Origin: Bacteroidales bacterium
GTDB taxonomy: Bacteria; Bacteroidota; Bacteroidia; Bacteroidales; VadinHA17
Reading direction: 5' to 3'
NCBI GenBank assembly: GCA_012517605.1
Contig: JAAYUS010000150.1
Location: 1 to 60,019, forward strand
DNA length: 60,019 nucleotides
The position numbers and the translations under genes are program-made. The stretch's first letter is position 1, and every line of letters begins with the position of its first letter. Shown one piece after another: positions 1-60,019 of this stretch. Below the pieces are notes generated by a model. The model made no database searches. It worked only from the letters and a program-made list of their open reading frames with translations, and had not been told where the DNA came from.

Positions 1-506
1 CCCTTGTAGTTGAATTCATCAGACTGGTGCTGGCCGAGGCCGTAAAAGCCTTCGTCGGCCGGTGATTCAAAGACCTGACGAAATGAATAGCCATCGGCAC
101 CTTCAACAGTGACCGGAGAAAATGACCTGCCTCCCTTCCTTTCCTGAAGGATCATCCTGCCTGCATTATTTGTGAAGATCACCTGGCCTGTTGTAAGATT
201 TACCTTTGCCTTTAATTCAGATGTAGACAGAATCAGTGTGTCTATTGACTGACGGACATCAAATGGGGGAACAGGTTTACTTTGTTCTATTACACACAGA
301 CTTTTGTCACTGGAAAGTTCCTTACCCGGGGATGCAATCACATGAATGATCTTTTCATTTATTACCTCAAGCTTAATAACAGACGTCATGCCGGGACCTA
401 AGGATCCCAGTTTTATAATTACACCGTCATCCGTAAGTTTCCATACTGATCTGGAACACATTGAAAAAAGGATGACAGCTGAAAAAAACACCAGCAGCTT
501 TTTCAT
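1..506 (-). CDS. Glycoside hydrolase family 31 (alpha-xylosidase-like), N-terminal part; runs off the window edge
   Basis: Not in the ORF track. My translation from ATG at 506 (overlapping the upstream TGA as ATGA) is MKKLLVFFSAVILFSMCS...RQVFESPADEGFYGLGQHQSDEFNYKG: a signal peptide plus the YGLGQHQ motif typical of the GH31 N-terminal region. Confidence 0.75.
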   Translation of the reverse strand, partial: MKKLLVFFSAVILFSMCSRSVWKLTDDGVIIKLGSLGPGMTSVIKLEVINEKIIHVIASPGKELSSDKSLCVIEQSKPVPPFDVRQSIDTLILSTSELKAKVNLTTGQVIFTNNAGRMILQERKGGRSFSPVTVEGADGYSFRQVFESPADEGFYGLGQHQSDEFNYK

Positions 507-1969
507 CTCGCTTTTATTTCAAAATTAACATCTTTTGCCTTAGAAGCAATCGCTTTTAACAGCGACCGCGTATCTTTGCTTATCTCACCTGTGACAAACT
601 CCGGGACATTGTAAGAAAAAAGTGACTCGCTGTACAATCCCGGATCTTTCAATGGCAGCATGAATGGTTTGGAAAATGTTCCGTCACTACTGCAATATGC
701 AATAAAAGGCCGTGTGTAAAGTCCATCTGTTCTCCTGCTGCTGAATATCATCCACCTGGAATTTGAGGACCACGAATGGTAACTGTCACTCTCCAGACTG
801 TTTATCTCTTCAATATTTCTGAATCTGTTGGTGCTCAGGTCGAGGCTGTACAAATCAGCATCACTGTGCCATATCGGGAAATTGCCATAGTCAGAAAGGG
901 TAAATACTAGTTGTTTCCCGTCAGGAGAAATTCTTGGGAAGGATATGCTTCTGCCTGTTTCGCCGGAACTTACCAATGTATCTATCCTGTCGCCTAACCT
1001 GCCCGATGCTGCATCGAACGATATAAGGCAGAGACTGTATTTTGCCTTATCATATCCGGTGGGCTGATCCACCTTTCGGGCCGAGCAAAATACAAGCGAT
1101 TTGCCATCGGGAGAAAATGCCGGAAAAGTTTCAAAACTGTCTTCGGATGATAAAAGACTGGAAGTGAATAGTTTATTATTCCTGACATCATAAATAACTA
1201 TGTCGGACCTTGAGTCAAAAACCTCAATTCTCTTGTCTCTGACTGAATGGAATACCTGGGAGATATTGTTTACGGAAAAAGCGATATAGTCCCCTGATGG
1301 ATGCCAGAAAGGATATATGCAATTTGAGATTGTCGAACTGGTTTTTGTGTTGAGCTTTGTTATTTTTCCCTCATTCAGCAGTATGGTCCCGGAAACATCT
1401 CCCCTGAGATGGAACAGCATTCTGCCCGGGTTTCCCGAACTGAAGGAATGGCAGTTCATGCAGGTACCCCTTACAAGCCTGTTGGTAATAACAGGTTTCT
1501 GCCTGAATGATGAAAGTTCCCTCTGATAGATCCCCATGCTGCTGTATGCCTCATATCCCGGTGCAATAAGCCTGTAGGCGACATAAGGATCGATAGGATC
1601 GCTTTTTACACTTATTTTAAAGGACCTGTACCGCGTCCACTTTTTATCTGTTAGCGCTGTAACAGTCACGGTAAGGTCTTCTCCAATATTGTTTTCAAGC
1701 AGTCTGCGCCATTTCCCCTGCGGAATTCTGACATTCTTCCCTGATCTTATTATTATACTGCCAGTTCTTCCTTTAATAATGACTTCCGACTTTTCACTGT
1801 TGCTGACAATGAAATTAAGCGGGGCGATACCGGCTGGAATAGTAACATCGCAGTAATCCGGGAAGACAGGTGGAAGCATATCGTTAAAAACAACATCATT
1901 GCCAGGTTTGCCGCATGAAGCCGCAGCAATTGCATAAACCACCAGTATTTTAGTACTCCATTTCCACAT
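503..1969 (-). CDS. TolB-like/PD40 beta-propeller lipoprotein
   Basis: Lipobox AASC; PD40 repeats (PFWHPSGDYIAF, PAFSPDGKSLVF, PRISPDGKQLVF, HSWSSNSRWMIF). Confidence 0.8.
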   Translation of the reverse strand: MWKWSTKILVVYAIAAASCGKPGNDVVFNDMLPPVFPDYCDVTIPAGIAPLNFIVSNSEKSEVIIKGRTGSIIIRSGKNVRIPQGKWRRLLENNIGEDLTVTVTALTDKKWTRYRSFKISVKSDPIDPYVAYRLIAPGYEAYSSMGIYQRELSSFRQKPVITNRLVRGTCMNCHSFSSGNPGRMLFHLRGDVSGTILLNEGKITKLNTKTSSTISNCIYPFWHPSGDYIAFSVNNISQVFHSVRDKRIEVFDSRSDIVIYDVRNNKLFTSSLLSSEDSFETFPAFSPDGKSLVFCSARKVDQPTGYDKAKYSLCLISFDAASGRLGDRIDTLVSSGETGRSISFPRISPDGKQLVFTLSDYGNFPIWHSDADLYSLDLSTNRFRNIEEINSLESDSYHSWSSNSRWMIFSSRRTDGLYTRPFIAYCSSDGTFSKPFMLPLKDPGLYSESLFSYNVPEFVTGEISKDTRSLLKAIASKAKDVNFEIKAR

Positions 1970-3807
1970 CAGTATAGGTTCTTCTGTATTATTTCCTCGG
2001 GATTATACTGGTAATCATTAAAATGCAAATAATACCAATATGTCCCTGAAAATCTTTGCCTTAACCTTTGCTCCGCATCAGGATAATTATTGTATATGTC
2101 AGCGTATGCTTTCAGATTCTGCTTTGTATCATGGCTTATATATGGCGGGGAAGCTTCAATAGGGTCTTTATTGCCGGAGGCCAGAATAAAGGTAATTGCC
2201 TCCTGATATGACGACGGAATTCTTTTGTATTGCATAAGCTCCATTGCAGGGATAAGCTCCGAGAAATGTCTGAGATCCTTGGTTATTAAATAAAAAGCCA
2301 TCAGGTATTCAAATGCAGGCTTATTATCAGGATGTTCCCTTATCATCCTTTTCAGGACAGCCTCAATATCCTGAACATGAAAGAAATAATCGTTAACGAC
2401 CAAATACCGCCTTTTTTCACCCCATTCAGCATTATTATTTATTTTCTCCTCATCGTAAAGGTATGCAAGAGTGGTTTTAGCCCATTGCCTGTAAAAAAGT
2501 GTATGCTCAAGGATATGAAGATATTTTTCCGAGACCTGATATTGCCCGTTTATAAGATTGGTTTCAGCCAGTCTTTTAAGAACCCTGGCGGATTTCCCCA
2601 TATCAGGGATGGTTTCCATGCTTTCAAATGCATATTGCTGTGAAGCATTAATAAGTCCCAGGTGGTAAAAGATCTCATTTCCCAGAAGCGGGGCAACATA
2701 CTCCTTGTTGAACGAAAGGAAAAGGCCGTTTATTCCATGCTGGTCATACCTGAACAAATTATTCCCCATCTGACCGGTCTTTGAAAGTGAAAGGTTAAGC
2801 ATCGAAAGCGAGAGATAATTCCTTGGCGGGTGTTTCTCCGAATATTTCAGAACATCGTCCCACCTGCCTTCCCTTACCAGATAATCGTATGTCATCGTTT
2901 CCTCTGCCTCGAAATTTGAAAAACTCCTGAATCCGGCAAAACAGAAAAGAGCGATGATCAGAATTTCTGCCGAAAGGGCTTTAAGAGAATGCTTTTCTCT
3001 GATCCTGAAAATTCCGGTTATCAGCATTAAAAGAGAAGGAAGGAGAAATAAGATCACAATTGTGTGCGGGATAACTCCCGGAATATTGTAATAAAATCTC
3101 CCAAACAGCACTGCAGCGCCAGTCTCCGTTATATAAAACTGTTGAACGATCAGGGGAAAGGCAGCTGCAACTAAAAGGCAGGACATCGTTTTCCATCTGC
3201 CGGCATATTCCAAAGAGCCTTCCGGCCCGCTTTTGCCAGATCTTCTTCCTTTTAATAGTTCGAAAACGAGCATAACAAGAAGCAGGCTTAAGAATGAACC
3301 TCCGGCAAGCCAGTAAACAGCGGGGATAAGCATAATTCCTGTGATAAACCTTTTCCTGTAATGCGTTATGCTGACATAAAACATTGCGGCTGTCATTGCA
3401 AGCAGGAATCCCGTTACAACCGACAGGGGATAAAATTCATTGCAAAGAATCATTTCTGCGAAAAGTGCAGGTATGGAGCTTAAAATGAGCAAGATCCTGT
3501 CTGAGCTGATTGCGATTAAAATCCGCCTCATGATCAGCATAAGTAAAAATAATAACAATGCAATAACCAATGGCCCGATCAATGAGATGTAATAGAACTG
3601 TGTAAAAAACTCACCGAGATATCCTGCAAAACCTCCTGGCAATATCAATTTTTCAATAAGATAATTACAGGAGAAAAGGAAAAGCCTGAACTGTTCTTCA
3701 AAATGCAGATGGCTGTTGTAGAAAAAAGCAAAGAATACAAATATCCAGGCCGGTATTAAAGCCGTTACAACGGATCCTGCAGTTCTTACAACTTTTGTTT
3801 TTTCCAT
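1969..3807 (-). CDS. DUF6057-family membrane protein (multi-TM N-terminus, soluble helical C-terminus)
   Basis: Many hydrophobic segments in the first ~300 aa; motifs PGGFAGYLGEFFTQF, KRLAETNLING, GTYWYY; adjacent to a TolB-like gene as is usual in Bacteroidota. Confidence 0.7.
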   Translation of the reverse strand: MEKTKVVRTAGSVVTALIPAWIFVFFAFFYNSHLHFEEQFRLFLFSCNYLIEKLILPGGFAGYLGEFFTQFYYISLIGPLVIALLLFLLMLIMRRILIAISSDRILLILSSIPALFAEMILCNEFYPLSVVTGFLLAMTAAMFYVSITHYRKRFITGIMLIPAVYWLAGGSFLSLLLVMLVFELLKGRRSGKSGPEGSLEYAGRWKTMSCLLVAAAFPLIVQQFYITETGAAVLFGRFYYNIPGVIPHTIVILFLLPSLLMLITGIFRIREKHSLKALSAEILIIALFCFAGFRSFSNFEAEETMTYDYLVREGRWDDVLKYSEKHPPRNYLSLSMLNLSLSKTGQMGNNLFRYDQHGINGLFLSFNKEYVAPLLGNEIFYHLGLINASQQYAFESMETIPDMGKSARVLKRLAETNLINGQYQVSEKYLHILEHTLFYRQWAKTTLAYLYDEEKINNNAEWGEKRRYLVVNDYFFHVQDIEAVLKRMIREHPDNKPAFEYLMAFYLITKDLRHFSELIPAMELMQYKRIPSSYQEAITFILASGNKDPIEASPPYISHDTKQNLKAYADIYNNYPDAEQRLRQRFSGTYWYYLHFNDYQYNPEEIIQKNLY

Positions 3808-3834
3808 AAGTGACAGTCAGGCACCTGACTCAGA

Positions 3835-6321
3835 TTATTTTTCACCAAGGAGCTGATCTGCAGCCAGTACAAGAAACATAAAATTTGTTGCCCCTCCACC
3901 CATTACATATTCCTGCTGCTGCCACAGGTATGGCCAGTCGAGGAGTTCGGGAAAATCGGGACGTATCAATGCCGTTCCGGATGAAACTCCGCCGGGAATA
4001 TATGACCAGTCTGCCCTGTTGACGCCGTAAGCCACAATTGTCGATTTTGCACCAACACCTGATGCAAATGATGCGGTGTTCTCCCCAGGATGTACCCCAA
4101 GGATGAAGTTAAGGGCGTTAAAAACAGGTGCAGCCTGGAAGATATCAGGAAATGCCTTGTAAAGATAATACTGCCGGACGCCAAATGCCTGAATATCCCA
4201 GCCCGCGCCCCATATATAAGGTCTGTAAGGAACGCCGAAAGGTGTTTCAGCCGACTGCCTGACAATCTCCTCAGAAAGACCTGATGCTGCCTTTCGGACT
4301 TCAGCCGTGAATGCGGGATCGTTGATTTTCGGCAGTGTGCGGCCAATGAGCCAGGCGATGTCGCGGATGCCTTTTACCACTGATTCCTTATTCGCCAGGA
4401 TAAAGTTCCTGTATTGCTCCTCTCCTGTTGTCATGAAGAGCTCCGAAGCTGCATGGATCTTTGAATTTAATGTTCTTCCTGTCATCTGGTAATCATGTGA
4501 AAAAATGACTTTGGCGACTTCAAGGCACTGACTGCTGAGCGTATCGTTGAAGCCTTTCAGAACCCTGGAAGCGGCAGCAAGATGTGCTGCTGTAGTCAGT
4601 TCCCTTGATGGATTCTCCTCAGTAAATACCAGCCTGTCGTCGGGAATTGCAGAGGAAGTACCGGTGCGTTCGCCCGGCAACAGCTGTTTGTAATATATCA
4701 GACCGTCGGTCATCGTTGATCCGTCTCCAAGAAGGACATATTGTCTTTTTTCAGGGCAGATTATTCCCCTGTAAAGCCGTCCAAGATTCCTGTAACCCCC
4801 AACCACCGACAGAGCCCCATGCTCGATCTGCTGCAGTATATCCGGTTTACCGTCGGGCTGGTGTATCTCGACCACGCGAGTAAGCTGATCTATCGTAGTC
4901 TCGTCATAGTTGATCCCGAATGCCTCGTAAGCATTGACAAGTATATATACTTCGCCACTTTGTGATTCGACGCGAAGGTCGTAATCGCCAGCATCGTGCC
5001 ATCCTCCAATATTTAGTCCCGGGACATGGTCGCCCGGTTCGTATTTTGTAAGTGTTGAAGGACCCTGGATATACCCGTCAAAATGGTTATAACTGACAGG
5101 CGCCATCCTTGCATCATCCATGTGGCACAACCCATGCCATACACGGTACTTCTCGTTCACCCGCATGTGACACATCTGGACAGGCAGGAAATATTCAAGC
5201 GTCGGCTGCCATACATTGCGTTTGAATACATCCTCTGATATCCTGAATGGCTGTGATTTAATACCGGCGAGTTCAATGAAATAAATGCCATCCTGCTTTA
5301 CTGATGAAAAGTCGAATTTATAATAATTATATCTCAGGAATGAGCCCCATAGTACCGGCAAGCCGGCAACAGGTACTTTAACGCTCCCGTTCCCGCCAAT
5401 CCTGTAAAGAAGAGGCGCTACGGCACCTTTAACACCTTTGTCTGTTTCAATAAGGGCAACCTTTTCCTGGTCAGGATGATATCCTATCTGGGAAACATGG
5501 ATGACAGGATCGCTTTTCCATCCTGTTACAACATTCGGAGTGATTATCCATTCAACTGCATTTTTAGCAGCGCCACGGGCAACAAGCGATCTGATTACAA
5601 ACCATCCGTTGTTGTGCAGATACCTGCCGTCGAGAAGCTGAAGGTTACCTGTAAGGGATTCCACAGACATCCTGAGCAGGTCATCCTCCGGGGCCACAAC
5701 TAACTTCCGGCCCTGGGCCATTGGCATTGCTGCCACAATTTCACCATTTTTATCTTTCATGGCAGGCCCGTTGGCCTGTCTGGGAAAAAGGCCCGTACTT
5801 TCGTCCATAAGCCATGTTTTGCCAAACAATATGCCGGGAAACAGCTCCATGTTGAATCCAACCTTACCTATGAACTTGTCAGGTACCGGGTTATCAAGAT
5901 CAACAGTCACAACTATTGATCCACCCTGAGGTTTAACTTTAACTGTATAATTAAGATCAAGATCGGGGTATTCAATGGGATTGAAACCTTTCCTGTTTAT
6001 CGCCGGATCGGGATAGGCGAGGGTGACTGTTATTGTACTGCCGGCATCATCAACCTTACGTTCAATCTGTTTTGGGATTGGCTGCCACTGGCCAGGTGTT
6101 TCGTCGAGCCTCAGATCGCCGTTTGTGGCCAGACGTTTCCCATGCATGATTACTGCTACTCCTCCCTGATGGCCTTCCGGATAAATATCCTGATATGCCA
6201 TAACATTCACTCCGCCTCGTTCAAAATATCCGAGCTTATTCAGTACAAAAGATGATTGCTGGCCAAAACAGGCCAGCGATACGAGTAAGATCGACGTGGA
6301 TGCAATAATTAATCTTCTCAT
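3835..6321 (-). CDS. Glycoside hydrolase family 9
   Basis: Signal peptide; Ig-like VSQIGYHP segment; GGWHDAGD catalytic motif; C-terminal QQQEYVM. Confidence 0.85.
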   Translation of the reverse strand: MRRLIIASTSILLVSLACFGQQSSFVLNKLGYFERGGVNVMAYQDIYPEGHQGGVAVIMHGKRLATNGDLRLDETPGQWQPIPKQIERKVDDAGSTITVTLAYPDPAINRKGFNPIEYPDLDLNYTVKVKPQGGSIVVTVDLDNPVPDKFIGKVGFNMELFPGILFGKTWLMDESTGLFPRQANGPAMKDKNGEIVAAMPMAQGRKLVVAPEDDLLRMSVESLTGNLQLLDGRYLHNNGWFVIRSLVARGAAKNAVEWIITPNVVTGWKSDPVIHVSQIGYHPDQEKVALIETDKGVKGAVAPLLYRIGGNGSVKVPVAGLPVLWGSFLRYNYYKFDFSSVKQDGIYFIELAGIKSQPFRISEDVFKRNVWQPTLEYFLPVQMCHMRVNEKYRVWHGLCHMDDARMAPVSYNHFDGYIQGPSTLTKYEPGDHVPGLNIGGWHDAGDYDLRVESQSGEVYILVNAYEAFGINYDETTIDQLTRVVEIHQPDGKPDILQQIEHGALSVVGGYRNLGRLYRGIICPEKRQYVLLGDGSTMTDGLIYYKQLLPGERTGTSSAIPDDRLVFTEENPSRELTTAAHLAAASRVLKGFNDTLSSQCLEVAKVIFSHDYQMTGRTLNSKIHAASELFMTTGEEQYRNFILANKESVVKGIRDIAWLIGRTLPKINDPAFTAEVRKAASGLSEEIVRQSAETPFGVPYRPYIWGAGWDIQAFGVRQYYLYKAFPDIFQAAPVFNALNFILGVHPGENTASFASGVGAKSTIVAYGVNRADWSYIPGGVSSGTALIRPDFPELLDWPYLWQQQEYVMGGGATNFMFLVLAADQLLGEK

Positions 6322-6350
6322 TTGTCTTATTTTATTTATCGATTCAGCAA

Positions 6351-7916
6351 TTATTCAGTCATCTCATTGATTCCCGGTTCCGGCAGTTCACCCTTCGGAA
6401 CGACATTTCCGAAAAAATCATGGTCCGGAAGACCTGTTCCAAACATGGATTTAACTTCCTTACCCCTGTCAAGCAAAGGCGAATCAGGTTTAAGTGAGTA
6501 TCCGGTAAGCGTATTTAGTTGATAAGGATCTGTCAATTCTGTTATAAAGGGTCCTTTCAGGCGGGGATCAGCCTGAATACCGGCAAGTGTTCCGTTTTCC
6601 ATTTCCTGTCCCGTTGCCATTGCCCATGTTTTCAATGATGCGTAATCTCCAAACCTTGTTTTTCCTCCCGTGCCCCACCATACATTGCCAATGAACCTGC
6701 TTCCTGTTTTGTTTTTCCCTGCAAGCTGATCGTTCCCTATAAAAATGTTGTTTGTAAAAAGAAAGTTCCGGTGTTCCGACGCATTTTCAAAGCTGATAAC
6801 CGGAGCCAGCTCATTATAAACCACATTGTTATAAATATAACAATCACTTAGCTGAGTGCTCTCACCCGAACCGTTCCAGATAAAAAAGCTGCCTGAGCCT
6901 TCTGTTGTATGAGCATCATTTATGCTTACACAGTAGCGGATAATATTTCCTGACCAGCCGGAGGCCCCGGGATACTGGAAAAGGCCATATCCTGCGCCTT
7001 CGTTTTCGTACGACAAACAATACTGGATCAATGAATTTGTAACGCCTCCGTCAAGATCGAATCCTCCCCCGTCCTTGCCGCCTTTTGAGGTCCTGTTTCT
7101 GTAGCTTATGCAATACTGGATAGTAACATGATCGCTCATCCATGTCCATATTCCAACCGGTCCGTTACCCTGGCGCGGCATATCCCAGCCATTGTTTGTC
7201 GCAGTGCAGTGATCAATTGTAACATTGCGGGATACACCTACAAGTATTCCGTTCCCGCTGTGATTACCAAGATTTGTCGGATCCCCGGGGTTGTTTTCTG
7301 CATTGCAGTCTTTTATAAGAATGCCCTTTGATGAATCCTGGGAAGAACCCATAATGTTGATCCCGCAAAAACCATTTCCGGTGGCAGTCACGTTCTTTAC
7401 CTCTGCATTGGTACAGTTATAAAGATCAACTCCTGATTTCTGAAATCCTTCAGAATGAATGCTGTCAATTTTAATATCCGCACATCTGGTCATCATCAGA
7501 CCGTTGGCAGTATTCCCATCCTTCCGGCCGCTGCCCCTTAGGATAAGATTTGCAATCCTGATGTTTTTGCAGTTTTTAATATAAACTGCTTCATTGTTTC
7601 CGCCGTTGATCTCTGCCCTGCCTTTCCCATAGGAGCTAATAGTGAAAGGAACGGAATCAGCTCCGTTTATTCCGGTCAAGACAAGGGTGCCCGGGTAGGA
7701 TTGTCCGCCTGCAAAGAAGATGTTACCTGGTTTTGCTTCGATCAGCTTATTGATCGAAGTTATTGTTTTAAGAGGCTTTTTCAGCGTACCTGGATTACTG
7801 TCTTTGCCCTTCTCATTGTTAAGATAATAACAGACTGGACCCTGATGATTGCTTTTAATGCATGATGTGAAGCCAATCAATATCAAGGTCAGTAAAATGG
7901 ATTGCAGCTTTTTCAT
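6351..7916 (-). CDS. Right-handed parallel beta-helix (pectin lyase-like fold) lipoprotein
   Basis: Lipobox FTSC; GKDSNPGT-KP-KTI N-terminal motif; Asn/Gly-rich repeats; DGGGFDLDGG. Confidence 0.75.
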   Translation of the reverse strand: MKKLQSILLTLILIGFTSCIKSNHQGPVCYYLNNEKGKDSNPGTLKKPLKTITSINKLIEAKPGNIFFAGGQSYPGTLVLTGINGADSVPFTISSYGKGRAEINGGNNEAVYIKNCKNIRIANLILRGSGRKDGNTANGLMMTRCADIKIDSIHSEGFQKSGVDLYNCTNAEVKNVTATGNGFCGINIMGSSQDSSKGILIKDCNAENNPGDPTNLGNHSGNGILVGVSRNVTIDHCTATNNGWDMPRQGNGPVGIWTWMSDHVTIQYCISYRNRTSKGGKDGGGFDLDGGVTNSLIQYCLSYENEGAGYGLFQYPGASGWSGNIIRYCVSINDAHTTEGSGSFFIWNGSGESTQLSDCYIYNNVVYNELAPVISFENASEHRNFLFTNNIFIGNDQLAGKNKTGSRFIGNVWWGTGGKTRFGDYASLKTWAMATGQEMENGTLAGIQADPRLKGPFITELTDPYQLNTLTGYSLKPDSPLLDRGKEVKSMFGTGLPDHDFFGNVVPKGELPEPGINEMTE

Positions 7917-8153
7917 TACTATTGTTTTACAGGACTAAAGTCCGGAAAAGGATCAAGGCCAGAACACGGATTAAAAGCCGTGGTCGGAGCATCACAGGTT
8001 TGACGACCACTTTTTCTCAATCACATCAGAGATCCTGTTTGACCATAATACATGGCAGAATCACTTTGTTCACGAATAAAAATCATCGTTCAGGCATGGA
8101 TAAAATCCATTTGTCAAGTCAACAGTCGGGTATTAATAAGCCCGAATTTATTC

Positions 8154-10562
8154 TTATTCAATTACCCATTCATAAACTCCGGATGAGAATTCCTTATTTA
8201 ACTTAACCATCAGCCTGACTGCTGAAGTCTTAACCGGTTCAAATTCAATTGAGTCATAACTGTTTTTAGTTACTTTATAGGGTGAACCGGCTTGTACTGA
8301 TTTCCAGGCATTTCCTGATTTGTATTGTATTTCCCATTCATCCGGGATCCTGCAACCCCCATCGGGTCCGTCATCAAACCAATAAACCTTTGACTTTGAA
8401 ATCGTTTCAGGTTTATCAAGGTCATATTGAAGGTAAACCCACTGATTTTTATCAGGCCACCAGTGATAATATGATACTGAATGGTCGTTCGAATCAGATG
8501 GTCCTATCTGGTCCTTTACAGCAATAATATCTCTTGTTACCTTATTACCCGACACCTTGCTCCGATATGCAAATGTTGGAGCCGGCAGAGGCTTGGAGCT
8601 TTCAGGTTTAACAGGAAGCCAGACCCTCATCTGACCCGGTCCCCTGTTGTTCCATAATGCATAGGGGATCAGTGTTACATCCTTCTCATCTGATACCTCT
8701 ATTTTTCCGTCAAGTGTACGTCTTGTGAGCTTTCCTTTTGTTTTGATAATCTGGGTTCCGTTGAGCAACGACGGAATGTATTCAGTCGTAAAAGAAGGTT
8801 CACTTCCAACAACCAGATTCAGCACCTGACCTTCGTAATTGTCGGGCCATTCAGCACAATAAATTACCGGTCCCCTCTGAACTGCCATTTTGTCTACATC
8901 GTCCTTTATCCGCGTATCCGCAACAACTTTCCTGACCGGCATCGGAATAAAAAGTGAGATCCTGTCTCCTTTTTTCCACTTCCGGTCAATGACTGCATAG
9001 CCGTCTGCAATCTCCGGATTTATGTTTTCCCCATTTACTACAATCATAACAGATTCATTGTTATGATCGCTGAATTTATAAAGGCCTCCTGGCAAAGCTT
9101 CATTCCTCGCCCATCCGGGAATCCTGAGACGCAAAGTGAATCTTCCTTCTTCTGAAGGATCAAGTGATATTTCCACACTGCCGCTCCACGGGAAATCAGC
9201 CTTCTGTGAAATTTTCACATTCCCACCTCCGGCCTCAATCTGCGCATCATTTGAAATATAAAGGTTGACATAAATATCCTTCCCTTTTACAGCATAGACA
9301 TATCCCGGTATTGCAGGCACAAACCTTGCAACATTTGAAGGACAGCAGGCACATCCGAACCAGGCCTGACGCTGGTGACGCCCGTCCGATTCCAGAGGAT
9401 TGGGATAGAAAAACCTGTCAGCCGAAAGGGATACTCCCGACAGCATTGAGTTATAAAGCGTCTTTTCAAGCACATCTATATACTTACCGTCGCCATGAAG
9501 CAGGAAAAGCCTGTGGTTGAAAAAGATATCCCCTATTGAAGCGCACGTCTCGCAATAAGCGGTGGCATTAGGGAGAACAAAAGGGTCTGCAAAACCTTCA
9601 TTTCCACCTGTGGCGCCTATGCCTCCCGTGACATATATCTTGCCATAGACGATATCTTCCCAGATCCTCGTTATTGCATTGAGATAGGCGGCATTGTTTT
9701 CAATTGCTGCTATATCGGCCATCCCCGAGTACATATATGTTGCCCTGACTGCATGACCTACAGCCTTATTCTGATCAGTAACTTTCTGATGAGCCTGATT
9801 GTATTGTTCGCCATGAGGCCCTCTGATATCGAGAAAGAATTTCGCAAGATCGAGATATTTTTTGTCGCCGGTGGTCCTGTAAAGTTTGACAAGTCCCATT
9901 TCAATGACCTGGTGGCCGGGGTAGACAGTGACTTTACCAGGCCCGAAATCCTTGCTGACCAGGTCAGCCGATTTGATTGCGATATTCAGGAGAGACCTCT
10001 TTCCTGTCGCCTGGTAATGAGCTACTGCAGCTTCATAGAGATGACCGAGGTTATAAAGTTCATGACTCAAAACGGTATCGAGGAGCCATCTTTCGGGGCT
10101 TGCCCATTCATGAAGCCCCTTCCCTCCATGCTTTTCAGCAATGGTTCTGTTCGTATAAAGGTATCCGTCATCTTCCTGTGCCAGTCCTATTTTCCAAATG
10201 AGTGTATCGAGATATCCTTCAAGCCTGGGATCAGGATATGTCTGAAGTGAATAGCTTGCTCCTTCAATTATCTTGAAAACATCCGAATCATCAAACGGAT
10301 AAAGTGTCCTGAAAGCCCCGGTATCAAGACCCCCGGCTATTTCAAAGTTCTTCACCCTGCCCGAAGACTCGCAGTAAGAAAAAGCAATAGGAATTGTCAC
10401 TTCGGCATTTTTCCTGATCCTGGGTGCCCAGAAGTTATCAGTCAGCTTTACTGAAGTAAATGGAACCGGACGTATGGGATAGTCAGCCGATGGCGGTTTT
10501 GAACACTCTGCCAGTAAAAGACAGAAGAAAATCAATAAAGAAAGAGGCAATAATCTTCTCAT
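8154..10562 (-). CDS. GH127 beta-L-arabinofuranosidase-like protein with C-terminal F5/8 type C (CBM32-like) domain
   Basis: FDDSDVFK, HELYNLGH, GHAVRA, YCETCAS and CACCPSN motifs; note GHQVIE where GHxEIE is usual. Confidence 0.9.
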   Translation of the reverse strand: MRRLLPLSLLIFFCLLLAECSKPPSADYPIRPVPFTSVKLTDNFWAPRIRKNAEVTIPIAFSYCESSGRVKNFEIAGGLDTGAFRTLYPFDDSDVFKIIEGASYSLQTYPDPRLEGYLDTLIWKIGLAQEDDGYLYTNRTIAEKHGGKGLHEWASPERWLLDTVLSHELYNLGHLYEAAVAHYQATGKRSLLNIAIKSADLVSKDFGPGKVTVYPGHQVIEMGLVKLYRTTGDKKYLDLAKFFLDIRGPHGEQYNQAHQKVTDQNKAVGHAVRATYMYSGMADIAAIENNAAYLNAITRIWEDIVYGKIYVTGGIGATGGNEGFADPFVLPNATAYCETCASIGDIFFNHRLFLLHGDGKYIDVLEKTLYNSMLSGVSLSADRFFYPNPLESDGRHQRQAWFGCACCPSNVARFVPAIPGYVYAVKGKDIYVNLYISNDAQIEAGGGNVKISQKADFPWSGSVEISLDPSEEGRFTLRLRIPGWARNEALPGGLYKFSDHNNESVMIVVNGENINPEIADGYAVIDRKWKKGDRISLFIPMPVRKVVADTRIKDDVDKMAVQRGPVIYCAEWPDNYEGQVLNLVVGSEPSFTTEYIPSLLNGTQIIKTKGKLTRRTLDGKIEVSDEKDVTLIPYALWNNRGPGQMRVWLPVKPESSKPLPAPTFAYRSKVSGNKVTRDIIAVKDQIGPSDSNDHSVSYYHWWPDKNQWVYLQYDLDKPETISKSKVYWFDDGPDGGCRIPDEWEIQYKSGNAWKSVQAGSPYKVTKNSYDSIEFEPVKTSAVRLMVKLNKEFSSGVYEWVIE

Positions 10563-10568
10563 CGGAAT

Positions 10569-12137
10569 TTATTTTGACAGCTCAAGGACAATCACAGATT
10601 TTGAAGGCATGTTTACAGTAAGGATACCATCCTTGTATGTAAATCCGTTAAAAGGTGCAGGTTTTATGTTGTCTGCGGCTTCAAACGTGTTCATTGCATT
10701 CATTGAGCCCGCGGTAAGAACTTCACCGCTCACTTTCTTATACGTTTCTCCGATCACGGGACAGGTGAGTGTTATCGCTTTGCCCGGATTGAGGTTTGCA
10801 AGGGAAATATGCACCTTTCCGGCATCGTCGACTGATGCTGATGCCGACACCGACTGGATTTTCCTGTCACCATTTACATAATCTTCGCATTTAAGGTCGG
10901 TTTTCAGCAGGCGCGCATTCTGATGAACCCTGAACATCCTGAATACATGATAGGTAGGGGTAAGCACCATTTTATCGTCTTTTGTCAGTATGACCGACTG
11001 AAGGACATTGACAGTCTGAGCCAGGTTGGCAACTTTGACCCTTTCTGCATGCTGGTTGAAGATATTAAGATGTATTGCTGCTGTTAGGGCATCCCTCAGG
11101 GTGTTCTGCTGATACAGGAAACCCGGATTTGTGCCAGGCTCCACGTTGAACCAGTTGCCCCATTCATCAACAACCAGTCCTTTGGTATGCTGAGGGTCAT
11201 AGCGGTCCATAATTGCCTCATGCCCTTTTATAACCTGTTCCATCTGCAGGTTTGCCCTCATTGTCTGAAACCATTGTCTTTCATCAAAATCAGTGGCTGA
11301 TCCCTTATTGTTCCATCCATCGACAAGTGAATAATAGTGAATTGACAATCCCTGGAACCTTCCCCTTGTTGCAGGATCCTTCATAAGGGTTTCGGTCCAG
11401 GCAACATTGAAGTCGGAAGGGCCGCATGCAACCCTGTAAAGCCTGTTATCCCCATAATTGTTCAGATATGTCGAGAACTGCCTCATGACATCTGAATAGT
11501 ATTCAGCTGTCATGTTGCCACCGCAACCCCAGTTTTCGTTGCCTATGGCAAAATACTTTACCTTCCACGGTTGCTCCTGGCCGTTTTCCTTGCGGAGCCG
11601 CGTCATCGGGCTGTCGGCGTCGGAGGTCAGGTATTCGACCCATTCCGCCATCTCCCTGACTGTTCCGGAGCCAACATTCCCGTTTATATAGGCATCACAG
11701 CCAAGCAGTTCGGTAAGTTTCATGAACTCATGAGTTCCAAATGAATTATCCTCAGTAACACCGCCCCAGTGAGTGTTTACTATTGAAGCCCTTTTTGACT
11801 GCGGACCTATGCCGTCTTTCCAGTGGTAAGTATCGGCAAAGCAGCCTCCAGGCCAGCGGAGGTTGGGTATTTTTATTTCACGGAGAGCAAAAAGAACATC
11901 ATTCCTTATTCCATATGTATTGGGGATCTTTGAATCCATTCCAACCCATATTCCTTCATAGATGCACCTTCCCAGGTGCTCTGAAAAATGGCCATAGATG
12001 TCTTTGCTGATAACAGGACCTGGATTATTGGCAATCACTACAAGCTGGTTGACAGCTGCAGTATTTTCCTTCTGTCCGTTTGCATAGAACGGGGAAAGCA
12101 GGAAAATAGCTGAGATTAAGAGCAGAGATTTTCTCAT
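10569..12137 (-). CDS. GH51 alpha-L-arabinofuranosidase
   Basis: [33 protein letters not shown] (acid/base), VDEWG (nucleophile). Confidence 0.95.
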
Positions 12138-12145
12138 TTTATCCG

Positions 12146-13816
12146 TTATTTGGTTTCAAGTTCAATAAATGATCCAAGCTTTTTATACTTTCTGAAAAGC
12201 AAATCATATTTTTCAGCCCTGACGGGATCAGGTTCATAAACCTTTTCGAAACCTCCTCCCATGGCTTTCTGTGCCGATTCAAAATCGCTGTGAATCCCTG
12301 ACATTACAGATGCAGCCATTGCCGAACCGAGAGCGCATGTCTGGTCGTGACCTGCAACTTTTATCGGCATATTAAGGATGTCTGCCACGATCTGCATAAC
12401 ATAAGGATTCTTTTTAGCAACGCCGCCAATGGCTATTACACCGTCGATACGGATCCCTTCCTCTTTAAACCTTTCGTTTATCATTCTCGAACCGAAAGCT
12501 GTTGCCTCAACAAGAGCCCTGAAAATCCTTGGGGCATCCGATCCGAGGGAGAGTCCCGTTATTGCACCTTTGAGTTCCTGGTTTGCATAAGGAGTACGTC
12601 TGCCGTTCAGCCAGTCGAGAGCAACAATGGCTGTCTCATCATCGGGAAGGGATTCAGCATGACGGCTCAGTTCCGGTATTATGCTTCCTGATGCCTCCTG
12701 AATTATCCTTTCCCTTGTGGTTTTGTCGAGCCACGACATTTTGCCGGTTATTTCATTTAATGGCCATAAAAGCAGTTTCCCGAACCAGGCATAAACATCT
12801 CCGAATGCTGACTGTCCGGCTTCCAGACCAAGCATTCCCGGTATTATGGATCCGTCAACCTGACCGCATATACCGGCTACAAGTTTATTTCCAACCTCTT
12901 CCATCGGTGAGACCAGCATGTCGCATGTCGATGTCCCCATTACTTTCACCAGCTGATAAGGCCTGATCTCCCCTCCAATTGCACCAAGGTGTGCATCAAA
13001 AGCTCCTGCTCCAACCTTTACGCCCTGTCTGAGGCCAAGTTTTTCGGCCCACTCATCAGAAAGTGTTCCCACACATACATCGCAGGTATATGTATCACGG
13101 TAAAGGCGATCTCTCAGTCCTGCAAGGACTGGATCGAGGCTTACCAGGAATTTTTCATCCGGAAGCCCGTTGAATTCTTCATGCCACATCGCCTTATGAC
13201 CTGCTGCACACCTGCTTCTTCTGATTTTCAGCGGGTCGGTCATTCCGGTGAGCAAGGCCGGGATCCAGTCGCAATGTTCAACCCATGAAAAGGCATTTTC
13301 ACTTACCTTCCTGTTTGACCGCATAACATGCAGAATCTTAGCCCAGAACCATTCAGATGAATATACTCCGCCCTCATATTTTGTATAATCGGTGCCCCAT
13401 TTTCCTGAAAGATCATTAATCTCCGCGGCTTCCTTTACAGCAGTATGGTCTTTCCAGAGGACGAACATGGCATCCGGGTCATCGCTGAATTCAGGCTTCA
13501 TCGACAAAGGAACGCCTTCCCTGTCGACAGCAACAGGAGTCGATCCTGTGGTATCAACCGTTATTCCTTCAATATTGTTGATGATCTCAGGGCTGAGATC
13601 CTTTAAGGCCCCCTTTATCGATTGCTCAAGGCCTTCAATATAATCGAGAGGATGCTGACGGAACCTGTTTTCCGCAGGATCGCAAAACAATCCCATTTTC
13701 CATCTCGGGTATTCAAAAACTGAAGTACCGGCGGCTTCCCCGGTGGCTGCATCCACTACCAGCGCTCGAACAGAATCAGTGCCATAATCAAGCCCGATAA
13801 CATATTTCCCTGACAT
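12146..13816 (-). CDS. araB: L-ribulokinase (FGGY family)
   Basis: [42 protein letters not shown]. Confidence 0.95.
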
Positions 13817-13826
13817 AATATTTTAT

Positions 13827-14528
13827 TTATTTATTTTTCTTTCCCTCTTGTCCGTAATAAGCATCTTTCCCGTGTTTACGATTAAAATGCTTGTTCAGGA
13901 GATAGCTTTCAACAGGTTCACTTTTTTTAAGAAGCACCGTATAAAAGGCAATCCTTGCTATCTCTTCCAGAGCAACAGCGTTGTAAACGGCCTCACCTGC
14001 GTCGAGGCCCCAGCAAAACGGCCCGTGGCAGTTAACCAGGGCTGAAGGTAAAGCAAGAGGATCAAGCCCTTTAAGCCGCTCAACGATCACCCTGCCTGTA
14101 TTAAGTTCATAATCTGTCTCAACCTCATCAGCCGTAAGCTCCCTGGTACATGGAACCACGCCATAGTAGTGGTCGGCATGTGTTGTTCCGAGAGGAGGGA
14201 TGTCCTTACCTGCCTGAGCCCAGGCAGTGGCATAAGCTGAATGAGTGTGAACTATGCCTCCGAGTGATGGCCAGGCTTTATATAAATAAAGGTGAGTAGG
14301 AGCATCCGTTGATGGTTTGTATTTACCTTCAACCTTATTCCCCCCACCGTCGAGCACCACCATATCCTCCTCTTTCATTGATGAGTAGCTGACACCTGAA
14401 GGTTTGATGACTATCAGTCCGCTTTCCTGGTCCTTTCCGCTCACATTGCCCCAGGTGTGTATCACCAGGCCATGCTTTACGAGGTCGATATTTGCCTGGA
14501 AAACCTCTCTCTTCAACTTTTCCAGCAT
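13827..14528 (-). CDS. araD: L-ribulose-5-phosphate 4-epimerase
   Basis: TWGNVS, KPSGV, HTHS, GTTHAD, HGPF, C-terminal HGKDAYYGQ. Confidence 0.95.
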   Translation of the reverse strand: MLEKLKREVFQANIDLVKHGLVIHTWGNVSGKDQESGLIVIKPSGVSYSSMKEEDMVVLDGGGNKVEGKYKPSTDAPTHLYLYKAWPSLGGIVHTHSAYATAWAQAGKDIPPLGTTHADHYYGVVPCTRELTADEVETDYELNTGRVIVERLKGLDPLALPSALVNCHGPFCWGLDAGEAVYNAVALEEIARIAFYTVLLKKSEPVESYLLNKHFNRKHGKDAYYGQEGKKNK

Positions 14529-14566
14529 AGTATAATGTATTTAATTATTATTAAATCCGGGAGCTT

Positions 14567-15268
14567 CTAATTAACATCAAGGTTAAAATAGAAGCCCTGT
14601 TTCCTGTGGAGTTCATAACTCTCCCTGTTGAACCTGTAATACCAGGCGCCTTTCTTTGATGTCTCCTTTTCCTTTTCATCAAGTTTCTCAAGAATGTTCA
14701 TTGAAAGGATTTTCTTCCTGAAATTCCTCTTGTCAATCTTTCTCTGGTAAATGGCTTCATATAAATCCTGTAGCTGGACAAGGGTGAACTTCTCAGGCAG
14801 AAGAGCAAAGCCGACGGGTTTTACCTTTATAGTCATCTGGAGGTCACCCAGAGCCTTTTTTACCATCTCCTGGTGATCGAAGATAAGATGAGGGAGCCGC
14901 GAAAGGGATTGCCAATGTGCTCCGTGCAGTTCCTTCAATTCCCTGTCGAGATCTTTGATCTTGATAAGCGCGCTGTAGGAAGTTGATATAACACGGGCAC
15001 CAGGATCCCTGTCAATGCGGCCATACGTGTATGATTGTTCAAGATATAAATCACTCAGCCCGGTAAGACTGAAAAGTATTCGGTTTGCAGCATCATCCAG
15101 GCTCTCATCTTTTCTAACAAAACCTCCAGCCAGTGACCATTTTCCCTTTGCAGGCTCAAAATCCCTCTTAATCAGAAGAAGTTTTATCTCCTTTTCGAGA
15201 ATGTCATAGCCAAAAATGATACAATCAACTGCAACAAGATGTTTTGTATGTTCCGAATAAAGTTTCAT
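14567..15268 (-). CDS. NrtR-family (Nudix + winged HTH) transcriptional regulator, probable arabinose regulator AraR
   Basis: VAVDCIIFG, WSLAGGFV, RDPGARVIS, FTLVQLQDLYE, DKRNFRKK; embedded between araA and araD. Confidence 0.85.
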   Translation of the reverse strand: MKLYSEHTKHLVAVDCIIFGYDILEKEIKLLLIKRDFEPAKGKWSLAGGFVRKDESLDDAANRILFSLTGLSDLYLEQSYTYGRIDRDPGARVISTSYSALIKIKDLDRELKELHGAHWQSLSRLPHLIFDHQEMVKKALGDLQMTIKVKPVGFALLPEKFTLVQLQDLYEAIYQRKIDKRNFRKKILSMNILEKLDEKEKETSKKGAWYYRFNRESYELHRKQGFYFNLDVN

Positions 15269-15314
15269 CAGAATCGATTACAAAGATCCTATTATATCCT
15301 GTTTACCTTCCCGA

Positions 15315-16808
15315 TCAGATAATTCCCCCTGCCATATGATAATAGATCTCATTCAGCCTCAAATCCTTTTTAAAGGCAGACAGTTCACATTTCTCATCAA
15401 TGAGAAGATATTCCATTCCCATCATTGTTGTCAGGTCTTCAATATATTCGGAAGTTATTGCCGTACTGAAGCCTGTATGATGTGCCCCTCCGGCAAGGAT
15501 CCAGGCGGCTGCTGATGTCTTCAGATCGGGTAACGGTTTCCACAGCACACTTGCAACAGGAAGGTTTGGCATATCGGGACAATCAACGACTTCTATCTCA
15601 TTTACTATCATCCTGAACCGGTTTCCAAGGTCTATAAGTGAAGCGCATATTGCCTTTCCGGTGGCTGATTTGAATACCAGACGGGCAGGGTCATCCTTTC
15701 CTCCTATCGACAGAGGGTGAATTTCAAGATATGGCTTATCGGACGCTATCGAAGGGCACACTTCCAGCATATGGGCACCGAGGACCCGCATCCCTGAAGG
15801 ATCGAGATGATAGGTATAGTCCTCCATAAATGATGTTCCTCCAGGAAGCCTGTATGCCATCACCTTCATTGACCTAACGAGTGCTGCAGTTTTCCAGTCA
15901 CCTTCAGCGCCGAATCCGTATCCCTTTTGCATCAGTCTCTGAACTGCCAGGCCCGGTAATTGCTTAAGTCCGTGCAGATCTTCAAAAGTTGTGGTAAATG
16001 CCTTAAAATCACCAGCTTTCAGGAATTTCTCCATGCCGGCTTCGATCCTGGCTGCTTCCTTAAGCGTTTGCGATTCCCCGACGTCGCGGGTAATATTATA
16101 AAGCGATTTATACTCATCAATAAGCAGACTGATCTCACGATCAGATACTTCATTCACAGCAGCTACAAGATCTCCAACACCATAACCGCTCACTGAATAA
16201 CCCATCTTCATCTGGGCGCTGACCTTATTACCCTCGGTTACTGCAACATCTCTCATATTATCGCCAAATCGTGCGACCTTCATATTGAAAGAGTCATTGA
16301 AAGCTGCTGCTGCTCTTGACCATACGGCTATGCTGTGGATAATATCCGGATCTTCCCAGTGACCTACAACAACCTTTCTGTTCAGTCTCATCCTTGTTCC
16401 TATAAAGCCAAACTCACGGTCTCCATGAGCTGACTGGTTCAGGTTCATGAAATCCATGTCGATAGTATCCCATGGTATATCGCGGTTGAGCTGTGTGTGC
16501 AAATGCAGGAATGGCTTGTTAAGCACTGAAAGACCCCTTATCCACATTTTTGCGGGAGAGAAAGTATGCATCCAAGTTATCAGGCCGATGCAGTTTTTGT
16601 TATTGTTTGCCTCGGAACACAAATCAAATATTGAATCAGCCGTAGTCAGCACAGGTTTAAACAATATCCTTACGGGGATCTTCAGCGAATTGTCGAGGGC
16701 TTCTGCTATCGCTCTTGAATCTGCTGCCACCTGGAGCAGCGTATCCGGTCCGTACAGATGCTGACTACCGGTAACAAACCAGATCTCTTTATTGTTAAAG
16801 TTATACAT
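15315..16808 (-). CDS. araA: L-arabinose isomerase
   Basis: [55 protein letters not shown]. Confidence 0.97.
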
Positions 16809-16841
16809 GCTCTATATTTTTTGACATTGATCACTAATGAC

Positions 16842-18494
16842 TTACCAGAAATATGCATAAAATGCAATTATCACCACTATGATTATGCCTGAGAAGAAGA
16901 GATCCCAGTTATTCCAGCTTGCCCTTGTCAGAGCTTTCTGCTCAGCCGAAGCCGAACCGACGTACAGGCCTTTTATGGCAACAGGATCGGCTTTTGGTGT
17001 GAAGTAGCTTACTACGATCATAAGTACTATTACCAGGAAGAACAGGATAACCTCATAGTTGTATCCGTTCATTTTCAGGAAAATTGAATAAAGTATTCCG
17101 TCCTGGCCCATACCGGTTCCAAATACCTTGAATCCAAGGCGTGTCATGCCCAGGACAAAACCTGTCAGAAGGCCTATAAATCCGGCTTTCGGAGTTATCC
17201 TTTTCGAGAGAATTCCCAGAAGGAACACTGCAGCGATGCCGGGAGCCAGCATAGACTGGACATCCTGCAGGTAGGCATACAGGAACTTACCAAGGCCTTT
17301 CATGACTGGTATCCAGAGCACTCCAAGAACAACAACTACAACAGTTGCTATCCTGCCTACCCGTACAAGTTCCTTTTCTGTGGCCTGCGGCCTGAATTTT
17401 TCATAGAAGTCGACAGTGAAAAGTGTGGCCGATGAATTAAAGAGAGAGGCAAGCGAACTCATCAGAGCTGCAAGGATTCCTCCGACCACAAGACCTTTAA
17501 AGCCCATCGGCAGAAGTTCTTTTACAAGAACCGAGAATGCCGCATCGGAATTCGGAAGGGTAATAACTCCCTTTGTATTTAAGGCATAGGCGATCATCCC
17601 GGGGATCAGAAAGATGAAAACCGGAAGCAGCTTAAACCCGGCACCCAGAATGGCTCCTCTTCTCGATTCAGTCTGATTCCTTCCTGAAAGAACCCTTTGT
17701 ACTATAAACTGGTCGGTACACCAGTACCAAAAGCCGATTATTGCCGAGCCGAGGATAACTCCGGTCCATGGAAATTCAGGATCATTTGCCGACCTCATGA
17801 GATGAGTCATCGTATCCCCTTCCGCATTCACGGGAACTGCACGGCATATTTCCATCATTTCGGACCATCCTCCAAGTTTCACAAGGCCAATAATGAGTAT
17901 GGCTATCGAACCAAGAAGCAGTATAGGGGTTTGCAGAACAGACGTCCAAAGCACTGCCCTCATACCCCCGAGTGTAGTATAAATACCTGTCAGGACAACA
18001 AGACCGACGGCGCTGATCCAGAAGAAATCGATCCCGAACATCGACTCGATCCCAAAAACCTGTTTGAACACTATTCCGCCGGCATAAACCGTCACAGCTA
18101 CCTTTGTAAAGACATAACTGACAAGAGATATTATTGAAAGTACACTTCTGGCGCCTTTGTTATACCTTTTCTCAAGAAACTCCGGCATGGTGAATACACC
18201 GCTCCTGGCATAGAACGGAACGAAAAACCACCCAAGTATCAATATCAGCCATCCGTGCATCTCCCAGTGGGCCATCGCCATTCCGCTTGAGGCTCCTGCC
18301 CCTGCCAGACCTACAAGATGCTCCGAACCTATGTTGGAAGCAAAGATCGAGGATCCGATGGCTAACCATGTAGCATCACGTCCCGCAAGGAAATAATCTG
18401 TTGTTGTCTCCGATTTCTTCTTTGCAACCCAGATTATAATGCCAATTAGTCCAAGGCAGAACAGACCAAGGACAATCCAGTCTAATATTCCCAT
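16842..18494 (-). CDS. Sodium:solute symporter (SGLT-like), probable arabinose transporter
   Basis: YFLAGR, ASNIGSEH, WYWCTDQFIVQR, AALMSSL; first gene of the ara cluster. Confidence 0.85.
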   Translation of the reverse strand: MGILDWIVLGLFCLGLIGIIIWVAKKKSETTTDYFLAGRDATWLAIGSSIFASNIGSEHLVGLAGAGASSGMAMAHWEMHGWLILILGWFFVPFYARSGVFTMPEFLEKRYNKGARSVLSIISLVSYVFTKVAVTVYAGGIVFKQVFGIESMFGIDFFWISAVGLVVLTGIYTTLGGMRAVLWTSVLQTPILLLGSIAILIIGLVKLGGWSEMMEICRAVPVNAEGDTMTHLMRSANDPEFPWTGVILGSAIIGFWYWCTDQFIVQRVLSGRNQTESRRGAILGAGFKLLPVFIFLIPGMIAYALNTKGVITLPNSDAAFSVLVKELLPMGFKGLVVGGILAALMSSLASLFNSSATLFTVDFYEKFRPQATEKELVRVGRIATVVVVVLGVLWIPVMKGLGKFLYAYLQDVQSMLAPGIAAVFLLGILSKRITPKAGFIGLLTGFVLGMTRLGFKVFGTGMGQDGILYSIFLKMNGYNYEVILFFLVIVLMIVVSYFTPKADPVAIKGLYVGSASAEQKALTRASWNNWDLFFSGIIIVVIIAFYAYFW

Positions 18495-18577
18495 AATCAG
18501 CTTTTTAAGTTAGTATTTTACGGTTATTTGATATTATTGAGGTTCAGATCCGGATAAAAGTATTACAACCTTTTCAT

Positions 18578-18624
18578 CAAATTTAGATAAAAAAAATTTA
18601 ATTAAATGTATGATTTACACTTAA
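18578..18624 (-). promoter_or_regulatory. Putative ara promoter -7 box with overlapping NrtR/AraR-type palindromic operator
   Basis: Minus-strand TAAATTTG at 18585-18578 fits TAnnTTTG; palindrome TTAAATGTATGATTTACACTTAA at 18602-18624 has a GT-N7-AC core. Confidence 0.6.
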
Positions 18625-18684
18625 AATAAAATATAAAAAATGTAAGGACTTGAGCGGGGAGATTCCTTATAAAGAAATCCAAAA

Positions 18685-18781
18685 ACCGCAAAATTCGCAG
18701 ACTTTATTAGCTCAGGGTGCAAAGTGATAAAAATCAATTATTAACTCTTTTGCTTTGCGCAGACCTTGCGACCTTAGCGGT
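18685..18781. repeat. Dispersed imperfect palindromic (REP-like) element, copy 1
   Basis: ACCGCAAA...GGGTGCAAAGT...TTTGCTTTGCG...GCGGT; similar to 52005-52093. Confidence 0.55.
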
Positions 18782-18808
18782 AAAAAGGATTTCTGTCAAT
18801 ATCTGATT

Positions 18809-19603
18809 TTACTGCCTTTTATTTTCCCATTCTGCCAGGGAAGACCGGATAAAATCGATTATCCTTTGATTTTCGGATTTTCCGCTTCCGGTTACAGGGA
18901 AGGGCTCACCGAACCTGAAATGAATTATTTTCTTGCTGTCGAGCGGTCCGAGTTCCTTAATCAGCTTTCCCTGTCCCCAGAAGTCAGTTTTAAGCGCCAC
19001 TGGTATCACTCTTACTCCTGCCTTTTTTGCCAGTTTAACCCCCAGCGAATTGAACTCCTCCGGATTAAAGACCAGGCTCCGGGTGCTCTGGGGGAATATT
19101 ACAATGGAGGTTCCTTTTGCAAGAAGTTCAGGGCCTTTGGTCATAACTTCCTCAAGATCCTTCCTGGGATCGGTCCGGCCCACAACTATAGGATCCCTGG
19201 AACGCATTACATGACCAAAAAGCGGATGACTGACGAGGCTGTCCTTTACGACAAAAGTCACTTCCCTGTGCGGGGCAATAAGCCCCGGAAGTATCATGGT
19301 CTCGAGGGTGCTCATATGATTGGCTATGAATACAACAGGCCCGGGATCCTTTCCGATGTTCTCCATCCCGGAAATACTGAATTTTCCACCGGCTTTTTCA
19401 ATGAACCTGAAGATAAAAAAAGAGGAGTCAGCCCAGGCTTTTGTATCATATACACCCTTTATTGCCTGCCTGCGAGTCCTGAATACAATAACAGCGTATT
19501 TCAGAGTGAAATACAACCTGTTGCAATGGATAATCCTGTCGAACAGATTTCGTTTCCCTTTAACGGGGCTTTCATAAGATCCTGATTCAAAATAACCTTT
19601 CAT
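18809..19603 (-). CDS. Lysophospholipid (PlsC-like) acyltransferase
   Basis: NHMSTLE (HX4E variant of HX4D), FVVKDSL, IFPQSTRS. Confidence 0.8.
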   Translation of the reverse strand: MKGYFESGSYESPVKGKRNLFDRIIHCNRLYFTLKYAVIVFRTRRQAIKGVYDTKAWADSSFFIFRFIEKAGGKFSISGMENIGKDPGPVVFIANHMSTLETMILPGLIAPHREVTFVVKDSLVSHPLFGHVMRSRDPIVVGRTDPRKDLEEVMTKGPELLAKGTSIVIFPQSTRSLVFNPEEFNSLGVKLAKKAGVRVIPVALKTDFWGQGKLIKELGPLDSKKIIHFRFGEPFPVTGSGKSENQRIIDFIRSSLAEWENKRQ

Positions 19604-19725
19604 GAAGATTGTTTTACAGGTAATGCAATTCCGGCCTGTGATGGCTGCCGGAATAATACAAATCTAATATTAAATTGTAAATTTAACGGCTCAACCTAAG
19701 CCAATTTGATTTCAAAAATTTCCTG

Positions 19726-21213
19726 ATGAAGCTCTCTTTAATTGACGCAATAGTACTTTTTGTTCTGATTGCAGGCAATGTCATTCTGGGTGCAAGTTTT
19801 TTCAAAAGAAATAAAACAATCTCCCAGTTCACAACGGGTGGAGGAAAGATCCCTGCATGGGTAATAGGGATGTCGATCTTTGCCACATTTGTCAGCAGCA
19901 TCAGCTTTCTGGGTCTTCCGGGGAAAGCTTATTCCACCAACTGGAACGCTTATGTATTCAGCCTTTCAATACCTTTTGCAGCATATGCCGCTGTAAGGTT
20001 TTTTGTACCCCTTTACAGGGAAGTAGGGAATGTTTCGGCTTATTATTATCTCGAACTGCGTTTTGGTGCCTGGGCGAGGATTTATGCCTCAATGTGCTAC
20101 ATACTGACCCAGCTGATGCGTACCGGAGCAATACTTCTCCTCCTTGCCCTTCCCGTAAATGCGCTTTTCGGATGGGATGTCAGAACCGTTATTGTGATCA
20201 CGGGAGTAGCAGTTATTCTCTATTCAATGCTCGGAGGAATACAGGCTGTAATATGGACCGACACCATTCAGGGAATAATACTTATCGCCGGGGCAATAGT
20301 ATGTGCCTTATTTCTTACGTTTTCGATGCCTGAAGGTGCAGGACAGCTATTCAGGATCGCTGCGCTGAACCATAAATTCAGTCTGGGCAGCTTTGGTACC
20401 AGCCTCAGGGATTCAACTTTCTGGGTTGTACTTGTGTATGGTCTTTTCATAAATCTTCAGAATTACGGTATCGACCAGAATTATATTCAACGTTATATGG
20501 CCTCAGGATCTGAAAAAGGAGCCAAGTTCTCAGCACTGTTCGGATCATTGTTGTATATACCTGTTTCAGCAATCTTTTTTTATATCGGGACAGCCTTGTT
20601 TTCATACTATACGGCTCGGCCTGACCTTTTGCCTGAAGCACTGCGCCAACCGGGATCCGGAGACAGAGTGTTTCCATATTTCATAGCTACCGGATTGCCG
20701 GCAGGGATGACAGGTCTCCTTATTGCAGCAATATTCTCTGCCGGGATGAGCACAGTATCAACAAGTCTGAACAGTACTGCAACGATCTTCCTGACAGACT
20801 ACTATAAGAGATATTTCAGAAAAAATGCGGATGAAAGGTCTTCAATGATGGTACTTCACGTTTCTTCGATGATAACAGGGATTATGGGTATTCTTATTGC
20901 TCTTGCACTTGTTGGAGTCGAAAGCGTTCTCGATGCCTGGTGGGCCCTGGCTTCGATCTTCAGCGGAGGTATGCTCGGACTTTTCCTTCTGGGCTATATC
21001 TCGAAAAAAGCAACCCGTTTCAATGCAGTTATCGCAGTGATTGCAGGCGTTCTGATGATAACCTGGATGAGCCTGTCGCCCATCTGTTTTACCGGTGAAA
21101 AACTATTATCTTTCAGAAGCCAGTTCCATGCGAACCTTACTATTGTTTTCGGGACTGTCATTATCTTTCTGACAGGATTTATTTTAAGCAATATAATCAG
21201 GAGAAAAAAATGA
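19726..21213 (+). CDS. Sodium:solute symporter (SiaT/NIS-like subfamily)
   Basis: SIFATFVSSISFLGLPG, YLELRFG, IDQNYIQRY, FSAGMST. Confidence 0.85.
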   Translation: MKLSLIDAIVLFVLIAGNVILGASFFKRNKTISQFTTGGGKIPAWVIGMSIFATFVSSISFLGLPGKAYSTNWNAYVFSLSIPFAAYAAVRFFVPLYREVGNVSAYYYLELRFGAWARIYASMCYILTQLMRTGAILLLLALPVNALFGWDVRTVIVITGVAVILYSMLGGIQAVIWTDTIQGIILIAGAIVCALFLTFSMPEGAGQLFRIAALNHKFSLGSFGTSLRDSTFWVVLVYGLFINLQNYGIDQNYIQRYMASGSEKGAKFSALFGSLLYIPVSAIFFYIGTALFSYYTARPDLLPEALRQPGSGDRVFPYFIATGLPAGMTGLLIAAIFSAGMSTVSTSLNSTATIFLTDYYKRYFRKNADERSSMMVLHVSSMITGIMGILIALALVGVESVLDAWWALASIFSGGMLGLFLLGYISKKATRFNAVIAVIAGVLMITWMSLSPICFTGEKLLSFRSQFHANLTIVFGTVIIFLTGFILSNIIRRKK

Positions 21214-22277
21214 AAAAGAGCAATGCATTGATATTCCTTCTTTTAATTAATGCCGTCCTTTCAGCCCAGGATCTGTATCAAGGTGAAGGATGCATTCTTA
21301 AATCCGAATTCATCTATCAGCCCGGGGATGTCAGGTTCCCAAGCTGCCACGCCTCAACAATAGCTCAGATTGACGGAGGCTATATTTCCGCATGGTTTGG
21401 CGGGACAGCAGAGAAAAATCCTGATGTAGGGATCTGGATCAGCAGATATTCGGATGGCAAGTGGAGCAAGCCGGAAGAAGCAGCAAACGGTGTCAGGCAG
21501 GACAAACGTTATCCTTGCTGGAATCCTGTACTTTATAACAGCGGAGATGAGATAATTCTTTTCTACAAGGTTGGGCCAAGTCCATCAACATGGTGGGGAG
21601 AACTTATCACATCAGGCGATAAAGGGTTGTCGTGGTCGGCTTCCAGAAGACTGCCTGAAGGGATAATCGGGCCTGTCAAAAACAAGCCTGTTTTGCTGAA
21701 TAACGGAATTCTCCTCTGTCCTTCAAGCACTGAGGATCAGGGGTGGAGGATACATATGGAGATGACTCCTGACAACGGGATTTCGTGGGAAAGGACGGAA
21801 GCGCTTAATGACAGTAGCATCTCGGCAATACAGCCTTCGGTTCTGATGCATCCGCATGGGAAGATACAATTGCTATGCCGTACCAGACAGGGAAAGATTT
21901 TCACCTCATGGTCGGAAGATAACGGCGCCCACTGGACCGGGCTGAAACCTGCAGAACTTCCAAATCCAAATTCAGGTATTGATGCAGTCACGCTTAAGGA
22001 CGGCAGGCATATAATTGTATATAACCATCTCACGGCTGGCCGTTACATGCTGAATGTTGCAGTTTCGGATGATGGTATAGACTGGGAAGCCGCAGCACTT
22101 CTTGAAAATGATGAGAAGGGATCTGAATACTCATATCCCGCCGTTATACAATCATCAGACGGCATGGTACATATTACCTATACCTGGAACAGAAAGCTTA
22201 TTAAGCACATTATCCTTGATCCGAACCTGATTAAAGCTGTCAGATTCGAAAACGGAGCCTGGCCTACAGTGAAATAA
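21210..22277 (+). CDS. BNR-repeat sialidase-fold protein (BNR_2)
   Basis: Signal peptide; SCHASTI, WFGGTAE, GPVKNKP, Asp-boxes (SGDKGLSW, SEDNGAHW, SDDGIDW), PNPNSG, YSYP. Confidence 0.8.
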   Translation: MKKSNALIFLLLINAVLSAQDLYQGEGCILKSEFIYQPGDVRFPSCHASTIAQIDGGYISAWFGGTAEKNPDVGIWISRYSDGKWSKPEEAANGVRQDKRYPCWNPVLYNSGDEIILFYKVGPSPSTWWGELITSGDKGLSWSASRRLPEGIIGPVKNKPVLLNNGILLCPSSTEDQGWRIHMEMTPDNGISWERTEALNDSSISAIQPSVLMHPHGKIQLLCRTRQGKIFTSWSEDNGAHWTGLKPAELPNPNSGIDAVTLKDGRHIIVYNHLTAGRYMLNVAVSDDGIDWEAAALLENDEKGSEYSYPAVIQSSDGMVHITYTWNRKLIKHIILDPNLIKAVRFENGAWPTVK

Positions 22278-22283
22278 TGGGGA

Positions 22284-23531
22284 TCACTTTCCTGCAAGAG
22301 GCAGAATCAGGAGAACAATTGAGAGTATTACCAATGCTCCTACTGCTCCCCAGCCTATAATATTCTGGTACAGTTTGTTCGTATAATCGCCCATTATTTT
22401 CTTATTATTAATAAGGAATATCATGCTGACAAGAACAACAGGAAGCAATATGCCGTTCAGTACCTGCGACCAGATTGATATATCTATCAGAGGGGCATTG
22501 GGTATCAGAATTATGATCGCCGAAAGGACGACGATGCCGGTGTAAAGCACATAGAATTCTCTTGCTTCGTCCCAGCTCTTATCTATCCCCGCTTCAAAAC
22601 CAAAAGCTTCACAGACATAAAATGCAGTGGCAAGAGGAAGTATGGTGGCAGAAAAGATTGAAGCCACAAAAAGACCGAAAGCGAAAACATGGGATGCCAG
22701 CCTGCCTGCAAGAGGCTCCAGCGACAGTGCTGCGTCCTTGGCTTCAGAAATCTCTATACCGTTAGGATAAAGTGTAGAGCCGCAGGCCACCATGATAAAA
22801 AATGCAACCACAACAGTAACAATACACCCTATTATTATATCGAGAACAGTGAATTTGTAGCTTTTCATTTCCAGTCCTTTTTCAATAACAGACGACTGCA
22901 TGTAGAACTGCATCCATGGTGCTATTGTAGTACCGACGAGTGCTATAATGACTGTGAGGCTTTGAGTATTTAGTTCAATACCGGGGCGGATGATTGCCGT
23001 TCCGATCTCTCCCCAGTCAGGTTTGGCCATTAAAGCCGATATGACATATGTTAGAAGGGAAGCGCTGAAAATAAGAAAAATCCGTTCTGCTATCTGGTAG
23101 GTTCCCTTAACTACAAGGAACCAGACAATGAAAGCGGCGAGAGGTACTGAAATATATTTGCTTACACCGAAGATTTCCATGCTTCCTGCAACTCCCGCAA
23201 ATTCAGTTGTTGTATTCCCTATATTTGAAAGAAGAAGGCCGATAAAAATAAAGAAGGTAACTTTTACCCCGGCATTTTCCCTTATCAGATCAGAAAGTCC
23301 TTTTCCTGTTACTATTCCCATCCTTGCATTCATCTCCTGGATGACAAGAAGAACAAGCAATGATGGTATCAGGGTCCAGATCATCCCGTAGCCGTACATG
23401 GCTCCGGCAACGGAATAAGTCGTAATTCCTCCTGCATCATTGTCAACACTTCCGGTTATTATTCCGGGTCCCAGGAGAGCAAAAAATATTGCTAAGTTCT
23501 TATAAAATCTTGTTTTTGAAAACCTGGTCAT
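22284..23531 (-). CDS. NRAMP-related (NRMT/NrmT-type) divalent cation, probably Mg2+, transporter
   Basis: SLC11 fold; TM1 DNDAGG instead of DPGN and TM6 GTTIAPWM instead of GATIMPH; ATG at 23531 preferred over the upstream TTG. Confidence 0.8.
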   Translation of the reverse strand: MTRFSKTRFYKNLAIFFALLGPGIITGSVDNDAGGITTYSVAGAMYGYGMIWTLIPSLLVLLVIQEMNARMGIVTGKGLSDLIRENAGVKVTFFIFIGLLLSNIGNTTTEFAGVAGSMEIFGVSKYISVPLAAFIVWFLVVKGTYQIAERIFLIFSASLLTYVISALMAKPDWGEIGTAIIRPGIELNTQSLTVIIALVGTTIAPWMQFYMQSSVIEKGLEMKSYKFTVLDIIIGCIVTVVVAFFIMVACGSTLYPNGIEISEAKDAALSLEPLAGRLASHVFAFGLFVASIFSATILPLATAFYVCEAFGFEAGIDKSWDEAREFYVLYTGIVVLSAIIILIPNAPLIDISIWSQVLNGILLPVVLVSMIFLINNKKIMGDYTNKLYQNIIGWGAVGALVILSIVLLILPLAGK

Positions 23532-23548
23532 TGGCAACTATTCTGAAA

Positions 23549-24823
23549 TTATCGCTTATTAGTTCTTCTTTTGTTTATAAGGTCTTCGATAACATCGTCA
23601 ACCACAACCATTCCCTGCAGGAGTTTTTCCTGGTCGACAACGGGTACCGCCAGAAGGTTATATTTTGAAATGGTTTCTGCAATATCATCGATCCTCTGAT
23701 CATCGTAAAGGTATACGGGATCAGATCTCATTATGGTTTTTACAGTCGTTTCCGGTTCTGCAACAACAAGATCGCGTAGGTCGAATGTACCGACCAGTTT
23801 ATCATTCTCCTCGGTAACAAACAGGGTATACAGTTCTGCAGGTTCGGGCTTTTTGTTTCTCAGTTCCTTAATAATGTAATCCACAGTAACTTCAGGTCTG
23901 AAGGATATCACATCAGTTGTCATCAGTCCGCCGGCAGAATTGTCGGGATATTCAAGAAGTTCCCTTACCTCCTGCGATGACTCGCTGTCCATTTCCTTAA
24001 GCAGCATTTCAGCTTTTTCATCTTCTATTTCATCGAGTATGTCGGCCACCTCATCAGCAGGCATTTTTTCAAGCACATCAGCTACTTTGTTTACAGGCAG
24101 GCTTTCGATTATATGGATCTGTCTCTGGGTTTCCATTTCCTCAAGTACGTCGGCAGCCTTTTCTTCATCAAGAGCAGAGAAAACCGAGGTGCTTGTTTTT
24201 TTCCCAAGGTCCTCGAGGATGTCGGCGATATCGGAAGGGTGGAGAGTATGAAGCTTTGAGTAACTTTTCGACAGTTTGATATTGCGATTTGAAAAATCTA
24301 TTGCCTCCATATCGTCCCACAAAATGAATTTTGAAGGAATTTTTACTCCTGCAAGATCGAGGATCCTTTTTATCGGAGCAAGAATGCCGATCCTCCTGAG
24401 AAGGCCCTCAATGCCAATATCAACAGCCACGGCAAATGTACCTGTAGGGAGGGTAGCAAGTCTTACATCATTCACCCTGACAAGTTTTCTGCCGTTCAGG
24501 TCAACAATCTGCTTGTCGAGCATATTTTCCACAAGCAATAAACCGTTTGCAACATCATCAGGATTCATTTCAATAAGTTCAGTGCAGTTTACATTCAGCA
24601 TTTCGCGGGCTTTTACAACCCTGAAGGTTGAAAATGAATAGAATCCGGTAAGCTTTCCGATCTTCAGCTTTACCCCTGTTACAAGCTGCTGGCTTGGATC
24701 ATTGAGTCCCGAAGGAGCATTGTTTATGAGCAGATCCTTTATGAATCCAATTGCATCACCGTCGGCACCGAATACCTCCTTGCCGATTATTCCGCTTAAA
24801 TAAAATGTTGTGAGTGATGTCAT
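23549..24823 (-). CDS. Soluble MgtE N-terminal domain + CBS-pair protein lacking the TM domain
   Basis: LDKQIVDLNGRKLVRVND, LHPSDIADILE, acidic helical repeats, YPDNSAGGLMTTD, KYNLLAVPVVD; ATG at 24823 follows GGAAGGAGGTG. Confidence 0.85.
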   Translation of the reverse strand: MTSLTTFYLSGIIGKEVFGADGDAIGFIKDLLINNAPSGLNDPSQQLVTGVKLKIGKLTGFYSFSTFRVVKAREMLNVNCTELIEMNPDDVANGLLLVENMLDKQIVDLNGRKLVRVNDVRLATLPTGTFAVAVDIGIEGLLRRIGILAPIKRILDLAGVKIPSKFILWDDMEAIDFSNRNIKLSKSYSKLHTLHPSDIADILEDLGKKTSTSVFSALDEEKAADVLEEMETQRQIHIIESLPVNKVADVLEKMPADEVADILDEIEDEKAEMLLKEMDSESSQEVRELLEYPDNSAGGLMTTDVISFRPEVTVDYIIKELRNKKPEPAELYTLFVTEENDKLVGTFDLRDLVVAEPETTVKTIMRSDPVYLYDDQRIDDIAETISKYNLLAVPVVDQEKLLQGMVVVDDVIEDLINKRRTNKR

Positions 24824-24886
24824 AGTCACCTCCTTCCAGTTTCTGATATTCAAGGAAGCGACCGGATGAACAGGCTGCTTCCCTTA
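24824..24886 (-). promoter_or_regulatory. Putative translational attenuator with mutually exclusive helices (anti-SD vs anti-anti-SD)
   Basis: GGUCGCUUCCUU (24863-24852) pairs 12/12 with AAGGAGGUGACU (24835-24824) or 11/12 with AGGGAAGCAGCC (24884-24873), counting G-U pairs. Confidence 0.6.
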
Positions 24887-24928
24887 AACCAGGTTATTAA
24901 TTAATAAACTCGCAGGGCCGTCGTCCAT
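24884..24928 (-). CDS. Putative 14-aa leader peptide MDDGPASLLINNLV
   Basis: ATG at 24928, TAA at 24886-24884; lies between a candidate promoter (TTTG 24987-24984, TACTTTTA about 24963-24956) and the attenuator helices. Confidence 0.5.
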   Translation of the reverse strand: MDDGPASLLINNLV

Positions 24929-25238
24929 ATCGAATGAAAAATTGATTTTGCGGCGTAAAAGTAAATTTCGCGGCAATAAAATCCAAATAAAAAATGATTA
25001 AAGTGATGTTGAAAACTTACCATTTTTAAATGTTTATAATCCCTCAATAAAATAAGTACTTAATGTACCCGGAGGACTTAGATCACCTGGATTAACCTGA
25101 GTGAGTTTAATGAAAAGAAGGATGGCATTTAATGTTCACTGTCGGCAGGGTTATGTGCAATGCTTAAAGGAGGCTGAAGGTAATAAGCAAATATTTGATA
25201 ATTTTACGCTCAGCATTTTACGCTAAAAAATTATCCTG

Positions 25239-26747
25239 ATGCAGGATCTAGAGAGATATTTCGAAAAATTCCGGAAGAACATAGTCGGCATTGATGCTGA
25301 AATTACCACTCCGTATGGAAAGAAGAAACTTGTGTATGCCGACTGGATTGCAAGCGGAAGGTTATACAGGACAATTGAAAAAAGGATTTCAGACGACATA
25401 GGTCCTCTTGTTGGCAACACTCATTCCGAATCGTCGGCTACCGGAAAGGCGATGACAGCAGCATATCATCTGGCCCAGAAGGCCGTCAAGAGGCATATCA
25501 ACGCAAATAAGGATGATGTTCTGATATTTACAGGTGCCGGGATGACGTCTGCTATTGCCAAGCTTCAGAGGATACTGGGGTTGAAGGTACCTGAGCAGGC
25601 AGTTAACTATTGCGTTTTCAGTCATGGCGAATACAACGCCTGCAGGGAGATCCCGAATGAGAATCGTCCAGTGGTTTTTTTGACACATGCCGAGCATCAT
25701 TCAAATCATACAAGCTGGTTTGAGACGCTTGCTGAGGTGGTTGTTCTTGAACCTGGTGCTGATCTTAAGGTTGATCCTGATGCACTCAGACGGCAGATAA
25801 CCAATTTCAGGGGTCGTCCGCTTCTGTTAGGCTCCTTTACAGCGTGTTCCAATGTAACTGGTTACATGCCTCCGTATTATGAGCTTGCCAGGATCATGCA
25901 TGAGAACAATGGTTATTGTTTTGTCGATTTTGCAGCTTCGGCTCCTTATGTTGATATTGATATGCATCCGGCTGATCCGATGGAACAGCTTGATGCCGTA
26001 TTTTTCTCTCCGCATAAATTTCTTGGAGGTCCCGGAAGCGCGGGAGTACTTGTTTTCAACAGGCAGCTTTACAAGAATGAAACTCCTGATACGCCCGGCG
26101 GAGGAACAGTTAAGTGGACAAACAGGTGGGGAGGGTACAGTTATTTTTCAGATATTGAAGTCAAGGAAGATGGCGGTACTCCGGGATTTCTTCAGGGCAT
26201 CAGGGCGGCGCTGGCTGTAAGGCTAAAGGAGGAGATGGGGACTGAGAATATCCAGAGGAGGGAAAAGGAGCTTATAGATATTGTTTTCCGTGAACTTTCG
26301 AAAGTCAGGGGTCTCCATATTCTTGCTGACAATATAAATGAGCGGCTTGGTGTATTTTCCTTTTACGTTGATAAAATACACCATAATCTGGTCACGAAGC
26401 TGCTCAATGACAGGTTTGGAATTCAGGTCAGGGGCGGATGTTCTTGTGCCGGTACCTACGGGCATTTTCTGCTGAATGTAGATTTCCGTCTGTCGAAGGA
26501 GATCACCGACAGGATAGAAGCCGGCGACCTTTCGATGAAGCCCGGATGGATCCGGTTATCGCTGCATCCCACGATGACGGTTGATGAACTTCATTTTATC
26601 ATTGAATCGATAAAGGAGGTTGTGGAAAACGCTGAAGAATGGAGCAGGGATTACATTTACAACAAGCATACAAATGAATTTCATCACCTCAGCGAAGGGG
26701 AAGAGGGGTTTCTGGATGTTTCGGACTGGTTCAGTGTTGGTGAATAA
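25239..26747 (+). CDS. Class V PLP-dependent aminotransferase, cysteine desulfurase/selenocysteine lyase-like
   Basis: YADWIASG, EHHSN, SNVTG, DFAASAPY, SPHKFLGG (PLP lysine), RGGCSCAG. Confidence 0.85.
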   Translation: MQDLERYFEKFRKNIVGIDAEITTPYGKKKLVYADWIASGRLYRTIEKRISDDIGPLVGNTHSESSATGKAMTAAYHLAQKAVKRHINANKDDVLIFTGAGMTSAIAKLQRILGLKVPEQAVNYCVFSHGEYNACREIPNENRPVVFLTHAEHHSNHTSWFETLAEVVVLEPGADLKVDPDALRRQITNFRGRPLLLGSFTACSNVTGYMPPYYELARIMHENNGYCFVDFAASAPYVDIDMHPADPMEQLDAVFFSPHKFLGGPGSAGVLVFNRQLYKNETPDTPGGGTVKWTNRWGGYSYFSDIEVKEDGGTPGFLQGIRAALAVRLKEEMGTENIQRREKELIDIVFRELSKVRGLHILADNINERLGVFSFYVDKIHHNLVTKLLNDRFGIQVRGGCSCAGTYGHFLLNVDFRLSKEITDRIEAGDLSMKPGWIRLSLHPTMTVDELHFIIESIKEVVENAEEWSRDYIYNKHTNEFHHLSEGEEGFLDVSDWFSVGE

Positions 26748-26771
26748 AATCAAGGAAGAATAATGTTATAT

Positions 26772-26804
26772 TTTGAACATCATAAAACAATATTTGTAAT
26801 TTTG
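26772..26804 (+). promoter_or_regulatory. Bacteroidota sigma-A promoter of the tRNA gene
   Basis: TTTG (26772-26775), 21-nt spacer, TAATTTTG (26797-26804). Confidence 0.65.
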
Positions 26805-26818
26805 GGGGCGAAAATTAC

Positions 26819-26891
26819 CGGCCCGTAGCTCAGCTGGCAGAGCACGTGACTCTTAATCATGGGGTCGAGGGTTCGATTCCCTCCGGGCCGA
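26819..26891 (+). tRNA. tRNA-Lys (anticodon CTT)
   Basis: Acceptor stem CGGCCCG/CGGGCCG, D-arm GCTC/GAGC, anticodon arm CGTGA-CTCTTAA-TCATG, T-loop GTTCGATTC; CCA not encoded. Confidence 0.95.
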
Positions 26892-26907
26892 CTTAGGAAA
26901 GAGTGAG

Positions 26908-26935
26908 AGTGAGAGTGGTCATCTCACTTTTTTTT
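26908..26935 (+). terminator. Intrinsic terminator after tRNA-Lys
   Basis: AGTGAGA-GTGGTCA-TCTCACT followed by a T run. Confidence 0.7.
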
Positions 26936-27261
26936 ATTGATAAGTTTTTATCTCATGGTTGAATCGTTGACCAGATTGATTATTCAGGAACAAGCCCGGA
27001 AGAACACATTTAATTTTCAGGAATTTAAAATAGTTAATTTTCAGTCATTTTGCTGCCATCCAGTTTAAGAATAGATTATTTCTGTCAGATCAACTGGTTT
27101 TTGGGACCGAGGTCCGGCTCCGGAACAGTTGTGGACCGTGATGCAATTACCAGTTCATTTACACAAAGCTAATGACACTCTATCAGTTTGTGGTTTGTTA
27201 ATGGGGTTTCATTTTCTGTTAAGACGCGTTTGTAATTTATACTCTTTCTTAATAGATATTT

Positions 27262-27346
27262 ATTCTCTTCTAATTTATTTTATCTTTTAATATAATTTTT
27301 CTTTTAATATACTTTATCTTTTAATTTAATTTATCTTTTACGCTTT
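27262..27346. repeat. AT-rich tandem repeat, 17-bp period, 4-5 degenerate copies
   Basis: Units start at 27279 TTTATCTTTTAATATAA, 27296 TTTTTCTTTTAATATAC, 27313 TTTATCTTTTAATTTAA, 27330 TTTATCTTTTACGCTTT; a degenerate unit starts at 27262. Confidence 0.65.
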
Positions 27347-27843
27347 TATCTCTTCTGCAGTGTAATATTATTTATATTATAATATTATATTGTAATTATT
27401 CTCTTTTAATAATATATCTCCCTTAATATTTTATTGCTTTTAAATATTATTCTTAAATAATATTTTCTATCTTTACACTTCATTTCATTTATAATAGTTG
27501 ATATAATATAATTTATTATTCCTTTCAATATATGGTAGCATTTGATAAATATATTCTTCTGCTAATTAGTCATATATAAAATTTATTCACCTAAACTAAC
27601 AATACTCCTTTAATCATTAAACTCTTCAAAATACACTTCTTTTCTGATCCATATTGATTCCTCAAACTTCATATCATATGAAACCCATTCTCTTTTCAGT
27701 AATATTATCCGATAATAATTAATGCCTGGAAATCCGAAAAATCATCCAACATTTACTTTCCAATGTCAGGATCTTTTATTACCTTTTATCTCCTGGTTTC
27801 TGATCTGTTCCTAATATTTTAATTACCACTTAATCACAACAAT

Positions 27844-28302
27844 ATGGTAAACAAAACCGCTATCAGGATCCTCACCGAAAAAGGACTCAGAATAACCCCA
27901 CAGCGCATAGCAGTCCTCGATATTATCCTTAACCTTAACAACCACCCAGCCGCCGAGGAAATCTCGGAATATATGAGAATCAGCTACCCCCACGTTCCTA
28001 TAGGAACTGTTTATAAAATACTAGATGCTTTTATCGAAAAGGGTATCGTCACAAGAGTTAAAACCGAAAACGACGTCATTCGTTATGACCCCGTACCTGA
28101 AAAACACCATCACCTGTATTGCACTGACTCTGAATTGATTGAAGACTATTTCGACAATGATCTCAATAAACTGCTCGAGGATTATTTCAAAAAGAAACAA
28201 ATACCTGACTTCCAGATCCAGGATGTCAGACTCCAGATAATCGGAAAATACATAAAAGAACCTTCAGAAGTAAAAACCGTGAAACCAACCAATGACTGCT
28301 GA
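27844..28302 (+). CDS. Fur-family transcriptional regulator, PerR-like
   Basis: GLRITPQRIAVL, HPAAEEI, GTVYKIL, RYD, HHHLYC; upstream of peroxide-stress genes. Confidence 0.85.
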   Translation: MVNKTAIRILTEKGLRITPQRIAVLDIILNLNNHPAAEEISEYMRISYPHVPIGTVYKILDAFIEKGIVTRVKTENDVIRYDPVPEKHHHLYCTDSELIEDYFDNDLNKLLEDYFKKKQIPDFQIQDVRLQIIGKYIKEPSEVKTVKPTNDC

Positions 28303-28348
28303 AAAGACATATTCACTTACATCATATTAACCTTAATAACTAAAAACT

Positions 28349-28849
28349 ATGGGACAAAAAGGAAGAGAAATCGTCAAAATGAACGTCGACGAACTTATTG
28401 ACCTTCTAAACAAAGCACTGGCCGACGAGTGGCTTGCATATTATCAATACTGGATTGGGGCAAAAGTCGTAAAAGGCCCTATGAAAGATGCGGTTATTGC
28501 CGAACTTACCCTCCATGCCACCGAAGAGCTAAGCCATGCCGAACTTATTGCAACCAGAATAATCCAACTCGGGGGAACTCCCGTTCTGTCGCCGGCAGAA
28601 TGGCTAAGAATCACCGGATGTGGATATGACGCCCCCACAGATCATTATGTTGAGGAAATCCTGAACCAGAATATTAAGGGTGAACAATGCGCTATCCGCG
28701 TTTATAATTCGCTTCTTGACCTGACACGCGAAGGAGATCCTGTATCCTATAATATGATCCTCACAATCCTTTCACAGGAAGTGGAACATGAAGAGGATCT
28801 TCAGGCCCTTAAGGAAGACATCGATCTGATGCTGATGAAAAGACAATAA
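28349..28849 (+). CDS. DPS-like (DPSL) ferritin-superfamily protein
   Basis: ADEWLAYYQYW, EELSHA, RIIQLGG, GEQCAI, EVEHEEDL, with the two Cys typical of DPSL. Confidence 0.85.
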   Translation: MGQKGREIVKMNVDELIDLLNKALADEWLAYYQYWIGAKVVKGPMKDAVIAELTLHATEELSHAELIATRIIQLGGTPVLSPAEWLRITGCGYDAPTDHYVEEILNQNIKGEQCAIRVYNSLLDLTREGDPVSYNMILTILSQEVEHEEDLQALKEDIDLMLMKRQ

Positions 28850-28883
28850 AACACTCATTTCAAACAATCTAATAAACACTATC

Positions 28884-29588
28884 ATGGAAGAAAAAACTTA
28901 CTCAATGCCGCGTATCGGCGACAAAGCACCTGAATTCAAAGCTGTAACAACACAGGGAAACATAAACTTCCCTGCTGATTATTCCGGATCATGGGTTATC
29001 CTGTTCAGCCATCCCGCCGATTTTACACCGGTGTGCACATCGGAATTCATAACATTCGCAAGCCTGGAAAAGAAATTCAACGAAGCCAACTGCAAACTGG
29101 TAGGACTTTCCGTTGACGGCCTCTACAGCCATATCGCATGGCTGAGGACAATCAAGGAGAAAATTGAATATAAAGGCATGAAAAATGTCGAGGTCAACTT
29201 CCCTCTTATAGAGGATATCACAATGGAAGTAGCCAAAACATACGGTATGCTCCAACCAGGTGAAAGCTCCACAAAAGCTGTAAGAGCAGTGTTCTTCATC
29301 GATCCGAAAGGGATCATCCGTACGATTATTTACTATCCTCTCAGCCTCGGCCGTAATTTCGACGAACTTTACAGGGTGCTGATTGGCCTCCAGACCGCTG
29401 ATGCATTTTCAGTGGCCCTCCCTGCCGACTGGCGCCCGGGTGACGACGTTATAGTCCCGACTGCAGGCTCATGCGGTGTGGCAAAGGAAAGAATGGAAAA
29501 CAAGACCGAAATGAAATGTTACGACTGGTTCTTCTGCACTAAAAAACTGGATAAGGAGGATGTATTTAAAACAGTACTGAAGAAATAA
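28884..29588 (+). CDS. Peroxiredoxin (Prx6 subfamily)
   Basis: FSHPADFTPVCTSE, VRAVFFIDP, GRNFDE, C-terminal CYDWFFC. Confidence 0.95.
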   Translation: MEEKTYSMPRIGDKAPEFKAVTTQGNINFPADYSGSWVILFSHPADFTPVCTSEFITFASLEKKFNEANCKLVGLSVDGLYSHIAWLRTIKEKIEYKGMKNVEVNFPLIEDITMEVAKTYGMLQPGESSTKAVRAVFFIDPKGIIRTIIYYPLSLGRNFDELYRVLIGLQTADAFSVALPADWRPGDDVIVPTAGSCGVAKERMENKTEMKCYDWFFCTKKLDKEDVFKTVLKK

Positions 29589-29617
29589 ACAATTTCTTAA
29601 CCAATTTATCTGTAATC

Positions 29618-29684
29618 CTGTATTTTACCTGATATGCCGGATGCGAAAGCATTAATTCCCCATCCGGCATTCCGGTAAATACAG
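29618..29684. other. Long intergenic inverted repeat (stem-loop)
   Basis: CTGTATTTTACC...ATGCCGGATG / CATCCGGCAT...GGTAAATACAG. Confidence 0.65.
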
Positions 29685-29702
29685 AAAAACAGATTTGTAA
29701 TT

Positions 29703-30320
29703 ATGAATGAATTTGACATCAAAGCAGCAGGATGGGATCTTAATCCCATGCATATAGAGCGTTCAGCAGCTGTAGCAGAACTGATAAGGAAAAGGATACC
29801 CCTTAACAGGTCAATGAGAGCACTGGAATTTGGAGCCGGAACTGGCCTGACCAGCTTCCTGCTTCAGAATGACCTGGGAGAAATTATAATGATGGACAGC
29901 TCCACCGAAATGGTAAGAATAATGACCGAAAAGACAAAAGGAGCTGATGCAAAAAATCTTAAACCTCTGTTTTTCAATCTGGAGAAAAATGACTGGGAAG
30001 ACGAGAAATTTGATCTGATAATGACACAGATGGTTCTTCATCATGTCGATGACATAGAGGGTATTATACTAAAATTCCATAAAATGCTTTCTCCTCATGG
30101 ACATCTGGCTGTTGCTGATCTGTATCCTGAAGACGGATCCTTCCATGGCATGGATTTTTCAGGTCACAGGGGATTTGATCCCGGACAACTTTCAGGCCTT
30201 CTTAAACAACATGGCTACACGAACATTTCACATGAGAAATGCTATGTGATCACCAGGGAAATAACCCAAACCTCAATTAAACAATTTGATATATTTCTGC
30301 TTGTTGCAGAAAGGAATTAA
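29703..30320 (+). CDS. Class I SAM-dependent methyltransferase
   Basis: LEFGAGTG, DSSTEM, FDLIMTQMVLHH, EDGSFH. Confidence 0.85.
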   Translation: MNEFDIKAAGWDLNPMHIERSAAVAELIRKRIPLNRSMRALEFGAGTGLTSFLLQNDLGEIIMMDSSTEMVRIMTEKTKGADAKNLKPLFFNLEKNDWEDEKFDLIMTQMVLHHVDDIEGIILKFHKMLSPHGHLAVADLYPEDGSFHGMDFSGHRGFDPGQLSGLLKQHGYTNISHEKCYVITREITQTSIKQFDIFLLVAERN

Positions 30321-30359
30321 AACTTTTTTTTCGACAATAGTAAAATTACCTTTATAAAG

Positions 30360-30752
30360 ATGATGGAAATTACCTTCGAAGGCGGCAAAGTGGTTACCGC
30401 TCATTCCCACGGACATATAATCAGAACCGATCAGCCTCTCGACAATGGCGGCGGAGATACTGCGCCCTCCCCTTTTGAACTTTATCTTGCATCCATAGGC
30501 ACATGTGCAGGCATATATGTAAAATCATTCTGTGATAACCGGCAAATACCAACCGACAACATTAAAATCATTCAAAAGACCGTCTTCAGTGAAGAAACCG
30601 GACTTCCCACCTCAATAGTAATAGATATCAAGCTTCCTCCTGATTTTCCCGAGAAATATATTGCATCAGTACTGCACGTTGCAGGCTTGTGCAAAGTGAA
30701 GAAATCTATCGCAAATCCTCCGGAATTTGAGATTACTACTTCTTCACTCTGA
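30360..30752 (+). CDS. OsmC/Ohr-family protein
   Basis: TDQP..GG...PSPFELYLASIGTCAG and second Cys in LCKVKK. Confidence 0.85.
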   Translation: MMEITFEGGKVVTAHSHGHIIRTDQPLDNGGGDTAPSPFELYLASIGTCAGIYVKSFCDNRQIPTDNIKIIQKTVFSEETGLPTSIVIDIKLPPDFPEKYIASVLHVAGLCKVKKSIANPPEFEITTSSL

Positions 30753-30771
30753 AACTGAAAAGGCTAAATAA

Positions 30772-32094
30772 TTAAATATACATATTGATAAGCTGTTCAA
30801 GGAGTTCCTGCTTGCCGCTCCTTACCGCAGGTTCTCCGGCTTTCATTGCTATTTCCCTGAGATCTTCCATTTTCAGCCTGCCTGCCTCAAAGTCTTTTCC
30901 GGCACCTTTGTCAAAAGACTCATATCTCTTTTCTTTCATCTTAAGATAATCACTCTCTTTTAATACTTTGTCAGCAATAATAAGAGCCCTTGCAAACGTA
31001 TCCATGCCGCTGATATGGGCAATGAACAGATCTTCAGGATCTGTCGAATTCCTCCTTATATGCGCATCAAAATTTATTCCTCCCGTACTGAACCCTCCTG
31101 CCTGGAGAATTACCATCATTGCTTCAGTAACTTCATAAATATTAGTCGGAAATTCGTCTGTGTCCCAACCGTTCTGATAGTCCCCCTTGTTGGCATCTAT
31201 GCTTCCCAGCAATCCGGCATCAGCAGCCACCTGAAGGTCATGTGCAAATGTATGACCGGCAAGAATTGCATGATTGACCTCGATATTAAGCTTGAAATCC
31301 TTTTCAAGGCCATATTTGTTCAGGAAACCTATCACTGTGGCAGTATCATAATCATATTGATGTTTCATTGGCTCCATGGGTTTGGGCTCAATAAGGAAAG
31401 TGCCTTTGAAACCTTTTTTCCTCCCGTAATCACGGGCTATAGTCAGCATCATACCCATATGTTCGAGCTCCCTTTTCATGTTCGTGTTATGGAGGCTCAT
31501 ATATCCTTCCCGTCCACCCCAGAAAACATAATTCTCGCCTCCCAGAGCGATCGTTGCATCGATGGCATTTTTTAATTGAACTGCAGCATTAGTCACAACT
31601 GCAAAGTCAGGATTTGTTGCAGCTCCGTTCATATACCTTGGATTTGAAAAGAGGTTGGCGGTTCCCCAGAGAAGTTTCACACCTGTTTGTTCCTGTAATT
31701 TCTTCATAACGGGGACAAACTTTTCAAGACGTTTCTCGATATCAAAAACCGATCCGTCACCTCCTACGACATCCACATCATGAAAACAATAGTAGGGAGC
31801 GCCGATCTTTGTTATAAATTCAAAAGCAGCTTCCAGCCTCTGCTGAATCCGGTCATTCTCCGGCAAATCCTTCCATGGGTAAAGATGTGTGGCATTTCCG
31901 AACTGATCGGTTCCGTCACCGCAGAATGAATGCCAGTAAGCCACCGCAAACCGAAGATGTTCTTTCATGGTTTTCCCGGAAACTACCTGATCGGGATTAT
32001 ACCATCTGAATGCAAGAGGATTCTTTGATTCCTTTCCTTCGTAGCTGATCTTCCCTATGCCGGGATATGCTTCTTTTGTACCTTTGTAAATCAT
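30772..32094 (-). CDS. xylA: Xylose isomerase (class II)
   Basis: [43 protein letters not shown]. Confidence 0.97.
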
Positions 32095-32167
32095 ATCAGT
32101 AATTTTTTAAGTTATGTGATGTCTCAAAATCAGGAAATATTTTTTGAAGTAATATGGTTTTAAAGTC

Positions 32168-33646
32168 TCATACAGATTTCAGAAGCTCTACCCATCTAAG
32201 AAATGCTTCTTCATATGCTCCAGCTTTTGATTTGTCGGGATCTGTCTCACCAACTGCCGTAAGTCCGGCAAATGCTTCCTTTTCCGATTTATAATAATTG
32301 CAGCCAATTCCTGCACCCCTGGCTGCACCCACTGATCCGTCAGTGTTATAAAGATGGATGGAAACTCCTGTAATGCATGATAAAGCCTCCCTGAATACAG
32401 GACTGAGAAACATGTTTGCCCTGCCGGCCCTGATCACTTTCGGGTTTATACCTGTTCCCCTCATAATATCGAGGCCATACCTGAATGAAAAAGCAATGCC
32501 CTCCTGTGCAGCTCTGTAGAGATGGGCATCTGATGTAATATTGAAGCTGATACCTTTTATCATACATCCTACATCCCTATTCAGAAGCATCCTTTCTGCT
32601 CCGTTCCCGAAAGGAAGAACCGACAACCCGTCAGATCCTGGCTTAACATCAGAGGCAACAGTGTTCATATCATCATATGACAAACGGCTGCCTGTGTTCT
32701 TTTTCAGCCATGAATTCAAAATGCCGGTGCCGTTAATGCAAAGAAGGACACCAAGCCGCTGCTTCTCCTGCGAATGATTCACGTGAAGGAAGGTATTTAC
32801 TCGTGATTCGGGATCGTATTTCCGCTGATCGGTAACACCATAAATAACTCCCGATGTTCCTGCCGTTGCAGCAACTTCACCGGGATCAAGCACATTGAGT
32901 GAAAGTGCATTGTTAGGCTGATCTCCTGCCCTGTATGAAACCGGAATCCCGGCAGGTAGCCCAAGTTCTGATGCAACTTCTTTCAACAGGATTCCCTGTA
33001 CCGAGAATGACGGTTCCGGTTCAGGTATCTTATCCCTTTCAATGGAGAAGAAATCAAGTACCCTCTCCGACAGCCTGTTATCAGCGAAATCCCAGAAAAT
33101 CCCCTCCGAAAGTCCTGTGAAAGATGTAACAATTCTGCCAGTCATCTTCATGGCAATAAAATCTCCAGGCAACATGATCTTATGGATCCTGTTGTATATT
33201 TCAGGCTCATTTTCTTTAATCCAGGCAAGCTTGGAGGCAGTAAAGTTGCCAGGCGAATTAAGAAGGCGGGAGAGGCAGAAATCAACTCCCATTCCCCGGA
33301 ATGCCGATTCACCAATACCTACAGCCCTGCTGTCGCACCAGATTATTGATGGCCGCAGTATATTATGCCCTTTATCAACTGCAACAAGTCCGTGCATCTG
33401 ATAAGAGATGCCGATGGCACCAATATCTGACTTTTTTGCCCCCAGTTGAAGGTTGCATTCTGAAATTGCAGCCTTCAGGTTCAGCCACCATGCATCCGGA
33501 TCCTGTTCGGCCCAGCCGGGCTTCACTGCAATAATCGGCATTTCTTCCTTTGGATGAAATGCCGATGCCACCAGGTTTCCGGTATCGCTGTCTATTACGG
33601 ATACTTTTACTGAAGAACTGCCCAGATCTATTCCGAGAAGATACAT
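32168..33646 (-). CDS. xylB: Xylulokinase (FGGY family)
   Basis: GIDLGSSSVK, ISYQMHG, WCDSRA, PGNFTASKL, AGDQPNNA; adjacent to xylA. Confidence 0.9.
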   Translation of the reverse strand: MYLLGIDLGSSSVKVSVIDSDTGNLVASAFHPKEEMPIIAVKPGWAEQDPDAWWLNLKAAISECNLQLGAKKSDIGAIGISYQMHGLVAVDKGHNILRPSIIWCDSRAVGIGESAFRGMGVDFCLSRLLNSPGNFTASKLAWIKENEPEIYNRIHKIMLPGDFIAMKMTGRIVTSFTGLSEGIFWDFADNRLSERVLDFFSIERDKIPEPEPSFSVQGILLKEVASELGLPAGIPVSYRAGDQPNNALSLNVLDPGEVAATAGTSGVIYGVTDQRKYDPESRVNTFLHVNHSQEKQRLGVLLCINGTGILNSWLKKNTGSRLSYDDMNTVASDVKPGSDGLSVLPFGNGAERMLLNRDVGCMIKGISFNITSDAHLYRAAQEGIAFSFRYGLDIMRGTGINPKVIRAGRANMFLSPVFREALSCITGVSIHLYNTDGSVGAARGAGIGCNYYKSEKEAFAGLTAVGETDPDKSKAGAYEEAFLRWVELLKSV

Positions 33647-33753
33647 AAATCCTGTTTTTATCCGGTTATTATAGAAATCTGAATCATTAACTCTGCATAA
33701 AATCCGAGAATCTTAAATTTCCTGATCCTCCATAAATTATAATTACAGGCACA

Positions 33754-33774
33754 TTGTATAATTAAACAAATATA
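33754..33774 (-). promoter_or_regulatory. Putative xylBA promoter -7 box overlapping a 16-bp palindrome
   Basis: Minus-strand TATATTTG (33774-33767); TTGTATAATTAAACAA (33754-33769), 7 of 8 pairs symmetric. Confidence 0.45.
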
Positions 33775-33891
33775 AAATAAAATACCGCAATCCGGAACGA
33801 TCAGTATCTATAGAACTGTTGTCTGAATGAATAACAATAAAAACAGGAAGGCAATGCAAATTTTTATTAATTTAACATCGCTTCAAAAGAA

Positions 33892-35283
33892 ATGCATTAT
33901 AAAATGAAAAGAAGAAAGTTCATAAAGGACACAGTTACTGCTGCTGCAGGCAGTATAATAGTTCCGACAATAATCCCTGCATCAGTAATCGGGAAAAATC
34001 CTCCAAGTGATAAAATAAATATCGGACAGATCGGATTCGGGAGAATTGCGATGACCCACGACCTTCAGGATACATTGCCATTTGATGTGGCGAGAGTTGT
34101 TGCAGTTGCTGATTTTGACTCAAAAAGACTTGCTTCAGGGAAAAAGTTTATAGAGGGATTTTACGCTAAAAAAAACGGGAAGGCTGATTATGTCAATGTT
34201 AAAACATATGGAGACTATCGGGCGATAATCGCCGACAAAGGCATTGATGCAGTGATAATTTCAACACCCGACCACTGGCACGCCCAGCCCGCGATTGAGG
34301 CTGCGCTTGCAGGAAAGGCAATTTATCTTCAGAAACCTACATCGCTTACTATCGCTGAAGGCAGACTGCTGAGTGATGTTGTCAGGAAGAAAGGCGTAAT
34401 CCTTCAGGTAGGTACCCAGCAGAGATCATCGCCACAGTTCAGGATCGCTGCAGAACTAGTACGCAATGGCAGGATAGGAAAACTTGAAACTGTCAAGATT
34501 GGCCTTCCCGGCGATCCTTCAGGACCGGAGGCTCCAAGACAGCCTGTACCACCTAACCTGAATTACGATGCATGGCTGGGCTCGACACCCGAAGTATATT
34601 ATACGGAAATGCGCGTTCATCCTCAGAACAGCCTCACCGACCGTCCGGGATGGCTCAGATGTGAACAGTTCGGAGCAGGGATGATAACCGGGTGGGGCCA
34701 GCATCATTTCGATTCGGCAGCCTGGGGCATGGATACTGAACTTACAGGCCCTGTATCGGTGGAGGCTGTTGCCCAGTTCCCGAAATCAGGACTGTGGGAT
34801 GTACATGGAGATTTTATGTCAAAAGCAGAATATAGAAATGGAGTTACCATGTTAACAAGTGGCGGTTATCCCAACGGCATACGTTATGAAGGCACCGATG
34901 GCTGGATCTTTGTTACCAGGGGAGATTACAGGGCTTCACCAAGTGATCCCCTGCCTGCAGGCCAGGCATCAAAAGCCCTTGAAGCAAGCGATCCGAAGAT
35001 ACTGACATCAGTTATCGGACCCAATGAGATACATCTCTATGAAAGCACGGATCAGCATGGCAACTGGCTCGATTGCATAAAGTCGGGAAAAGAACCTGTC
35101 TCGCCTGTTGAAATTGGTCACAGGGCATGTACTGTTTGTCTCATCACCCACATTGCAATGAAACTCGGAAGAAGGCTCGAATGGGATCCTGACACAGAAA
35201 AGTTCATTAACGATCCTGAAGCCAATAGCATGCTTTCAAGACCACAAAGAGCACCTTACGGAACAAATTTTATCAAATTCTGA
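33892..35283 (+). CDS. Tat-exported Gfo/Idh/MocA oxidoreductase (start may be 33904)
   Basis: KRRKFIK twin-arginine signal, IGFGRIA, STPDHWH, LQKP, QVGTQQRS, WGQHHFD. Confidence 0.9.
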   Translation: MHYKMKRRKFIKDTVTAAAGSIIVPTIIPASVIGKNPPSDKINIGQIGFGRIAMTHDLQDTLPFDVARVVAVADFDSKRLASGKKFIEGFYAKKNGKADYVNVKTYGDYRAIIADKGIDAVIISTPDHWHAQPAIEAALAGKAIYLQKPTSLTIAEGRLLSDVVRKKGVILQVGTQQRSSPQFRIAAELVRNGRIGKLETVKIGLPGDPSGPEAPRQPVPPNLNYDAWLGSTPEVYYTEMRVHPQNSLTDRPGWLRCEQFGAGMITGWGQHHFDSAAWGMDTELTGPVSVEAVAQFPKSGLWDVHGDFMSKAEYRNGVTMLTSGGYPNGIRYEGTDGWIFVTRGDYRASPSDPLPAGQASKALEASDPKILTSVIGPNEIHLYESTDQHGNWLDCIKSGKEPVSPVEIGHRACTVCLITHIAMKLGRRLEWDPDTEKFINDPEANSMLSRPQRAPYGTNFIKF

Positions 35284-35294
35284 CAGGTCAGAAA

Positions 35295-36197
35295 ATGAAA
35301 ACAAGTCTGAGATTCACTTTACTGGCCCTTGCAGGTTTGCTGGCCCCCTATTCCTTGTACAGTGCAAAGATAATCGCCGAAAAAAACGGGTCCAGAATCA
35401 ACATTACCATCGATGGTAAATTTTTCACGAGTTATGTTTTTTCGCAGGATGAGAAATATCCTTTCTTCTTCCCGGTAAATGGACCTGCATCCGGAGGGTC
35501 TGTAACTTCAATGCGAAATGCCGAATATCCTCACCATAGTTCCCTCTTCTTTGGGTGCGATATGGTAAATGGCGGCAATTACTGGCAGGAAGGCCTTGAA
35601 AGGGGAAGGATAATTTCTGTAAATGCCTGTATAGAAAAACAGGGAGGAGATTCGGCAGTGATCACGGATGAATGCATCTGGAGCCGTCCCGGAGCATTAT
35701 CGCCTGTAAAGGATACCCGTATATTTACAATTACCGCACCTTCGAATGTTGTTTATCAGATCGATGTGGACATAACTCTTGAAATGCTTGCTGATGTCCA
35801 TATTAAAAAGACAAATCATTCTCTTTTCAGCGCAAGACTGGCTGCCGATCTGTCAGTAAATAACGGGGGGACCATGATAAATGCCGAAAACATGAAAGGA
35901 GAAAAGGATACCTTCGGCAAAAAATCTTCGTGGATAGATTATTACGGTAAAAGAGGTCCTGTAACTGAAGGCCTTGCGATAATGGAGCATCCTTCCAACC
36001 CCTGGTATCCTTCACCATGGTTTACAAGGGACTATGGCTTCATCTCGCCTACGCCCATGTACTGGCCTGAGAACAGCGATGAGATCTTTATAAAGGAAGG
36101 TACAAAGCTGAGACTGAGGTACAGGGTTCTGGTTCATTCAGGCAGCCATGTTGAGGCCGGGATAGCAGAAGCTTTCGAAAAGTACAGGTCAGAATAA
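35295..36197 (+). CDS. PmoA-like (DUF6807-type) secreted protein, not a methane monooxygenase
   Basis: Signal peptide; KYPFFFPV, YPHHSSLFF, WIDYYG, HPSN, WFTRDYG. Confidence 0.7.
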   Translation: MKTSLRFTLLALAGLLAPYSLYSAKIIAEKNGSRINITIDGKFFTSYVFSQDEKYPFFFPVNGPASGGSVTSMRNAEYPHHSSLFFGCDMVNGGNYWQEGLERGRIISVNACIEKQGGDSAVITDECIWSRPGALSPVKDTRIFTITAPSNVVYQIDVDITLEMLADVHIKKTNHSLFSARLAADLSVNNGGTMINAENMKGEKDTFGKKSSWIDYYGKRGPVTEGLAIMEHPSNPWYPSPWFTRDYGFISPTPMYWPENSDEIFIKEGTKLRLRYRVLVHSGSHVEAGIAEAFEKYRSE

Positions 36198-36216
36198 AAA
36201 GTACCAGCCTGCCATC

Positions 36217-36906
36217 TTACCTGATTTTTCTGTAAATGCAGTCTTTCATATCGCAAAGTCCGCATGTATATTTGTTGAATCTGACCTCCCTGCCAATTCC
36301 GATGAAGCCGCTTACAGATTTTTCGGGACTCATAAGGGCGGAGGAATTAACCGTAATGCCGCAGAAATTGTCTTTCATCAGGTGAAACAACTTATGCTGT
36401 TCATCCACATTCCAGTCGCAATATCCGGGACTGTACCGGTTTGTTATCCTAAGCCCTTCCATTTCAGCAGCCATCTTCAGCTTTTCCTGCATCAGGGCTG
36501 AAGCGCCGTCAGCTGCTTCACTTCCTATGACATCATAGATATATCCCTGAAGCAGATCTCCGTCTTTCATGGCTTTGCGGCTCATCTCGCCAATCTTCTC
36601 ACCGGCAGTTGATAGAAATACAGCCATGGATTCAGATTTCCGCAGCTGGCCGAAAACTATTTTCTTCAGACTGAACTCCAGTCCGGCTATTTTCACTGAT
36701 TTTTCTGAAGGATTGAACTCAATGCCTGAAAAGATCCTGTATTCTGCCTTCAGTTCACAAAATGATTCTGCATCAATAAGTGCTCCGGCAATAAGATCAG
36801 AGATTGCCTCATGCGATTCTCCTTCCCTGTACCCCATTACCATTTCTATCTGGCGTACATCCAGATTAAGATCCGAAAATTCGAATTTAAATGTTGAATC
36901 ATTCAT
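36217..36906 (-). CDS. Stand-alone B12-dependent methionine synthase activation-domain-like protein
   Basis: RYSPGYCDW, LMSPEKSVSG, C-terminal CGLCDMKDC. Confidence 0.8.
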   Translation of the reverse strand: MNDSTFKFEFSDLNLDVRQIEMVMGYREGESHEAISDLIAGALIDAESFCELKAEYRIFSGIEFNPSEKSVKIAGLEFSLKKIVFGQLRKSESMAVFLSTAGEKIGEMSRKAMKDGDLLQGYIYDVIGSEAADGASALMQEKLKMAAEMEGLRITNRYSPGYCDWNVDEQHKLFHLMKDNFCGITVNSSALMSPEKSVSGFIGIGREVRFNKYTCGLCDMKDCIYRKIR

Positions 36907-36942
36907 CAATGTCCTTTTAGATTTCCATGTACACCTGTTTCC

Positions 36943-38397
36943 TTAAAAAACAGATTGGGGATCAAGTCCCGATTCTTTTATTATTCTCCCGACGACAGTC
37001 TCCCACCCAAGAGTCATAAGGTGAATGCCATTTATACCCTTCTTATGCCTTATGGATTCAATTGTTTCCAGAGTTATCTGAATCCCTTCCTCTTCAGCCC
37101 TGTCCCCGGCATTTTCCATTCTTTCGAGAATTTTCGGAGGCAAGTAAACTCCGGGTACTTTCTGATGAAGGTGCAAGGCAGCTTTATAACTTCTCAAAGG
37201 GACCATGCCAATCAGAATGTATACATTTTCAAGGACTCCTCTTTTTTCGAGTTGTTCAAGCCATGGATCGAGCCGTTCAGGCTCAAACACAATGTTGGTC
37301 TGGAAAAACTGGGCCCCTGCATTCACTTTTTTCTGGTCCTTTATTGCCTGAAGTTCAGGTTTCATGGCGAATGGCGTAGTAGCTGCCCCCAGGAAAAATT
37401 TCGGAGGTGATTTGATCTTACGCCCGTCGAGGTAGATCCCCTCATCCCTCATTCTCCTGAGGATCCACAGCATCTGAACCGAATCGAGATCAAGAATGTT
37501 CATGTTGCTTGTCGGAAGCGGTCCTGCCATTGAGCTGTCTCCTGACACGCACAGGATGTTCCTGATGCCCAGCTGCCCGGCCCCGATAACAACCGATTGA
37601 AGTCCGGTCCGAGTTGTATCCCTTGCGGCAATCTGGAATACAGCTTCAGCATCCAGTTCGGCAGCAACCTTGCAGCATGCTGAAGCTGACATCCGCGGTA
37701 TCCCCGAGGCTGCATCAGTAAAGTTAATAGCAGTTACATAAGGTTTTACAAGTTCAATATCCCTTCTGAGTTTCTGGGAATCAGCTCCAACAGGAGGCGT
37801 CACTTCGGTTGCCACAACGAACCTGCCATTTTTTAATCTGCGTTCAAGTTCTGAAGCCGGGTCGGAATATGATGGAGGATGATATTCAGGATCTCCCATC
37901 CACCATTCCGGCTGACGGATAGTTTTGAACACAGAATCCCATATCTCCTGTTTTTTGGTGGTATCCTTCAAAAAAAACGAGCCGAGGAATCTTCCTGTTC
38001 CTGTTTTACGGACCTGCGACACAACGCCTGCCCATGTCTCGGTTCCTGCTTTGCTCCAGTCGACAGGAGGAAGCACCTCGAGAAGTGTCTTTTCCCTTCC
38101 TGTTCTCACTGCTCTTTCGTAAATAGCATTCCAGATGCATTTTCTTGACTCATCCACATAACATCTCTTGTCAGGCGTAACACTTCCGCACGGGCCATTG
38201 CGCATCCCCTTCGGGCATTCCATGGGGCAGATAAAAGCTGTCTCCTGAAGAAGACAGTTACCGCACATCCGGCATCCGAACAACGGACCCTTGATCATGA
38301 TTTCAATACCCGCAAGGAGACGTCTCCCGAAGGATTCCCTTCTGAAAGGATAAAAGGCTGGCTGCCATCGGCGGGCAGGTTTTAGACCAAATGCCAT
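36943..38397 (-). CDS. Methylenetetrahydrofolate reductase, MetV (Cys-rich)-MetF fusion
   Basis: N-terminal CRMCGNC...CPMECPKGMRNGPCG...C...CIW; C-terminal EVTPP, NFTD, ARD, NILCVSGD, KKVNAGAQFFQT, GIHLM; ATG at 38397 lies 4 nt after the upstream stop. Confidence 0.85.
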   Translation of the reverse strand: MAFGLKPARRWQPAFYPFRRESFGRRLLAGIEIMIKGPLFGCRMCGNCLLQETAFICPMECPKGMRNGPCGSVTPDKRCYVDESRKCIWNAIYERAVRTGREKTLLEVLPPVDWSKAGTETWAGVVSQVRKTGTGRFLGSFFLKDTTKKQEIWDSVFKTIRQPEWWMGDPEYHPPSYSDPASELERRLKNGRFVVATEVTPPVGADSQKLRRDIELVKPYVTAINFTDAASGIPRMSASACCKVAAELDAEAVFQIAARDTTRTGLQSVVIGAGQLGIRNILCVSGDSSMAGPLPTSNMNILDLDSVQMLWILRRMRDEGIYLDGRKIKSPPKFFLGAATTPFAMKPELQAIKDQKKVNAGAQFFQTNIVFEPERLDPWLEQLEKRGVLENVYILIGMVPLRSYKAALHLHQKVPGVYLPPKILERMENAGDRAEEEGIQITLETIESIRHKKGINGIHLMTLGWETVVGRIIKESGLDPQSVF

Positions 38398-38401
38398 CCG
38401 G

Positions 38402-39241
38402 CTAAGTCCTGCTTTGAAAATATTCAACGAATCTTACTGCATAATCATCACGCCCGAGAACCAGATCAGTTGCACGGACGGCAGCTGTAATTTTCTCAGG
38501 ATTGGCGATGGGACATGTAAGGCCGCAATAAACTGCCAGTGTGAGGAAAGCAGCATTAAGCGACTCCCTGTCGGGCAGTCCGAAAGAAATGTTACTGGAT
38601 CCCATTGTAATATTATGGCCAAGATCCGACCTGATAAGCCTGATCGTATCAAGTGTCACCAGGCAGGCACGCGGGTCAGCAGAAACAGCCATTGCTACCG
38701 GATCAACAATTATATCCTCCGGTTTAATTCCCGACTTCAGGGCTCTTCCTATAATAGTTGCGGCGATGTTCTTCCTTTTGACCGGATCATCTGAAATACC
38801 ATTTTCGTCAATGCACAATGCTATTATTGCTGCTCCGTATTCCGAGGCAACAGGAAGAAGCGAGTTAAAAGATGATTCATTGCCGTTAACCGAGTTGATA
38901 AGGCATTTGCCTTTTGCGGTTTTAAGGGCAGCTTTGATGGCTGCCGGATTGGGCGAATCGAGGCACAACGGAACGTCAAAACAGTCCTGTACTGCCTTTA
39001 CAACTTCCGGGAGCAGCTTTTCATCATCAACGCCTGGAAAACCGACGTTAATATCCAGTATATCGGCACCTGCTGCGATCTGGCTGCGTGCAAGTTCAAG
39101 AACGGGGTTGAAGTCGTTCTCCTGAAGTGCAGATGCAAGCTTTTTTCTTCTTGTGGGATTTATCGATTCACCAATAATCACTACCGGCCCTTCAGTATCG
39201 ATCACCACTTCTTTTGCCGTTCCGGAGAGAATTGTCCTCAT
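38402..39241 (-). CDS. Pterin-binding methyltetrahydrofolate:corrinoid methyltransferase (AcsE/MetH folate-domain-like)
   Basis: IIGESINPT, LDINVG, LDS, INSVN, VDP, GSSNISFGLP. Confidence 0.85.
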   Translation of the reverse strand: MRTILSGTAKEVVIDTEGPVVIIGESINPTRRKKLASALQENDFNPVLELARSQIAAGADILDINVGFPGVDDEKLLPEVVKAVQDCFDVPLCLDSPNPAAIKAALKTAKGKCLINSVNGNESSFNSLLPVASEYGAAIIALCIDENGISDDPVKRKNIAATIIGRALKSGIKPEDIIVDPVAMAVSADPRACLVTLDTIRLIRSDLGHNITMGSSNISFGLPDRESLNAAFLTLAVYCGLTCPIANPEKITAAVRATDLVLGRDDYAVRFVEYFQSRT

Positions 39242-39244
39242 CTT

Positions 39245-39913
39245 CTATTCAGCAAACTGTTTCAGATAGTTTACGGCACCCTGGGGATCAGGTGAATAAA
39301 AATCGGCTCCGATCCTTTCACAATATTCCTTTGTAACAGGAGCGCCTCCGACAAGTATTTTCAGACCTGAATGTTTTTCCCTTATCGCGGCGACAGTTTT
39401 CTTCATGTTTTCCATGGTAGTGGTGAGAAGTGCAGACAGGCCTATAAATGCACCTGGGTTTTCATCAATTGTCTTGAGGAACTTTTCAGAGCTTACGTCA
39501 ACACCCAGATCGATAACTTCCCAGCCGCCTCCTTCTATCATCATGGCAACCAGATTCTTACCAATGTCGTGAAGATCGCCGGCCACGGTGCCTATTATGA
39601 CTTTCCCTTTTCTTTTTGTCTCGCCTGTGCTGAAATACGGCTTAAGATGTTTCATTGCCCCATTCATGGCCTTTGCCGACATCAGCATCTGAGGAACATA
39701 TATCTCTTTTCTCGAGAATTTGTCACCGACGACAGCCATCGCAGGGACAAGAGCCCCGTCAAGAATTTGTTCAGGTTTTATTCCGCTGTCAAGGGCAAGA
39801 CGTGTAAGCTCATCAGCTCCGTCCTGGCCTTTCATGCCCGGAGGATAAGGCGTGTTCCTGTCTATTTTTCCATTTTCAACGCAGTTGGCAATAAGTTTTA
39901 GAATATCATTCAT
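39245..39913 (-). CDS. Corrinoid (cobalamin-binding) protein
   Basis: Cap domain (YVPQMLMSAKAM) plus GDLHDIGKNLV (DxHxxG), GLSALLTTT, VGGAP. Confidence 0.92.
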   Translation of the reverse strand: MNDILKLIANCVENGKIDRNTPYPPGMKGQDGADELTRLALDSGIKPEQILDGALVPAMAVVGDKFSRKEIYVPQMLMSAKAMNGAMKHLKPYFSTGETKRKGKVIIGTVAGDLHDIGKNLVAMMIEGGGWEVIDLGVDVSSEKFLKTIDENPGAFIGLSALLTTTMENMKKTVAAIREKHSGLKILVGGAPVTKEYCERIGADFYSPDPQGAVNYLKQFAE

Positions 39914-40114
39914 TGCTTCTGATATTTAACAACGTTTTTAAGTTTCCCGTCTTAAAAATAACAAAGATTTAAATCCTCTCCTATTAAAATTCTGAAATAA
40001 ATTGATAATGAGAGCTAAAGTTAAAAACCCTTAAAAGTTAAACTTATAAATATCACAAAGCAATATACTTGGTTCAAATTAATTAACTTTAATGGACTAA
40101 AAAATAAACGGAAT

Positions 40115-41641
40115 ATGAAGTACTTGAACCTTCTACTCAGCTTTCTTCTTGTGAACTCTGCGATTGCCCAGACCGGTTCAATCGGCATTTTTGAAAAAAA
40201 CGGCGATATCGGCAATCCAAAAAATGCAGGGTCAGCAGTTTACAACATCAATGATCAGTCTTACACTTTGAAAGGATCAGGTTATAACATCTGGTTTGCA
40301 AGGGATGAGTTTCAGTATCTCTACAAAAAGATAAAGGGAAATTTCATACTTACAGCGAATTTCAGGTTTGAAGGCAAAGGTACGGAAGCGCACCGTAAAA
40401 CCGGATGGATGATTAGAGCATCCGCCGACGAGAATTCCCAGCATATCTCTGCCACACTTCATGGTGATGGCCTTACTGTTATGCAATGGAGGGATTTTAA
40501 AGGAGCAGAAATGAAAGATCCTGAAGATGAGATTTTTGCAAGAGACTCATCTTATGATGTGATCCAGCTCGAAAGGATGGGAAAACTTATATTCATGAGG
40601 GGAGCTCATATGGGTAAACCTCTCGAGATGATCGGATCATATGAAATGGAAAATCTTCCGGATGAGGTTCTGGCCGGATTGTTTGTCTGTTCGCATAATC
40701 CTGATATAACCGAAGAGGTCACTGTATGGAATGTCAGGATCGACAAGCCCGTTGGAGATGATTATAATCAAAGCAGGGACGGCGTTGTAGGATGCCGGCT
40801 TGAAACAATGAATGTGTTTGACGGAAAAAGGAAGGTTATCTGGGAAAAGCAGGGAAGGTTTGAGGCTCCAAACTGGATGCCTGACGGCAGGCAACTTCTG
40901 TTCAACATGGACGGACTGCTATATAAAATACCTGTGACAGGAGGAGAACTGACCCAGCTCAATACGGGTTCGGTAAAAAGGAACAATAACGACCACGGGA
41001 TTTCATTCAATGGGAAACTGCTGGCAATAAGCAGCTCAAAGGAAGGAGTGGGAAGCGGAGGAGGTTCTGCAGTGTGGGTTCTGCCGCTAAAGGGAGGCGA
41101 ACCAAAACTTATTACTCCTGAGACTCCTTCGTATTTCCATGGATGGGCCCCGAACAATAAAGAATTGGTTTATGTCGCACAGAGGGGAGGCAAAAACATT
41201 TATAATATTTACCGGAATTCAATAAAGGGAGGAAAGGAAGTTGCACTCACCGATATCGGACAGGGTGAACATGTCGACGGATGTGAATATTCACCTGACG
41301 GTAAATATATTTACTATAACGGAAGCCATACCGGCAATATGCAGTTGTGGAGGATAAAAGCCGACGGAACAGGAAGAGAGCAGCTCACATTTGATGAATA
41401 CAAAAACTGGTTCCCTCATATTTCTCCCGACGGGAAATGGATTGCCTTTATTTCATTTCCGCCCGATATCGAAAAGAACAGTCATCCATCGTATAAGAGA
41501 GTGATGTTAAGGCTTATGCCAGCAACGGGAGGGGAACCAAAAGTCATAGCATACCTTTACGGCGGACAGGGAACCATCAATGTTCCTTCATGGTCTCCCG
41601 ACAGCAGGCAAATTGCATTTGTAAGCAATTCAGGAAATTGA
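40115..41641 (+). CDS. Secreted TolB-like/PD40 beta-propeller protein with N-terminal lectin-like domain
   Basis: Signal peptide; FEAPNWMPDG, NNDHGIS, SYFHGWAP, DGCEYSPDG, WFPHISPDG, GGQGTINVPSWSPD. Confidence 0.8.
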   Translation: MKYLNLLLSFLLVNSAIAQTGSIGIFEKNGDIGNPKNAGSAVYNINDQSYTLKGSGYNIWFARDEFQYLYKKIKGNFILTANFRFEGKGTEAHRKTGWMIRASADENSQHISATLHGDGLTVMQWRDFKGAEMKDPEDEIFARDSSYDVIQLERMGKLIFMRGAHMGKPLEMIGSYEMENLPDEVLAGLFVCSHNPDITEEVTVWNVRIDKPVGDDYNQSRDGVVGCRLETMNVFDGKRKVIWEKQGRFEAPNWMPDGRQLLFNMDGLLYKIPVTGGELTQLNTGSVKRNNNDHGISFNGKLLAISSSKEGVGSGGGSAVWVLPLKGGEPKLITPETPSYFHGWAPNNKELVYVAQRGGKNIYNIYRNSIKGGKEVALTDIGQGEHVDGCEYSPDGKYIYYNGSHTGNMQLWRIKADGTGREQLTFDEYKNWFPHISPDGKWIAFISFPPDIEKNSHPSYKRVMLRLMPATGGEPKVIAYLYGGQGTINVPSWSPDSRQIAFVSNSGN

Positions 41642-41725
41642 ACAACATTCCCATAATGATCACAGTTTTAAATTTCATATTTAAAAATAACATACATTGC
41701 CGGACTTAAACAGTTTTTTCATTGC

Positions 41726-42475
41726 ATGGGATCCGGTATAAATAAAATCCTGTCTGTCCCGGTTTTTGCATTCCTGTACTGTTACACCGCCGCGGGCGTA
41801 TTGATTGTAGTTGTCCTGTCGTGGTTCAAGGCAAAAAAGAGTGTCCGCTTCCTTTGCAAAGTATGGGCGAAATCCGTTTTTCTTATAATGGGTAAGAAAC
41901 TGCCCGTCATAGGAAAAGACAATATCGACAAAAATGAGAAATACATACTTGTGGCAAATCATGCCAGCCTTTTTGACATTGTAGCCATTACCTCCTTTTA
42001 TCCGGAAGTATCATGGTTCGGACATGAACGGCTTCTGAAAATACCGGTTTTCGGCAGGTTCCTCAGGCTTACAGATTATGTTCCCTTTAAAGAACCTACG
42101 GTAAGCAATACAAGACACATGCTTGAACAACTGATGGAAAAAGCAAGGGATCAGTCAGTTGCTTTATTTCCTGAAGGAACAAGGACTCTAAACGGTGAGA
42201 TCAATCCGTTCTACAGGGGATTTATTTATCTTTTCAGAACCAGGGAAATAGATATCCTTCCGGTTACATTGAATGGTTTTTATGATCTGAAACCTAAAAA
42301 CCGTTCTTATATTGATTTTGGATCCAGACTCGAGGTCATTGTTCATAAACCCATTTCAAGGGAAGAACTTATGGGTTTAACTGACAGTGAAATAATCAAG
42401 AAGGTCAGAACTGTGATTGAATCAGCTCACAGAGGGATAAAAGAAAAAGAAAATACAAGGGAAAATCATGGATAA
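41726..42475 (+). CDS. 1-acyl-sn-glycerol-3-phosphate (PlsC-like) acyltransferase
   Basis: NHASLFD (HX4D), FPEGTRT. Confidence 0.85.
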   Translation: MGSGINKILSVPVFAFLYCYTAAGVLIVVVLSWFKAKKSVRFLCKVWAKSVFLIMGKKLPVIGKDNIDKNEKYILVANHASLFDIVAITSFYPEVSWFGHERLLKIPVFGRFLRLTDYVPFKEPTVSNTRHMLEQLMEKARDQSVALFPEGTRTLNGEINPFYRGFIYLFRTREIDILPVTLNGFYDLKPKNRSYIDFGSRLEVIVHKPISREELMGLTDSEIIKKVRTVIESAHRGIKEKENTRENHG

Positions 42476-43382
42476 ATGGATCTTCATTGTAAATCCGGTC
42501 GCGGGCAATGGCCATGCAAAGACTCTTATACCGGTAATAAAGGAAAAAATAAAGATTTTCAATATTGACGGAGAGATAGTCCAGACCGAAAGGCCCGGAC
42601 ACGCTGCAGAGATCTCAGAGCTGTACTGCTCAAAAGGGTACCGTTATATTGTGGGTGTCGGAGGAGACGGTACAATTAATGAAATTGCCAGACCATTGAT
42701 TAACAGGGAGGATGTTGTAATTGGCGTTATCCCGGGCGGAACCGGGAATGATTTCGTTCAGATTACCGGCTTTCCTGACAGGTTCAATAACAATGACTGG
42801 AAGATATTCTTTTCGGGGAACATAATTAAGACCGACGCAGGAAAAGTTAATGGCATGATTTTCCTTAATGGGATGGGACTTGGATTTGATGCCCAGGTTG
42901 CATCAGAGAATTATGCCGGATCAGGAGAAGTAAAAAAGGGAGGGAAGCACAAATATCTGTGGCACATTATTAAAACCATTCTGTTCTTCAAAGAAAAAAG
43001 GATGATTGTAAGGGATGGCAAAAGTTTCTCTGAAACAGACTGTTTTATAAATACAATTGCTATCGGGAGAAGGTTCGCTGGAGGATTTCTGCTTACACCC
43101 GAAGCTGTTGCCAACGACGGACTCCTTGATGTATGCTCAATAAAAAGGCTTAACCTCTTGCAGAGATTCAGACTATTTCTGAAAGTACCGGGAGGGAAAC
43201 ATATAAATGATAAGAAAGTAAATTATTATCATACCCAAGGACTGGAAATTGAATTTCCTGTAAAGGTACCTTTCCATGTTGACGGAGAACTGCATTTTTC
43301 AAAAGAATTCAATGTAAGTATTATGCCTTCAGTAATTAATGTTATCTATAACCCTGATGGGAAACACTTTTTCAGAAAATAA
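42468..43382 (+). CDS. Soluble diacylglycerol/lipid kinase (YegS/DgkB family)
   Basis: NPVAG, GGDGTINE, PGGTGNDF, GLGFDA, DGLLD, HVDGE. Confidence 0.9.
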   Translation: MDKWIFIVNPVAGNGHAKTLIPVIKEKIKIFNIDGEIVQTERPGHAAEISELYCSKGYRYIVGVGGDGTINEIARPLINREDVVIGVIPGGTGNDFVQITGFPDRFNNNDWKIFFSGNIIKTDAGKVNGMIFLNGMGLGFDAQVASENYAGSGEVKKGGKHKYLWHIIKTILFFKEKRMIVRDGKSFSETDCFINTIAIGRRFAGGFLLTPEAVANDGLLDVCSIKRLNLLQRFRLFLKVPGGKHINDKKVNYYHTQGLEIEFPVKVPFHVDGELHFSKEFNVSIMPSVINVIYNPDGKHFFRK

Positions 43383-44043
43383 ATACCAGGATAAAAGTTA
43401 CATCGCTTTCTTTGACCTCGACAAAACCCTTGTCAGGGCAAACAGCAGTGTTATACTTCTCCGTGTTGCTTACAGTAAAAATTTGATTTCCGTTAAAGAT
43501 GTTCTGAAAGCGCTGTGGCTTTCCCTTCTTTTCAGGCTTAACCTCAGAGATACGGAGAAAATAATCAGCAATATGGTCAGATGGCTTTCGGGAGTTGATG
43601 AAAACAGCCTCAGGGAGCTCGTATCAGATGCATTTGAAGAGAAAATGAAGAACTTGATACCCGAGTCGGCAAAATCAGAAATAAGATCACATAAGAATAA
43701 AAATGCACATGTGGTTATTCTTTCTTCTGCTTTATGCCCGGTTTGCCGCATCATAGCAGACTACCTCAATATGGATGATATTATCTGTACCGGACTGGAA
43801 TCATCAGGAGGAATATACTCAGGGAAACCGGCAGGCAGATTGTGTTTTGGAAAAGAAAAAAGATCAAGGCTCATAGACTATTGTGAAAAAAATAACAAAC
43901 GAATGGAAGATGCCTGGTTTTACAGCGACTCAACAGATGATCTGCCATCTCTTGAGATAGTCGGTCATCCTGTTTGTGTCAATCCCGACAGGAAATTAAA
44001 GACTAGAGCCGCAGAAAAAAAATGGCCTGTTTACATCTGGTAA
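43357..44043 (+). CDS. HAD-superfamily subfamily IB phosphatase
   Basis: FFDLDKTL, ILSSA, GKEK, YSDSTDDLP, VNPD. Confidence 0.85.
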   Translation: MGNTFSENKYQDKSYIAFFDLDKTLVRANSSVILLRVAYSKNLISVKDVLKALWLSLLFRLNLRDTEKIISNMVRWLSGVDENSLRELVSDAFEEKMKNLIPESAKSEIRSHKNKNAHVVILSSALCPVCRIIADYLNMDDIICTGLESSGGIYSGKPAGRLCFGKEKRSRLIDYCEKNNKRMEDAWFYSDSTDDLPSLEIVGHPVCVNPDRKLKTRAAEKKWPVYIW

Positions 44044-44150
44044 GCAAAATTAATTGACAATTGCCAGGCAATTTCATGAATACCTTTCGGGGAGGTCTTA
44101 TTCACAGAATAAGGATCTGCTGGAATTTTATCCCCTTTCAGCGTAAAACT

Positions 44151-46673
44151 TCAATTCACCTTAAAATCTTTGACTGTAATTTCTCCGCAGGCGACTTCCA
44201 GGAATGGCTTACCGTTTTTCAACCCGACATTCCCGAATCCTGTCTCCGTGGAAATAAAACTCCTGAAATCTCCGGCACGTGAATCGATGAACATGGTCTG
44301 GGTCAGTGCATCATACCTTGCTCCCGTGAGTCCCTGCAACAATGCATAGCTTGAGAGGGCCCTTGCATACCAGTGGCCACATTCGTACTCATCGAAAGGA
44401 TTTCTTATTCTGCCGTCATATCGTTTTCTTGCAGTTCTTACAATATCAAGGCCTTTTTCAGTCTCACCGGCCATAATCAGGTGTGATGCAACCTGATATT
44501 CTATGCCTGTCCATACCTCATTGCTGTAAACAAATGGCAGTGAAAGCATTCCGCCTTTCGGCCAGGTACAGATCAGAAGTCCGCCCTCATTCCCAAGTGC
44601 ATATGATGGCCTCTGCGGATTGGAATGATTTGAAAGGTCTCTTCTGAAGTTATATTTATAAACCGAATTAAGATGACTTTTCACTTTGGATGAATCGACG
44701 ATATCTGTAATTCCGCATACCTCTCCGATCCATACGCCGAGTACTCCGTCGGAAAGGCAACCGGAGCCGTACTGGTATTTAGGGCCTTCCTTCTGAAGCA
44801 GAACCTTTGCCTCATCAGAATAATCCGAACTCCATGACCCTTCTGATGCCTTAACAGGGTCGGGTGAATCAAGTCCCTGCCATTTTATCTTCTGAATAAA
44901 ATATTCACCGTTATACAGATCATTCTCAAGTGCTTTTCTCCCCTTTTCATAAAGTGCCTCATACTCTGAAATATCCTTCCCGAGCTGCTTTCCCATTTCG
45001 GTCATCGCCTTCAGGGCTCCCAGGTAAAAGCTTGTACACATGCCATCAGGGCCCCAGAACTCAATATCGTACGTATTGTGATGAGGTTCCTCAAGAGTTC
45101 CTGTTTTGCGCGGATCCCATGTCTTAATACAATAATTCATGCTTTTTTCTACCTGGGGATATATGTTTTTCAGCCATTCAGTATTGCCGCTGATATGCCA
45201 GTCGCGGTAAACCTTCATTATGCCACCCAGCTGACCATCAGCAGCGGCATAGAATGTAGTCGCGACGGGCCTGATGGGAAGAGCTGACCTGAAAGTCTGA
45301 TGGCCCTCAGCATCCTGGCTTTGGAAGAATTCCGTCTCGCGTAGTGTCCGTTCAAGGGCAGGGAACAGATGCGGAATCGCCTGTGCATAATTCCAGACGT
45401 GCGTGCATGATCCGGCGCAACATCCTCCATTATCGCTGCATCCCTCCCAGTTCCAAAGTTTACCATCGGGCTGTCTGAGAATCGTAGGTGACTTAAGTAT
45501 AGTCAGATTCGCAGCAACAGCTTCAGTTACCTCAGGAGGAAGCGTGTTTGAATAAAAGACTTTGCTGAAAAGTGAAGATTTCCTGTTCAGATCGTCATAA
45601 TTGGCTTTCCAGTAACTGACTACATCCTCTATACTGCCGAACTTTCCCGAATACCAGGGTTTGTAAAAAGGATCCTTGCATGAGCATGAAGGATCGGTGC
45701 AGGTTTTGCTTCCGGTTTTTTCGGGATCCTGTCCGTATTTAAGATTTGTTTCAGGCACATACCATGCCATCATTAATCTGATCACTTTCGTTTCACCAGC
45801 GCCGACTGAGAAGGGAATATAAAGTGAAGTTCCCGGAGATGGCCCTTCAACCGGAGGGGTATTGCGTGTTTCAGACTTAAGTATTGTTTCCCATGTAATT
45901 GTAAGCGGATCCCACCAGCCTCCCCTGAACCAGCAGTGATCGACTATTGTGCCTGGTTCATTTGTAAAAACTGCGAAATCTCCCCTGGTCTCAGGTTTAC
46001 CTTTTATACCATTTTCAGTCAGAATAAAACCGTTTGTCAGAGGCCTTATTACGGCATTTCCGCCGCTGACTGCCATGAAGTTTACAGAGTTGTACGAGAA
46101 TACTGCCTCAATGCCTGCTCTGCCGGTATTTGTGAAGGAATATTCGAAGCCGGCCACAGGAAGGCTCGAGTTATCGGCATCTGCGGGAATAAAGGGGCTC
46201 CATGCTTTTATTTTTACATCCAGGGGAACATCAGGATCGGCTAGATCGATTTCAGCATAAGGGAACCTTGCAAGAAAGCCTGACTTTTCAAACCGGGGTA
46301 GACCGAATGATGTACCGCCGGAACCATTCCCGGTGTTTGGTGATCCGAATTTTTTCCATTCAGGAACCTCTCCTTCCGCAACAAGGGTTCCGTTTTCAAC
46401 TCCCTTTACAGAAATTGCGGCAAACATGCAGGGCTCGTTGAAAACTTCCGGTCGATTGCGGACAGACATATGGGACAATGCTCCCGTTCCTTCGATGCAG
46501 AACATTCCCGCCCCGATTCCTCCAAGAGGATAGGCGATCCTGTTCAGATACTCTCCGGTGTACGGGCCGTTGAATTCATGGCCGCTTTTGGCAGCCGGTT
46601 CTTTTCTTCCATTGCACCCGTTAATGAATACAATAATGATCAAAAGGAATCCGGACAAAAGGAACCTTCTCAT
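44151..46673 (-). CDS. GH116 glycosidase (GBA2/non-lysosomal glucosylceramidase family), lipoprotein
   Basis: Lipobox INGC; PLGGIGAG, WEGC...GSCTHVWNY, HNTYD, EVWTGIEY, ECGHWYAR. Confidence 0.85.
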   Translation of the reverse strand: MRRFLLSGFLLIIIVFINGCNGRKEPAAKSGHEFNGPYTGEYLNRIAYPLGGIGAGMFCIEGTGALSHMSVRNRPEVFNEPCMFAAISVKGVENGTLVAEGEVPEWKKFGSPNTGNGSGGTSFGLPRFEKSGFLARFPYAEIDLADPDVPLDVKIKAWSPFIPADADNSSLPVAGFEYSFTNTGRAGIEAVFSYNSVNFMAVSGGNAVIRPLTNGFILTENGIKGKPETRGDFAVFTNEPGTIVDHCWFRGGWWDPLTITWETILKSETRNTPPVEGPSPGTSLYIPFSVGAGETKVIRLMMAWYVPETNLKYGQDPEKTGSKTCTDPSCSCKDPFYKPWYSGKFGSIEDVVSYWKANYDDLNRKSSLFSKVFYSNTLPPEVTEAVAANLTILKSPTILRQPDGKLWNWEGCSDNGGCCAGSCTHVWNYAQAIPHLFPALERTLRETEFFQSQDAEGHQTFRSALPIRPVATTFYAAADGQLGGIMKVYRDWHISGNTEWLKNIYPQVEKSMNYCIKTWDPRKTGTLEEPHHNTYDIEFWGPDGMCTSFYLGALKAMTEMGKQLGKDISEYEALYEKGRKALENDLYNGEYFIQKIKWQGLDSPDPVKASEGSWSSDYSDEAKVLLQKEGPKYQYGSGCLSDGVLGVWIGEVCGITDIVDSSKVKSHLNSVYKYNFRRDLSNHSNPQRPSYALGNEGGLLICTWPKGGMLSLPFVYSNEVWTGIEYQVASHLIMAGETEKGLDIVRTARKRYDGRIRNPFDEYECGHWYARALSSYALLQGLTGARYDALTQTMFIDSRAGDFRSFISTETGFGNVGLKNGKPFLEVACGEITVKDFKVN

Positions 46674-46710
46674 TTTGATAGTTATTAGGAAAGTTTAAAA
46701 GATTCTTACC

Positions 46711-47607
46711 TCAGGTTTCGATAATAAGTCTCGTCCTGTCGCACAGGTCTTTAAGCCCCTCCGGAGTATCTCCTCCGGGCATTTCAACACTTACCCAGCC
46801 ATTGTAGCCGCAATTATCAAGGGCGGCCATAACGGCAGGCCAGTTAACATCACCCTCCCTCAGCTTTACATTGAATCCGGCCGATCTGCCCTGCGAATCA
46901 GCTATTTTACGACTGTACTCCTTAATATGTATTTTTGCTATCCTTTTGCCAAGTATCCTTATCCACTGTTCCGGCCAGCCGTAAGCAAGAATGTTGCCGC
47001 AATCAAAATATGCACCGACAAAAGGAGAATTAAACTGGTCGATAAAACGGGCTGCTTCGAGCGGACTGAGAAGGAAGTTGTTCCAGACATTTTCTATTGC
47101 AATCTTCACATTCAGCTTTTCAGCGACAGGAACCGCCTTTTTTATTTCTTCTGTGGAACGGTTCCAGCATTCATCATAACCTACTGAATCATTTACCCGA
47201 CCTGGTACGAGAAGAACGGCATCGGCTCCATAGGCCTTTGCATCTTCAAGAGCGACTATAAGAGCTGCAACTCCTTCTTCCCTCACTGCCGGATCGGGGC
47301 TTGACAGAAGCAGGCGCCAGTGTTTCGAATCGCAGACGCTGTGGACTTTAAGGCCCGTTGCTTTACTTGCCCCGATTACCTCGTTTCTGTCGAGATGGCT
47401 GTCGGCTTCAACACCATCATAACCTGCTGCCTTGGCAGCCTGGAATTTCTCGGCGATCGTTTTCCCAACGCCAATGCTTCCCCACATTATACCTATTTTC
47501 AGATTTCTTTTTGCAGGCACCGTGGAAAAATTAAAGCCGGAGAATGGAACCGCTGAAAGAAAAGCTGATGCCATTGCTGTTTTCCTTGTAAATTGTCTTC
47601 TGTTCAT
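46711..47607 (-). CDS. Tat-exported sugar phosphate isomerase/epimerase-family TIM-barrel protein
   Basis: MNRRQF signal; LLVPG, IENVWNNFL, YFDCGN, HIKEY, VEM. Confidence 0.85.
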   Translation of the reverse strand: MNRRQFTRKTAMASAFLSAVPFSGFNFSTVPAKRNLKIGIMWGSIGVGKTIAEKFQAAKAAGYDGVEADSHLDRNEVIGASKATGLKVHSVCDSKHWRLLLSSPDPAVREEGVAALIVALEDAKAYGADAVLLVPGRVNDSVGYDECWNRSTEEIKKAVPVAEKLNVKIAIENVWNNFLLSPLEAARFIDQFNSPFVGAYFDCGNILAYGWPEQWIRILGKRIAKIHIKEYSRKIADSQGRSAGFNVKLREGDVNWPAVMAALDNCGYNGWVSVEMPGGDTPEGLKDLCDRTRLIIET

Positions 47608-47663
47608 ATTCTAAAATTTCATTTTATTTGAAAACAATCCTGATAAAATCATGAGATATTGGA

Positions 47664-49022
47664 TTAGACCCCGATGACTGGAGGAACCTCGGGTATACCC
47701 GGAACAGGACCGAATTCATAGACCTTTGGCCCGAGTGAAAGGTCAGAATTCATAACTTCATCCCATGTCACATCTTTTCCAGTATAGGCTGACATACGTC
47801 CCATAATCGTAATTAGGGTGGAGTTCACCTGGGCTTCTCCGTCGTTGACTGTGTTGCCGGTCCGGATGCCTGTGACCAGGTTGATATGTTCCTGGACATA
47901 GGGATCTGTCACTTTCCAGGTCTCGTCTGTCGATCCTTCCTCAGGATAAGGATATTTCCATATTTCTTCACCCTTAAGGTTATAAAGGGTACCCTTTGCA
48001 TTTGCGAAACCTTTGGTACCGACAATGAACTGCTCTGTAATGTTGCTGCAGCCATTTATCTGCCTTGCTGCACAATGCGTATGCATGCCGTTGTCGTATA
48101 GATATTCAATGCTGAAGAAATCGTACTGGTCGCCGGTAATCCTTCGTTGACGACCGCCCCACCCTATCGCCTTTACAGGTGTTTTGCCCACATACCAGTT
48201 CATGACATCAATTTCATGAATAAACTGTTCCACGATATGGTCGCCTGATGTCCAGCAGAAATTGGCCCAGTTTCGAAGCATGTATTCCATATCGGTCCAG
48301 CCCGGCTGGCGTTTTATCACCCAGAGGGCTCCGCCGTTCCTTGTGATGTGTGCGCTTACAATGTCACCAATCTCGCCGTTTGCAACCCTTCTCCATGTCT
48401 CCATAAAATCCTTCTGAACTCTCCGGATTGTGCCGCTTATCATGCAAAGACCCTTTTCCTGGGCTCTTTTAACTGCCACCATAACCTTACGGGCGCCGAC
48501 AGGGTCGACAGCAATAGGTTTTTCCATGAAGACATGCTTTCCTGCATTTATGGCTGCCTCGACATGTATAGGACGGAAAACCGGAGGAGTGCAAAGAAGC
48601 ACAACATCAACCCCGGAGTCTATTACTTTTTCATAGCTGTCAAACCCGATGAAACATTTTTCCTCAGGTATTTCAACATTTCTCTCGGTTTTAAGCTGTT
48701 TACGGCACTGGTCGAGCTTATCCCTGAAAACATCCCCAAGGGCAGTTATCTGAAGATTCGGGCCGGCATCAAGGAAGTTAACTGCAGCACCTGTTCCCCT
48801 GCCTCCGCATCCTATAAGTCCGGCCTTAAGAGGCTTCCCATCCGGAGCTTTTGTCAGAAGTACCGGAAGTTCAATTTTCTTCTTCGCGGTTCCCCGTGAA
48901 CATGATGAGATTATGCCGGCGGCTCCCATGGTTCCAATGGCAGCCATGGATGTTTTTGCAATGAAACTGCGACGGTCAAGACCTCCTTTGATGTTTCCCT
49001 GATTTTTGTTTTCTTTTTCCAT
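47664..49022 (-). CDS. Tat lipoprotein Gfo/Idh/MocA oxidoreductase
   Basis: DRRSFI...SSC; GCGGRGTGA, TPPVFRP, MEKP, SGDHIVEQFIHEID; ATG at 49022 avoids overlap with the upstream gene. Confidence 0.88.
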   Translation of the reverse strand: MEKENKNQGNIKGGLDRRSFIAKTSMAAIGTMGAAGIISSCSRGTAKKKIELPVLLTKAPDGKPLKAGLIGCGGRGTGAAVNFLDAGPNLQITALGDVFRDKLDQCRKQLKTERNVEIPEEKCFIGFDSYEKVIDSGVDVVLLCTPPVFRPIHVEAAINAGKHVFMEKPIAVDPVGARKVMVAVKRAQEKGLCMISGTIRRVQKDFMETWRRVANGEIGDIVSAHITRNGGALWVIKRQPGWTDMEYMLRNWANFCWTSGDHIVEQFIHEIDVMNWYVGKTPVKAIGWGGRQRRITGDQYDFFSIEYLYDNGMHTHCAARQINGCSNITEQFIVGTKGFANAKGTLYNLKGEEIWKYPYPEEGSTDETWKVTDPYVQEHINLVTGIRTGNTVNDGEAQVNSTLITIMGRMSAYTGKDVTWDEVMNSDLSLGPKVYEFGPVPGIPEVPPVIGV

Positions 49023-49035
49023 ATATGATAATTTA

Positions 49036-50223
49036 TTAATAAACTTCAAGTTCTTTCCATCCTGGTATTCTGGGATATTTAGCATGCGGTTCTGTCTGAT
49101 ACCAGTAGCAAACTGAAGCTATATCTGATTTCTGCGCCAGATATCTGCCGCCCTGCCTCCATCCAAGATCCTGTATTGTAACCTTAAGATCTTTTTCGAA
49201 CCTGATAGGGTCCATAATATGCCACCGGTACATCCCGAAACGTTGCATTACGTTGTAATGACCGTCGCCCCTGATAACCTGGTGAAGGCCCGAGTATGGG
49301 GTACAGAATTCGGTATAGTTGACTTCCTCAACGCCATAGGCATTTTTCTTCCGTGTGTCGAAATCGTATGACCCGCAGATATAATCTTCAGTCCCGGTAC
49401 CGCATATTGTCGGGAATTTAGTATCTCCGTCGATGAAGAATTTGATCTCACCTTCTCCCCACCAGCCGTTATTGTTTACACCCCAGGCCAGATAAACCCC
49501 TACATAATGTCCTTTTCCCTTAATACCATCAACAATTGTATAATCTGATGTCGTATTCGGGTTCTGCCTTCTGAACTGGGCATGAAAATAAGCAGCATCA
49601 TCCGGTACATCGGTAAGTGTATAGTCGATCTGGTAATACAGTGTCATGACATCCTGATCTCCTGTGTTTTCCATTGTGATCCTGCATTTTTTCCTGAAAG
49701 GCATCATCCAGTAACTGTTGAAGGCGCTGCCCGGATTTACGCATATTGCAGATGAGACCAGGGGTGCATATTGCCCCCACCCCATTCCAAAGAAATCTCC
49801 AACAGGACATTCAACGGATGGTTCCTGTTCATCGTCCCAGTAAATGCGAAGAATTGAATATCGCCATTTCCCCGCCGGAGTCATCCAGATATGCTGAATG
49901 GCACCTGGACCTGTTATATCTGCCAGAGTAAAAGTTTCACCGGGCTGGATACGTATAAATGGATTTACTTTCCATCCCTGTCCCAAATCGCGTGCCGCAT
50001 TGGAAGCGTTTGCGACATTTGGTTTATCCTTGTCAGCAGGATTCGCCATCCCGCCTTTGCCTTTTTCACCTGTGAAATTCTCAGGGCTTATGGATCTTGT
50101 TTTTGCATCGGATAATCTGTAAAGATTCCCAATATTCATGTCAAGACCATTGAATCGTGACTGGGATAGCAGAATTAACGGGAATGCAAGAAACACAACA
50201 AGGAGAGCTGAATATTTTTTCAT
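49036..50223 (-). CDS. DUF2961 / GH172 family glycosidase
   Basis: Signal peptide; RSISPENFTGEKG, GPGAIQHIW, WWGEGE, GTGTEDY, YRWHIMDP. Confidence 0.88.
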   Translation of the reverse strand: MKKYSALLVVFLAFPLILLSQSRFNGLDMNIGNLYRLSDAKTRSISPENFTGEKGKGGMANPADKDKPNVANASNAARDLGQGWKVNPFIRIQPGETFTLADITGPGAIQHIWMTPAGKWRYSILRIYWDDEQEPSVECPVGDFFGMGWGQYAPLVSSAICVNPGSAFNSYWMMPFRKKCRITMENTGDQDVMTLYYQIDYTLTDVPDDAAYFHAQFRRQNPNTTSDYTIVDGIKGKGHYVGVYLAWGVNNNGWWGEGEIKFFIDGDTKFPTICGTGTEDYICGSYDFDTRKKNAYGVEEVNYTEFCTPYSGLHQVIRGDGHYNVMQRFGMYRWHIMDPIRFEKDLKVTIQDLGWRQGGRYLAQKSDIASVCYWYQTEPHAKYPRIPGWKELEVY

Positions 50224-50386
50224 ATGTTCCGGATTAAGAGTTAAACGATGACTTTTGGTAATCTGTAATTGAAAGGTTAAAGGTTATTGCTTAAATTTAT
50301 TAAAATATCTCCATCCGGGATTAAAAAAACCTGATATATTTAATTTTATTTAAGGCATAGCTGCGACCCACAAAAAAAATGAAATA

Positions 50387-51988
50387 ATGAAGCTCAGACT
50401 CGCTGTCCCCCATAACCTTGTCATAGTTTTCAGCATAATCATCCTGTCGGCCATTCTGACCTGGATCATTCCGGGAGGAAGGTACGAACGCCAGACTGTC
50501 GAGGTAAACGGCATTGAAAGAAGCGTAATTGTCAACGGTTCATTTCACTATGTAGACAGCCAGCCCCAGACATGGCAGATCTTTTCGGCATTTTACAAAG
50601 GTTTCATAAACATGTCGCACATAATTGTCTTTGTCCTTATGATCGGAGGAGCCTTCTGGATTATGAACGATACAAAGGCAATAGATGTCGGAATATTTTC
50701 ATTCCTGGGATTCACAAAACGGATGGAGAGATTTCAGCCTGTAAGATTTTTAGGTGTGAATAATATTATTATAACTCTCATAATGATAATTTTCAGCCTG
50801 TTTGGGGCCATATTCGGCATGAGTGAGGAGACAATTGCATTCTCGGTGATCTTTGTCCCGCTTGCTATTTCCATGGGTTATGATTCAATTGTCGGTATCG
50901 GACTATGCTATTTTGCTGCACATATCGGCTTTGCAGGCGCTATATTGAATCCGTTCACTGTCGGAATAGCCCAGGGGCTTGCAAGCGTTCCTCTTTTCAC
51001 CGGCATTGAATACCGTACATTCTGCTGGGTGGTCATCACAGTTGCAGGTATATTATGCATACTCTGGTATGCTGCACGGATAAGGAAGGATCCCTCTAAA
51101 AGTCCTATGTTTGAAGCAGATGAATACTGGAGAAAGAAGGGAAATTCGCATATTGAGGAAATAGTTTATCACACTCCTGTTTCAGCATGGGTTACTGCAC
51201 TGCTTACTTGCATTGTCCTCGTATTATTTGCAGTGAAATTTCCTGTCACTCATCTGAGTGTGGGATTGTCAAAAGTATCATTCCCCGTCCTTCCGGTCAT
51301 GGCTGTCCTGTTCTCTATCTTCAGCTTCATAACGCTGAGAAAGTCAATACATTTCTATGTACTTAACATCCTCGCTTTTACAATGATCTATCTTGTAATC
51401 GGAGTTCTTGGCTATGAATGGTACATTATGGAAATCGCAGCTTTATTCCTTGCGATGGGCCTTGTAACAGGATTTGCTGCCGGCAGGAAACCAGGAGAGA
51501 CGGCAAAATTGTTCGTTGAAGGAGTAAAGGACATTGTTTCAGCATCACTCGTGGTGGGATTTGCCGGCGGCATTATTGCAATTCTTACCGACGGTCAGAT
51601 AATTGATACAGTACTTTACAGCCTTTCAGGGGCACTGAAGGGAACAGGCCGGATAACAGCAATCTCAATAATGTATGTATTCCAGTCCCTCCTTAATCTT
51701 GTCATAACATCAGGTTCTGCAAAGGCAGCACTGACGATCCCGATCATGGCAGAGTTTTCTGACATTGCAGGCCTGACGAGACAGGCTACAATAATGGCGT
51801 TCCAGTTCGGTGCCGGATTTACTGATATGATAGCTCCCACTTCCGGGGTCCTTATGGGTGTCCTTGGAATGGCAAGGATACCTTATACGAAATGGCTGAA
51901 ATGGATTATGCCAATCCTCCTCATTCTGGTATTGATCGGTTTCCTTCTCCTGATACCAACTGTAACGATGAAGATGAACGGATTTTGA
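50387..51988 (+). CDS. YfcC/DcuC-like ion-transporter superfamily membrane protein
   Basis: LTWIIPGG, FGMSEETI, NPFTVGIAQ, SGSAKAALTIP, AFQFGAG, PTSG. Confidence 0.85.
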   Translation: MKLRLAVPHNLVIVFSIIILSAILTWIIPGGRYERQTVEVNGIERSVIVNGSFHYVDSQPQTWQIFSAFYKGFINMSHIIVFVLMIGGAFWIMNDTKAIDVGIFSFLGFTKRMERFQPVRFLGVNNIIITLIMIIFSLFGAIFGMSEETIAFSVIFVPLAISMGYDSIVGIGLCYFAAHIGFAGAILNPFTVGIAQGLASVPLFTGIEYRTFCWVVITVAGILCILWYAARIRKDPSKSPMFEADEYWRKKGNSHIEEIVYHTPVSAWVTALLTCIVLVLFAVKFPVTHLSVGLSKVSFPVLPVMAVLFSIFSFITLRKSIHFYVLNILAFTMIYLVIGVLGYEWYIMEIAALFLAMGLVTGFAAGRKPGETAKLFVEGVKDIVSASLVVGFAGGIIAILTDGQIIDTVLYSLSGALKGTGRITAISIMYVFQSLLNLVITSGSAKAALTIPIMAEFSDIAGLTRQATIMAFQFGAGFTDMIAPTSGVLMGVLGMARIPYTKWLKWIMPILLILVLIGFLLLIPTVTMKMNGF

Positions 51989-52004
51989 AAGGAGGAAAAG
52001 AATA

Positions 52005-52093
52005 ACCGCAAAGGTAACAAAGATTACGGGCGCAAAGTAAAATCACTATTAATCAACACTTTGCGTTGCGTAAGCCTCGTCGCTCTTTGCGGT
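52005..52093. repeat. Dispersed palindromic (REP-like) element, copy 2, between convergent genes
   Basis: Outer ACCGCAAAG/CTTTGCGGT and inner CGCAAAGT/ACTTTGCG inverted repeats. Confidence 0.6.
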
Positions 52094-52118
52094 TTAAGTT
52101 TATAAACTCTTAAGCTCC

Positions 52119-52595
52119 TTAGAAAATATACCTGATTGACAATGCTCCTCCGTCACCCCAGAAACCGGAATAACCAGTCAGGTTGAAAGCCGGTTTCCAG
52201 TCAAGACTTATATTTATCGGGAACTCGCTGAAGTTGTATTCTATTCCAAGTATCCCGTCAACTCCGATTACAGTATAGTTATGGGCTTCATCTCCCCAGT
52301 GCTTATATGTATAGTCTCCGTTCCAGAATCCTATGTGAGCGCCGCCGCCGAAATACCAGTTAAGCCTGCTGACATCAAAAGCATTGTCATGGACTTCATA
52401 AAGTCCGGTAAGCTCGAATCCGTGCCATCTTGTCGAGAGCATACCTTCAACAGCTGATCTCTGGCTGAGAAAATGCTTTACGGTGAGTCCGTTTGAAAAT
52501 CCGAGTCTAAGACCTACACCTGTGTTATAATCCTGTGCAGAAGCAAATGCAGTAAAAAATATAACCAGGGTAAATGTCAGGATAATTTTTCTCAT
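52119..52595 (-). CDS. Small outer-membrane beta-barrel protein
   Basis: Signal peptide from ATG 52595; GLRLG, WYFGGGAH, SLDWKP, C-terminal RYIF. Confidence 0.75.
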   Translation of the reverse strand: MRKIILTFTLVIFFTAFASAQDYNTGVGLRLGFSNGLTVKHFLSQRSAVEGMLSTRWHGFELTGLYEVHDNAFDVSRLNWYFGGGAHIGFWNGDYTYKHWGDEAHNYTVIGVDGILGIEYNFSEFPINISLDWKPAFNLTGYSGFWGDGGALSIRYIF

Positions 52596-52756
52596 GTCTG
52601 TAGTTTTAAATTTCACAGGCAAATTTAATAATATCTTATTTCTTAAAAAAATTACATTCCGCCGCCTGTAAAGTCGAATTCCGGTTCATCGTTGTAAAAG
52701 ATCAATAGCCGTATTGAATTTTGTCTAAATTTGTCATCTTTAAAAAGCAATCTGAA

Positions 52757-55324
52757 TTGAAGACGAAATTTCAGGGAAGTATTTTTCATATTTTTTTACT
52801 GTCTGTTTTGTTATTTGGGGCCAGCCCTGATTGTTATTCACTTACACAGGAAAAGACGATAATCAAAGGTGTGGTTACCGACGCCTCCACCGGCGAACCC
52901 GTGCCATACGCGTCAGTGCTTCTGAAAGGAACCTCAGTCGGAACTCTGACAGATGCCACAGGTAAATATCTGATAGAAACAACAATCAGGGCATCGGAAA
53001 TTAGATTTTCCTTCATCGGATATGATCCCGAAACAAGGCCTATTCGCCAGGGAGTAGCCCAGACTATAGACATAAAGTTAAAGGTTACCTCAATAACCCT
53101 CAATGAAGTCACAGTAAAGCCCGGAAAGAGAGAGTACAGGAACAGGAACAATCCTGCTGTTGAGCTGATAGAGAATGTCATCAGGCATAAAAGTCTGAAC
53201 AGGCCGGAATCATTCGATTTTCTGCAATATGAGAAATATGAGAAGATACAGCTTGCGTTGAGCAATATAACCGAAGATTTCAAAAGGGCTCCGATATTCA
53301 GGAAATACAGTTTTATCTTCGATAATACGGATACAACAAAAAGGATTGGCAATGAGATACTTCCAATCTACTTAAAGGAAAGTATTTCTGATAATTTTTA
53401 CAGGAAAGTGCCTGAAACCAGGAAGGAAATCATAAGGGCTCAGAAAGCCATAAATCTTGAAGAATACCTCGACAATAAAGGCGTAACTGCAAACCTTAAC
53501 TATATTTTCCAGAATATAAACATCTACGATAATGAAATCCTTTTTCTTACAAATAAATTCCTGAGCCCGATAGCCGGCACTGCACCAGCTTTTTACAGAT
53601 ATTACATAACCGACACCATCACCTTAAAAGACACAAGGTGCATAAGATTGTTCTTCGAGCCTCGGAATCCATCTGATTTTCTTTTCCATGGCGATCTGTA
53701 TGTTACCCTCGACAGCACCTTTGCAGTAAGAAGCATTGACATCGGGATCAATAAAAATATTAATATCGACTGGGTCCAGGGCATAAGTGTAAAGCAGGAT
53801 TTTGACAATTTCGGCAAAAACTTCTGGCTTCTGTCAAAAGAAGATATTTCAATTGATGTGGGTCTGGTTAAAAATTCTCCCGGACTTTACGTGCAGAGGA
53901 CTGTTTCATATAAAGACTACATTGTTAATGTACCTGTTGCTGACAGCGTTTTCACAGGTCCGATTGTTAGCGAAATAACAGATCCCTCGGAAAGCAGTCC
54001 TGAATTCTGGGAAGCGCGAAGACAAATCCCGCTTAATAGTACAGAAAGGAACCTTTATTCAGCCGTTGACAGTCTCAAAAAAGTATCATCATTCAGAAAT
54101 CAGATGGGTTTTGTGATGCTCGCCACAACCGATTTCCTTGAACTTGGAAGGATTGAGATTGGCCCTGTCGGAAGTTTTTACAGCTTCAACAGCATTGAAG
54201 GCTCAAGGCTCAGGTTCGGTGGAAGGACTACTCCGGCATTCAGTAAAAAGATAACATTTGAAGGATACGGAGCTTATGGTTTTGAAGACAGAACATTCAA
54301 GTACAACTCAGGAGTTACTTTATCGCTTACCCCACGGACCATATATCAGTTTCCTGTAAAATCGCTTAAACTGAGTTATACGAAAGACACAAGAATCCCG
54401 GGACAGGAACTGCAGTTCAACCAGGGTGATAATTTCTTCCTGTCGTTCAAGAGAGGTGAAAATGACAAGCTTCTAATGAATAACACTCTCAGGTTTGAAT
54501 ATCTGAATGAATTTGAGAATCACTTTTCATACCTGCTTGGATATAACTTCACAAGGCAATATCCTCTCGGTAACCTGTACTATTATAAAGCCGGGGAGAC
54601 TCCTGATGCCGACGGGAGGAGGAATATTGACATTTCCGAGATCTATCTCAACCTGAGGTTTGCCCCAAATGAATCTTTTTACCAGGGAAAACTTTACCGT
54701 GATCATTTTCCAAACAAATATCCTGTAATACAGCTCAATACTGCCGTTGGTTCAGAATTCATGAAAAGCAGCTATGATTACCTCAGATTACAGATGAACA
54801 TCAGCAGAAGGTACTATGTTTCAATTCTGGGGTATACAGATGTTGCACTGGAGGCAGGGAAGATATTTGGAACAGTCTCGTTTCCGATGCTTTTCGTACA
54901 CGCTGCAAACCAGACATATGCATATCAGCGAAATGCATATAACCTGATGAATTTTCTGGAATTTGTAAGTGACAAGTATGTATCCCTCAACATTGACCAC
55001 TCTTTTAACGGTTTCATCCTGAATAAAATACCACTTATCAAGAAATTGAAATTCAGGGAGATTGTTACATGCAAGGTCATTTACGGCGGTATTGGAGGGA
55101 ACAATGATCCTTCCCGTAATAATGACCTTTTCAGGTTCCCCTCAGGCATTGACAATATCCCGCTTACCTATACCCTGGAGAAAAAACCTTATGTGGAAGC
55201 CGGCATCGGGCTGTCAAACATTCTGAGGATATTCAGGGTAGACCTGATAAAGCGGTTCACTTATCTTGATCATCCGGGTATTTCTGCCCTTGGGGTAAGA
55301 GTGCAGGTCAAAATGGACATTTGA
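52757..55324 (+). CDS. Carboxypeptidase regulatory-like domain + DUF5686 outer-membrane protein
   Basis: IKGVVTDASTGEPVPYASV, YEKIQ, FLSPIA, YVEAGIGLSNILRIFRVD; TTG 52757 preferred because a TAAATTTG promoter box lies at 52726-52733. Confidence 0.8.
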   Translation: MKTKFQGSIFHIFLLSVLLFGASPDCYSLTQEKTIIKGVVTDASTGEPVPYASVLLKGTSVGTLTDATGKYLIETTIRASEIRFSFIGYDPETRPIRQGVAQTIDIKLKVTSITLNEVTVKPGKREYRNRNNPAVELIENVIRHKSLNRPESFDFLQYEKYEKIQLALSNITEDFKRAPIFRKYSFIFDNTDTTKRIGNEILPIYLKESISDNFYRKVPETRKEIIRAQKAINLEEYLDNKGVTANLNYIFQNINIYDNEILFLTNKFLSPIAGTAPAFYRYYITDTITLKDTRCIRLFFEPRNPSDFLFHGDLYVTLDSTFAVRSIDIGINKNINIDWVQGISVKQDFDNFGKNFWLLSKEDISIDVGLVKNSPGLYVQRTVSYKDYIVNVPVADSVFTGPIVSEITDPSESSPEFWEARRQIPLNSTERNLYSAVDSLKKVSSFRNQMGFVMLATTDFLELGRIEIGPVGSFYSFNSIEGSRLRFGGRTTPAFSKKITFEGYGAYGFEDRTFKYNSGVTLSLTPRTIYQFPVKSLKLSYTKDTRIPGQELQFNQGDNFFLSFKRGENDKLLMNNTLRFEYLNEFENHFSYLLGYNFTRQYPLGNLYYYKAGETPDADGRRNIDISEIYLNLRFAPNESFYQGKLYRDHFPNKYPVIQLNTAVGSEFMKSSYDYLRLQMNISRRYYVSILGYTDVALEAGKIFGTVSFPMLFVHAANQTYAYQRNAYNLMNFLEFVSDKYVSLNIDHSFNGFILNKIPLIKKLKFREIVTCKVIYGGIGGNNDPSRNNDLFRFPSGIDNIPLTYTLEKKPYVEAGIGLSNILRIFRVDLIKRFTYLDHPGISALGVRVQVKMDI

Positions 55325-55326
55325 CA

Positions 55327-55360
55327 CAAAAAGAGAAGGATCTGCCCCTGATCCTTCTCT
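55327..55360 (-). terminator. Intrinsic terminator (11-bp stem) with U-tract on the minus strand
   Basis: AGAGAAGGATC-TGCCCCT-GATCCTTCTCT, preceded on the plus strand by an A run. Confidence 0.7.
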
Positions 55361-55422
55361 GCCAACAAACCCGGAATCGATCCGGGAACTGATTAACAAA
55401 CCTGAAACTGGCCTTTCCTGAC

Positions 55423-55557
55423 CTAATCCACGTAAAACATATACTTGTAGACAAATCCATTCTCACGTAGCCACCAGCGGAGCGCTTTGGCTATCTTCCG
55501 TCTTCTTATCAGAACTGTTCCCAACTCATCGGATGAAATGCGGTAGAATGTTTTCAT
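55423..55557 (-). CDS. Small hypothetical protein, 44 aa
   Basis: MKTFYRISSDELGTVLIRRRKIAKALRWWLRENGFVYKYMFYVD; A-rich leader, upstream promoter-like box, same-strand terminator downstream. Confidence 0.6.
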   Translation of the reverse strand: MKTFYRISSDELGTVLIRRRKIAKALRWWLRENGFVYKYMFYVD

Positions 55558-56052
55558 AAGTATCTATTTTAAATATTAATAATTTTCATTGATGTAAAAT
55601 TAAGGTCAGCAACTACTGTTGTCAATACGCTAATGGCCAGGCAATGGGAAAATGCAACAGTCCGTCAAGGCTTTCATCAATGAAATTCCGGTGATCGGAT
55701 AAAGGTCGGTCAACCTTGTAAACAGAATGAATGGATTCGTCAAATTCGCTGCTGAATTTATCAATAAATGCCTGCGTGAAAGGAACAGGCAACGTTAATC
55801 AGACTGTTAGTCATTGAATACCAGCATTATAATCCGAAAAAAACATTAATAATTGCCTGGGAGACCGATTTTGACTAACATTATGTTTCAGATGATAAAA
55901 TTCGCCGATTTGTCTCTGTTTTGAGGTTCGGTCAGAGGTTATTTCATAATCCGGAGGTCAATTTCACAGGTTCAGAAAAAAAATTTGCAGGTATATTGTA
56001 TCTTCGGCCTTTTTACCAGTCATTTGTCAGACATAAAAAAAGAGTTTGAATT

Positions 56053-56979
56053 ATGCCATTAAACATTTCAGATAATCTGCCGGCGGTGAAAATTCTCGAA
56101 AATGAGAATATTTTCGTCATGAAGGAGACAAGGGCCGTTCACCAGGATATCAGGCCCCTGCAGATACTGATCCTTAATCTGATGCCGGTCAAGATGACTA
56201 CGGAGACACAGATCCTCAGGCTTCTGTCAAACACACCGCTGCAGGTTGAGATAACCCTGATTTATACAAAGATGCACCTGTCAAAAAATACACCAAAGGA
56301 ACATCTCGATTCATTCTACAAGACTTTTGATGATATATCGATTCACAGGTATGACGGGATGATAATCACCGGAGCTCCAATCGAGCATCTTGAATTTGAG
56401 GAGGTTGACTACTGGGAGGAAATGGTCAGGATAATGGACTGGGCCGATACTCACGTGACATCATCGATGTATATCTGCTGGGCATCACAAGCTGGGCTCT
56501 ATCACCATTATGGTATTCCCAAGTACATGATGAAGGAAAAGATGTTTGGTGTATTTAAGCACAGGGCTTACAGCAAGACCAATCTTCTCACAAGAGGTTT
56601 TGATGATGTGTTTCTCGCCCCGCATTCCAGGTACACGGAGGTGAGAAAAGAAGATATTGAGAAGGTAAGCGATCTTGAAATACTTGCCGATTCAGAAGAA
56701 GCCGGCATTTATCTTGTTGCCTCAAAGGATCTGCGAAGGATCTTTGTAACAGGGCATTCAGAATATGATCCGCTGACTCTTAAAAATGAATATGACAGGG
56801 ATGTGGCAAAAGGTCTGGATATTAAAATCCCAAAAAACTATTTTCTCAACGACGACCCTAATCAGATGCCTGTTGTAAAATGGAGAAGCCATGCCAGCCT
56901 GTTGTTTTCCAACTGGCTCAATTACTGCGTTTACCAGATGACACCTTATGTTCTTGAGAACGGTGAAAAACAGGTTTGA
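56053..56979 (+). CDS. metA: Homoserine O-acyltransferase, probably acetyl-CoA specific
   Basis: QDIRPL, LNLMP, TGAPIE, ICWASQA, PHSRY, GHSEYD, NWLNY. Confidence 0.95.
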
Positions 56980-56981
56980 CC

Positions 56982-58100
56982 TTAATCGTCGAAATTGACT
57001 TTTTTATAGCTTGTCAGGTCGAGAGCCTTCTTCCTGTATATCTTTTTGCTTGCTTTATCTCCTTCAAGTTCAGCTAATCTGCTGAGCCCGAAGTTTGCAT
57101 AGGCAGCATATTCATTACCGTAAAAGCCGAACATGGAGATCTCATTAAGCCCCTGGTTGTAAAATTGTTTTGCCCTGGCCGGATCCCTGTATTTCTTTTC
57201 CTGGATTATCGCTTTGAATATATCGGACTGGGCAGCATAAAAAAGGTTTTTCTCCTTCGCTGTTGATGATCTGATAAGATTTTCTGCCTCATCATATTTC
57301 TTCAGAAGGAGGAGATTTTTAATGTTTGAAGCAAGATACTGAGGGTTTTCAGGATACATATTATTAAGATACCTTGTATATGCGTATGCCATCTGGAAAT
57401 TACCCTCAAAATGTATATAGATATGTGAAAGGAATGTAGCCGACTCGGCTTTCAGCATAATTGAAGTCCTTGCCGCTTTTCGCATCTCAATGAGACCTTT
57501 TGCCTTGTCTCCCCTTGGGAAGAACAATGCAACCACCCTGTATACAGGACGGGCCTCAGGGTATGCTTCCCGGTAATAATTATATAATCCGGTGAAAAAA
57601 TAGAAATCATCATAAAAAGAAGTATAGTCAAAGGACTGCCTTATAAGGCGATATGTAGTCTTTGCGATTGGAAGGACTTTATCACTAAGGTTATTGTCGG
57701 CATAAAACTGAAGCAGCATCCCGCGGGCGCCAAGATTAGAGAGGAGGATCTCAGGATAATCATCAGAGATCTTTCTCTCCTCACAGATCCTTATGCAGTC
57801 AGTCATATATTTCTCATAGTCCTTCTGTGCCTGAGATCCGGGCTCAAGCGGATAGTTTTGCCAGTATAATATCATCCCGTTAAGAAATTGATTAACGGGA
57901 TGACCCGGGAAAGAGATACTTAATTTATCTGCTTCATTGCGTGCACTTTCAAATTCAAAATTGTAAATATCATTTACACATCTCTTAAGAATATTCATTG
58001 ATGTGGAATCCTTAAGTATCTGTCCCTCCAGAACGCCTAAATTGACTGAAATCAAAACAGTCAACAATACAGCCAGTCGTTTTTCAATCGTGGGTTTCAT
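56982..58100 (-). CDS. Secreted alpha-helical (TPR-like) hypothetical protein
   Basis: Signal-like N-terminus; YNFEF, GLYNYY, GDKAKG; helical repeat character. Confidence 0.6.
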   Translation of the reverse strand: MKPTIEKRLAVLLTVLISVNLGVLEGQILKDSTSMNILKRCVNDIYNFEFESARNEADKLSISFPGHPVNQFLNGMILYWQNYPLEPGSQAQKDYEKYMTDCIRICEERKISDDYPEILLSNLGARGMLLQFYADNNLSDKVLPIAKTTYRLIRQSFDYTSFYDDFYFFTGLYNYYREAYPEARPVYRVVALFFPRGDKAKGLIEMRKAARTSIMLKAESATFLSHIYIHFEGNFQMAYAYTRYLNNMYPENPQYLASNIKNLLLLKKYDEAENLIRSSTAKEKNLFYAAQSDIFKAIIQEKKYRDPARAKQFYNQGLNEISMFGFYGNEYAAYANFGLSRLAELEGDKASKKIYRKKALDLTSYKKVNFDD

Positions 58101-58118
58101 CACAAATTTTTCAAAAAT

Positions 58119-58802
58119 TCAGGAGATAAGTCTGGCGATAAGGAAGGCTGCTCCTGCAGCCAGCACACCGGTAATTGCTGTCTTTACCGCTCCCAGCAAT
58201 GGTTTGTTGCCGGTCATCTTAGTTTTAAAGTATCCAAAACCGAAAAGGAATAAAACAGTAATGATTGTTGACAGCACAAGTCCTTTCTGTGGTGAATTCA
58301 TTATCAGGTAACCTGTAAGCGGCACAAAGCCTCCCAGAATATATGACAGTCCTATGTTTAATGCGCTTCGGGCAGCTCTGTTGACGTCGGGTTTTTCAAG
58401 CCCTAATTCAAATTTCATCATGAAATCCACCCATTTCATCTTATTGTTGCTCAATTCAAGCGCTATGGCTTCCTGCAAATGGTTGCTTATCCCATATTCC
58501 TTAAAAATATCCCTGACTTCCTGCATTTCCTTTTCAGGAACATCAGCAACCTCATCATTTTCCCTTTTGAGCTCCGTATAATAATGATCGGCATCTGTCT
58601 TACCTGCCAGATACCCGCCGAGGCCCATTGCAATTGACCCTGCAACGATTTCAGCCACTCCGGCTGTAATTATGATGCTGTTGCTTGCGACCGCACCGCT
58701 CAGCCCGGCGGCAAGAGCAAACGGAACCGTCAGGCCGTCTGACATTCCTATTACTATATCGCGGATCAGATCCGAAGATTTGAAGTGTTTTTCATTGTGC
58801 AT
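58119..58802 (-). CDS. VIT1/CCC1-family Fe/Mn transporter
   Basis: RDIVIGMSDGL, AEIVAGSIAMGLGGYL, FMMKFELG. Confidence 0.92.
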   Translation of the reverse strand: MHNEKHFKSSDLIRDIVIGMSDGLTVPFALAAGLSGAVASNSIIITAGVAEIVAGSIAMGLGGYLAGKTDADHYYTELKRENDEVADVPEKEMQEVRDIFKEYGISNHLQEAIALELSNNKMKWVDFMMKFELGLEKPDVNRAARSALNIGLSYILGGFVPLTGYLIMNSPQKGLVLSTIITVLFLFGFGYFKTKMTGNKPLLGAVKTAITGVLAAGAAFLIARLIS

Positions 58803-59119
58803 CCTTATTACTCTTAATTGTTTTTCAAGATCTCAACATGTCAAATTATTATTCCGGCATTAATTGTCGGGAGTACCAAATTTAACCGGTTACAAAACAT
58901 AAACAGATAATAATTACTAAATAAAAGGTTCGTCAATGCCAAAATTAAGTAATAAATACTGACAGGTACAAGTTTTTTATTATGCCACATAATAGCAGAA
59001 GCTTCTTCACAGGCATCATGGATCGACAGCTTTTAAAAAACCTTTCTGATTCTTATTTATTAAAATCTTCCCAAAGCAATTTGTTGTATTTTTAGTTTCA
59101 GTAAACTCGTTAGAAATAG

Positions 59120-59932
59120 ATGAAAAGTATATCTGTTTTTGTCTCTGCCTTCTTTGCAGTGATTACATTATCTGCTCAGCATCCTTCGCACAAAGCGACA
59201 GAAATGAAGCAATTCACGGTTAAGGAGGCAAAGCAGGGTGTGGCTGTTGACAGGCATCACTTTTATGTGATCAATAGCAGTACAATCACAAAGCATGATA
59301 AGGAAAGCGGAGAACTGATAACCTTATGGGATGGCAGCGCCGCCGGGGTGAAACATCTTAACAGCGGCGTTGTGATAAAAGGAAAGCTCTACTGTGCCAC
59401 CTCAAATTACCCCGATTCACCGATGGCCGGCTCGATAGAGATTTTTGATGCCAGGACACTGGAGCATATCGGATGCCACAGCTTCGGAATTTTAAGAGGT
59501 TCCGCAACATGGATCGATAAGTATAAAGGTTCCTGGTACGTTGGTTTTGCACACTACTCTGGCAACGGGTCAAGTGAAGGCAAAGACACAAGATGGACAA
59601 CAGTTGCGAGGTTCGACAGGAAATGACGTGAAACCGGGTCGTGGATATTCCCTGAAAATATCATAAAACTTTTCACGCCCATGAGCAATTCAGGCGCAAC
59701 AAGGGGAAGTGACGGCAGATTGTATTGTACCGGGCACGATGAGCCAGAAATATATGTAATGGAAATCCCCGGAACAGGTTACACCCTGAGTCATGTTGAA
59801 ACCATTACCACTCCTGTTCACGGACAGGGAATTGCGATTGACCGCACTGTAAACAAAAAACTGATAATGTACGGAATTCGCCGGGATAAGAACCTCGTAA
59901 TTGCGTTTGAAATAAAACAGGAACATGACTGA
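59120..59932 (+). pseudogene. Secreted hypothetical (beta-propeller-like) protein interrupted by one in-frame TGA at 59624-59626
   Basis: ORFs 59120-59626 and 59681-59932 share a frame, and the intervening 54 nt are open (RETGSWIFPENIIKLFTP). Confidence 0.6.
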
Positions 59933-60019
59933 AGAAGCGGATTTATCTCACCCAGCAATATCCTGTGAAACAACACTTCCTTTTTTTGAACACCAGGACA
60001 GGCGCATTGTTAAAAAGAA
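59925..60019 (+). CDS. Possible start of the next gene (truncated by window edge)
   Basis: ATG at 59925 overlaps the previous gene end; frame open to the edge (MTEEADLSHPAISCETTLPFFEHQDRRIVKK). Confidence 0.3.
   Translation, partial: MTEEADLSHPAISCETTLPFFEHQDRRIVKK

What the first reader, a model, noticed from the sequence alone, without database searches (positions are those of the whole stretch)
24821..24990. Putative leader-peptide translational attenuator controlling the Mg2+ transporter operon
Seen on the minus strand: a promoter-like TTTG-N20-TACTTTTA, then the uORF MDDGPASLLINNLV* (24928-24884). Segment A (AGGGAAGCAGCC) begins within the uORF stop codon. Segment B is GGUCGCUUCCUU (24863-24852). 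Segment C (AAGGAGGUGACU) directly precedes the AUG at 24823. B pairs with C at 12/12 positions (3 G-U) and with A at 11/12, so the helices are mutually exclusive. C holds a strong SD, unlike the AT-rich starts of most genes here. Known: enterobacterial mgtA is controlled by the acidic/Pro leader MgtL through ribosome behaviour in low Mg2+; Firmicutes use the M-box riboswitch; Bacteroidota rarely use SD sequences. Inference: a ribosome reaching the uORF stop covers A, so B:C forms and translation is OFF. Stalling early at D-D-G-P in low Mg2+ leaves A:B intact, the SD is free and translation is ON. I know of no such described element in Bacteroidota.
Basis: partly seen in the sequence, partly recalled or inferred. 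Interest (0 to 1): 0.85.

Follow-up and report, generated by a model that had tools for sequence, protein, structure and literature searches.

The report
Magnesium-transporter leader peptide switch, Bacteroidia
A tiny conserved upstream reading frame and two competing RNA hairpins appear to switch translation of magnesium-uptake genes on and off in Bacteroidia, a bacterial group in which such leader-peptide switches and ribosome-binding (Shine-Dalgarno) sites are rare.

Summary
On the minus strand a Bacteroidota-type promoter (-33 TTTG, -7 TACTTTTA) is followed by a 14-codon uORF (MDDGPASLLINNLV), a long hairpin, and a strong SD before a MgtE_N-CBS gene and an NRMT-type Nramp Mg2+ transporter. 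The hairpin's 3' arm is an anti-SD.

All 68 distinct upstream regions of orthologues carry the same layout. The peptide start is conserved as acidic-acidic-Gly-Pro/Ser-small residue, and Gly and Pro use all four synonymous codons. The uORF frame has no stop before the hairpin in any of the 68, against 28 and 29 in the other two frames. Its stop lies in, or 5-6 nt before, the hairpin's 5' arm.

Both alternative helices are more stable than shuffles and co-vary. The same leader also precedes corA in three genomes. No Rfam family matches.

Best reading: a ribosome-mediated translational attenuator that works like MgtL. Completing the uORF melts the hairpin, so the anti-SD pairs with the SD (OFF). 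Pausing or abortion on the acidic N-terminus at low Mg2+ leaves the SD free (ON). The architecture is shown. The Mg2+ signal and the direction are inferred.

The parts
24984..24987 (-). -33 element TTTG of a Bacteroidota-type promoter
   Evidence: Read. In 49 of 68 orthologous leaders a TTTG lies 19-20 nt upstream of the -7 box. The consensus is quoted in PMC7366714 (passages).
24956..24963 (-). -7 box TACTTTTA (consensus TAnnTTTG); the predicted TSS lies a few nt downstream, giving the uORF a 5' UTR of about 20 nt
   Evidence: A TAnnTTT[G/A/T] motif ends 25-31 nt (mode 27) before the uORF ATG in 68 of 68 leaders. It is nearly invariant in alignment A1. The TSS itself is not mapped.
24884..24928 (-). 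Leader uORF, 14 codons plus stop: MDDGPASLLINNLV*
   Evidence: Present in 68 of 68 leaders. Codons 4 and 5 use all four Gly and Pro codons. The uORF frame has no stop before the hairpin in any of the 68, against 28 and 29 in the other frames. The start context is A-rich and has no SD.
24843..24892 (-). Anti-sequestor hairpin (ON state): outer stem P1 (24892-24888 with 24847-24843) enclosing A:B
   Evidence: P1 is 85.9% paired, with 7 of 8 pairs changed on both sides. The hairpin region has z below -2 in 61 of 68 leaders.
24873..24884 (-). Segment A (AGGGAAGCAGCC), an SD-like anti-anti-SD that starts in the uORF stop codon
   Evidence: Cognate A:B duplexes are better than permuted partners (-12.27 against -10.74 kcal/mol; 0 of 5000 permutations reach the native value).
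24852..24863 (-). Segment B (GGTCGCTTCCTT), an anti-SD that resembles the 3' tail of 16S rRNA
   Evidence: The reverse complement of the 16S 3' end is seen at C27 about position 16105.
24824..24835 (-). Segment C, an extended Shine-Dalgarno sequence (AAGGAGGTGACT) with GGAGG at -10
   Evidence: GGAGG is at -10 in 64 of 68 leaders. AAGGAGG is at least 90% conserved while its partner B varies C/U.
23549..24823 (-). First operon gene: soluble PRC-barrel + MgtE_N + 2 CBS protein (424 aa, P0001)
   Evidence: Pfam. The start is confirmed by the conserved N-terminus in orthologues.
22284..23537 (-). Second operon gene: Nramp-related Mg2+ transporter (NRMT type, 417 aa, P0002)
   Evidence: Pfam Nramp at 4.4e-95. 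Best solved relative is 7qia_A at E 2.5e-113, sharing the NDAGG and TTIAPW segments.

Best explanation
This is a ribosome-mediated translational attenuator in the leader of a Mg2+-uptake operon (MgtE_N-CBS protein plus NRMT transporter).

Transcription starts a few nt after a conserved -7 box. The first ORF met by ribosomes is a short uORF with a Bacteroidia-type A-rich start region and no SD. Its only conserved residues are Met, acidic, acidic, Gly, Pro/Ser, then a small residue.

Downstream, a hairpin (P1 plus A:B) forms first during transcription. It holds the anti-SD (B) away from the strong SD (C), so the main gene can be translated (ON).

A ribosome that completes the uORF runs into the 5' arm of this hairpin, where the stop codon lies, and melts it. 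B then pairs with C and buries the SD (OFF). The two states are close in energy and separated by a high refolding barrier.

When cytoplasmic Mg2+ is low, ribosomes carrying the very short acidic nascent chain pause or fall apart, as described for MgtL in enterobacteria. They do not reach the hairpin, so the SD stays free and the transporter is made.

Shown: the anatomy, the conservation, the coding signature, the mutually exclusive co-evolving helices, and the link to Mg2+ transporter genes. Inferred: the TSS, translation of the uORF, pausing or abortion, Mg2+ as the signal, and the direction of the switch.
For: (1) The layout is conserved in 68 of 68 distinct upstream regions of orthologues. 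The regions come from the same genus plus Prolixibacteraceae-labelled and other MAGs at 52-97% protein identity.

(2) There is a coding signature. In 95 distinct leaders, codon 4 uses GGC/GGA/GGG/GGT and codon 5 uses CCT/CCG/CCC/CCA (or TCG). Asp is replaced by Glu in one clade (MEEGSS). Codon 6 is Ala, Ser, Thr or Gly. There is no in-frame stop before the hairpin in 68 of 68, whereas frames +1 and +2 have stops in 28 and 29 of 68.

(3) The uORF stop starts 5-6 nt before the hairpin (8 leaders), or inside its 5' half (60 leaders: +1 in 2, +6 in 51, +14 to +21 in 7).

(4) The helices are supported.
- P1 is 85.9% paired, with 7 of 8 pairs changed on both sides; 0 of 500 shuffles reach the observed pairing or covariation score, and slid controls give 25-39%.
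- B:C is 88.3% paired, with 5 of 12 pairs changed on both sides; slid controls give 45-62%.
- Cognate partners beat permuted partners for A:B, B:C and P1 (0 of 5000 permutations each).
- Energy z is below -2 in 61 of 68 (A:B hairpin) and 63 of 68 (B:C).

(5) The switch energetics fit. The isolated states average -19.2 (ON) and -16.1 (OFF) kcal/mol, with a direct-path barrier of about 15 kcal/mol from ON to OFF. The cost of opening the SD is lowest with a ribosome at codon 5 (4.8) and highest with a ribosome at the stop (10.8); this order holds in 66 of 68.

(6) The promoter is conserved at a fixed distance. The uORF start context is A-rich at -3, -6, -14 and -15, as described for Bacteroidetes (PMC7366714 passages).

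(7) The Mg2+ link is supported.
- The transporter is NRMT-like.
- mgtE-fragment plus nrmT operons are controlled by M-box riboswitches in other bacteria (PMC4072509 passages).
- The pattern ATGGAYGAYGGNCCNGCG gave 20 hits in 19 of 401 genomes of the order, against 2 hits for the reversed control. Of these, 17 lie before orthologues, 2 before corA and 1 before a porin. A third corA case was found, and the corA leaders show the same three-segment logic built from different sequences.

(8) The literature fits. N-terminal DE/P-rich sequences with small residues destabilise E. coli ribosomes, and MgtL aborts within MEPDPT (bioRxiv 10.1101/2021.02.02.429294 passages). Two early acidic residues cause pausing or drop-off (PMC11282234 passages).

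(9) No Rfam family matches and the leader has no intrinsic terminator.
Against: - There is no experimental or transcript data. The runs that hold the locus are probably DNA.
- At predicted equilibrium the SD is mostly paired in all three modelled states: mean unpaired probability is 0.06 free, 0.16 with a ribosome at codon 5 and 0.05 with a ribosome at the stop. The ON state therefore depends on co-transcriptional folding or kinetic trapping, or on capture by the 30S subunit.
- In 8 of 68 leaders the uORF ends 5-6 nt before the hairpin, so a terminating ribosome would open only its base.
- The MEEGSS variant (19 of 68) has no proline and only two acidic residues. PMC11282234 states that di-acidic residues alone are not sufficient.
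- All data on ribosome destabilisation come from E. coli.
- Bacteroidia ribosomes are reported to be blind to SD sequences in Flavobacterium johnsoniae (PMC13000453 abstract and passages; PMC9976891 passages). How the conserved SD is read is therefore open.
- One orthologue (L083) lacks the uORF but keeps the SD.
- A pseudoknot that combines P1 with B:C is not excluded topologically (my inference).
- Sequences within a genus are not independent, so the counts overstate the support.
Confidence: 0.6

Rival explanations
1. The same uORF-controlled SD-sequestering switch exists, but the peptide reports something other than Mg2+. Candidates are cellular energy state through an EttA-like ABC-F factor, polyamines or other cations, or general translation capacity or ribosome integrity.
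For: In E. coli, pausing on early acidic residues is relieved by EttA, an ATPase (PMC11282234 passages). One copy of the leader precedes an OprB-family porin, not a Mg2+ transporter. An NRMT relative from Acidobacterium was reported to transport mainly manganese (PMC4072509 passages).
Against: 19 of the 20 pattern hits precede Mg2+-transport loci: 17 the MgtE_N-CBS gene that heads the NRMT operon in the window (the transporter gene itself was checked only in the window, and the family of only 1 of the other 16 first genes) and 2 corA. The transporter shares the NDAGG and TTIAPW segments with the solved NRMT. The same operon type is under Mg2+ riboswitches elsewhere. The porin copy looks like a duplicated leader plus a 5' gene fragment.
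Confidence: 0.18
2. The control is mainly transcriptional, as in enterobacterial mgtA. uORF translation would decide whether Rho (or RNA decay) acts on the leader, and the SD/anti-SD helix would be secondary.
For: This is the MgtL precedent (PMC11282234 passages). A ribosome-free, unstructured AT-rich spacer follows codon 6. This mode can coexist with SD sequestration.
Against: There is no intrinsic terminator in the leader. The strongest constraints sit on the SD, its spacing to the ATG (GGAGG at -10 in 64 of 68) and its complement B. That points to control of initiation. Rho sites cannot be predicted here.
Confidence: 0.1
3. The element acts at the RNA level only, as a riboswitch or a protein or sRNA binding site. 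The conserved AUGGACGACGGCCCNGCG would be part of an aptamer or operator and the ORF would be incidental.
For: The wobble positions of GAC, GAC and GCG are strongly biased: GAC in 73 and 60 of 95, GCG in 69 of 95. This could reflect an RNA constraint on top of coding.
Against: Variation follows codons: all four Gly and all four Pro codons occur, and Asp-Asp changes to Glu-Glu. Stops are absent in a frame-specific way. The spacer after codon 6 is variable and unstructured. Pairing of the uORF 5' region with the hairpin is no better than for shuffled sequence (mean z -0.23). No Rfam match was found. The leader keeps its peptide but swaps the downstream RNA in the corA loci.
Confidence: 0.06
4. 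The uORF acts positively, or encodes a functional small protein. Its translation would open structure or deliver ribosomes to the main start by coupling or reinitiation, or the 14-residue peptide would act on the transporter.
For: Leader ORFs can raise downstream translation (PMC4833913, search listing and abstract only). A translation-aborting small ORF promotes translation of a Salmonella Mg2+ transporter (PMC8092293, abstract only). The C-terminal half of the peptide is hydrophobic.
Against: The stop lies 46-74 nt before the main ATG, so direct coupling is unlikely. Peptide length varies from 9 to 19 residues and nothing beyond residue 6 is conserved. A ribosome melting the 5' arm frees the anti-SD, which predicts repression rather than activation.
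Confidence: 0.06

Closest known systems
MgtL leader peptide of enterobacterial mgtA (and the similar leader of corA in E. coli)
   Same: It is a short uORF at the start of a Mg2+-transporter mRNA. Its first six residues are rich in Asp/Glu and Pro (MEPDPT against MDDGPA). Completion or abortion of its translation selects between alternative RNA structures. Expression is predicted to be ON at low Mg2+ (PMC11282234 and bioRxiv 10.1101/2021.02.02.429294, passages; PMC11552253, abstract only).
   Different: There is no sequence relationship and the phylum is different. The predicted output here is sequestration of an SD (translation initiation), not Rho-dependent transcription termination. The leader is 105 nt from uORF ATG to main ATG. 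The controlled genes are NRMT and corA rather than a P-type ATPase. None of this has been tested experimentally here.
M-box (ykoK) Mg2+ riboswitch, Rfam RF00380 (accession recalled)
   Same: It sits in the same place, upstream of mgtE-fragment plus nrmT operons, in other bacteria (PMC4072509 passages). It presumably serves the same physiological purpose.
   Different: It is a large metal-binding aptamer with no leader peptide. No match to it, or to any Rfam family, was found in the window leader or in 21 related loci.
erm/cat-type translational attenuation (for example ermC)
   Same: It combines a leader peptide with mutually exclusive hairpins that hide or expose the SD of the downstream gene. 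The position of the ribosome on the leader decides the fold.
   Different: In erm, the ribosome stalled by an antibiotic sits on the first hairpin arm and frees the SD. Here, the ribosome reaching the hairpin arm is predicted to cause sequestration, and it is failure to reach the arm that frees the SD. The inducer would be an ion-dependent property of the ribosome and nascent-chain complex. This comparison is from general knowledge; the erm papers were seen only as listings and abstracts.
Extended SD of rpsU in Flavobacteriales (bS21 autoregulation)
   Same: It is one of the few cases in Bacteroidia of a long, conserved SD complementary to the 16S 3' tail that is used for regulation (PMC9976891 and PMC13000453, passages).
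   Different: That SD has no uORF or anti-SD hairpin and is read by ribosomes lacking bS21. In this genus rpsU has no SD, in line with the paper's statement that no Bacteroidales meet its criteria.

Membership tests
MgtL-type Mg2+-sensing leader peptides | A short uORF in the 5' leader of a Mg2+ transporter gene | tested here: met
   The uORF lies upstream of the MgtE_N-CBS/NRMT operon and of corA in three other genomes.
MgtL-type Mg2+-sensing leader peptides | An N-terminal Asp/Glu/Pro-rich destabilising motif within the first six residues | tested here: met
   The consensus is M-[DE]-[DE]-G-[PS]-[ASTG] in 95 distinct leaders. The criterion is taken from the passages. The MEEGSS clade lacks Pro.
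MgtL-type Mg2+-sensing leader peptides | Sequence homology to mgtL and its leader RNA | tested here: not met
   No Rfam leader family was matched. The peptide and the RNA differ, and the phylum differs. I therefore describe it as working like MgtL, not as a member of that family.
MgtL-type Mg2+-sensing leader peptides | Output through Rho-dependent transcription termination | not testable with these tools
   The anatomy points instead to SD sequestration. No intrinsic terminator is present.
MgtL-type Mg2+-sensing leader peptides | Mg2+-dependent abortion or pausing of uORF translation | not testable with these tools
   This needs in vitro translation or toeprinting, or Ribo-seq at different Mg2+ levels.
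M-box riboswitch (Rfam) | A match to the covariance model at the gathering score | tested here: not met
   There were 0 matches at gathering score in 15 + 6 loci. Nothing had an E-value below 1 in the E-value scan of window 24500-25400.
Leader-peptide translational attenuators (erm-like architecture) | A leader ORF plus mutually exclusive helices, one of which contains the SD of the regulated gene | tested here: met
   B is shared by A:B and B:C. Both helices are supported by covariation or co-evolution and by energy.
Leader-peptide translational attenuators (erm-like architecture) | The leader ORF is translated and ribosome position controls the fold | tested here: inconclusive
   Support is indirect only: the coding signature, the open frame up to the hairpin, the stop placement and the start context. 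No RNA or ribosome data were obtained.
Classical transcription attenuators (trp-like) | An intrinsic terminator hairpin with a U-tract, and regulatory codons matching the pathway | tested here: not met
   There is no terminator-like site between 24821 and 24960. Read directly from the sequence, no U-run follows B.

The most novel reading that the evidence does not exclude
The acidic leader peptide is a portable Mg2+ sensor that defines a Mg2+ regulon across Bacteroidia (NRMT operon, corA, possibly an outer-membrane porin). In addition, the invariant extended SD is itself a second sensing layer. In a class whose ribosomes normally hide the anti-SD under bS21/bS18/bS6, the SD would be readable only by ribosomes whose 16S tail is released, for example when Mg2+ starvation loosens late-binding proteins. 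The operon would then be translated by 'specialised' ribosomes exactly when Mg2+ is short.
Probability: 0.12. Interest if true: 0.92.

Novelty: new variant of a known kind. Interest (0 to 1): 0.8.

Why it matters
If confirmed, this would be a Mg2+-responsive leader-peptide switch in Bacteroidota that evolved independently of enterobacterial MgtL. It would show that sensing Mg2+ through the stability of the ribosome on a short acidic nascent chain is a general solution, not a peculiarity of enterobacteria.

It would give a first handle on Mg2+ homeostasis control in a phylum where neither M-box riboswitches nor PhoPQ-type leaders were found at these loci.

It also bears on an open question: who reads Shine-Dalgarno sequences in Bacteroidia, whose ribosomes are reported to be SD-blind? 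Here a 10-12-nt SD at canonical spacing is more conserved than the helix partner that masks it.

The element is compact. It is about 165 nt from the -33 element to the main ATG, of which 105 nt lie between the uORF ATG and the main ATG. It is modular, since the same peptide is combined with different downstream helices at corA. That makes it easy to test with reporters and possibly useful as a Mg2+-responsive part for Bacteroidota genetics.

Tried and rejected
A four-segment (erm-like) model was tested, in which the conserved uORF 5' region pairs with segment A. Duplex energies between uORF codons 1-8 and the hairpin region were no better than with shuffled uORF segments (mean z -0.23 over 68). 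The model was rejected.

RNAalifold on the whole leader alignment (A1) and on the hairpin-only alignment (A2) predicted essentially nothing. Inspection showed register shifts between lineages and competing helices. I therefore counted pairs on helices I specified and used a cognate-versus-permuted partner test. The inner A:B helix has no column-wise covariation count. Its support comes and the energies.

Rfam gave no match.

Transcript evidence: the look-up of sequencing runs listed no RNA holder. Four runs labelled 'METAGENOMIC RNA-Seq' were laid and turned out to be contigs, probably DNA, that span the region. They give no information on the TSS or on expression.

Of 80 loci, 53 matches lie in long ORFs and 27 in short ORFs. 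Only 7 of the short ORFs have a -7 box, and where a complete downstream ORF was present it was 424-435 aa (family not checked). No new gene class emerged.

A looser promoter-plus-uORF pattern in 251 genomes of the class gave 8 hits against a similar number of control hits. The 5 new hits were noise.

I looked for a common theme among the other SD-bearing genes of the genome. The 19 other long ORFs with AGGAGG encode unrelated functions. I did not pursue an 'SD regulon'.

bS21: PF01165 was not found in this 94.6%-complete assembly but was found in 16 of 18 genomes of the genus. I treat the absence as a gap in the assembly.

Homologues in other classes of the phylum (6 loci, 32-43% identity) show no such uORF on reading 200 nt upstream.

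Supplementary files of papers were not consulted. Figure S5 of PMC4072509 (genome contexts) and the supplementary SD screens of PMC9976891 might already list this operon or its SD.

Not-in-print claim: five full-text searches returned no paper describing a leader peptide or SD-sequestering switch at Mg2+ transporter genes in Bacteroidota. Subscription journals are not covered.
Full report
**1. What is in the window**

Read on the minus strand, the region holds these parts in order:
- TTTG (24987-24984), a 20-nt spacer, then TACTTTTA (24963-24956).
- 27 nt further on, an ATG (24928) that opens a 14-codon ORF, MDDGPASLLINNLV, ending at TAA 24886-24884.
- A hairpin from 24892 to 24843. Its outer stem is CUGGU/AUCAG.
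- AAGGAGGTGACT (C, 24835-24824), directly before the main ATG at 24823.

The downstream genes are a 424-aa soluble protein with PRC-barrel, MgtE_N and two CBS domains, and a 417-aa Nramp-family protein. The Nramp protein's best solved relative is 7qia_A (E 2.5e-113). It shares the NDAGG and TTIAPW segments that replace the canonical metal-site motifs. That 7qia is the Eggerthella NRMT Mg2+ transporter of PMC8806188 is my recollection; I saw only that paper's listing and abstract.

An mgtE-fragment gene followed by nrmT is the arrangement described by Shin et al. It is often placed under M-box riboswitches (PMC4072509, passages).

**2. Organism and SD usage**

Record titles of near-identical and related loci name uncultured Bacteroidales or 'Rikenellaceae' MAGs. 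More distant relatives are labelled Prolixibacteraceae or Tangfeifania.

In the window's own assembly (3.4 Mb, 94.6% complete), GGAGG lies at -16..-5 of only 29 of 2467 long first-ATG ORFs, against 3 of 2467 in a control window. Start regions are A-rich around -11 to -13. The 16S 3' end carries the canonical anti-SD (seen as its complement on contig C27). The strong SD of this operon is therefore exceptional in this genome.

**3. Conservation**

A search of 41 related genomes and of the species-representative collection gave orthologues at 52-97% identity. I dropped:
- 5 exact duplicates;
- loci without 150 nt of upstream sequence or without the N-terminus;
- distant MgtE paralogues that the N-terminal query did not match.

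This left 68 distinct upstream regions. All 68 contain an ATG-GA(C/T/A)-GA(C/T/A) uORF at the same place:
- 46 encode MD[DE]xPA...;
- 3 encode MDDGP[SG]...;
- 19, all from the Prolixibacteraceae-labelled group, encode MEEGSS....

Lengths are 9-19 codons (14 in 51 of 68). The uORF ATG lies 96-126 nt before the main ATG. GGAGG sits at -10 in 64 of 68.

In a sample of 401 genomes of the class, 7 have an orthologue. Of the 6 other than the window's own genome:
- four carry 14-codon uORFs: three MDEGP[TS] and one MDDGPA;
- one has MDSDPA;
- one (L083) has no such uORF but keeps the SD.

Six homologues at 32-43% identity in other classes of the phylum show no such uORF.

**4. Is the uORF coding?**

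In 95 distinct leaders gathered from all loci, codon 4 is Gly in 82 and uses all four Gly codons. Codon 5 is Pro in 76, using all four Pro codons, or Ser (TCG) in 19. Codon 6 is Ala, Ser, Thr or Gly. From codon 7 on there is no conservation. The detector required GAN at codon 2 and GAN or AGY at codon 3, so acidity at those positions is not an independent count in that set; the independent count is the 68 of 68.

Between the uORF ATG and 6 nt before the hairpin (about 10 codons), the uORF frame has no stop in any of the 68 leaders. Frames +1 and +2 have at least one stop in 28 and 29.

The uORF start context is G-poor and A-rich at -3, -6, -14 and -15. These are the features reported to drive initiation in Bacteroidetes (PMC7366714, passages).

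A TAnnTTT[G/A/T] box ends 25-31 nt (mode 27) before the uORF ATG in 68 of 68, and 49 also have TTTG 19-20 nt further upstream. With a TSS a few nt after the box, the uORF has a 5' UTR of about 20 nt; the commonest value in B. thetaiotaomicron is 23 nt (same paper).

Together these argue that the uORF is the first translated ORF of the transcript, and that selection acts on its first six residues and on its staying open as far as the hairpin. The sequences are related, so the counts overstate the number of independent events.

**5. The RNA switch**

The uORF stop starts 5-6 nt before the first base of the outer stem in 8 leaders. It starts inside the 5' arm in 53 (at +6 in 51) and further in (+14 to +21) in 7. 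It is never further upstream and never beyond the 5' half.

Support for each helix:
- Outer stem P1: 85.9% of cells paired, 7 of 8 pairs with changes on both sides. None of 500 shuffles reaches the observed pairing or covariation score, and slid controls give 25-39%.
- SD:anti-SD helix (B:C): 88.3% paired, 5 of 12 pairs with double changes, all in the part 3' of the invariant GGAGG. Slid controls give 45-62%.
- Inner A:B helix: the register differs between lineages, so I used another test. Native A/B partners give better duplex energies than permuted partners (-12.27 against -10.74 ± 0.29 kcal/mol; 0 of 5000 permutations reach the native value). The same holds for B:C and P1.

Each hairpin folds better than dinucleotide shuffles: z is below -2 in 61 of 68 for A:B and 63 of 68 for B:C.

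The two states are close in energy (means -19.2 and -16.1 kcal/mol in isolation). They are separated by a direct-path barrier of about 15 kcal/mol from ON to OFF.

The modelled cost of opening the SD is 4.8 kcal/mol with a ribosome at codon 5, 7.8 for free RNA and 10.8 with a ribosome at the uORF stop. The order codon 5 < stop holds in 66 of 68.

At equilibrium, however, the SD is predicted to be mostly paired in all states. The ON state must therefore be the kinetically first-formed hairpin, which is transcribed before C. This step is my inference.

AAGGAGG is at least 90% conserved, while its partner B varies between C and U without compensation. C is thus constrained by something beyond B, most simply by pairing with 16S rRNA at canonical spacing.

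**6. Link to Mg2+**

The pattern ATGGAYGAYGGNCCNGCG occurs once in the window's genome. In 401 genomes of the order it gave 20 hits in 19 genomes, against 2 hits for the reversed control:
- 17 precede orthologues of the MgtE_N-CBS gene. This was judged by N-terminus and length, with one checked by Pfam.
- 2 precede corA, through a 32-35-aa ORF (L097 and L101; Pfam CorA at 1e-51 and 1e-34).
- 1, a second copy in G225, precedes an OprB-family porin behind what looks like a duplicated leader plus a 5' gene fragment.

A further species of the L101 genus repeats the corA arrangement (L233).

In the corA leaders the downstream RNA sequence differs but the logic is the same. The uORF stop lies in the 5' arm of a hairpin, and the 3' arm of that hairpin is complementary to the initiation region of the next ORF. 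The constant parts of the module are the promoter, the peptide N-terminus and this geometry.

**7. Mechanism and comparison**

In E. coli, N-terminal sequences rich in Asp, Glu and Pro that also contain small residues destabilise the translating ribosome. MgtL aborts within MEPDPT, and this is used to sense Mg2+ (bioRxiv 10.1101/2021.02.02.429294, passages). Two early acidic residues cause pausing or drop-off that EttA relieves, although di-acidic residues alone do not always suffice (PMC11282234, passages).

The conserved M-[DE]-[DE]-G-[PS]-[small] fits that description in both the MDDGPA and MEEGSS forms.

I therefore read the element as working like MgtL, but with a translational, SD-sequestering output of the erm type. 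It is not a member of the MgtL family (no homology; the output differs or is untested) and not an M-box.

Rivals are:
- another signal read by the same switch;
- an added or alternative Rho-dependent layer;
- an RNA-only element;
- a positive or peptide-borne function.

Each is weighed in its own section of this report.

**8. Open issue: who reads the SD?**

Ribosomes of Bacteroidia are reported to be blind to SD sequences because bS21, bS18 and bS6 hide the 16S tail. In Flavobacteriales the SD of rpsU is read by bS21-free ribosomes (PMC13000453 and PMC9976891, passages).

In this genus bS21 is present in 16 of 18 genomes searched, and in the 3 genus loci examined its gene has no SD. This agrees with the paper's statement that no Bacteroidales meet the rpsU-SD criteria. 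How this operon's SD is used is unknown, and that is the basis of the bolder reading given in the section on the most novel reading.

**9. Verdict**

Mg2+ dependence, the TSS and the ribosome behaviour remain to be shown.

Five full-text searches found no description of this element. From recollection, Rfam does hold a tryptophan leader motif from Bacteroidetes, so leader peptides as such are not new to the phylum.

I rate it a new variant of a known kind, of high interest.

Noticed in passing
L097:1501-1770, L101:1501-1775, L233 (minus strand, same layout): In three genomes the same MDDGPA leader precedes corA. Between the switch and corA lies a 32-35-aa ORF. Its hydrophobic sequence is conserved between L101 and L233 (MLNKI...LLITC...YF..HPPQ), and its start region is the one masked by the anti-sequence. 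It could be a small membrane protein or a second leader.
   Followed up: partly
L105:1501-3018 (genome G225, contig C2): A second copy of the leader in one genome is followed by a 41-codon remnant resembling the N-terminus of the MgtE_N-CBS gene. An OprB-family porin gene follows (Pfam 3.8e-19). This may be a duplication that put a porin under the same control.
   Followed up: partly
L083 (genome G243), 200 nt upstream of the orthologue: This orthologue lacks the acidic uORF and the hairpin. It has only a 7-codon ORF (MQTKVKF) after the -7 box, yet it keeps a strong SD (GGAAGGAGG). The SD is therefore retained even where the switch is lost.
   Followed up: no
G000 whole assembly; L236, L237, L238, L239: No bS21 gene (PF01165) was found in the window's 94.6%-complete assembly, although 16 of 18 genomes of the genus have one. 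In four relatives examined (three of the genus, one of another family), rpsU has an A/T-rich start region with no SD.
   Followed up: partly
G000 contigs C4, C30, C35, C46, C65, C71, C95, C100, C110, C111, C162, C165, C186, C217, C223, C225, C236, C242 (loci L248-L266): Nineteen other long ORFs of this genome have AGGAGG at SD distance. They encode unrelated functions, including an Rnf subunit, ferredoxins, a NuoF-like protein, CydB, ribosomal protein L6, RecG, Cas8c/Csd1, OmpA and DAHP synthase. No shared theme is evident.
   Followed up: partly
L267 (G1101) and L268 (G991): Homologues of the MgtE_N-CBS protein in other classes of the phylum contain 1 and 2 in-frame TAA codons inside the match. 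They may be split genes (as reported for C. acetobutylicum in PMC4072509) or pseudogenes.
   Followed up: no
window 19726-22277 (+) and 25239-26747 (+): The neighbours of the operon are a sodium:solute symporter and a BNR-repeat (sialidase-like) gene on one side, and a divergent class-V aminotransferase on the other. No link to the leader is evident.
   Followed up: no
window 23500-25300, runs X1, X2, X3, X9: Public runs labelled 'METAGENOMIC RNA-Seq' from sludge hold this locus nearly identically, on contigs of 2.5-7.6 kb that span the genes and the intergenic region. They are probably DNA libraries. Some may be the source of the assembly.
   Followed up: yes
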